A stretch of 40,210 nt of DNA from Planctomycetota bacterium. GTDB lineage: Bacteria > Planctomycetota > UBA11346. Under the pieces are notes generated by a model. It was not told the origin of the DNA. It was given only the letters and a program-made list of their open reading frames with translations, and made no database searches. A program made the position numbers and the translations under genes. The stretch spans positions 1-40,210 of the forward strand of contig JBBRLJ010000045.1 in NCBI GenBank assembly GCA_038231435.1. The letters are read 5' to 3'. How positions within the stretch are numbered: the first letter of the stretch is position 1; every line of letters begins with the position of its first letter. Shown one piece after another: positions 1 to 40,210 of this stretch.

Positions 1-129
1 GAAGCCCTGGCCAGCCTCGTCCAAGCGGCCAAACGAAAGGCGCGTGGATACCGGAACCACGAGACGTTCATCCTCATGGCGTATCTCATCGCGGGAAAAC
101 TGGATCTGAGAAGTACCCACACAAAGTGA
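1..129 (+). CDS. ISL3-family transposase, C-terminal fragment (5'-truncated by window edge)
   Basis: Frame 1 reads EALASLVQAAKRKARGYRNHETFILMAYLIAGKLDLRSTHTK*. The K-x-x-A-R-G-Y-R...F motif and terminal TH are typical of ISL3 transposase C-termini. Confidence 0.88.
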   Translation, partial: EALASLVQAAKRKARGYRNHETFILMAYLIAGKLDLRSTHTK

Positions 130-138
130 CGCAGAGCC
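1..138 (+). mobile_element. Right end of ISL3 insertion sequence (IR ending ...GAGCC)
   Basis: ACCCACACAAAGTGACGCAGAGCC ends in GAGCC at 134-138, matching the ISL3 GGCTC terminus. It is followed by the AT-rich 8-mer AGAAATAA, a candidate target-site duplication. Confidence 0.8.
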
Positions 139-140
139 AG

Positions 141-174
141 AAATAATGTCCGTCGATAAATAATGGCCGTCGAT
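141..174. repeat. 17-bp tandem direct repeat x2
   Basis: AAATAATGTCCGTCGAT / AAATAATGGCCGTCGAT, one mismatch. Confidence 0.85.
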
Positions 175-329
175 GTCGGCCGACGCTCGGCTGTCTGCGC
201 ACAACGACGCAGCTCAGGCGGCAGCTGGCGAGTCAGAACTAAGCGGGTGCCGCACCGCACTGGAAGTACACGACGGAGCGGCCGTGGGGCGGCACCCGAG
301 GTACATCATCTTACGCTGCTTCTTACTCT

Positions 330-356
330 GTTGATGATGTTGATGATGTTGATGAT
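330..356. repeat. 9-bp tandem repeat (GTTGATGAT)x3
   Basis: Three perfect copies read directly. Confidence 0.9.
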
Positions 357-375
357 AACGCGTCGCGAGCGCCCA

Positions 376-507
376 CTAGAACACCATCTTCGCCAAGCCC
401 ACCACTGCCAAGGCCACGACGGCGACCACCGTGACCATGACCCAACCGATGGTTCCGGAGCGGGTCTGCAACCTGGAAGACAACGCGGAATAGAGCGTGG
501 GTAGCAT
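376..507 (-). CDS. Small single-pass membrane protein (43 aa)
   Basis: MLPTLYSALSSRLQTRSGTIGWVMVTVVAVVALAVVGLAKMVF; GGAG 6 nt upstream of the ATG; hydrophobic C-terminal helix. Confidence 0.5.
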   Translation of the reverse strand: MLPTLYSALSSRLQTRSGTIGWVMVTVVAVVALAVVGLAKMVF

Positions 508-596
508 GGTGATCTCCAAATGGCAAGTATTCCCGCTTCGGCCGCGGATCCTCATGAAAGCACGCGGAATGCTGGCCGACGTGGAAGGTCGCGAAC

Positions 597-2114
597 TCAC
601 CTCCTGGCGTCGTTCGCCATCCGTTCCAGCTCCTGGCGGAACTCGCTCGCGCCGGTCTTCTTCGCCAGCTCGTCGAGCTGATCCCCCAGCTGATGCTTCG
701 CTGCAGGCGAGAGGCCCGAGCGATTCTCGCGCATGAGCTGGGCAACGCCGCGCTTGGCCTTGAGGAGAGCGCGAGCATCCGAGAACCAGCCAGCGAGCGA
801 GGTCCTCGCGTAGGGCTTGGCATGCTCGGCGATGAGCTTGTCGATGCTGGAGTGGTCGGCGGTCTTGGTATCGTGCTCCGCGAGCGCGTCGCGCACCGCG
901 CCCTGGTGCCGCATCATCTCGGCATGCACGTCAGTGGTCAGCTCACTGATGCGCAGACGTCGGGGAGCATCGAGGCCGAGCGCGGCGGTGCCGATGTCGA
1001 GCTTGATCAGCGCATCGAGACGCGCGGGGGATGCCGCATCGGAGATCTTGTCGACCTGTGCGAGCAGCTGGTCAGCCTTGGCCAGATCCTCCTTGGCGGG
1101 TTGGAACTGGTACTTCAGCGTCGGCCCGCCCATCGCGGAATAATAGAAGATCTCGTTACGCCAGTCCCAGCCGTAGGTGGTGAACTGGCTCGAATCGCTG
1201 AAGGCCGTCGGCGACGGCAGCGGCGCCGCGAGCCTCCAGGTGGCGCACGCATCGCTGGTCTCCATCAGACCTGCGCGCGTCACGACCAGCAGATGGCTGT
1301 CGTCGCGGCCGAAATACGGCCCGTCGCTCGCGTCGACCGACGTACCAAGGAGCGACCACGTCGCTCCCTGATCGTCACTGACCATGACGCCGCGCGCGGT
1401 GGTCCAATAACCCTTGGATTTCCCGTTCACGGTGAAGACGCGCATCGCTCGACCCTTCGGGGAGAGCTCTGACACCGTGCTCCAGGTCGCGCCGCCGTCG
1501 CTCGACCGCACCGTGCCGGGGCGATCGTCCTTGCCAGCCACGAAGGTCTTGGCGTCGAACACGCCGACGCAACGGAAGCCGGTGGACAGGTCGTGCCAAT
1601 CGCCGCCGCCGTTGGTCGAGATGCAGGCCTTGCCGCCGCTTTCGTGATGTACGGCGATCATGGTCTTGCCATCGCTCCAATCGGTGGCGCCGAAATCGAG
1701 GTGGCTGGCCGAGGATGCCGCATGGCTCTTGCCGCGATCGCCCACCAGCGCGCTGCCGCCGTAGATCATGTAGCACATCAGGCGCGACGACGTGGGATCC
1801 GGATCCAGCGAGAAGCCGTATTCGCAGCGTCCGCCCACCGCTCCGCCATCGACGCGCTGGAAGGCCGCGCCGCGATCCTCGCTCCGCCACAAGCCCTGGT
1901 CGCAGATCACCAGATAGACGTCGCCGGTGATGCGGTCGACACTGACACCGGCCGTCTGTCCCGGATACCCGGGCTGCAGACCTTTCGCCGCGAGCTGGGC
2001 GATGACCGGATCCGAGATCGTCGTCCAGGTGCCGAGCGGGTCTGCCGCCCGGAGCGGACCCGCGCACACGCAGAAGACCAGGGCCAGGGCCAGCAGGCGG
2101 ATCGAGGGTGCCAT
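597..2114 (-). CDS. Secreted BNR/Asp-box repeat beta-propeller protein (sialidase/GH74-like fold) with a helical C-terminal extension
   Basis: Signal peptide; repeated S-x-D-x-G-x-T-W Asp-boxes (SEDRGAAF, STNGGGDW, SSDGGATW, SDDQGATW, TSDACATW). Confidence 0.75.
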   Translation of the reverse strand: MAPSIRLLALALVFCVCAGPLRAADPLGTWTTISDPVIAQLAAKGLQPGYPGQTAGVSVDRITGDVYLVICDQGLWRSEDRGAAFQRVDGGAVGGRCEYGFSLDPDPTSSRLMCYMIYGGSALVGDRGKSHAASSASHLDFGATDWSDGKTMIAVHHESGGKACISTNGGGDWHDLSTGFRCVGVFDAKTFVAGKDDRPGTVRSSDGGATWSTVSELSPKGRAMRVFTVNGKSKGYWTTARGVMVSDDQGATWSLLGTSVDASDGPYFGRDDSHLLVVTRAGLMETSDACATWRLAAPLPSPTAFSDSSQFTTYGWDWRNEIFYYSAMGGPTLKYQFQPAKEDLAKADQLLAQVDKISDAASPARLDALIKLDIGTAALGLDAPRRLRISELTTDVHAEMMRHQGAVRDALAEHDTKTADHSSIDKLIAEHAKPYARTSLAGWFSDARALLKAKRGVAQLMRENRSGLSPAAKHQLGDQLDELAKKTGASEFRQELERMANDARR

Positions 2115-2244
2115 CCCTGGTGGGTTCCGCGAGCCGGCGTCGGTAAGCGCGATGTGCCCCGCTACGATTCGCGGGTGTATGACGCGGTGTACGGACCTGC
2201 GCTGTCGGCTACTCGCGAGCCATGCCCACGATCGTCAGCGCGGA

Positions 2245-2511
2245 TCACCAGCGCGGATAGATCACCACCGGATGCTCGTTCGCGGGAGCGCGCATCGCCT
2301 CATCCGAATCGGGTGCCTGGAGAACGGATTCCTCCTGGAACGCGTACGAAACCGGTTTTCTCGCCACCGTGGTCACGGCCGCGACCGCCACGATCACGCC
2401 GATGACTGCGGCGAAGACGGCGAGCAGCGATTCGCCACGGAACGGGATTCCGAGCGTCGGGGCTGATGCCCGATGGTCTTGGAAGTCGGCGAAGTCGGCG
2501 GGGTTGGACAT
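2245..2511 (-). CDS. Hypothetical small membrane protein (start uncertain)
   Basis: One TM segment (LLAVFAAVIGVIVAVAAV); co-oriented between MATE and BNR genes; GGAG close upstream of MSNPADF. Confidence 0.5.
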   Translation of the reverse strand: MSNPADFADFQDHRASAPTLGIPFRGESLLAVFAAVIGVIVAVAAVTTVARKPVSYAFQEESVLQAPDSDEAMRAPANEHPVVIYPRW

Positions 2512-2705
2512 GGCTCCCATGATCCACATGGGGAACCACCCAAGCAAGCCGGCCATGGAAAAACATACAAGTGTCGGGCGGGCGGGCCGCGAACCGGCCC
2601 CTGGCACTCCCAGCGCGATGCGCATGTCCGTCTCCTTTCACGACAGATCGTTACAGATCGACTCCCATCGCGCGGCGAGGTGCAGATCTCAATATCGGGC
2701 GATGT

Positions 2706-4184
2706 TCATCGCCGTACCGACATCTTCTGCCACGGGCCGAACTGGAAGCGCAGGAACATCACCGCCGCGATCGCCCAGCTGTAGATGGCGAACACCACAT
2801 AGCATGCGGTGAGCGGCCGCGCTCCCCAGCCTTCGAGCAGCGCTGGGTCCGCCACTCCCAGCATGAGCCACACCGGCAGGCTCAGGCCGATCACCGCCGT
2901 CGCGACCATTGCGACGAGCGTCCAGCGCGTGTCTCCGGCGCCGACGATGACCATGCGGAACACCCAGTGCAGGCCATCGCCCACGGCGGCGACGGCCAGG
3001 CAGATCATCACCGGCACGCCTTGATCGATGATGTTCCGCCAGCGCGCGGCGGTGCCGGCGCTCGCGACCGCGTCGTGGTCGACATAGATATCCATCAGCT
3101 GGCGTGGCATCAGCGCGAACACCAATGCCGCGGCGGTGAGCACCGGCGCGGCGATGGCGAAGGCGATCCACGCTATCCGGCGCGCGAGATCGGGGCGGCC
3201 CGCGCCCAGGCACTGCCCCACCGCGATCGATATCCCCTGGCCGAGACCGATGAATGGCACCAGTACCAATAGGTAGAGCGCGAAGGCGATGTTCGAGGCA
3301 CTGAGCTCCTCGGTGGACAGGCGCGTGACCATGGCGCTGAAGATCAGGAAGGCACCCATCTCGAGGATCTCGGAACCGCCCCGCGGCAGCGCATAGCGCG
3401 CGAACCGGCGCATACGCGCCCACGAACGGTTGCGGTTGCGCCACACGCCGAAACGGCGGCGCAGGTCGAGCGAGAAGAACAGCGCGCTCCACACACCGAG
3501 GAAGCACAGCGAGGTGGCGAGCGTGGCGATGCCGGCCCCGGTGATGCCGAGGCGGGCGGGAACGCCGAGGCCGCCGAAGATCAGCCAATGATTGAGCGCC
3601 ACCGAGACCACGCAGCACAGCGCACTGACCACGAACACCGTGCGGGTGCGGCCCAGGCCGGCATAGAAACCGGACATGGCCGACATCAGCACGATCGGCC
3701 CGGTCTCGGCGAGATACCATCCAGTCAACTCGGCCATGCCCGAGGCCACCGACGGATCCTGGAGATGGAAGGGGATCACCAGCAGGTGACGGAACGGTAT
3801 CAGGGCGAGCGTCGCCGCAGTCGCCACCGCGCCCAGCCACAGCGCCGGCCAGCACATGGCTCCGGCCTCGTCGTCCTCCCCCGCCCCGTGGTGCTGCGCG
3901 GCGAAGGTCCCGACGTAGCCGGCCGAGACCACGAAGCAGCCCTGCACTGTCCAAGCCAGCATGCCGGCCGGGTAGCTGGCGGCGAGCGCCTCGGGGCTGT
4001 ACCAGCCCAGGAACAGACGGTTCAGGAAATGCAGGACGAAGCCCACGCCCATCCCCGCGGCCATCGGCAGCGCGAGCGCGAGCAGCCCGCGCACGGTCGC
4101 GAGCCGTTCGACGGACGGGAGTTCGGAACGCGAGAGGGACGGACCGGCAGCCTGTCCTGGATCAGAAGTCGGCGGCGACGGCAT
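2706..4184 (-). CDS. MATE family efflux transporter
   Basis: About 12 TM segments; LALP, GLGRTR, LGITGAGIAT, GQCLGAGR and GAGDTR are MATE motifs. Confidence 0.92.
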   Translation of the reverse strand: MPSPPTSDPGQAAGPSLSRSELPSVERLATVRGLLALALPMAAGMGVGFVLHFLNRLFLGWYSPEALAASYPAGMLAWTVQGCFVVSAGYVGTFAAQHHGAGEDDEAGAMCWPALWLGAVATAATLALIPFRHLLVIPFHLQDPSVASGMAELTGWYLAETGPIVLMSAMSGFYAGLGRTRTVFVVSALCCVVSVALNHWLIFGGLGVPARLGITGAGIATLATSLCFLGVWSALFFSLDLRRRFGVWRNRNRSWARMRRFARYALPRGGSEILEMGAFLIFSAMVTRLSTEELSASNIAFALYLLVLVPFIGLGQGISIAVGQCLGAGRPDLARRIAWIAFAIAAPVLTAAALVFALMPRQLMDIYVDHDAVASAGTAARWRNIIDQGVPVMICLAVAAVGDGLHWVFRMVIVGAGDTRWTLVAMVATAVIGLSLPVWLMLGVADPALLEGWGARPLTACYVVFAIYSWAIAAVMFLRFQFGPWQKMSVRR

Positions 4185-4269
4185 GGCCCCGCACCTCACG
4201 GCGAGGCTTGCTCGAGGCAAGGGCCGGCCGCGGCGACCGACCATCCCTCGGGCCTCGGTCATTCGGGCC

Positions 4270-4596
4270 TCAGCTGGAGACCGCGGATTCCGCCAGCTGG
4301 GTCTTCACCTCCAAGCGCTCGTACGCGAGGCTGGCCTTCTCGACCAGCCCGAAATAGACGCTCGCGTCTCCGGGCTGCTCGTGAGCGATGGTCTTCGCGC
4401 GCTCGACGCTCGGCAGATCAGCGAACTCGCTGATGTCGGTCCACATGCCCTGACCGTCGGGTCCGAGCAAGGTGCGGCGCAGCAATCCGGGCATGCGGCG
4501 GAACAGCTCGTTGGCGCGTTCGGAGGCGGCGAGCACCTCGTCCTCGCCGACCCCTTGGCGCATCTTCATGCGGATGATTTCCACGATATGGCTCAT
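4270..4596 (-). CDS. Dimeric alpha/beta-barrel (ABM-like) protein
   Basis: 108 aa with an MPGLLRRTL...W.D pattern; strong GAAGGAGG RBS. Confidence 0.65.
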   Translation of the reverse strand: MSHIVEIIRMKMRQGVGEDEVLAASERANELFRRMPGLLRRTLLGPDGQGMWTDISEFADLPSVERAKTIAHEQPGDASVYFGLVEKASLAYERLEVKTQLAESAVSS

Positions 4597-4630
4597 AGGA
4601 CACCTCCTTCATTTTCCTTTTGGGACTCTT

Positions 4631-4661
4631 GGCACTTACGGCACTTACGGCACTTACGGCA
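4631..4661. repeat. 9-bp tandem repeat (GGCACTTAC)x3.4
   Basis: Perfect copies in a divergent intergenic region. Confidence 0.9.
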
Positions 4662-4804
4662 AAGAAGAGAGGTGCATCATACCACGCTCCGGAGCAGCGC
4701 GGAACACGTCATGTGCAAACCTCCGTTCAATCTCCGCTGCTCAACCTCCGCTAGAGATGGCGGCAGCCAGCGAGCCCGCTACGACGACATCATCAGGAGT
4801 CCCC

Positions 4805-5797
4805 ATGCGAGCCCGCGCCATCGTCTGTACCGCCCGGGATCAGGTCGAGGTCCGCGACGTCGCCATCCCGGCACCGGGGCCACGCGAGGTACTGGTCGAA
4901 TCGTTGTTCACCTGCATCAGTCCCGGCACCGAGCTGCGCTGCGTCCGCGGCAAGCAGGCGGACACCGCGTTTCCCTTCATCCCAGGCTACGCTGTGGTCG
5001 GACGCATCGCGCAGGTGGGGCCCGAGGTCGATCTGCGCATTGGCACCGTCGTGTTCACCCATGGCACCACCCGCGTCGAAGGCGCCGTTCCGATGTGGGG
5101 CGGCCACTGTTCACACGTGCTGGTTCCCAGCCACGAGGCACTGCCGCTGCCCCCTGGCGTCGATCCGCTCGAGGCGACACTGGTGAAGCTCGGCGCGATC
5201 GCCTACCACGGCATGCGCCTCTCGCATCCGCGCCCTGGCGAGCACGTCGCCGTCGTCGGTCTCGGGCCGATCGGCCAGCTGGCCGCGCTCATGCACCAGC
5301 TCGCGGGCGCCCGCGTGATCGGCTGCGATCGCATGCCCGAGCGGCTCGAGGTTGCGCGCCGGCTCGGCATCGACGTGGTCGATGGCTCAGCAGGCCTGCC
5401 GAGCGCGTTCGCGGCAGTCTTTCCCCATGGCGCAGATATCGTCGTCGATGCCAGCGGCGCGCCCAAGGTGCTCGAGGAAGCAGTGACCTTGGCGCGCGCG
5501 CTGCCATGGGGCGATGACCACGTGGTCGGCGCGCGCTACCTGGTGCAGGGAAGCTACGAGACTGCCTTCTCGATCCCCTACCAGCCGGCCTTCATGCGCG
5601 AGCTCACCTTCCTGATCCCGCGCGACACCGTGCCCCGCGATCGCAGAGAGGTGCTCGCCTTGCTGGCGGCGAAGAAGCTGTCGCTGCGCACGATGATCTC
5701 GGACGTGCGCCCGCCCGAGGAAGCCGCCCGCACCTACGCCGATCTGGGCGGCAAGGACCCCCGTCTGGTGACCGTCGCCTTCCAGTGGGCGACCTAG
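4805..5797 (+). CDS. MDR-family (zinc-type alcohol dehydrogenase-like) oxidoreductase
   Basis: ISPGTE, FPFIPGY and Rossmann VVGLGPIG motifs; AGGAG RBS upstream of ATG 4805. Confidence 0.88.
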   Translation: MRARAIVCTARDQVEVRDVAIPAPGPREVLVESLFTCISPGTELRCVRGKQADTAFPFIPGYAVVGRIAQVGPEVDLRIGTVVFTHGTTRVEGAVPMWGGHCSHVLVPSHEALPLPPGVDPLEATLVKLGAIAYHGMRLSHPRPGEHVAVVGLGPIGQLAALMHQLAGARVIGCDRMPERLEVARRLGIDVVDGSAGLPSAFAAVFPHGADIVVDASGAPKVLEEAVTLARALPWGDDHVVGARYLVQGSYETAFSIPYQPAFMRELTFLIPRDTVPRDRREVLALLAAKKLSLRTMISDVRPPEEAARTYADLGGKDPRLVTVAFQWAT

Positions 5798-5903
5798 GCT
5801 GTCGGTGGACGCTGTTGTTGGCTGACGGAGAGGCAGGCGTCCTGGATCCCGTGGCGGTTTCACGCACCTGGCTTCCCCGGCTCGCGAGCGTAGAAACTCC
5901 GTC

Positions 5904-6725
5904 ATGAAACTATCGTTCACCACGCTCGGCTGTCCGGACTGGACTCTCGAGCAGATCGCGGCCAACGCCAAGGCGCACGGCTACGACGGCGTCGAGCTGC
6001 GCACCCAGACCGACGGCAACCACTGCTCGCCCGACGCAACGCCGGAGCAGGCCAAGCGCATCGCCAGGATCTTCGCCGCCCAGGGCGTGGCGATCATGAG
6101 CATCATGGGCTACTGCACGTTCGCCCACCGCGACCCCGCCGAAGTCGACCGGAATCAGGCACTGATGCGCAAGCTCTTCGCCCTCGCCGAAGCGACGGGT
6201 GCGCCGCACGTGCGCTCCTTCGCCGGCCGCCTGCCCGAAGGCGCGACGCACGCGCAGATGCTCGAGACCGTCGCAGGTGCCTTCAAGCCGCTCGCCGCAG
6301 AGGCGGCGAAGCGCGGCGTATCGATCGCGCTCGAAACCCACGACGACTGGTGCGGCAGCGATCTGCTGCTCGAGCTCACACGGCTGGTGGATTCGAAGCG
6401 CGGCTTCGGCTTGGTCTTCGACATCTGCAACTGCATCGTCGCCGGCCACGACTGGCGCAAGACCTACCGTCGGCTGAAAGCGCACATCCGCTACTGCCAC
6501 GTGAAGGACGCGTGGCGTTCGGCCGACGGCGTCTGGCACTATGCGCCGATGGGCGCCGGGGATCTGCCGTGGCGAGAGGTGGTCAAGACCCTGAAGAAGG
6601 ATCGCTATCGCGGCTTCCTCAGCTTCGAATGGGAGAAGAAGTGGCACCCCGAGCTTGAGCCGCCCGAGCGCGTCTTCCCGCAATACACGCACAAGATGCG
6701 CGGGATGTGGGCCGAAAAGACGTGA
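5904..6725 (+). CDS. Sugar phosphate isomerase/epimerase (xylose-isomerase-like TIM barrel)
   Basis: GYDGVELR, LETHD, FDIC, HVKD and SFEWEK metal-binding pattern. Confidence 0.9.
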   Translation: MKLSFTTLGCPDWTLEQIAANAKAHGYDGVELRTQTDGNHCSPDATPEQAKRIARIFAAQGVAIMSIMGYCTFAHRDPAEVDRNQALMRKLFALAEATGAPHVRSFAGRLPEGATHAQMLETVAGAFKPLAAEAAKRGVSIALETHDDWCGSDLLLELTRLVDSKRGFGLVFDICNCIVAGHDWRKTYRRLKAHIRYCHVKDAWRSADGVWHYAPMGAGDLPWREVVKTLKKDRYRGFLSFEWEKKWHPELEPPERVFPQYTHKMRGMWAEKT

Positions 6726-6818
6726 GGCCCGCCGGGGCCGGTCGATCCTCCTGATCGCCAGGTCTGGACTCCCTGCGCGTGGACGCCCCTTGCGGTATAC
6801 TCGCCGGTGGAGACACGC

Positions 6819-7583
6819 ATGCCCACGGCCATATCCGCAACGGCGACCAGCCCTGCGAACGCCACCGTCCTAACGCCCGGGGAGCTGGCTCGCTTCGAGG
6901 CCGATGGCTTCACGGTGCGGCCGGACCTGCTCGATGCTGGCGAGTGCGCGCGCTTCCGCGCGGCGGCGCTCGCCTACGCCGACGCACGCATGCAAGCCAA
7001 GCAGGGCGAAGTCTTCCGCCAACTCTGCCAGGTGTGGCGCGGCGACGAGACGCTGCGCGGGCTCACCTTCCATCCTCGCATCCTCGCCGCCGTGTCTCAG
7101 CTGGCGACGCGGCCGATGCGGCTCTACCACGACCAGATCCTGATCAAGGATCCGCGGAACGGCCAGGCCTCGGAGTTCCACCAGGATCGTCCGTACTGGC
7201 CGCTGTCGCCCGCGCCGACGGTATCGATCTGGGTCGCGCTCGGCGACGTGCCGGTCGAGAGCGGCTGCATGAGCTTCATCCCGGGTACGCACCGACGCAC
7301 CGGTTTGCAGCTCCAGGTCATCCAGCAGGCGCGCAGCCTGTTCGAGCAGGCGCCCGAGCTCGAATGGGCCGAGCGCCGCGTGGTGCCGCTGCGCTCCGGC
7401 GGCGTCACCTTCCACCAGGGATGGACGGCGCACCGCGCCGGTCCGAACGAAACCGATCAGCCGCGCGTCGCCTTCAGCGCCATCTACGTCGAGGACGGCG
7501 TGAAGCTTGTCAGCGGCAGCGACTGGCCGTATCCCGGCGCGAAAGCCGGCGACACGCTCGGCGAGGGATGTCCGCTGATCTGA
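6819..7583 (+). CDS. Phytanoyl-CoA dioxygenase (PhyH) family Fe(II)/2OG dioxygenase
   Basis: FHQD (HxD), distal H in AHRAGPN, and R in QPRVA; GGAG RBS. Confidence 0.9.
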   Translation: MPTAISATATSPANATVLTPGELARFEADGFTVRPDLLDAGECARFRAAALAYADARMQAKQGEVFRQLCQVWRGDETLRGLTFHPRILAAVSQLATRPMRLYHDQILIKDPRNGQASEFHQDRPYWPLSPAPTVSIWVALGDVPVESGCMSFIPGTHRRTGLQLQVIQQARSLFEQAPELEWAERRVVPLRSGGVTFHQGWTAHRAGPNETDQPRVAFSAIYVEDGVKLVSGSDWPYPGAKAGDTLGEGCPLI

Positions 7584-7620
7584 TCCGAGCCAGCCACCGA
7601 TCTCCTGGCGTCGCCGCCGC

Positions 7621-8523
7621 TCACGCGCCCAGCACCGTGCTCATGAAGAACTCGCGCAGGCCGGGGCGCAGGCCGGGGGTCACATCAATGGTCGTGCCCG
7701 GCTCGACCGGCATCGTCAGGCCGGTGGTTGCCCCGCCCCTGGTCTCGACGCGCACCGCCATGGGCTTGGTATCGTACCAGCCGCGGTCGAAGGCCCAGAC
7801 GATCGGGAAGAGGTCGTAGAGCACGGGGCCTGGCTTCCAACTCTGCGCCGGATGCCACGCGGCGATGGCCTGGGCCATCGCCGCGCCGAGCGCCGTGTCC
7901 ATGCGGCCCAGGCGCGCGCAGTCGTCCATGTCTAGAGCGCATTGGCGCGTGACGCTCCAGGTACCCATCGCGATCGGCACGCCCGAGGTGAGCACGATGT
8001 CTGCGGCGATGGGATCCGAGGCGATGTTGTGCTCGGCGCGGCTCAGCGCGACCTCGCCGCCCATCAGGGCGATGGCCTTGATCTTGGGCGCGAGGTCCGC
8101 CTTGCGCCGCAGCGCGCAGGCGATGTTGGTCAAGGGCGCGATGCACGCGAGCACCACCTCGCCGGGATGCCGCTCGATGGTGTCGATGATCAGCTGCACC
8201 GCGTCGCCGTGCGGCGGCTCGTCGTCTGGATGCGGCGGCTCGGCGAAGCACGCGTGGTTCATCACCACGGCGAGGTCCGCTGGCTTGGCGAGTTCGCCGG
8301 GAGCGAACGCCCGCAGTGGCAAGTCCATGCCAGCTGCAACCGGCACATCGGTGCGTCCGAGATGGCGCAACAGCCGGCGCACCAGACGCGCGCGCCCGAG
8401 GGCGGGAGCCATGACGGTGGTGATGGCGCGCACATCCAGTTCAGGCCGCAGCAGGGCGAACCACAGCGCGAGCAGATCGTCGATGTCCTGGCCCGGGTCG
8501 GTATCGATGAGGATCTTCTGCAT
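7621..8523 (-). CDS. Nucleoside hydrolase (IU-NH family)
   Basis: N-terminal DTDPGQDIDD motif, PLTN, MGG...AEHN, LYD. Confidence 0.92.
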   Translation of the reverse strand: MQKILIDTDPGQDIDDLLALWFALLRPELDVRAITTVMAPALGRARLVRRLLRHLGRTDVPVAAGMDLPLRAFAPGELAKPADLAVVMNHACFAEPPHPDDEPPHGDAVQLIIDTIERHPGEVVLACIAPLTNIACALRRKADLAPKIKAIALMGGEVALSRAEHNIASDPIAADIVLTSGVPIAMGTWSVTRQCALDMDDCARLGRMDTALGAAMAQAIAAWHPAQSWKPGPVLYDLFPIVWAFDRGWYDTKPMAVRVETRGGATTGLTMPVEPGTTIDVTPGLRPGLREFFMSTVLGA

Positions 8524-8637
8524 ACGCCCAGCGTCGGCGCGAGCGCGTGAAAGCACGCGACGGCTGGAGCCAATGCGGTGATCGACCAACCGGCATATGC
8601 CATCTGCGCGACGGCGCGAGCCGGCGACAGCAAGGGA

Positions 8638-9138
8638 TCAAGTCGCGAGCCGCTCCGAAACCGGCTGCCTCGGCGACAGCACGCTGGTGCCGACAGCCGG
8701 TGTCGGATCCTTGCTCAGCACCCCGCGCCCCGAACCCGCGAGCTTCGCGACCGCGGTGACGATATCGATGTAGCGCTCCCACTGGCTCGGCTTGACCACG
8801 TAGAGGCACGCGCCCAGCGCATAGCACTCGTCGATCTCCTCGCTCCGGTGGGACGAGCTGAACACCACCACCGGAATGGCTTTCCACAGGGGGTCGCGCT
8901 GCAGCTTGCGCAGGATATCGCGACCGCTGACCACCGGCAGATTGAGATCCAGCAGGATCAGCCCGGGCGAGGGCGCGTTCCAGTACGTGCCGCGCTTCTC
9001 GAGGAACTCGAACGCCTCGCGCCATTCACCCACCGCGCGCAGGTTCAGGCTGAAGCGGCACTGCTGCAGCGCCGCCTCGAACAGCTGGACGTCGCCGAGA
9101 TTGTCTTCCACATACAAGACCGTCGGTTGCGCGGGCAT
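8638..9138 (-). CDS. Single-domain response regulator receiver (Rcp1-like)
   Basis: VEDN, LLDLNLP (phosphoacceptor Asp), FSSS, YVVKP; AAGGA RBS. Confidence 0.9.
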   Translation of the reverse strand: MPAQPTVLYVEDNLGDVQLFEAALQQCRFSLNLRAVGEWREAFEFLEKRGTYWNAPSPGLILLDLNLPVVSGRDILRKLQRDPLWKAIPVVVFSSSHRSEEIDECYALGACLYVVKPSQWERYIDIVTAVAKLAGSGRGVLSKDPTPAVGTSVLSPRQPVSERLAT

Positions 9139-9419
9139 GGTCGTCCTTTCGCTGTGGGCCTGATGTGGCTTCCGATATGTTTTTCCGAAGCCGGCGGTTT
9201 CGGAACTATCATCGGCCACGGTCGGCGAGACACCGCCGAGAGTACGCGCTGGGATGGGGAATTCCACGATCGCGCGGCGACCTTCGACGCGCGATTGGCG
9301 CGAGCTCTCGCTGCGAATCGGCGAATGAGTCAAGGCGTGCAATCGCCACGCATCTCGGCGAGCTTGACGGCGGCGACGCGCTGCGTGGCGAGCTGGGGAT
9401 TTTCGCGAACTTCCTCGAA

Positions 9420-10007
9420 CTATTTGGACGTATTCGACTTGCCGTTCTTCTTGTCCGAGGCATTCCCGGAGACCGCTTCAGCGGTCTTTTCGGACCCCTT
9501 GGCGAGGGGCTGCTGCGCCGATTTCTCGGAGACGGATTTCTTCACCGGCATCCGCTCGACCGGCCTCCCGGCCTCGGGCTCGGGCTCGGCCACGCAACCG
9601 GTCGTGATCGCCTCCTTCAGCGTATCGGCCAGGTGAAGGTACTCGTCCCACACCTTCGGCTTCACGTGGTAGGCGATCACACCCATGCGCAGGCACAGGT
9701 TGCGATCCTCGCTGCGCTCGGACGAGGTCAGGATCAGAACCGGGATGTCGCGCAACTCCGGCGAGGTCTTGATGATGTTGAGCGCCTTGACGCCGTTGAT
9801 GATCGGGAGATTGATGTCGAGGATCACCAGATCGACGGTCGGGGCATCGACGTATGCGCCCTGCTTGGCCAAGAACGAGAAAGCCAGCACCGCATTCACC
9901 ACCACGTGCAGATAGATCTCGACCTGGCGTTCGGCGAGCGCGCTCTTCACCAGTAGGATGTCGTCCACGTTGTCTTCGACGTAGAGGATGTGCTTGAGGC
10001 GTGCCAC
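9420..10007 (-). CDS. Single-domain response regulator receiver with disordered C-terminal tail
   Basis: VEDN, ILDINLP, LTSS, YHVKP; GTG start. Confidence 0.9.
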   Translation of the reverse strand: MARLKHILYVEDNVDDILLVKSALAERQVEIYLHVVVNAVLAFSFLAKQGAYVDAPTVDLVILDINLPIINGVKALNIIKTSPELRDIPVLILTSSERSEDRNLCLRMGVIAYHVKPKVWDEYLHLADTLKEAITTGCVAEPEPEAGRPVERMPVKKSVSEKSAQQPLAKGSEKTAEAVSGNASDKKNGKSNTSK

Positions 10008-10133
10008 CCCTCAAGCGTGCATGCCGGTGCCGATGCTGAATGCCACATCAGCGAAGTTTAGACAGGTACCTGGACGAAAAACGCCAAAACCAGCGGTTTT
10101 ATGGCCAAGGCTCACCCGCGGCGGAGCTTCGCG

Positions 10134-11036
10134 TCACCAGCCCTCGGAAGGACGGATGGATGGGGAATGTGGAAGGACTGCAATTGGGCCGGCCGGAGCG
10201 TCTGCGCGACGGGCATCAGCGGGCGCGGCGCGGGCCGTCGCGGTCGGTGGACGGCCATGGCGGCGACGCCAGGCGCGCGTCAGGTCGGCGCGCGAGCTGA
10301 AGCCGCAGCGCGCGGCGGCATCGGCGACCCCGGCCCCCTCGGCCAGCAACTGCGCCGCCAGGTCGAGTCGCTGCGTCAGCAGTACCTGCTTGGGCGTGGC
10401 GCCGAAGAAGGCGGTGAACAGCTGGTACGCGCGGCTGTGACCGATGCCGTCTGGCCCTCCGGCCGCCGCCCGCACCACGTCCGCGGCGGTGATGGGGGTG
10501 TGCAGGCGCTTCCACAACGCCGAGGCCATGCGGCTGACCGCCGGATGCATCCAGCGGATCGGGCTTGCGCGCTCGTTGAATATCTGCGTGCATATCTCGG
10601 ACACCAGGCGCGCGCGCTCGTCGGGGCTCGACGCCGCCAGCAAGCGGTTCATCAGCCCCCGGAACGGCTCGGCGCTGACCATGCCCCACGACACCTCCTG
10701 GGCGTCGGCAAGGATGAGATCACAGCGCCCAGCGATGAACCCCAGCCCGAACGACGCCGAGCCCGGCCGCAGGCGCACGTGCTCGTGCCAGCAGCCAGGT
10801 GAGATCACCAGCGCGTCGCCGGGATGCAGATCCATCGCCTGCGCGCCTTGGACGCGGGCCACGCCCTCGAGGCACAGCGACAGCGTCGGCACGGCGTGCT
10901 GATGGCCGCGGATGCGCTGCTGATCGCCACCATCGGCGGCGCGCCAGAGCGCGACGCCACGCACCTGGCTCGCGGCCTGGTGGAGCTTGAGCCAGAGGCG
11001 CATGCGCGACGGATCGCCGATGAAGGATGCCGGCAT
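10134..11036 (-). CDS. AraC family transcriptional regulator
   Basis: Cupin-like N-terminus; C-terminal HTH GATPKQ...RLDLAAQLL...AARCGF. Confidence 0.9.
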   Translation of the reverse strand: MPASFIGDPSRMRLWLKLHQAASQVRGVALWRAADGGDQQRIRGHQHAVPTLSLCLEGVARVQGAQAMDLHPGDALVISPGCWHEHVRLRPGSASFGLGFIAGRCDLILADAQEVSWGMVSAEPFRGLMNRLLAASSPDERARLVSEICTQIFNERASPIRWMHPAVSRMASALWKRLHTPITAADVVRAAAGGPDGIGHSRAYQLFTAFFGATPKQVLLTQRLDLAAQLLAEGAGVADAAARCGFSSRADLTRAWRRRHGRPPTATARAAPADARRADAPAGPIAVLPHSPSIRPSEGW

Positions 11037-11139
11037 GGGGCTGGCCTCTCATGCTTGAAATGGCGCATCGAATGACGCCGGGAGAACACTGAGGAGCGGA
11101 CGGTACCGAGGACCCACAGCGATGTCGGGATGGTAGGAG

Positions 11140-11166
11140 CAATTATTCCATTGTCAGTGGAAATTG
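11140..11166. promoter_or_regulatory. AT-rich imperfect palindrome in divergent promoter (candidate operator)
   Basis: CAATTATTCCATTG-T-CAGTGGAAATTG between the AraC-family gene and the PIG-L/SIS gene. Confidence 0.45.
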
Positions 11167-11225
11167 TGACTAGGTGGGCACCCGGCACCGATCGGCTCCA
11201 CCGCCACCCTGCATACGGTAGCGCC

Positions 11226-13085
11226 ATGAGCTCGATCCCCATCGCCTTGGCCCGCCGCGACCGCGGCCTCGTCACCCGCATCCCCTCGCTCGCCGCCGCC
11301 GGGGCTCCTGGACCGTGGCTGGTCGTGGTCCCGCACGACGATGACATGGTCATCGGCATGGGTCTGGCCGTGCAGGCGGCGGTTGCCGAAGGCATCCGCG
11401 TCGACGTGGCGATCGTCAGCGACGGCCGCATGGGCTATGCCGAGCCATCGGAGCGGGCCACCATCCAGGCGGTACGCAAGGGCGAGATGGAGCGCAGCTG
11501 TGCGCTGCTCGGCATACCGGCGGCGCGGCTGCACTGGTTCGGCTATCCCGACTCAGACCTGCAATCGTGGCAGGGCCGGCGCTTCACCGATGGTGGCGGC
11601 ACCACCGGCATCGCTGGTGCCATCACCGCGCTGATCCGCACGCTCGCGCCCGCGTGCGTCTTCGGCCCGACGCGCGCCGATCTGCATCCCGACCACGTGA
11701 CCGTCGCCACCGAGCTGGCGATCTCGTGCTACCACGCCGGCGGCGACATCTGGCTCGAGCTCGGCAAACCGGTACCAGTCCCAGCGCGCTGGGATTTCGC
11801 CTGCTACTGCCCCTTCCCCGGCGAGCCGACGCTCGAATTGCGCGCGAACGACGCGGCGTTCGCGAAGAAGCTCGCCGGCATCGCCGCCTTCGCCAGCCAG
11901 CGCCAGATCAGCAGCACGGTGGAAGCGCTGCGCACCGGCGGCCCGGCCGAGTACCTGCAGATGGCCGACTGGAAGCCGTTCAGCCCCGCGCAATACGCAC
12001 CTCTATTCCGCTCCGATGCCGCTGGCGCGCAAGCCCAGACCGCTGCCGATGTCGGAAGGAACTTCGCCGCCGATTGCGCCCGCGTCGGTCCCCTGCTCGC
12101 CGCGTGGCCGGAGCAGCCGTGGGAACCGCTCGCCGCAGCGCTCGCTGATCGCGAGCATCCGCTGATGGTGGTGGGCGAGGGGTCGAGTCGGCTGTTCCCG
12201 GCGGCGCTCGCCTGCGCCATCGCGCGCCATGGCGCGGCCCGTGACGGAGGCAGCGTGCGCGTCGATCATCTCGGCGGCCGCGAAGCCATGGGCGTCGATC
12301 TGTCCGGCTGCCACGTGCTGGCGATGTCCAACAGCGGTCAGACGCGCGAGGTCGTAGAGCTGGTCGAGCGTCTGCGCGCCGGGCCGCGGCCCCACTCGCG
12401 TCTGCTCGCCATGGTCGGGCAGCCCGGCGGCCGGCTGACCGAGCTGGTGCCGCGCTGCCGCACCCTGCTGGATGCTCCCGAGACCACCGTCGCCGCCACC
12501 GTCAGCGTCTTCGCGCAAGCCCTCGCGCTCGCCCAGGCGGTGGCGCACGCCGCGGGCGTGGCGGTACCGCTGGCGCGCCTGCGCGCGGCCACCGCCGAGG
12601 TCTTCGCCCATCGCCCGATGCTGCCGGCGCTGTCGGCACTCACGGCAGGTGAGGCGCGCGTCGCGCGGGTGTGGTGGAGCGGTGACGAGAGCGGCCCCGC
12701 GGGCGAGCTCGCGCTCAAGACCATGGAGACTGCAGGCTGCATCGGCGTGCACCTGCCCGGCAGCATGGTGCTGCACGGTATCGAGGAGGTGCTCGACGAG
12801 AGCGATCTGGTGGTGCTGCTCGATCCGCCGGAGAGCGATCTGTCTGCGATCCACGAACGCATCGGCGCCACCGGCGCGAGCATCGTGCGCCTCGGACCAG
12901 GGGGCGACTGGGATCTGCCCGATCTCGGGCTGTGGTCCGGCTTCCCGCAGCTGGTCGCCTCGTGGCGGCTGCTCGGCATGCTGGCACTGGCTCGCGGTCG
13001 CGACCCGGACAAGCCGAAGCGCGCGCGCAAGGTCGGCAACCACTTCGCGAGCGCGGCGGCGAGCGGCAAGGCCCGGCCGGCGTGA
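11226..13085 (+). CDS. PIG-L family deacetylase fused to double SIS (GlmS C-terminal/GlmD-like) domain
   Basis: VPHDDD and HPDH PIG-L Zn motifs; GEGSS, SNSGQTRE, ELALKTME and PDKPKRARKV SIS motifs in one frame. Confidence 0.85.
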   Translation: MSSIPIALARRDRGLVTRIPSLAAAGAPGPWLVVVPHDDDMVIGMGLAVQAAVAEGIRVDVAIVSDGRMGYAEPSERATIQAVRKGEMERSCALLGIPAARLHWFGYPDSDLQSWQGRRFTDGGGTTGIAGAITALIRTLAPACVFGPTRADLHPDHVTVATELAISCYHAGGDIWLELGKPVPVPARWDFACYCPFPGEPTLELRANDAAFAKKLAGIAAFASQRQISSTVEALRTGGPAEYLQMADWKPFSPAQYAPLFRSDAAGAQAQTAADVGRNFAADCARVGPLLAAWPEQPWEPLAAALADREHPLMVVGEGSSRLFPAALACAIARHGAARDGGSVRVDHLGGREAMGVDLSGCHVLAMSNSGQTREVVELVERLRAGPRPHSRLLAMVGQPGGRLTELVPRCRTLLDAPETTVAATVSVFAQALALAQAVAHAAGVAVPLARLRAATAEVFAHRPMLPALSALTAGEARVARVWWSGDESGPAGELALKTMETAGCIGVHLPGSMVLHGIEEVLDESDLVVLLDPPESDLSAIHERIGATGASIVRLGPGGDWDLPDLGLWSGFPQLVASWRLLGMLALARGRDPDKPKRARKVGNHFASAAASGKARPA

Positions 13086-14344
13086 GTCCGCTCGCGGCCC
13101 GGCCCATCGCGAAGCCCGCCAAGCCTGTGGCCAGCGCGATCCGCCCGCGGATCCACCGCAAGAAGGACCGTCGCGGCGCGGCCCCCGCCACGCTGTCGGC
13201 GGCGGTGTGTGGACTGGGCAATCGCATGGCCGGGGTGCTCCAGCATCTGCTGCGCGCCGCACGTGGTCGCATCGTGCCGGTGTCCTGGTGCGATCCGTCG
13301 CCGACCGGTCTCGCTTGGTTGCGCGAGCAGGGCCACGAACTCGGCACGCCCTATACGGACGTGGAGCGGATGATCGCGGCCGAGAAGCCCGACCTGCTGC
13401 TGGTCGGCTCGCCAAACCACGTCCATCTCGAGCACATCGCCGCGGGCCTGGCCGCCGGATGCACGGTGCTCACCGAAAAGCCGGTGGTGGTCGACGAGGA
13501 GCAGACCTGGGAGCTGGCGCGGCTGCTCGCCGAGCACGGCCGCCATCGGCTGCTGGTGAGCGGCTTGGTGCTGCGCTCGGCGCCACTCACGCGCGCGGTG
13601 CGGGCGGTGCTCGCGAGCGGTCGTCTGGGGAAACTCGTGAGCTTCGAGGCCAACGAGCACCTGCCCGCCGAGCATGGCGGTTTCCTGATGCGCGACTGGC
13701 GGCGCAAGCGCGCCTTCGCCGGATCGTACCTGCTCGAGAAGTGCTGTCACGACTTCGACATCTACCAGTCGTTCGCCGGCGCTCGCGCGGCGCGCGTGGC
13801 GAGCTTCGCCGGGCGCGACATCTTCCTCCCCGAACATGCCGAGCTCGAACGCGAACGCGACGGCGCCAAGCCGTACCGTAGTTGGCGATCAGGCTGGAAT
13901 TCCATCGACCGCGTCTTCGACAGCGACGCCGATGTCTGCGACAACCAGGTTGCGGTAGTGCAGTACGGCAACGGCGTGCGCATGAGCTTCCACAGCAACA
14001 CCCACAGCGGATTCCACCAGCGCCGCTGGCTGCTTTCAGGCACGCACGCGACGCTCGAATGCGATCTCGCGAGCAATCGCCTGCGCGTCGCCGGCGTGCA
14101 CGACCGCCAGCCCGAGGATCTCCCCGTCGATATCGGCTCGGAAGGCCACTACGGCGCCGACGCCGGCATGGCCGATGACGTCACGGCCCACCTCTTCGCC
14201 GGCAAGCCATTCCCCGTCTCCGTCCAGGAAGCCCTCGAAGCCGGCCTCACCTGCATGGCCATCGACCGCGCCAGCCGCTCCAACCGCATCGTCGACTGCG
14301 CCCCGCTCTGGAAAAAATTGGACGGCCTGCTTCCTTCACCCTGA
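13082..14344 (+). CDS. Gfo/Idh/MocA family oxidoreductase
   Basis: GLGNR, SPNHVH, TEKP, LLEKCCHDFD, GHYGAD; GTG overlaps the upstream TGA (GTGA coupling). Confidence 0.9.
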   Translation: MSPLAARPIAKPAKPVASAIRPRIHRKKDRRGAAPATLSAAVCGLGNRMAGVLQHLLRAARGRIVPVSWCDPSPTGLAWLREQGHELGTPYTDVERMIAAEKPDLLLVGSPNHVHLEHIAAGLAAGCTVLTEKPVVVDEEQTWELARLLAEHGRHRLLVSGLVLRSAPLTRAVRAVLASGRLGKLVSFEANEHLPAEHGGFLMRDWRRKRAFAGSYLLEKCCHDFDIYQSFAGARAARVASFAGRDIFLPEHAELERERDGAKPYRSWRSGWNSIDRVFDSDADVCDNQVAVVQYGNGVRMSFHSNTHSGFHQRRWLLSGTHATLECDLASNRLRVAGVHDRQPEDLPVDIGSEGHYGADAGMADDVTAHLFAGKPFPVSVQEALEAGLTCMAIDRASRSNRIVDCAPLWKKLDGLLPSP

Positions 14345-14524
14345 CGTCCGCCCGCCATCCCACCCATCCGTTTCTTCCCGAGTGGAGCGCGGACCGCGCC
14401 AGATAATCCACAACACACTGACGTCCGCCGTCCAACCCTCCCTGGCCGTTCCTTCCCAGGGGGCAGCGCGGAGCGCGATGTTGGGGGGCCGTAGCCCCCC
14501 AACAGAAAGCCCCCCAACTGATAG
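14341..14524 (-). repeat. Dispersed hairpin repeat, copy 1 (doubled head, two tail modules)
   Basis: Minus strand GTTGGGGGGCTTTCT-GTTGGGGGGCTACGGCCCCCCAAC-ATCGCGCTCCGCGCTGCCCCC-TGGGAAGGAACGG. The tail module ending GGCGGACGTCAG occurs twice (about 14341-14379 and 14418-14457). Confidence 0.9.
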
Positions 14525-15097
14525 TCAGTCCAGACGCCGGAATCTCGTCAGCGGCGGATGTCCCTCGGACTCGAATCCGTCGAGCATCACGCCCACCACC
14601 TCTCCGGCGGGATTGAACACCGGGCCACCGGCCATGCCGGTGTAGAAGCGTCCGGTTATGTAGCCGTCGGCGCTGGTGAAGAGCGCGAGGTGGCCCTCGA
14701 TGATCCACGGACACACGTACGGCAGGTAGCGCGCGGGATCGAGCGAGCCGTGGTGCAGACGGAAGGCGGGGTGGTCGACCATGTTCGCGAAGCCGACCGC
14801 GCGCAGGCGATCGCGCTTGTGCAGCACCGCGCCCTTGGCCACCGTCAGGCTCGACGACGCGGCGGCGCTTGTGAAACCGGCGACGCCGTCCTCGCATTCC
14901 CACTCGGCCACCGTGCCCACCTGGCCATCGCCGGCGCGCAGCAGGCGCGCGTCGCTGGGCGGCAGCTCGTGCGGCCACGCCGCGACCCAATCGCCGCCGC
15001 CGAGTGACCAGGCGGTGGCGAGATGGGCGAACTGCCCGTCGGAGCCGGCGCCCACGAGCACGCCGCAGGCATCGGTGATGCTGGCGAAATCGTCCAT
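14525..15097 (-). CDS. Trypsin-like (S1 fold) protein, probably catalytically inactive
   Basis: TGMAGGPVFNPAGEVVGV matches G-x-S-G-G-P-V-F-N-x-x-G-E-V-V-G with Ser replaced by Ala. Confidence 0.65.
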   Translation of the reverse strand: MDDFASITDACGVLVGAGSDGQFAHLATAWSLGGGDWVAAWPHELPPSDARLLRAGDGQVGTVAEWECEDGVAGFTSAAASSSLTVAKGAVLHKRDRLRAVGFANMVDHPAFRLHHGSLDPARYLPYVCPWIIEGHLALFTSADGYITGRFYTGMAGGPVFNPAGEVVGVMLDGFESEGHPPLTRFRRLD

Positions 15098-15249
15098 GGC
15101 CGCAGCGCAGCGCATTCCGCCGCCACTGCAAGCTCGGGCCCATCGCTCGGGCCGCCAGCCCGCGCCAGCGCGACGCAACCAATGGGCATGGCGGTTGCAT
15201 CGTTCCGAGGCCACGACTAGAGTCCGGCTTCAATTCCCCGGAGCTGACC

Positions 15250-16608
15250 ATGCCCGCGACTCCAGATCAGCCTGCCGCTCCAGCCGCCGCCGACGCGGCT
15301 GCTCCGCAGGAGTGGAAGCCGGAGCCGCGCCAGTGGACCTGGAAGGACCTCTTCACCGCCCCGATGCTGGCGTTCAAGCCGAAGTGCATGCTGATCTCGG
15401 CCCTGACCCTGATCGCGCTCGGACTGTGGGTCCACCTCTTCAACAGTTTCGCCTTCAAGTTCGACTCCTCCGAGAAGGCGTGGCTCTACCTCGCCGTGTT
15501 CGTGTGGTTCTCGGTCGGCCTGGTGGTGTTCTCGATCGGCGCGACGCTGGTGTCGGTGTTCATGCGCGCCGACCTGCTCGACGACGAGTTCCTGTCGCTC
15601 GGCGAGGCCATCGGCCAGTTCAAGGGGCGGATCGTGCCCGCGCTGCTGGTGCCGCTGTTCCTCTTCGGCTTGCTGGTGGGCGTGAACCTCTTCCTCATCT
15701 ATGTGCCCGAGCTGCTGTGCAGCATCCCCTTGGTGGGCAGCGCGATCTACGCGCTCATGTACCCGCTCGGCTACTTCCTGGCGCTGTTCGCGGTGCTGCT
15801 GCTGATCGCGGTCTCCTTGTCGCTGTTCGTGTTCCCCGGCATCATCGCGATCCGCAAGCACGGCTGGTTCGACAACGTGGTCGACACCATCGAGGCCGTC
15901 GGCACCAAGCCGCACGTGCTGGTCGGCAGCCTGATCCTCACCACCATCATGGTGTGGGTCGCCTTCGGCATCGGCAATGCCGGCATGAGCTACCTCAAGG
16001 CCCCATCGCGGACCTCGGCGAAGCTCTTGCCCGGCGACGAGCTGGCACGCACCGAGTATCGCGCCGACCAGGTGCGCCTGGCGATGGTCGAGAAGTTCGA
16101 CCCGCTGCGCCAGCTCGGCCAGGCGTACAACATCCTCTGCGACAGCTCCTACCGCCCGCACGGCATGTCGAGTGCGTCGTCAGACTACGACCGCACGCCG
16201 GTGTTCTCGAGCCGTGAGCATTTCGACGCCATGTCCCTGAGCGCCTCGCAGCGCCTCGACGGCTCGTCGGCCACGGCTGATGCCGAGCCCGCTTCCGACA
16301 AATACTATACCTGGGGCACCGGCCTGGTGACCGGCGCGTGGCAGGGCGTGATCATGACGGTGCTGCTCGGCTACTGCATGAACATGCTGCTCGCCGGCGG
16401 CATGCTCACCTATCTGCTGGTGCGCGAGGACGACTACTGGGACGACGAGGATCTCGAGGACCTCGACAAGCTCGCCAAGGAGCTCGAGGAAGAAGCCAAG
16501 CGCGACGAAGCCGCCGCCCCCGCTTCATCCACGCCGGCCGCCGCGCCATCAGCCGCTGCGCCAGCCCCGGCAGCTACCGACAAGCCGGTTCCACCCGCAG
16601 CGACCTGA
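15250..16608 (+). CDS. Hypothetical multi-pass membrane protein with acidic and Pro/Ala-rich tail
   Basis: At least 6 TM segments, strong GC3 codon bias, GGAG RBS. Confidence 0.8.
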   Translation: MPATPDQPAAPAAADAAAPQEWKPEPRQWTWKDLFTAPMLAFKPKCMLISALTLIALGLWVHLFNSFAFKFDSSEKAWLYLAVFVWFSVGLVVFSIGATLVSVFMRADLLDDEFLSLGEAIGQFKGRIVPALLVPLFLFGLLVGVNLFLIYVPELLCSIPLVGSAIYALMYPLGYFLALFAVLLLIAVSLSLFVFPGIIAIRKHGWFDNVVDTIEAVGTKPHVLVGSLILTTIMVWVAFGIGNAGMSYLKAPSRTSAKLLPGDELARTEYRADQVRLAMVEKFDPLRQLGQAYNILCDSSYRPHGMSSASSDYDRTPVFSSREHFDAMSLSASQRLDGSSATADAEPASDKYYTWGTGLVTGAWQGVIMTVLLGYCMNMLLAGGMLTYLLVREDDYWDDEDLEDLDKLAKELEEEAKRDEAAAPASSTPAAAPSAAAPAPAATDKPVPPAAT

Positions 16609-16689
16609 AGCGTCGGATGCGGCGCTCGGCCTGGCTCCAATAGACTCTATCTCTGCAGCGGGCTAGCACGGCCGCAACGCTGGCCGTCA

Positions 16690-16763
16690 GCCTCCCTGCT
16701 CCTCGGCTCCTAGGGAGCAGGCCGGAGGCCGTTCTTGGGGGGCCGTAGCCCCCCAACCGACAG
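16690..16763 (-). repeat. Dispersed hairpin repeat, copy 2 (overlaps 3' end of NPCBM gene)
   Basis: Minus strand CTGTCGGTTGGGGGGCTACGGCCCCCCAAGAACGGCCTCCGGCCTGCTCCCTAGG. Confidence 0.85.
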
Positions 16764-17984
16764 CACCCAGGCATCCGCTAAGGTGAGATGATCGCCGATG
16801 TCATAACGCGCGCCGAAGTCGACGCGCAGCTCGAGCGTGCGCACGCCTTGCACGTCCAGATCGATGGGCTGCGGTTTGTCGGTGCCCTTCACGCTATCGC
16901 GCGACCACAGCACCTTGCCGTCGCCGACTAGCGCCGCCGAGCAATTTCCTTCCGGCGCCACCAGGTCGGCGATGCCGACCAGCGCGCGCAGCCGCGTGTA
17001 ACCGCCGCCGAGCTCCCAGGCGAGGATCGCCTTGCTGTGGACGCTGATGCCATGGGCGTAACGCGTGCCGCCGAGCATCAGCGGGCCGCCATCGAGATCG
17101 CTGTCCGATCGCCAGTGCCAGACGATGTCGAACGCTCCGCTCTCCTCGACCCGCGCCGGCTTGAGCGAGCCCAGGTAGACGCGGCGCCCGCCCTCGACGC
17201 GCAGGCGTGCATTGGCGAGCAGGCTGGTCGGAGCGGCCGCGCCCGCGGCATCGGCGAGCGCGACTCCCGGCGCGGCAGCGAGCGGCAGGTTCGGCGCGGG
17301 CAGCAGCACGAGTGGCGGTCGCGCCGGGTCGAGCGATACCGACAGCACCACGCCGCGCGGGGGTCGCGCGGGCACGGCGAGGCGCATGCCCACCACCTCG
17401 GCGAGCGGCAGCTCGAGCGGCTGCGGATTCAGCGGACTCTCGAAGCGTAGCTTGCCGCCCGCAATGCCGAGCACGCGGCCCTGCAGGGGGCCGGACGCGA
17501 GCACCACCTGATCCGATTTGCCGTCTCCAGCAGGTGGCAGCTCCATCCCCCATCCCAGCACCGCGCCGAGCGGCAGCACCAGCTCGCCGAGCGGACCCGT
17601 GGCGAGCAGCGCATCGGCGGGGGAGGACTTGCCGTCGGCCGCGACAGCTTCGCCGAGACGCGCCACCGGCAGCCAGCCGCCGTCCGCCAGCCACACGCCC
17701 ATGCGCCGGCGCTGCTCCTGGGTCGAGGGTGCAGAGGGCCCGCTGGGCGCCGTGCCGCCTGGCTCGATCCAATCGCAATCGATGAGCGCGATGCGCTTGC
17801 CGCCGATCTCGACGGCGTCGGCCGCCAGTCCGAGGGTCGGCCCGGCGAGCGTGGTGCCGTCGAAGGTGCAGACGGTGGCCGCGTCGAGGACGGCGCCGCT
17901 CACCGTCATCAATGAGATCAGCGAGGCCGCCAACGAGAGGAGACCGGCGGGGCGAGGACCTCGTGGTGCGTGTTCCGCCAGCAT
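16710..17984 (-). CDS. Exported NPCBM/NEW2 domain protein
   Basis: Signal-like N-terminus; C-terminal GTRYAHGISVHS...LVGI...DGKVLW...LDVQGVRTLEL...ADA NPCBM pattern. Confidence 0.82.
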   Translation of the reverse strand: MLAEHAPRGPRPAGLLSLAASLISLMTVSGAVLDAATVCTFDGTTLAGPTLGLAADAVEIGGKRIALIDCDWIEPGGTAPSGPSAPSTQEQRRRMGVWLADGGWLPVARLGEAVAADGKSSPADALLATGPLGELVLPLGAVLGWGMELPPAGDGKSDQVVLASGPLQGRVLGIAGGKLRFESPLNPQPLELPLAEVVGMRLAVPARPPRGVVLSVSLDPARPPLVLLPAPNLPLAAAPGVALADAAGAAAPTSLLANARLRVEGGRRVYLGSLKPARVEESGAFDIVWHWRSDSDLDGGPLMLGGTRYAHGISVHSKAILAWELGGGYTRLRALVGIADLVAPEGNCSAALVGDGKVLWSRDSVKGTDKPQPIDLDVQGVRTLELRVDFGARYDIGDHLTLADAWVLSVGGLRPPKNGLRPAP

Positions 17985-18048
17985 GGCGGCGGAGTGTAGC
18001 GAGCTGCCCGAAAACAGCAGCCTGCTATCATCCTACGGACATCGGGCG

Positions 18049-18079
18049 GGCATCCTGCGGCGTCCTGCGGCATCCTGCG
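18049..18079. repeat. 10-bp tandem repeat (GGCRTCCTGC)x3
   Basis: Read directly in the divergent intergenic region. Confidence 0.8.
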
Positions 18080-18250
18080 AAGGTGCCGGCGCAGCCGGAC
18101 CGTCGATGAGCCAGCCGCGCCCCGGCGCTCGACGGCCGCCGGGGCTGCCGCGCCGGGCAGGCGCAGATCGCCGCTCACGCGGGCCGGAGGGGCAGTGATC
18201 TGCCCCCTTTGCACTGGAGGCACCGGCCTGCGGGCCTAAGAAAGCAGGCC

Positions 18251-20098
18251 GTGTTCAGCGCCCTCCATCCGGCCTTGCTCGGCGGCCTGTCGCTCGTCGC
18301 GGTGCCGGTGCTCATCCATCTGCTCCTGCGCAAGCGCCCCCGCCCCCGCCCGTGGGCGGCCATGCGCTGGTTGCTCGCGGCGGCGCGCAAGGCGCAGCGC
18401 CAATACCGGCTGACCAATCTCCTGCTGCTGCTCTGCCGCTGCCTGATCGTCGCCGCCATCGCGCTCGCGGTGACGCGGCCGACGCTCGCCGGGCTCGGCG
18501 GCGGCTCGCGCCTGGTGCTGATCGTCGACCGCACCGCGAGCATGGGCGCGCGCGGTGCGGATCCCGGGCCGCTCGCGGCCGCCAAATCGGCACTCGCCCA
18601 GGCCCACCTCGATTACGCGTCGGCGACGCTCATCGCGGTCGATGCCCGCGTCGAGGAGATCGCGCAGGGTTCGCCGCGCACCGTGATCGACGCGTTGTCG
18701 TCGCTCGACACCACCGATCTGCCCGGCGGACTCGACGCGGCCTCGCACGCGCCGGCCGCATCGGACATCCTCGCGCTGTGCGGCCACGGCGCTGACGTGG
18801 TGCTGGTCTCCGACTTCGCCCAGGACGACGGCGCCGCGCTCAGCGCGCTGCTGGCGCCGGCCTGCCGCACGGTCTCGCGCTGGCGCACCGGATCGGCCGC
18901 CGCCAATGCAGCGATCGCCGGCGTCGACGGCATCGGCGAGCAGTCACCGGGCGTGGCGGGGGAGCTGCTCTTGCGCGTCGAGGGACGCGCGTCACAGATC
19001 GCGCTCGCCGTCGACGATGGACCGTTCGTTCCCGCCGGCACCAGCCAGGCTGGCGGAGAACGCTCGACGCTGCGCGTATCCGTTCCGCCGCTACCGCAGG
19101 GCTCGCACCGCCTGCGCGTGCGCCTGAACGACGAATCGCTCGCCTACGACAACCTGCTCGAGCTGCCGATCGTGATCCGTCCGCGCATCGACGTGCTCAC
19201 CGTGCAGCAGGAGCCGGATTTCGTCACCGCCGCGCTGCACGCCGAGGATCGCTCGTTCGCGTTCACCGCATCCAGCCCGGCGCAGTTCCCGGCGCAGGCA
19301 TTGCCGGCGCGCGGCGTGGTCGCGCTGCGCGGCGCGGTCGCGAACGGCGCTCGTCTGCACGACTGGGTCGTGGGCGGTGGGGTGCTGTGGGCCGACGCAC
19401 GGTTGATCGCCGCGGATCCAGCGCTCAAGGATCTCCTGAAAGGCCTCGAATTTGCCGCGGGCTCGGCGCCTGCTTCCACCGCCATGAACATGAAACCGGG
19501 CGGCCCCTACACCAGTGGCGAGGCCGACATCGACGAGGTGCTATCGATCGCCACGGCCAAGCAGGTTCCCGCCGTGTCGCTGCCGCATGACGCCGAGGTG
19601 CTGCTGCGCGCCGGCAAGGAACCGGTGGTGGTCGCCTTGCCGGCCGGACGCGGCTGGGTGGTGGCCGAGCTCGCGGACCTGGCGTCGGACCGCGACCTCG
19701 AGGCGCGGGGCACCGCGCCGCTGTGGGTGGTGCGCACCGCGCGCCGCCTGGCCGCGCGGCTCGACAGCCCGCGCTTCTGGACAGCCGGCCTGCCGGCACC
19801 GGCGGAAGAGAAGCTCACGCGCGCCGGCGAGTCCGCGACCATCGCAGCGGGCGAGGCGCTGATGCTCGCCCCTGGCGCATGGACATCCGAGAAGGGCCCG
19901 ACGGTGGTGGTGCTGCCGAATCCCGACGAAGGCCGCCTCGATCGCCCGACCGCGGTCGGTGTGACCTCGCGCATCGACGACGCGCTGCCGAAGTCGAGCG
20001 GCGCGGATCTCGGACTGCTGCTTGCGATCCTGGCCCTGGTGATCGCCATCGGCGAAGGGCTGTTCGCGGCCTGGGCGGCGAGGACCTATGGCAGTTGA
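18251..20098 (+). CDS. BatA (aerotolerance N-terminal) and vWA domain membrane protein
   Basis: PVLIHLL-RKRPR..W.AMRWL BatA signature; vWA DRTASM and VSDF; C-terminal TM; GTG start. Confidence 0.88.
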   Translation: MFSALHPALLGGLSLVAVPVLIHLLLRKRPRPRPWAAMRWLLAAARKAQRQYRLTNLLLLLCRCLIVAAIALAVTRPTLAGLGGGSRLVLIVDRTASMGARGADPGPLAAAKSALAQAHLDYASATLIAVDARVEEIAQGSPRTVIDALSSLDTTDLPGGLDAASHAPAASDILALCGHGADVVLVSDFAQDDGAALSALLAPACRTVSRWRTGSAAANAAIAGVDGIGEQSPGVAGELLLRVEGRASQIALAVDDGPFVPAGTSQAGGERSTLRVSVPPLPQGSHRLRVRLNDESLAYDNLLELPIVIRPRIDVLTVQQEPDFVTAALHAEDRSFAFTASSPAQFPAQALPARGVVALRGAVANGARLHDWVVGGGVLWADARLIAADPALKDLLKGLEFAAGSAPASTAMNMKPGGPYTSGEADIDEVLSIATAKQVPAVSLPHDAEVLLRAGKEPVVVALPAGRGWVVAELADLASDRDLEARGTAPLWVVRTARRLAARLDSPRFWTAGLPAPAEEKLTRAGESATIAAGEALMLAPGAWTSEKGPTVVVLPNPDEGRLDRPTAVGVTSRIDDALPKSSGADLGLLLAILALVIAIGEGLFAAWAARTYGS

Positions 20099-22415
20099 GA
20101 CCGCTGGGGCAGTTGACGCAGCCGCCGACGTGGCGCCCGCCGCCGGGGATGGCGTGGCCGCGCACGCGGTGTCGCAGACCTTCACCTTCGAGCACCTCGG
20201 CGCCCCGTGGCACACCCTGCTGTTCCTGGTCGTGGCCCTCGCCCTGGCGTGGTGGTCGTGGCGGCGGTACGGCCCGGCGCCCGCCGGAGCCCTGGGAATG
20301 TTCGCGAAGGCCTGCCGCGCTACGGCGCTGGTGCTCGCCGTGGTGATGATCGCCGGACCGGCTTGGCGGCGCACCAGCACCACCGATCTGCCCTACCGCG
20401 CCGTGGTCGCGGTCGATCGTTCGGCCTCGATGGCCCGTCCAGATGGCCCGAAGGGCGCGCCGCGCATCACCGCCGCCGGCGCGCTCGCCTCCGAGCTGCA
20501 ACGCATCGCGAAGGATAATCCATTGCTGGCGATCGAGTACCGATCGATCGGCGGGGTCTCCGGCTCGTTCGCTCCGGCCGAGGCGATCGGCGGCTCGCTG
20601 AGCACCACCGGCGCGACCAGCCCGCTCGCCGACGAGCTCGACCGGCTGGTCGCCGAGAGCCACCCCGATCTGCTGCTGCTGGTCTCCGACGGCCGCGTCA
20701 CCCAAGGCAGCACGCTCGCCGCTGCAGCCACGCGCTGGCGCGTGCGCGATCTCGAGGTGATGGCGCTCGCCACCGGCTCCGAGGCGATCGAGCCCGAACT
20801 GTTCCTCGACGAGATCCTGGTGAATCGCGAGGCGGCGCTGGGCGAGATCGAGCCGGTGGTGGTGCGCCTGAGCGGCCGCGCGCTGCCGCCCGGACCGGTG
20901 ACGGTGACCATGACCTGTGAGGGCGAGCCGCCGGTGACAGCGACCATCGATCCGAGCGCCGGAGGAGATGCGGCACAGGGTACTCAGCAGCCCTCGGCGC
21001 AGCTCTCGGCCCAACTCTCGGCTCAGTTGAAGAGCTTCGAAGTCCGCCTCGAGGAGACCTTCCGGCACGAGGGCACCGCGAAGCTACGCATCATCGCCAG
21101 CACCGGCGCGGGCTCGCGCGCGCTCGCCACCGCGCCGCAGGAGATCTCCATCCAGGTGCGCGAACGCAAGCTCGCGGTGCTGATGCTCGCGCACCGGCCG
21201 TTCTACGAGCTGCGCTACCTGCGCGAGGCGCTCAAGCGCGACAAGACCATGACCGTGCACGCCTATCTGGCCGAAGGCAAATGGCGACGTTGGGGCACTG
21301 ATGGGCCGGACACGCTGCCGCTGGCGCCCGCGGAATTGGCCGCGTACGACGTGGTGATCATCGGTGACCTGGGCCGCGACGCGTTGCGTGACGCCGACCT
21401 CGACCATCTCGAGAAGGCGGTGCGCCACGGCGGCGCCGGGCTGGTGTGGATCGCGGGCGAGACCGGTGCGCTCGCGACCTACGCGTCGTCGCGCATCGCC
21501 GACCTGCTACCCGCGACCCTGCCCGAGGCCACGGCGATCGCGCGCGGCTATCTTGAGGCGCATCCGCGCCGTCTGCACCGCACCGACATCGCCGCCAATC
21601 TCGGCCTGCTCGATCCCTCGACCGCCGACGGTGGGCTCGATTGGCCGCAGCTGCCTGCTTTGCTCGGGGCCGCGCCGCTGACCAAGGCCTCGGTGAAACC
21701 GGGCGCCGAGGTGCTCGCCGAGGACCAGGACGGCAACCCGCTGGTGGTGACCAAGGCCTACCCGAACGGCCGCGCGCTGCTCTTGGGCATCGACGATACC
21801 TGGCGCTGGCGCCGCAACGTCGGCGATCGCTACCTGCACCGCTTCCACAGCCAGCTGCTGCGCTATGCCGCGTCTGGACGGCGCGGTGGCAACCGTTCGT
21901 GGCGCCTGTTCGCGGCTCCGCGGCGCGCGGTGCCGGGCGAGACGGTGAGCATCAACCTGGTGCCCGTCGGCCAGGCCGACTCCTCGCCGCCCGAATCGGT
22001 CGCGGTATCGCTCACCGGTCCCGGGAAGACGCAGCAGCTGGTGCGGCTCGACCGTGATGGCAACGGTTTCAGCGCGCGCGTTGCCGCGCCCGCTCCGGGA
22101 TCGTGGGCGATGGAGGTCGAAGCCGGCGTCGACAGCCGCCAGGTCGATCCCGGCGAGCTCAAGGTGCTCGCCCCCGAGGACGAACTGCGCGATCCACGTC
22201 TCGATCGGCCCGGCCTCGAGGCCTTCGCGAAAGCCACCGGAGGCGCGGTGTACGACGATGCCGCGGCCCTGGTCGCCGCGCTGCCGAAGGATTTGCGCCG
22301 CAGCGACAGCGTGACCAGCACGGTCGGGCTGTGGGATTCGTGGTGGATGCTGGCCGCGCTGGTCACGTTGTTCGGGCTCGAATGGGCGGTGCGCAGGGCG
22401 AATCGACTGCCCTAG
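20088..22415 (+). CDS. vWA plus class-I glutamine amidotransferase-like membrane protein
   Basis: DRSASM, LVSDG, YDVVIIGD, GGAGL, TWRWR and terminal EWAVRR; overlaps the upstream gene. Confidence 0.82.
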   Translation: MAVETAGAVDAAADVAPAAGDGVAAHAVSQTFTFEHLGAPWHTLLFLVVALALAWWSWRRYGPAPAGALGMFAKACRATALVLAVVMIAGPAWRRTSTTDLPYRAVVAVDRSASMARPDGPKGAPRITAAGALASELQRIAKDNPLLAIEYRSIGGVSGSFAPAEAIGGSLSTTGATSPLADELDRLVAESHPDLLLLVSDGRVTQGSTLAAAATRWRVRDLEVMALATGSEAIEPELFLDEILVNREAALGEIEPVVVRLSGRALPPGPVTVTMTCEGEPPVTATIDPSAGGDAAQGTQQPSAQLSAQLSAQLKSFEVRLEETFRHEGTAKLRIIASTGAGSRALATAPQEISIQVRERKLAVLMLAHRPFYELRYLREALKRDKTMTVHAYLAEGKWRRWGTDGPDTLPLAPAELAAYDVVIIGDLGRDALRDADLDHLEKAVRHGGAGLVWIAGETGALATYASSRIADLLPATLPEATAIARGYLEAHPRRLHRTDIAANLGLLDPSTADGGLDWPQLPALLGAAPLTKASVKPGAEVLAEDQDGNPLVVTKAYPNGRALLLGIDDTWRWRRNVGDRYLHRFHSQLLRYAASGRRGGNRSWRLFAAPRRAVPGETVSINLVPVGQADSSPPESVAVSLTGPGKTQQLVRLDRDGNGFSARVAAPAPGSWAMEVEAGVDSRQVDPGELKVLAPEDELRDPRLDRPGLEAFAKATGGAVYDDAAALVAALPKDLRRSDSVTSTVGLWDSWWMLAALVTLFGLEWAVRRANRLP

Positions 22416-22530
22416 GTTGGGGGGCTACGGCCTTCGGCCGGCACATGCCCCAAAGGGCATGTGAGATCGCTGCGCGATCCCCCCAACATCGCGCTCCGCG
22501 CTGCCCCCCAGGAGCCAGGGAGCAGGGTGG
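22416..22530 (+). repeat. Dispersed hairpin repeat, copy 3 (48-nt three-hairpin insertion)
   Basis: GTTGGGGGGCTACGG[CCTTCGGCCGGCACATGCCCCAAAGGGCATGTGAGATCGCTGCGCGAT]CCCCCCAACATCGCGCTCCGCGCTGCCCCCCAGG, starting immediately after the TAG. Confidence 0.9.
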
Positions 22531-22626
22531 GATTGAGCAGGCGTTTCGCGCTGCTGCCGGTCGTACACCCTATGAGAATCGGCCTACCGAATGACTTCGT
22601 GCGGAAACGGTTTTGTTCCCCCGCGT

Positions 22627-23334
22627 TCATTTCGTCGGGTCGGTCACTTTTCCTGGGGTCAGTTCGGGCAGCAGCAGGGGATGTGGCAACGCGGCGAGGG
22701 CGAGGGCGACGGTCGGGGCGTCTGGAGCCTGATTGAAGGCGTACGGCATCGAGTCGATGCGCAGATTGCGCGACTTGCCGGCCACGGTCGTGGGATCGTG
22801 GATGTACATGCGCTCGGCGCGCGAGACGGTGCCGCGCATCAGCAGGCGGACCTGCTCCGCGGGCTTCGGGCCGCCGATCAGTTCGATGACGTTGTCATCC
22901 TTGGTGCGGTGGACGACGGCGCGGTCGGCCACGCCCACGAAGGGATCGCCGCCGCTGCCCGCCGCGACGCCGGCGTGGCGCAAGGTCCCCGAGAGATGCA
23001 CAGGCCCCTCGAGCGTGGTGAGGCTCCCGCCTTCCCGGCGCGCGTATTCGCCATCAGGGGACTCGAGGTAGATGACGCCGTTGTCGAACGGCCGCCGCAC
23101 CTGCAACTTCTTGAACACCAGGCGGTCGAAGCGGTCGCCCTCTTGGGTCAGCTGCTCGGCGTGGATGACGGTGGGCGGAGTACCCGCGTCTCCCCACAGC
23201 TGGAACACCACCTCGCGGGCCCCCGGCTTCATCAGCTCGGTATGGCCGAGGCAGCCGACCGCGGTCAACGACCCCAGCGCGAGGACGCCGGCCCAGGCGG
23301 CGGAGCTATGGCTGGATCGGGCCCATGGACGCAT
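22627..23334 (-). CDS. Hypothetical lipoprotein, beta-rich (possibly LptC/LptA-like)
   Basis: Lipobox-like TAVG-C followed by beta-strand-rich sequence; fold assignment is tentative. Confidence 0.55.
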   Translation of the reverse strand: MRPWARSSHSSAAWAGVLALGSLTAVGCLGHTELMKPGAREVVFQLWGDAGTPPTVIHAEQLTQEGDRFDRLVFKKLQVRRPFDNGVIYLESPDGEYARREGGSLTTLEGPVHLSGTLRHAGVAAGSGGDPFVGVADRAVVHRTKDDNVIELIGGPKPAEQVRLLMRGTVSRAERMYIHDPTTVAGKSRNLRIDSMPYAFNQAPDAPTVALALAALPHPLLLPELTPGKVTDPTK

Positions 23335-23484
23335 GCGAGCTCCGGACGGTTGCCCAGTCAGGATAACGCCTTAGAGGGGTGGCGCCATTGCCCCGACGAG
23401 CCACCGGCGCCCTTGACCGCCCCTGGGTGGTCGCCACACTACCGCCCTTCCAGCGTCCCCCCTTCCGAGCCGATAGGAGCGATC

Positions 23485-23718
23485 GTGAGCGAGATCCGGA
23501 ACAAGGTCATCGAAATCATTGCCGACCGGCTCTCGCGCGACAAGGCGACGATCACCGAGGCGAGCAACGTCGTCGCCGACCTGGGAGCGGACAGCCTGGA
23601 CATCGCCGAGATCATGATGGACCTCGAGGACGCCTTCGGCGTGAAGCTCGAAGAGGACCAGGATCTCAAGACCATCGGCGACATCGTGAAGTACATCGAG
23701 GGCAAGGTCGCCAAGTAG
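23485..23718 (+). CDS. acpP: Acyl carrier protein
   Basis: LGADSLD motif; GTG start with AGGAG RBS; upstream of fabF. Confidence 0.95.
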   Translation: MSEIRNKVIEIIADRLSRDKATITEASNVVADLGADSLDIAEIMMDLEDAFGVKLEEDQDLKTIGDIVKYIEGKVAK

Positions 23719-23820
23719 GCTCCTCGGGCTGCCTGATGCTCGATTACCGACGCCAGCCCAGATCGATGTTGAACCGGCCGACCGGCCGCTGGCAGTAGCC
23801 CACCACAGAGGATCCGCCAG

Positions 23821-25068
23821 ATGGGTCAGCGCAGAGTCGTCGTCACGGGAATGGGAGTCCTGGCCTGCAACGGCCACGACGTGTCCGCGTTTTGGGACGC
23901 GCTCAAGGCGGGCCGCCATGGCATCGTCCCGATCACCACCATCGACGTATCGAACCACGAGACCAAGTTCGGCGGCGTGGTCGCCATCGACAACCAGACC
24001 CTGACCATCGGCGACAAGAAGAACGCGCGCCGCAAGGATCGCTTCGTGCACCTCGCGCTGAAGGCCGCCGCCGAGGCGATGGCCATGAGCGGACTCGACT
24101 ACAAGAATTGGAAAGACCCGTTCCGCGTCGCCACCGTCGTCGGCTCGGGCGTGGGCGGCCTGCAGACCATCGAGGAAGAGGTCAAGGTGCTCAGCACCCG
24201 CGGCCCCTCGCGGGTGAGCCCTTTCCTGGTCCCGAAGATGATCGTCGACAGCGCCGCAGGCGACATCTCGATCATGTACGGCGCCAAGGGCCCCAACTAC
24301 TGCATCACCACCGCGTGCGCCACCGGCTCGCATTGCATCGGCGCCGCCTTCAACCACATCCGCGTCGGCCAGTGCGACGTGGCCATCACCGGCGGCAGCG
24401 AAGCGCCGATCACCGGCCTGGGCATCGCCGGCTTCAACTCGATCGGCGCGCTGTCGCGCCGCAACGACTCGCCCGGCACCGCCAGCCGGCCGTTCGATCT
24501 CGAGCGCGACGGCTTCATCATCGGCGAGGGCGCCGGCATCCTCATCCTCGAGGAGCTCGAGCACGCCAAGGCGCGCGGCGCGGTGATTGTCGGCGAGATC
24601 GTCGGCTACGGCTGCACCGGCGACGCCTTCCACGAGACCCAGCCCGATCCCACCGGCGCCGGCGGCATCGCCTGCATGCGCATGGCCCTGGCCGACGCGC
24701 AGCTGAATCCCGAGCAGCTCGGGTACATCAACGCGCACGGCACCTCGACCAAGTACAACGACGCCGGCGAGACCAAGGTCATCAAGACGGTGTTCGGCGC
24801 GCACGCGGCCAAGCTCCCGGTCTCGAGCACCAAGAGCATGACCGGCCACACCCTGGGCGCGGCCGGCGGCATCGAGGCGATCGCCTCGATCATGGCGCTC
24901 AAGGACGGCATCCTGCCGCCGACCATCAACTATCAGACACCCGATCCGGAATGCGATCTCGACTACATCCCGAATCGCGCGCGCGCGGTGAAGGCCGAGT
25001 ACGCCTTATCGAACAACCTCGGCTTCGGCGGCCACAACGCCTCGGTCATCTTCAGGCGATTCGGCTGA
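23821..25068 (+). CDS. fabF: 3-oxoacyl-ACP synthase II
   Basis: RRVVVTG, TACAT (catalytic Cys), NAHGTST, KSMTGH, GFGGHN. Confidence 0.96.
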   Translation: MGQRRVVVTGMGVLACNGHDVSAFWDALKAGRHGIVPITTIDVSNHETKFGGVVAIDNQTLTIGDKKNARRKDRFVHLALKAAAEAMAMSGLDYKNWKDPFRVATVVGSGVGGLQTIEEEVKVLSTRGPSRVSPFLVPKMIVDSAAGDISIMYGAKGPNYCITTACATGSHCIGAAFNHIRVGQCDVAITGGSEAPITGLGIAGFNSIGALSRRNDSPGTASRPFDLERDGFIIGEGAGILILEELEHAKARGAVIVGEIVGYGCTGDAFHETQPDPTGAGGIACMRMALADAQLNPEQLGYINAHGTSTKYNDAGETKVIKTVFGAHAAKLPVSSTKSMTGHTLGAAGGIEAIASIMALKDGILPPTINYQTPDPECDLDYIPNRARAVKAEYALSNNLGFGGHNASVIFRRFG

Positions 25069-25139
25069 TCGCCGCCGCAGCGGCCACCCGAGCAACGTTC
25101 ACACTCCAAGCCAAAATACCGCACGAAAAGAAGCATCCC

Positions 25140-25451
25140 ATGGATCACAAGCGCATCCGCGAAGAGGTCATCGAGATCCTGGCCAACAAGCTGCACAAGC
25201 TGCCGGCTCCGCCGCCCAGCTGGGAGGATCCCGAGGACGATTTCGACTACGAGGCCCAGGCGCTCAAGCCGGACATCACCGACAACCACCTCGACATCGC
25301 CGAGGTGTCGATGGATCTCGAGGACGCCTTCGGCATCAACTTCGAGGACTCGCTGCCTGGCGACGCCGGCATGGAGACCATCGGCCTGGTTGTGGATTTC
25401 ATTGAGAAGCGCGTGAACAGCGCGCATCAGAAGAAGAAATCCGACGACTGA
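25140..25451 (+). CDS. ACP-like paralog lacking the phosphopantetheine Ser (103 aa)
   Basis: Helices align with the neighbouring AcpP (VIEILANKL; LDIAEVSMDLEDAFG; TIGLVVDFIE), but DSL is replaced by NHL. Confidence 0.85.
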   Translation: MDHKRIREEVIEILANKLHKLPAPPPSWEDPEDDFDYEAQALKPDITDNHLDIAEVSMDLEDAFGINFEDSLPGDAGMETIGLVVDFIEKRVNSAHQKKKSDD

Positions 25452-25488
25452 GGGCGCTGGCCGCCGTCCCGCGCGGCGCGAGCCCGAC

Positions 25489-26169
25489 GTGATGCCGATG
25501 ACCGACGCGCGCGAGGATCTCCCTTCCGACCTGCGCCGGCGCGAGCGCATGGCCCGCGACCAGCTGCGCGAATGCGCGGACGCGCGCGTGGTCGCCGCGA
25601 TGGCAGGCCTGCCGCGCCACTGGTTCCTCCCGATCGGCATGGCCGGCCACGCCTACGACGATTCTGCGGTCGCGATCGGCTGCGGCCAAACCATCAGCCA
25701 GCCACGAGTGGTGGCGATGATGCTCGCGGCGCTGCGCCTGGCTCCTGGCATGCGCGCGCTCGACGTCGGCGCCGGATCCGGCTACGCCACCGTGCTCATC
25801 GATCGCCTGGTGTCGCCCGGCGGCTGCGTCGTCGCGATCGAACGCCAAGGCTCCCTGGTCACCGAGACCGCCGCACGGATCGCCGAACTCGCGCCGCGCT
25901 CGCGCCTGGTCCTCGGTGATGGGCTCGAGGGGTTCCCGCAAAGCGCGCCCTACGACGCCATCCACGTCGCCTGCGCGTGCGAAACCATGCCGGATGCGCT
26001 CGTCGCCCAGCTGTCCATCGGCGGCCGCATGATCCTGCCGCTCGGTCCGCACGCAGGCACACAAGAACTGACGCTGGTCACCAGGACCACCGCAGCGAGC
26101 GAGCGCGCGACCATCAGTCCCGTGCTGTTCGTCCCGGGCCTGCCGGGTGTGATCGACGACGTCTCATGA
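25489..26169 (+). CDS. pcm: Protein-L-isoaspartate O-methyltransferase (start 25489-25498)
   Basis: AYDD, GQTISQP, LDVGAGSGY, APYDAI, QL..GGRMILP. Confidence 0.9.
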   Translation: MMPMTDAREDLPSDLRRRERMARDQLRECADARVVAAMAGLPRHWFLPIGMAGHAYDDSAVAIGCGQTISQPRVVAMMLAALRLAPGMRALDVGAGSGYATVLIDRLVSPGGCVVAIERQGSLVTETAARIAELAPRSRLVLGDGLEGFPQSAPYDAIHVACACETMPDALVAQLSIGGRMILPLGPHAGTQELTLVTRTTAASERATISPVLFVPGLPGVIDDVS

Positions 26170-26223
26170 TGTGCTCGGACGCAGGTCTGCCCGGGCGCGT
26201 CGCTGGCCGCCAGCCCGTGCTGA

Positions 26224-26288
26224 CCGTTTCTTCCTAGGGGGCAGGCCGAAGGCCGATGTCGGGGGGCCGCAGCCCCCCGACCAAGAGC
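26224..26288 (-). repeat. Dispersed hairpin repeat, copy 4 (overlaps 3' end of trpC)
   Basis: Minus strand GTCGGGGGGCTGCGGCCCCCCGAC-ATCGGCCTTCGGCCTGCCCCC-TAGGAAGAAACGG, with compensatory changes relative to the other copies. Confidence 0.85.
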
Positions 26289-27055
26289 TTCCCGCGCAGC
26301 TTCTTGAGCGACGCATCCGGCGTCGTCGCCGTCATCAGCGCCTCGCCGACCAGCACCGCGTCGACGCCGGCTTCCTCAAGGCGCTGGCAGTCCTCGCGCG
26401 TCGAGATGCCGCTCTCGCTGACGATCACCCGGCCTCCGCCCTTGAGGCCGGACATCAGCGCGAAGGTGGTGTCCAGGCTGAGCGAGAAATCCTTGAGATT
26501 GCGGTTGTTGACGCCGATCAGGTCGGCGCCGGCGGCGAGCGCGCGCGCGGCCTCGTCGATGTCGTGGACCTCGACCAGCACATCCAGGCCGAAATCCTTG
26601 GCGAAGCCCTGCAGGTCGCGCAGCTGACCATCGCTCAGGCAGGCGACGATCAGCAGGATCGCGTCGGCGCCGGCCAGCCTGGCCTGGGCGATCTGACGCT
26701 CATCGATGATGAAATCCTTGCGGATGATCGGCAGCGTCACCGCCGCGCGCACGCGCACCAGGTCATCCAGGCTGCCGAAGAAGAACTTCTCGTCGGTGAG
26801 CACGCTGATGCAGTGCGCTCCGCCAAGGACGTACTGGAAGGCGATCAGCACCGGGTCGTAGTCGGGAGCGAAGATGCCGCGCGACGGGCTGCCCTTCTTG
26901 CACTCGGCGATGACGTGCACGGTGTCCTTATCGGGCCGCTGCAACGCCGCGCGGAAACCGCGGCAGGCCGGCAGATCCCGCATGGCGGCGCGATCGAGCG
27001 CAGGCAGGCGCGCGACCTCGATGCGCTTGCGGGCGATGATCTCGTCGAGGATCAT
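26234..27055 (-). CDS. trpC: Indole-3-glycerol phosphate synthase
   Basis: IAECKKGSPS, SVLTD..FF.GS, RKDFI, LVEVH, GVNNRNL, SESGI, LVGEALM. Confidence 0.96.
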   Translation of the reverse strand: MILDEIIARKRIEVARLPALDRAAMRDLPACRGFRAALQRPDKDTVHVIAECKKGSPSRGIFAPDYDPVLIAFQYVLGGAHCISVLTDEKFFFGSLDDLVRVRAAVTLPIIRKDFIIDERQIAQARLAGADAILLIVACLSDGQLRDLQGFAKDFGLDVLVEVHDIDEAARALAAGADLIGVNNRNLKDFSLSLDTTFALMSGLKGGGRVIVSESGISTREDCQRLEEAGVDAVLVGEALMTATTPDASLKKLRGKLLVGGLRPPDIGLRPAP

Positions 27056-27089
27056 CGTGGCATCGTGCGGCGGCGCGCACCGGGACAAG

Positions 27090-27539
27090 TCACGGCGCCG
27101 CCAGCTGCCGAGGCGGCTTGGGTAGCTCGCGACCGGCCTGTTCGCTGGTGACTTCGAGCAGCAGTCGCTGCTCCGGCCCCAGGGCGTCGGCGTGGTCGGC
27201 GAGCCACGCCATCATGCGCGGCGCGCGCACCCCACCGGGCGGCGCCGACTCGATGCGGCGGGCGAGGCCGTGCGCGATCGAAGCGAGCTCTCCGGCGACC
27301 AGCTTCCCCGAGCGGATGGCGGCGATGCGCTCGCGATCGGCCTGCCAGGCCAGCCGCAGGGCCTCGTCATCGAGCACGCGCGCGTCCAGCGCCGGCTCGC
27401 CCATCGCCGCAAGGGTCTGGGCCATCCCTGCGCGCAGATCGCCGACCAGCGGATCGGCGGGCGGCTCGTGCTTGGTGCAGCCGCTCGCCAGCGGCAGCAG
27501 CACGAGCACCAGGATCGTCGGCAGGAGGACCACGCGCAT
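27090..27539 (-). CDS. Hypothetical lipoprotein
   Basis: MRVVLLPTILVLVLLPLASG-C lipobox; co-oriented upstream of trpC. Confidence 0.6.
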   Translation of the reverse strand: MRVVLLPTILVLVLLPLASGCTKHEPPADPLVGDLRAGMAQTLAAMGEPALDARVLDDEALRLAWQADRERIAAIRSGKLVAGELASIAHGLARRIESAPPGGVRAPRMMAWLADHADALGPEQRLLLEVTSEQAGRELPKPPRQLAAP

Positions 27540-27646
27540 AGCGACACCTTCGCCCGGGGCGCGCGCGGACAAGCTGCGGGCAATCTGCGACACCGAGCGA
27601 CCGGCCCGGGGCTTCCCTCGGCCGCACCGGCCGCCACCGTGCGCCC

Positions 27647-28519
27647 ATGCCCCAGGAGCTGCCGCACGACTCTGGCCAGGCGAGATCGACGCCCGCGTCG
27701 GGATGGCTGCATCCGTACCTGTGGCTGATGCGCCTGACCTTCCTCAAGCTCATGGCCTACCGCATGCGCTACGTGACCGGCATCGCCACCTACGGCGTGT
27801 TCGTCGGCGGCCAGTACGCGATCTGGAAGGCGATCTACGCCAACCGCCACCTCGGCCCGAACGACACGCTGCAGGGTCTGACCCTGGCGGAGATGACCAC
27901 CTATCTGGCGGTCGGCTACATCGCCCGCGCTGCCTATTTCACCAACACCGACAGCGAGATCGCCGCGCGCTTCCAGAGCGGCGACGTCGCGCTCGACCTG
28001 CTCAAGCCGCTGGATTTCCACGGCCAGTGGCTCGCGCAGGCGGCCGGAGAGACCGCCTTCCGCATCCTCTTCTTCGCCGTGCCGATGAGCCTGGTGCTGG
28101 TGCCGCTGTTCGGCGTGCTGCCGCCCTCGGGCGACGGCTGGTGGCAATTCCCCGCGCTCTTCCTGGTGGCGTTCATGATCAACGCCGAGCTCAATCTGCT
28201 CGCCGGCACGCTCAGCTTCTTCCTCGAGGACATCACCGGGCTGATGAGCCTGAAGCGCAACCTGATCATGCTGCTGTCGGGACTGATGGTGCCGTTGCAC
28301 TTCCTCTGGTCGTTCCTGGCCCAGGCCACCGCGCTGATGCCGTTCGCGCTGATCTCGTACTACCCGACCATGGCCTACGTGGGCAAGCTCGGTCACGATG
28401 GCGTGCCCGGCTTCGGCCAGGCGCTCGGCCTCGGCCTGGTGTGGATGGCCCTCTTGCGTGGCGCGAACCTCGCGCTGTGGCATCGCGCACGGAACCGGCT
28501 CGAGGTGCAGGGCGGCTAG
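27647..28519 (+). CDS. ABC-2 type transporter permease (DUF990-like)
   Basis: AYR, IWKAIY, SGDVALDLLKPLD, LLSGLMVPL, PF...YYP motifs; about 6 TM segments. Confidence 0.88.
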   Translation: MPQELPHDSGQARSTPASGWLHPYLWLMRLTFLKLMAYRMRYVTGIATYGVFVGGQYAIWKAIYANRHLGPNDTLQGLTLAEMTTYLAVGYIARAAYFTNTDSEIAARFQSGDVALDLLKPLDFHGQWLAQAAGETAFRILFFAVPMSLVLVPLFGVLPPSGDGWWQFPALFLVAFMINAELNLLAGTLSFFLEDITGLMSLKRNLIMLLSGLMVPLHFLWSFLAQATALMPFALISYYPTMAYVGKLGHDGVPGFGQALGLGLVWMALLRGANLALWHRARNRLEVQGG

Positions 28520-28616
28520 CTGTCGGTTGGGGGGCTGCTGTCAGTTGGGGGGCTACGGCCCCCCAACATCGCGCTCCGCGCTGCCCCCCAGGAAGAAACG
28601 GATTGGGAGGGTGGGG
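28520..28616 (+). repeat. Dispersed hairpin repeat, copy 5 (doubled head)
   Basis: CTGTCGGTTGGGGGGCTG-CTGTCAGTTGGGGGGCTACGGCCCCCCAACATCGCGCTCCGCGCTGCCCCCCAGGAAGAAACGG directly after the TAG. Confidence 0.9.
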
Positions 28617-28688
28617 AGCAGGCGCGGGGCGCGCTGCTCGTGGGCGTACCTGGAATTGCCTCGGGACGGCCCTGCCTAGAGTCGCGGC

Positions 28689-29552
28689 ATGGACCGGTTT
28701 GAGATCGCACGCAATCTTCGCCAGTTGATCGAGCTCGATCGGGGGTTCGGGGTCGAGTTCATGCCGCGGTCGGCGCAGGCGGCGGGGGGCGTGGTTGCGC
28801 CGGCGCCCGCGCGGGCCGAGACCGTGGCGCGCGCGGTGGTGCCGGCGGTCGGGCGTTCAGCGGCATCGGCGCTGCAGGCACCCACGGTCCAGGCCGCGCC
28901 GGTGCGCGTGGCCTCGCCGTCATCGACGGCGGCGATGGCAGCGCCCGTGGCGCGTCTGATCGCGCCGGCTGCTCCGCCGGCGGGCGATTCGATCGCGGTG
29001 ATCGCGGCCGAGGTCGCGGCGTGCCGGGCCTGCGGTCTGTGCTCGACGCGGATGAACACCGTGCCCGGCGAGGGCGCGCTGCGTCCCGAGCTGCTGTTCA
29101 TCGGCGAGGGGCCAGGGGCCGACGAGGACACGCAGGGCAGACCGTTCGTCGGCGTGGCCGGCCAGCTTCTCGACCGCATGATCGGCGCTATGGGCCTGGC
29201 CCGTGCAGAGGTCTTCATCGCCAATGTCGTGAAGTGTCGACCGCCCGCGAATCGCAACCCACTCCCCGAGGAGATCGCGGCCTGCCTGCCGTTCCTGCAC
29301 CGCCAGATCGCCGCGCTCGCGCCGAAGGTCATCTGCACGCTCGGCAACGTGCCGCTGCGCGCGCTCTTCGGCGCCGAGCAGCCCGGCATCACCAGCTCGC
29401 GCGGCAAGCGCCTGTCATGGCACGGCACGGTCGTCATCCCGACCTTCCACCCGAGCTACCTGCTGCGCAACGAGCAGGCGAAGAAACCGGCGTGGGAGGA
29501 TCTGCTGACGGTGCTGAAGGAACTGGGCCGCGAGCCGCCGAAACGACGCTGA
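28689..29552 (+). CDS. Uracil-DNA glycosylase, family 4 (Fe-S)
   Basis: CRACGL, GEGPG.DED..G.PFVG, KCRPP.NR.P, TFHPSYLLR. Confidence 0.94.
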   Translation: MDRFEIARNLRQLIELDRGFGVEFMPRSAQAAGGVVAPAPARAETVARAVVPAVGRSAASALQAPTVQAAPVRVASPSSTAAMAAPVARLIAPAAPPAGDSIAVIAAEVAACRACGLCSTRMNTVPGEGALRPELLFIGEGPGADEDTQGRPFVGVAGQLLDRMIGAMGLARAEVFIANVVKCRPPANRNPLPEEIAACLPFLHRQIAALAPKVICTLGNVPLRALFGAEQPGITSSRGKRLSWHGTVVIPTFHPSYLLRNEQAKKPAWEDLLTVLKELGREPPKRR

Positions 29553-29597
29553 ATGTGGGCGGGGCGTGCCGCGCGACTCGCGCCGCACATCCCTGGA

Positions 29598-30440
29598 TTA
29601 TGCCGGCTTCGGTTCCTGGATCTCGATGAAGGGATCCTTCGCCAGGTAGCACGAGGAATTCGGATGGCCTCCGCCCCCGCGCGCGGCGGCGATGGTCGAG
29701 CAGTCGAATCCCGGCGCCGAGCGCAGGCTGTGCACCCAGTTGCCGGTGCCCTTGCGGTAGTAGAGGATCGCCAGGTCGTAGCCCAGCCCGCCCGCGGACA
29801 GCGGCATGCAGATGTGGTCGCCGACCTCGTTCTGGTCCTGGTTGCAGTTCACGGCGAGCGCCCGCACGCCGGGCATGCCGTAGGCGTTGTTCACCGCGAC
29901 GCCGTTCTTGACGGTCTCGGCGACCCGCAACGCGAGCGCTTCGAGCAGCGGACGGCCGATGCGCGCCATCTCGGCGAGGTCGACCTCGAGGATGCCGTCG
30001 AAGCGATCGCCCTTGAAGGTCACCCCCAGGCCCGCGGCGATGGCGCGGCTGTCGGGCAGCTCCCACTTCCACAGGTCCTTGTCGCGGATGTACGGGATCA
30101 CCGGCGGCGCGGGCTGATCCGGAAACAGGCAGCGCCAGGTCAGCGACGCGCCGCACTCGGAGGTGTCCAGCGTGCCCCAGCCGAGCGCCGCGCGCACCGG
30201 CGATTGGCTGGCATGGTGGTCGATCCAGATGACCTCGTCGGCCTGGGCCTTGATGGCGCGCATCTCGGCGACGGGCAGGCCGAAATCGACGATGTAGACC
30301 TTGCGCCCGAGCACCTGCGGGGGCTTCATGGTGTACTGCATGGGCAGGAACTCGCAGTCGGGTTCCTTGCGCTTGACCACCGCGGCCGAGCCGCAGCCAT
30401 CGAGGCAGTTCTTGTGGAAGATGCAGAGTGGGCGGGGCAT
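29598..30440 (-). CDS. DHH/DHHA1 family phosphoesterase (NrnB-like)
   Basis: H...DG, IVDF, IDHH, D.DLW.W, SLRS, GGGGHP. Confidence 0.88.
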   Translation of the reverse strand: MPRPLCIFHKNCLDGCGSAAVVKRKEPDCEFLPMQYTMKPPQVLGRKVYIVDFGLPVAEMRAIKAQADEVIWIDHHASQSPVRAALGWGTLDTSECGASLTWRCLFPDQPAPPVIPYIRDKDLWKWELPDSRAIAAGLGVTFKGDRFDGILEVDLAEMARIGRPLLEALALRVAETVKNGVAVNNAYGMPGVRALAVNCNQDQNEVGDHICMPLSAGGLGYDLAILYYRKGTGNWVHSLRSAPGFDCSTIAAARGGGGHPNSSCYLAKDPFIEIQEPKPA

Positions 30441-30467
30441 GGGGGTCTTCCATCCTACCAGCTCTTA

Positions 30468-30565
30468 GTTGGGGGGCTACGGCCCCCCAACATCGCGCTG
30501 CCCCTACCGACCGGGGCCTTACGCCGCGCTGCCCCCCAGGAGGCAGGGAGACGTGAGGGGTGGAA
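30468..30565 (+). repeat. Dispersed hairpin repeat, copy 6 (insertion in second hairpin)
   Basis: GTTGGGGGGCTACGGCCCCCCAACATCGCGCT[GCCCCTACCGACCGGGGCCTTACG]CCGCGCTGCCCCCCAGG. Confidence 0.88.
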
Positions 30566-30813
30566 GCCGGCCGGATGACCGGCGGCTCGACGTACGAGAA
30601 TCTCCGGCCGCTCCGCGCGGCACGGGACGCGCAGACAATGCGAGTCGAGGTTGGGCTTCTAGGTGGCTGGCGGGACCGGGTTTCGTGAGATTAGGCGCTT
30701 GTTTCGGAGGCTGAGGCCCCATGATGGTGAACCCTTCCGGCACGCCCGGATGTCGGTCCCTTTCGATTCCTTTTCACTCTCACGCTCGCGCTTCAACGCA
30801 CCCGGAGTTTCCC

Positions 30814-32931
30814 ATGGCTGCCATCCCCATCGCCAAGATGCGCAATTTCGGCATCGTCGCCCACATCGATTCGGGCAAGACGACGGTGTCGGAGCGCATC
30901 CTCTATTACACCGGCAAGAAGCACAAGATCGGCGAGGTGCACGACGGCGCCACGACCACCGACTGGATGAAAGAGGAGCAGGAGCGCGGCATCACCATCA
31001 CCGCCGCCGCGGTGTGGGTGAATTGGAAGGGCCATTACTGCAACCTGATCGACACCCCCGGACACGTGGACTTCACCGCCGAAGTCGAACGTTCCTGCCG
31101 CGTGCTCGACGGCGCGGTGGTGGTGTTCTGCGCCGTGGCCGGCGTCCAGGCCCAGTCCGAGACGGTGTGGCGTCAGGCCAACAAGTACCACGTGCCGCGC
31201 CTGGTCTTCGTCAACAAGATGGACCGCGGCGGCGCCAACTTCGACCGCGTGGTCGGACAGGTGAAAGAACGCCTGCACGGAAATCCCGTGCCCATCCAAT
31301 ACCCGATCGGCGCCGGCGACGAGTTCACCGGCATCATCGACCTGGTGATCATGAAGTACTTCACCTTCGAAGGCGAGAAGGGCGAGGACCAGATCGAGCA
31401 CGAGATCCCGGCCGAGCACAAGGCCGAATCCGAGAAGCGGCGCGCGATCATGATCGACTCCGTCGCCAGCCAGGATCCCGAGCTCGAGGACGCCTACCTC
31501 AACACCGGCACGCTCACCAACGAACAGATCGCCAAGGGTCTGAAGTTCGGCGTGCAGAACTACAAGCTCCAGCCCATGCTGTGCGGCGCCGCGCTGCGCA
31601 ACAAGGGCGTGCAGATGCTCCTCGACGCCGTGATCGACTATCTGCCCGACCCGATCTCGGTTCACAACATGAACCAGTTCGACATGTCGGACACCCTGCA
31701 CACCACGCCGATCCCGACCACTCCGGATCCGAAGGCGCCGCTGCTCGCGCTGGTCTTCAAGGTCATGAACATGCCCGGCGGCGAACTCTCGTTCGTGCGC
31801 GTCTACCAGGGCACGCTCAAGACCGGCGACCAGCTGATCGTCTCGAACACCGGCAAGAAGGAGCGCGCCAGCCGCCTGGTCAAGCTCATCGGCGCCGCCC
31901 AGTCGAACATCGACGAGGCTCCCGCTGGCGACATCTGCGCCATTGTCGGCCTCAAGTTCGCGTCCACCGGCGAAACGCTGTGCCATGAAGGCGGCAAGCA
32001 CGCGATGCTCGAAGGCATCACCTTCGCCAAGCCGGTCATCACCATGGCGATCGAGCCGAAGTCCAACCAGGATAAGGAGAAGCTCGCCTACGCGCTGTCC
32101 AAGATGGAACGCGAAGACCCGACCTTCAAGAAGTGGGTCGACCCCGAGACGGCGCAGCTGATCGTCGCCGGCATGGGCGAGCTGCATCTCGAAGTGCTCC
32201 AACACCGCATGCTCGACGACTTCAAGGTCGACGCCGTGGTCGGCAAGCCGCGCGTGTCCTACCGCGAGACCATCAGCAAGACCCTCGAGATCCGCGGCAA
32301 GCACGTGAAGCAGTCGGGCGGTCGCGGCCAGTACGGCGATTGCACCCTCGAGATCCGTCCGCTCACCGACGAAGAGAAGAAGGCCGGCAACGAGTTCATC
32401 TTCGTGAACGTCATCCGCGGCGGATCCGTGCCGAAGGAATACATCAAGCCGATCGAGGAAGGCGTGGTCAACGAATTGGCGCGCGGCTACGTCCTCGGCT
32501 ACCCGTGCATCAACGTGCACGTGTCGCTGACCGACGGCAGCTATCACGACGTCGACTCGTCCGAGCACGCGTTCGTCGCGGCCGGCGCGCTCGCCATCCG
32601 CCTCGCCTATCCCAAGCTCGGCGTGCAGGTGCTCGAGCCGTGGATGCTCGTCGAGGTCGAGACCCCCGACGAGTTCACCGGCTCGATCATGGGTTCGCTG
32701 AACTCCAAGCGCGCGATGATCACTGAGACCGCCAAGCGCGGACCCTCGAACATCATCCGTTGCGAGGTGCCGCTCGGCGAGATGTTCGGCTACACCACCG
32801 ACCTGCGCTCGATGAGCCAGGGCCGCGCGTCGTATTCGATGGAGCCGAGCGAGTACAAGACCGTGCCCAACTCGATGCTCGAGAAGCTCAAGGCCAAGGA
32901 AGGCATCAAGACCCAGAAGGGCGAGGGCTAG
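30814..32931 (+). CDS. fusA: Elongation factor G (stand-alone copy)
   Basis: [55 protein letters not shown]. Confidence 0.96.
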
Positions 32932-32941
32932 CATCCTTCAC

Positions 32942-33088
32942 GGGCTCCGCCCCTACGGCCCTGGCGGGCCTACCCCACAGGCTTTGTCATGGCTCGTTTT
33001 CGCCGGGGGCCGGCGAAAACGTGGGCGGAACGGCTCCGCCGATCCGCCCACCACCACTCGGCGCCCGCCCCATCGCCAGACGATGGGG
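32942..33088. repeat. Cluster of REP-like hairpins downstream of fusA
   Basis: GGGC-TCC-GCCC; GTTTTCGCCGG-GGG-CCGGCGAAAAC; GTGGGCGGAACGGC-TCC-GCCGATCCGCCCAC; CCCCATCG-CCAGA-CGATGGGG. Confidence 0.65.
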
Positions 33089-33112
33089 CCCCGGGATCTG
33101 GCAGTGACTCAC

Positions 33113-33151
33113 AATGATGCGGGGATGCCGAAAGGCATCCCCGCATCATTT
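33113..33151 (+). terminator. Perfect 17-bp stem with GAAA tetraloop (candidate terminator)
   Basis: AATGATGCGGGGATGCC-GAAA-GGCATCCCCGCATCATT; only a short T run follows. Confidence 0.55.
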
Positions 33152-33246
33152 GGTGCAGTCGCCTGCGTCCTGGAGCCGATACGCCGTTTGCCGCCGCTCC
33201 GAGCATTCGCAACGCCTCTCGCTTGATCTCCTCTGCCGGGAGCAAT

Positions 33247-33283
33247 GATTTCATTAGCGGTATATAATTTCACTAATGAAATC
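33247..33283 (+). promoter_or_regulatory. 11-bp inverted repeat enclosing a TATAAT -10 box and overlapping the start codon of the IclR-family gene
   Basis: GATTTCATTAG-N15-CTAATGAAATC; TATAAT at 33263-33268; ATG at 33276. Confidence 0.7.
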
Positions 33284-34082
33284 TACTCCCGTGCCGTTCT
33301 CCCCTCTGTCGCCTGCGTCCGATCCGGCGCCGGCGCTCACGCGCGGCTTGGCCCTCCTGCGCCACCTGAATCGCGAAGGAGCATGTTCCCTCGATCGGCT
33401 CGCGCGCACCAGCGGCTGGCCAAAGGCGTCGGTGCTGCGGCTGATGCGCAGCCTGGAGTCGTCCGGAGCCGCCGCGCGCGATCCGGCCAGCAAACGCTGG
33501 CGCACGCTGGTCCGCCTGGTGGCCGGGGACACCCGCGAAGCCGTGCTGCGCCGACGCTGCGGCGAGGCCGCCGCGTGGCTGTGCCAGACCGCAGCGCAGA
33601 CCGCCGAAATCTATGCATTCGCCGAGCGCGGCCTCGAGATGGTCGATCGCGCCGAGCCCGAGGACGTCGAGGTTTCGGTGCGCGCACGCATCGGCTGTGT
33701 GCGATCGTGGCACGGCGTCGACGCGGTGGTCCAGCTCGGCCTGGCGTTCGGCGATCCACGTCCAACCGCCACGCGACCGAGCCGCGCGCGTGGGAACGGA
33801 CGCCTGACGCTGACCAAGTCCGAGTTGGAGGCGCTGCTGGCCGCGGCGCGCGCGCGACGGATAGCGGCGGATCCATACGCCAACGCCAACGGCGTGCGCC
33901 GTTTCGCCGCTCCGCTGATGGATGCCAGTGACCGCCTGATCGGCGTGATCGCCCTTGCCGTGGCCGGCGCCGAGGCGGCGGACCACGCGAACGATGCGCG
34001 ATTCACACGCCTGGTCGCGGCGGCGGAGAAGCGCATCGGCCCCCTGCCGGATGGCGCGAACGAAGATTCCGGAAGGACCTGA
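33276..34082 (+). CDS. IclR family transcriptional regulator
   Basis: PALTRGLALL...LARTSGWPKASVLRLM HTH; C-terminal GVRRFAAPL...IGVIAL. Confidence 0.88.
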   Translation: MKSTPVPFSPLSPASDPAPALTRGLALLRHLNREGACSLDRLARTSGWPKASVLRLMRSLESSGAAARDPASKRWRTLVRLVAGDTREAVLRRRCGEAAAWLCQTAAQTAEIYAFAERGLEMVDRAEPEDVEVSVRARIGCVRSWHGVDAVVQLGLAFGDPRPTATRPSRARGNGRLTLTKSELEALLAAARARRIAADPYANANGVRRFAAPLMDASDRLIGVIALAVAGAEAADHANDARFTRLVAAAEKRIGPLPDGANEDSGRT

Positions 34083-34086
34083 CCCG

Positions 34087-35433
34087 ATGCCCAACCGCCA
34101 GCCCAACATCGTCTTCGTCTTCTCCGATCAGCAGCGCTGGGACACCGTGGGTTGCTATGGGCAATCGCTGCCGGTGACGCCGCACCTCGACCGCATGGCC
34201 AACGATGGCGTGCGTTTCGCGAACGCCTTCACCAACCAGCCGGTATGCGGACCGACGCGCGCCGTGCTGCAGACCGGCCGCTACGCGACCGAGACCGGCT
34301 GCTGGCGCAATGGCATCGCCCTGAAGACCAACGAACGCACCTTCGCCCATGCGCTCTCGGACGCTGGTTACGAGGTCGGCTACATCGGCAAGTGGCACCT
34401 CGCCTCGTCCAATGGCGATCCCGCCGCGGATTTCACCACCAGCGCCGTGCCCCCCGAGCGCCGCGGCGGCTGGAAGGACCATTGGCTGGCCGCCGACGTG
34501 CTCGAGTTTACCTCGCACGGCTATGACGGCCATCTCTTCGACGGCGGCATGCGCCGCGTCGATTTCACCGGCTACCGCGCCGATGCGTTGAGCGGATTCG
34601 CCGTCGACCACTTGCGCGCGCTCGGTCGCGATCGTCGCCGGCCATTCTGCCTGTTCGTGTCCTACATCGAGCCGCACCACCAGAACGATCGCGGCCGCTA
34701 CGAGGGACCCGACGGATCGAAGGAGCGCTGGCGTGATTACACGCCGCCTGGGGATCTCGAGGGCACCGTCGGCGATTGGCGCGAGAGCTACCCCGACTAC
34801 CTGGGATGCTGCCACGCGGTGGATGCCGGCGTGGGCCGCATGCGCGCCGAGCTCGAGCGCCTCGGCATCGCCGGTGAGACGCTGGTGGTCTACACCAGCG
34901 ATCACGGCAGCCACTTCCGCACCCGCAACGACGAGTACAAGCGCTCGTGTCACGACGCGAGCATCCGCATCCCGATGATCGCCTGCGGGCCCGGCTTCGC
35001 CCGCGGCGCCGTCACCGAGAGCCTGGCGAGCCTCATCGATCTGCCGCCCACCCTGCTGCGCGCCGCGGGCGCGACGATCCCGCCGGGCATGCGCGGCCGA
35101 CCGCTCCAGGACGCGGGAGCGGGAGCGCCATGGCGTGACGAGGTATTCATCCAGATCAGCGAATCGCAGGTCGGCCGGGCGCTGCGCACGCCCGGGTGGA
35201 CCTATGCGGTGAACGCCCCGGGCGAGAACGGCTGGCTAGCGGGAACGGCCGACGAGTACGTCGAGGAGTTCCTTTACGATCTTCGCGCCGATCCGCACCA
35301 GCGCGCCAACCTCGTCGACGATCCCCGTCACGCCGGAACCCGCGCCGAGTTCGCCCAGCGCCTGGCAGCACGCATGGAAGAGGCCGGCGAACGTCCACCA
35401 CGCATAATCACCCGCGCCCACGCCGAGCCCTGA
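34087..35433 (+). CDS. Cys-type (FGly) sulfatase, cytoplasmic
   Basis: PNIVFVFSDQ, CGPTR (CxPxR), TGRY, GKWHL, SDHG; no signal peptide. Confidence 0.93.
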   Translation: MPNRQPNIVFVFSDQQRWDTVGCYGQSLPVTPHLDRMANDGVRFANAFTNQPVCGPTRAVLQTGRYATETGCWRNGIALKTNERTFAHALSDAGYEVGYIGKWHLASSNGDPAADFTTSAVPPERRGGWKDHWLAADVLEFTSHGYDGHLFDGGMRRVDFTGYRADALSGFAVDHLRALGRDRRRPFCLFVSYIEPHHQNDRGRYEGPDGSKERWRDYTPPGDLEGTVGDWRESYPDYLGCCHAVDAGVGRMRAELERLGIAGETLVVYTSDHGSHFRTRNDEYKRSCHDASIRIPMIACGPGFARGAVTESLASLIDLPPTLLRAAGATIPPGMRGRPLQDAGAGAPWRDEVFIQISESQVGRALRTPGWTYAVNAPGENGWLAGTADEYVEEFLYDLRADPHQRANLVDDPRHAGTRAEFAQRLAARMEEAGERPPRIITRAHAEP

Positions 35434-35443
35434 CGGAGCAGTC

Positions 35444-35731
35444 ATGGAACCCTACGCCGATCGCACCCCCGACGAGCTGATCGTCCGCGACCTGCTCGCG
35501 ATCGACCGCACCGAACTTGCGAACGAACGCACGCTGCTCGCCTACGCGCGCACCGCCCTCGCGCTGGGCATCACCGGCGCGTCGAGCCTGCATTTCCTCG
35601 ACGGCCCCCTGGCCGCGGTGACCGGTTACGGCGCGATCACGGTCGCGATCGCCACCTCGATCCTCGGCGCCTACCGCTACGCCCGACTGCAACGCCTCAT
35701 CTCCCGCATCCGCCACGGGAATACCCGCTGA
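35444..35731 (+). CDS. DUF202 (YidH-like) inner membrane protein
   Basis: RTELANERTLLAYART signature; GGAG RBS. Confidence 0.9.
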   Translation: MEPYADRTPDELIVRDLLAIDRTELANERTLLAYARTALALGITGASSLHFLDGPLAAVTGYGAITVAIATSILGAYRYARLQRLISRIRHGNTR

Positions 35732-35769
35732 TCACCACGAGCAGCGCGCACAAGCGCCTGCGCCCATAA

Positions 35770-35896
35770 ACCCCTCCTCCCCGCCAACTGGGGGCCGCGC
35801 GGAGCGCGATGTTGGGGGGATCGCGCAGCGATCTCACATGCCCGTTGGGGCCTGTGCCGGCCGGAGGCCGCAGTCCCCAACAGAAAGCCCCCTAAC
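35770..35896 (-). repeat. Dispersed hairpin repeat, copy 7 (doubled head plus three-hairpin insertion)
   Basis: Minus strand, immediately after the cdsA TAG: GTTAGGGGGCTTTCT-GTTGGGGACTGCGG[CCTCCGGCCGGCACAGGCCCCAACGGGCATGTGAGATCGCTGCGCGAT]CCCCCCAACATCGCGCTCCGCGCGGCCCCC. Confidence 0.88.
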
Positions 35897-36844
35897 CTAG
35901 AGCACGAGAGCGAGCAAGTACGCCACCGGCGCCGCCAGCACCAACGCGTCGTAGATGTCCAGGAATCCGCCGAATCCGCCCAGCGACGCGCCGCTGTCCT
36001 TGACCGCCGCATCGCGTTTCATGCAGCTCTCGGCCAGATCTCCGGCGACGCCGAAGGGCCCGAGCACCAGCCCCCACACCAGCGGCTGCCACCAGCCGTT
36101 GAACGGGCCGGGCGCGTAGTACATGTGCAGCAGCCACGTGAACAGGTACGCGCCGCCGATCGATCCGACGAAGCTGAACGCGAAACCCTCCCAGGTCTTC
36201 GCCGGGCTGATGCGCGGCACCATCTTGTGCCTGCCGAAGGCGCGGCCTCCGAAGTAGGCGGTGACATCGCCCAGCTTGCAGCTGGCGAGGAAGAGCATCA
36301 ACAACATGCCGCCGCGGCCGGCGACCGTGGCCTCGCCGCCGTAGTATTCCGGCCCGCCCTCGATCAGCGCGAGGCGCTGGATGAGGTGGAACACCACGCC
36401 CATGTAAACCATGCCGAGGATGGTCGCGCCCACGTTCGAGAAGAAGCGCGTGGTCGCGTGGTAGAACATCTGCGCGAGCAGTACCCAGGCGAGGCCGAGG
36501 CCGATGATCAGCATGCTCACCGGCACCTGGGTGGCGTAGAACGGCAGCAGCAGGCGCTCGAGCTGGCTCGGCGCGGTCACGCCGTTGGCGGAATGGAGCT
36601 CACCGGCCACGTTGCCGACCACCACCAGCAGCACGCTGACCACCATCATGGGCGCCGATTGCACCTCGGTGGCCTGAACGCGCGCAAGCCGGGCGAACTC
36701 GCGGCAGCCCAGCAAGGCGCCTATCACTCCCAGCACCAGGACGCCGACATGGCTCTGCCGATTGACGTCGGTGGCCAGCGCGACGATCACCAGGGCGGCC
36801 ATCGTGAAGCCAAAAACCAGGCGGCTCTGAAGTTCCGGGCGCAT
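35897..36844 (-). CDS. cdsA: Phosphatidate cytidylyltransferase
   Basis: DVTAYFGG, ISPAKTWEG, GDLAESCMKRDAAVKDSG, GGFLD..D. Confidence 0.94.
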   Translation of the reverse strand: MRPELQSRLVFGFTMAALVIVALATDVNRQSHVGVLVLGVIGALLGCREFARLARVQATEVQSAPMMVVSVLLVVVGNVAGELHSANGVTAPSQLERLLLPFYATQVPVSMLIIGLGLAWVLLAQMFYHATTRFFSNVGATILGMVYMGVVFHLIQRLALIEGGPEYYGGEATVAGRGGMLLMLFLASCKLGDVTAYFGGRAFGRHKMVPRISPAKTWEGFAFSFVGSIGGAYLFTWLLHMYYAPGPFNGWWQPLVWGLVLGPFGVAGDLAESCMKRDAAVKDSGASLGGFGGFLDIYDALVLAAPVAYLLALVL

Positions 36845-36950
36845 CTCGGCAACTTCTAGCCGCCACACGGGTTGGCGCCACGGCAAAGCCCAGGTCCCGT
36901 GACGGGCCCGCCGCCCGGGCGAGGGGTTGCCTTCAAGGCGCTGGGGCTAG

Positions 36951-38549
<1,599 letters not shown>

Positions 38550-38581
38550 AGGGAGCGCGGGCCCGGAGGGGCCGACGCTCA

Positions 38582-40153
38582 ATGTCAGACATGCACGACA
38601 AGATCATCATCCTCGATTTCGGTTCCCAGGTGACGCAGCTGATCGCGCGGCGCGTGCGCGAGGCGAACGTGTACTGCGAGATCCTGCCGTGCTCGGCGCC
38701 GATCGCGTCGTTCGTCGATCCCAACGTCAAGGGCATCATCTTCTCCGGCGGCCCAGCGTCGGTGTACGCGCACGGCGCGCCGACCATCGATCCCAAGGTC
38801 TATGCGGGCGGTGTGCCGGTGCTCGGCATCTGCTACGGCATGCAGATCACCGCGCACGTGACCGGGGGCACCGTCGTACGTGCCGATCACCGCGAGTTCG
38901 GCCGCACCGAGATCGAGGTCGACACCACCAACCCGCTGTTCAAGGGTCTGCCGGCGAAGCAGACGGTGTGGATGTCGCACGGCGACCGCATCGACGCGAT
39001 TCCCGGAGCGACGGTGATCGGCAAGTCGGCAAACTGCCCGCTCGCGGCGGTGATCGTGCCCAAGCTCGAGTTCCACGGCGTGCAGTTCCATCCCGAGGTT
39101 GCGCACACCGACCACGGCGTGGCGATGATCCGCAACTTCCTCTTCGAGATCTGCGGCTGCGCCGGCGATTGGAAGATGGGCTCGTTCATCGACGAGGAGA
39201 TCGCGCGCATCCGCCAGCAGGTCGGCAAGGAGCGCGTCATCCTCGGCCTCTCCGGCGGCGTCGATTCGAGCGTCGCCGCGGTGCTCCTGCACCGCGCCAT
39301 CGGCAAGCAGCTCACCTGCATCTTCGTCAACAACGGCGTGCTGCGCAAAGACGAGGCCGCGGGCGTGCGCAAGCTGTTCGCGGATTCCATCGGCATCAAC
39401 CTCGACTACGTCGACGCCACCGACCGTTTCCTCGACAAGCTCGCCGGACTCACCGATCCCGAGCGCAAGCGCAAGGCCATCGGCCACGAGTTCATCGCGG
39501 TCTTCAAGCACGAGGCCGAGCGACTGAAGCGCGCCGGTGGAGACTCCCAGGGTAAAGAAGTCAGATTCCTCGCCCAGGGCACGCTCTACCCCGATGTCAT
39601 CGAATCGACCTCGGTGCACGGCGGACCTGCGAGCGTCATCAAGAGCCACCACAACGTCGGCGGGCTGCCCGCCGATCTCGGCCTCGGCCTGGTCGAACCA
39701 TTCCGCTTCCTGTTCAAGGACGAGGTCCGCGCGATCGGCACCGCCCTCGGCCTGCCCGACAGCGTGGTCTGGCGCCAACCCTTCCCAGGCCCAGGCCTGG
39801 CCGTGCGCATCCTCGGCGAGGTCACGCGCCAGCGCGTGGCCGTGCTTCAGGAAGCCGACGCCATCGTCCGCGCCGAGATCGCCAAGGCCGGCCTCGAACG
39901 CGCGATCTGGCAGGCCTTCGCCGTGCTGCTGCCGGTCAAATCCGTCGGCGTGATGGGCGACGAACGCACCTACGAGGACACCTGCGCGCTGCGCGCCGTG
40001 ACCTCTTCCGACGGCATGACCGCCGACTGGGCGAAGCTGCCGTACGACGTGCTGGGGACGATCTCTAATCGCATCATCAACGAGGTGCGCGGCATCAATC
40101 GGGTGGTCTACGACATCACGTCGAAGCCGCCGGGGACGATTGAGTGGGAGTGA
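38582..40153 (+). CDS. guaA: GMP synthase (glutamine-hydrolysing)
   Basis: [41 protein letters not shown]. Confidence 0.97.
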
Positions 40154-40210
40154 ATGACAACAGGGGCTTATAGCTCCTTGTCGTCTTCCTCTCTCGCTCA
40201 CCCAGTTCGC

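Follow-up and report, generated by a model that had tools for sequence, protein, structure and literature searches.

To our knowledge, the serine of acyl carrier proteins (ACPs) that accepts phosphopantetheine is described as strictly conserved. The acpP-fabF locus of an uncultured Planctomycetota bacterium raises the question of what a paralog of AcpP can do once this serine is gone. We analyzed a stretch of 40,210 nucleotides (contig JBBRLJ010000045.1 of GenBank assembly GCA_038231435.1), referred to below as the window, in which the gene following fabF, here called X, encodes such a protein.

The X gene and the predicted fold of its product

The genes acpP, fabF, and X all lie on the plus strand, with 71 nt between the fabF stop and the X start:

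23485..23718, plus strand: acpP, ordinary housekeeping ACP; GTG start, serine of the DSL motif intact; PP-binding 45.6 bits, TIGR00517 73.6 bits (cut-off 70.45)
23821..25068, plus strand: fabF, beta-ketoacyl-ACP synthase II; TIGR03150 578.7 bits (cut-off 493.75)
25140..25451, plus strand: X, serine-less AcpP paralog; ATG start, 103 amino acids, single copy
25203..25241, plus strand: loop I insertion of X (approximately residues 22-34), acidic, variable in length, between the KLHxLP and F-D-Y/F motifs
25287..25289, plus strand: codon CAC for His50 at the position of the phosphopantetheine serine (Ser36 in E. coli); helix II of the model begins at this residue
25290..25334, plus strand: putative helix II docking motif L51-G65 of X, with six E. 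coli-equivalent positions invariant
25341..25370, plus strand: remodelled helix III segment F68-G77 of X, F-E/D-E/D-x-L-P-G-x-x-G, from alignment and model

BLASTP aligns X to the adjacent AcpP with 34 identities in 87 positions (39%, E 3e-16), and helix II is identical in 13 of 15 residues; relative to this AcpP, X carries insertions of 11 residues in loop I and of four in the helix III segment. The codons GAC AAC CAC at 25281-25289 specify D48-N49-H50, where AcpP has A-D-S, and His50 pairs with Ser36 in the alignment to E. coli AcpP. The helix III segment of X is two residues longer than that of E. coli AcpP; in the AcpP of the window it is two residues shorter, and Lys occupies the position of E53. 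No Pfam family matched X at E <= 0.1, and its score against TIGR00517, 22.7 bits, is below the AcpP family cut-off of 70.45. The ESM Atlas neighbours, which are leads only, are unnamed clusters (0.91-0.92) and a PP-binding cluster (0.90).

An AlphaFold2 model of X built from 105 sequences (mean pLDDT 89.6, pTM 0.81) has DSSP helices at residues 3-17, 42-46, 50-64, and 81-102, with no helix III assigned. The top Foldseek matches of the model are all ACPs, none of them at E <= 0.001, and the matches listed by VIA-align are carrier-protein folds, the best with Z 10.7 and an rmsd of 2.2 over 82 aligned residues. As modelled, X has the ACP helical-bundle fold, and together with the sequence match this bears out the initial annotation, in which X was taken for an AcpP paralog placed after fabF.

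The trio is flanked by two further genes. The one at 22627-23334 on the minus strand, divergent from acpP, has no Pfam or NCBIfam match, and its LptC-like ESM Atlas neighbours (0.90-0.91) lie just below the recognition threshold and are a lead only. Directly after X, at 25489-26169 on the plus strand, is pcm, encoding protein-L-isoaspartate O-methyltransferase (TIGR00080 163.9 bits, cut-off 159.05). A promoter and terminator scan of positions 23000-26500 yielded no promoter-like site and a single minus-strand terminator-like site, which is at chance level.

Distribution, gene order, and selection

One X match each, at E <= 1e-18, was found in 45 of the 48 genomes of the class, all of which belong to one family with 18 genera, and X is present in 7/7 class genomes with completeness >=90% and contamination <=5%. 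Incomplete assembly probably accounts for the three absences: fabF of G019 is cut by the end of its contig, and in G030 and G423 no fabF ortholog was detected (best identity 31% and 36%, respectively). Two matches with an apparent stop close to their end proved to be intact genes once excised. In other Planctomycetota families, none of the 377 genomes of the phylum sample matched at E <= 1e-12. Of 1.84 billion representatives searched with a profile, 121 matched at E <= 0.001 and nine at E <= 1e-10; among the 31 of these 121 that were examined, the top nine are X-like and most others are Ser-bearing ACPs. Of the 7998 candidates with lengths of 192-2000 amino acids that were scored, none was a fused form of X at E <= 0.001, which is weak evidence. 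Searches of viral contigs with alignment A1 or protein P0134 as queries confirmed no phage copy, and the viral fold search with X returned ACP-like matches only, all at E > 0.001. As judged from these sequences, X is a real protein family, restricted to this class within the genomes searched and undescribed in the literature covered.

The proteins P0134, P0139, P0140, and P0145, encoded on contigs of up to 370 kb, are Ser-bearing and ACP-like, with a helix II very similar to that of this lineage; the tree places them close to X and to the AcpPs of the family. Six bins with X loci (L037, L062, L065, L066, L071, and L073) are labelled Kuenenia or Brocadiaceae; since their FabF proteins are 70-77% identical to that of the window and X occurs in no other family of the phylum sample, these labels are probably loose and give no evidence for X in anammox bacteria.

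X follows fabF in 75 of 79 loci, which are kin and partly redundant. Three of the remaining four have less than 30 nt upstream of X, and the fourth (L101) has 327 nt with no fabF within. Between fabF and X the median gap is 18 nt, the two genes sharing one base in three loci; two long gap values (L082 and L089) are artefacts of frame extension. The acpP-fabF-X order seen in the window is conserved: every one of the 39 genome loci with sufficient flanking sequence has the complete trio. Of the neighbouring genes, the divergent one upstream was recognised in 28/35 family loci, and pcm follows X in 16/37. The trio is the most stable unit of the locus; linkage alone is no proof of a functional tie.

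For the nine pairs closest by FabF dS, X shows a dN/dS of 0-0.11, with the exception of one pair at 0.31. Medians taken across all 930 pairs, 0.34 for X and 0.31 for FabF, are inflated because dS is saturated, and for this reason only the close pairs were used. The codon adaptation index of X is 0.71, that of acpP is 0.75, and those of five neighbouring genes outside the reference set are 0.50-0.62. X is under purifying selection.

In a quick version of the phylogenetic tree (92 columns, about half of the X rows), 45 X rows group together with an SH-aLRT support of 92, on a long stem near the family AcpPs and with no resolved sister; an old acpP duplication is therefore a likely but not proven origin of X. 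Gene conversion was considered as a source of the helix II match between X and AcpP. Over 53 loci, codon identity is 0.627 within and 0.571 across genomes, and amino acid identity is 12.57 of 15 within and 12.59 of 15 across genomes, and this explanation was rejected.

The serine position and the acyl pocket

Proteins P0001, P0003-P0127, P0129, and P0243-P0246 were pooled with 70 locus translations into an alignment of 183 distinct X cores; P0128 and P0130, being partial, were left out. The position of the phosphopantetheine serine is filled by His in 99 sequences, Pro in 65, Gln in seven, Glu in six, Asp in two, and other residues in four, and by Ser in none. It behaves as an ordinary first helix position behind an N or D cap, and the His and Pro forms are intermixed across the tree. 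Thus, of the change from DSL to NHL described in the initial annotation, the loss of serine holds throughout, and NHL itself is not fixed. At position 57, the serine of the EVSMD motif, Ala is found in 90 sequences, Ser in 66, Thr in 15, and Gly in eight, and 39/183 cores have no serine anywhere in residues 5-90. On account of these three observations the alignment indicates that X is not a carrier: its phosphopantetheinylation would be impossible, and it would bear no acyl chain.

Three explanations that depart from this picture, or from the retention of X as a functional gene, can be weighed on the same alignment. Modification of a working carrier at Ser57 or Thr47 could be suggested by the presence of T47, near the start of helix II, in 181/183 sequences and by the name 'acyl carrier protein' given to many homologs in JGI sources. 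This is quite improbable, as T47 lies three residues ahead of the canonical serine site, position 57 is poor in serine, and the S36T variant of E. coli ACP is not acylatable, according to PMC13343975; the EVSMD serine thus fails as an alternative attachment site, and homologs named 'acyl carrier protein' in databases should not be modelled as carriers. Phospho-histidine or acyl-imidazole chemistry at His50, raised in the initial annotation, would make use of the commonest residue at the site. Phospho-histidine carriers have an invariant reactive histidine, however, and the occurrence of Pro in 65 members and of Gln, Glu, or Asp in others, scattered over the tree, largely refutes such chemistry and leaves very little probability for it. 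A decaying or unexpressed duplicate is hardly conceivable, X being intact, single-copy, present in 45/48 genomes over 18 genera, constrained in the close pairs, and invariant at six helix II residues. The absence of serine from every homologous core and the near-acpP codon usage likewise dispose of a read error, and the scenario in which close homologs retain serine and selection on this copy is relaxed is contradicted on both points, by the alignment and by the dN/dS of the close pairs.

The remainder of the fold has diverged from AcpP at several places. In loop I, 79-130 of the 183 sequences have gaps at alignment columns 25-29; only the acidity of the segment and the KLHxLP and F-D-Y/F motifs on either side are conserved, so the Pro/acidic insertion noted initially is confirmed in its character and flanks, and its length varies. 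L149:167-604 (minus strand), P0124, and P0129 have a further insertion of some 12 residues, immediately ahead of the T-D-N-P-L-D motif, and therefore the loop before helix II tolerates changes in length. The helix III segment is marked by F68 (178/183), P73 (174/183), and G74 (182/183). Conserved motifs specific to X are R5, E9, E12, K17, L21-P22, F35-D36, Q40, T47, and P73-G74.

Among the pocket positions of E. coli AcpP, V43 is replaced by a small residue (Ala 90, Ser 66, Thr 15, Gly 8), I54 by Phe (178/183), and helix III by a Pro-Gly loop. On alignment and model, the acyl pocket looks rebuilt, and it may be closed by the remodelled helix III segment. Occupancy of ACP pockets depends on the tether. 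Non-covalent binding of a free fatty acid, an acyl-phosphate, or another lipid, which X would hand over to, or sense for, ACP-docking enzymes, is compatible with the retained bundle and with the room that a small residue at the V43 position could leave. We consider it improbable, as the Phe at the I54 position and the Pro-Gly loop more likely fill the pocket, and tether dependence counts against an untethered ligand.

Helix II, FabF, and other possible partners

The acidic and hydrophobic recognition face of helix II is retained in the alignment of X: the equivalents of E. coli L37, D38, E41, M44, E47, and E48 (L51, D52, E55, M58, E61, and D62) are each present in 183/183 sequences. In contrast, the D35 equivalent is Asn in 115 sequences, Asp in 58, and Glu in four (acidic in 62/183), and that of E13 is Asn, His, or Ala, whereas in the family AcpPs both positions are acidic in 55/55, and the attachment serine is likewise present in 55/55. 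The AcpP residues at the FabF interface are E13, Q14, D35, D38, E47, E48, E53, D56, L37, V40, and M44, as given in PMC7138838. Seven of these eleven are in X as in the AcpP of its own lineage (the L37, D38, M44, E47, and E48 equivalents in 183/183, V40 changed to Ala in 174/183, and an acid at D56 in 176/183); X and the family AcpPs also agree in having a basic residue at the Q14 position and in lacking E53. It appears from these comparisons that the cofactor-proximal end of the interface is relaxed in X and the remainder is frozen. The invariant acids of helix II include exposed ones that have no obvious folding role in the ACP fold, and X therefore most likely still binds a reader of ACP helix II. 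A non-carrier mimic that keeps the recognition helix, as proposed in the initial annotation, agrees with the lack of serine, the six invariant positions, and the purifying selection.

The single most likely candidate reader is encoded by the preceding gene. The FabF of the window is 49% identical to that of E. coli, and C166, H306, and H343 are invariant in the 57 aligned rows, the Cys-His-His triad being intact. The docking residues K67, R70, R71, R131, and T273 (E. coli K65, R68, K69, K128, and T270) are conserved in 56-57 of 57 rows. The family FabF mostly lacks equivalents of R127 and R206 (S130 in 39/57, G209 in 37/57); at the positions of E. coli Met70 and Ala72 it carries invariant Lys72 and Arg74. 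By alignment, the ACP-docking site of FabF is partly remodelled into a lineage-specific surface.

The remaining lipid machinery looks ordinary. FabH-family proteins were identified in 41/41 family genomes, AcpS in 37/41, PlsX in 36/41, and PlsY in 36/41. The genome of the window (G000) has FabD and FabZ, the latter within an ORF at C6:37221-38570 on the minus strand whose other part we take, from its motifs, to be LpxC. In this genome, which is 87.6% complete, plsX was not found, probably because of an assembly gap. With FabH-family proteins, AcpS, PlsX, PlsY, FabD, and FabZ all present, no gap in FAS-II was seen that X could fill, and therefore X does not replace a missing part. Five more PP-binding matches were observed in G000, on contigs C29, C11, C8, C14, and C9; those on C29 and C11 retain the serine, and FabF-like ketosynthases are encoded on the same contigs.

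Complex prediction for the FabF dimer with X scored 0.35 (runs 0.39, 0.02, and 0.35), against 0.00 for the best of three controls, with at least 43% shared contacts and a partner pLDDT of at least 79. The mark for a pass is reached by 116 of 157 solved complexes and two of 215 mismatches, but at scores of 0.60 or less by only 18 of 157 and by both mismatches. The modelling with FabF suggested at the outset thus gave a pass, as weak support, which may reflect likeness to, or memory of, the already solved AcpP-FabF pair. A covariation analysis of X with FabF, by mutual information over 57 pairs, was uninformative: the top pairs follow clades, and none falls at the named docking residues.

We propose, with a probability of roughly 0.45, that X is a permanently apo ACP mimic occupying ACP-docking sites on FAS-II enzymes, FabF in the first place. 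Under this scheme, an old acpP duplication in the ancestor of the class would have given rise to X, and with the loss of the serine X would never be phosphopantetheinylated or carry an acyl chain. Judging by the gene order and short gaps, X would share a transcript with AcpP and FabF. Its helix II face (L51, D52, E55, M58, E61, and D62), together with the acid at position 70, would enter the docking site, basic and hydrophobic, that an ACP-dependent enzyme offers to its ACP, FabF being the single most likely target. As a non-catalytic occupant that delivers no substrate, X would damp or gate elongation; it could, for example, hold one of the two sites of the FabF dimer until displaced by acyl-AcpP. 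The parts of the scheme differ in strength. That X is a cofactor-free protein docking through helix II is likely; the placement of its target within FAS-II is a weaker step; and it is doubtful that X is a chromosomal, class-wide FAS-II regulator, an apo mimic made with FabF and holding docking sites on the FabF dimer, that sets elongation flux or chain length.

Several observations stand against FabF as the target. X lacks the E13 acid, and mostly also that of D35, which contact region 1 and the gating loop of FabF and are both kept by the family AcpPs; its invariant E41 equivalent is not among the named FabF contacts and is an Isd11 contact in mitochondria. The place after fabF could be a leftover of a duplicated acpP-fabF segment; synteny also extends largely to the divergent upstream gene. 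If X is co-expressed with an essential enzyme and binds it unproductively, something has to trigger its release, and no such signal is in view. Moreover, AcpP reaches about 100 uM in E. coli (PMC8602292), a very high abundance, and therefore a decoy would need a much higher affinity. Finally, the described Ser-less ACP has a non-FAS partner. The main rival explanation, almost as likely, is a dedicated adaptor or structural subunit: after the duplication, X would have inherited from AcpP a moonlighting task that needs no cofactor, and the C-terminal half of its helix II would contact a partner outside FAS, the place of X in the operon serving only to secure high expression. In agreement with such a role, X keeps in 183/183 sequences the Glu residues at +5 and +11 after the serine site that are used by the Ser-to-Phe mitochondrial ACP for Isd11-Nfs1, has lost the cofactor-proximal acids, and has gained conserved motifs of its own; apo- and holo-AcpP stimulate MukB comparably, as stated in PMC8602292; and the top fold matches include ACP chains of large non-FAS assemblies (8xqx_J, Z 10.7, rmsd 2.2, 82 aligned; 7ard_U, Z 10.0), with matches within 1 Z being tied. 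On the other side, no candidate partner is in view: neither MukB (PF04310) nor an LYR protein (PF05347) was found over the cut-off in G000 (87.6% complete); for the LYR family, none of 14 prokaryotic controls passes either. IscS is an unlikely partner, as its binding in E. coli needs D35, D38, and S36, according to PMC13343975, and X lacks S36 and mostly D35. The failure to find a fused form of X adds weak evidence in the same direction, and helix II has not drifted from AcpP (12.6/15 identical on average), where drift might be expected with a single private partner.

The mimic proposed here can be compared with four kinds of known proteins. With AcpP itself (PF00550, TIGR00517) X shares the fold, the helix II, and the operon; it differs in the missing serine, the replacement of D35 mostly by Asn, the loss of E13, the loop I insertion, the Pro-Gly loop in place of helix III, and scores below the family cut-offs. 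The closest described case is the mitochondrial ACP of Plasmodium falciparum (PF3D7_1208300), with its apicomplexan homologs, a natural Ser-less ACP that keeps the Glu residues at +5 and +11 and works without phosphopantetheine. In the Plasmodium protein, as PMC8547962 reports, the change from Ser to Phe is needed for Isd11 binding, the compartment has lost FAS-II as well as the transferase, and a BLAST search with this protein retrieved no Ser-less ACP outside Apicomplexa except in Vitrella. Unlike this protein, X is bacterial, is variable at the site, and coexists with intact AcpP, AcpS, and FAS-II, and no LYR protein was found in G000; the two are presumably of independent origin. The apicoplast ACP still uses the cofactor in its FAS-independent role, according to PMC13574338. 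In E. coli, the apo form of AcpP suffices for its protein-binding role on MukB (PMC8602292), and therefore cofactor-free roles of ACPs exist in bacteria, but there the role is performed by the normal AcpP and not by a dedicated paralog.

Auxiliary ACPs of fatty-acid regulation such as AcpB of Enterococcus and amxACP of anammox bacteria resemble X in being second ACPs tied to FAS-II. Both are acylated carriers that retain the serine, whereas X presumably cannot be loaded. The planctomycete amxACP (PDB 7auf) is itself among the top fold matches of X (Z 10.0, rmsd 2.2, 83 aligned residues, 16% identity). In the literature searched, with partial full-text coverage and by word matching only, we found no description of a bacterial Ser-less ACP; likewise, within this partial coverage, control by a built-in substrate-carrier decoy is described for no bacterium.

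The one characterised exception found to the conservation of the ACP serine, that of the apicomplexan mitochondria, arose where fatty-acid synthesis was lost. Throughout this class, selection maintains the Ser-less X alongside a working AcpP and a complete FAS-II; X must therefore fulfil a task that AcpP cannot perform, or performs worse. The X gene is at the same time a clean marker for this lineage. If X regulates FabF, an antibiotic target, it would provide a natural scaffold for protein inhibitors of this enzyme and represent a new means of controlling lipid synthesis; if it binds something else, it would isolate a cofactor-independent ACP function that is hidden elsewhere because AcpP is essential.
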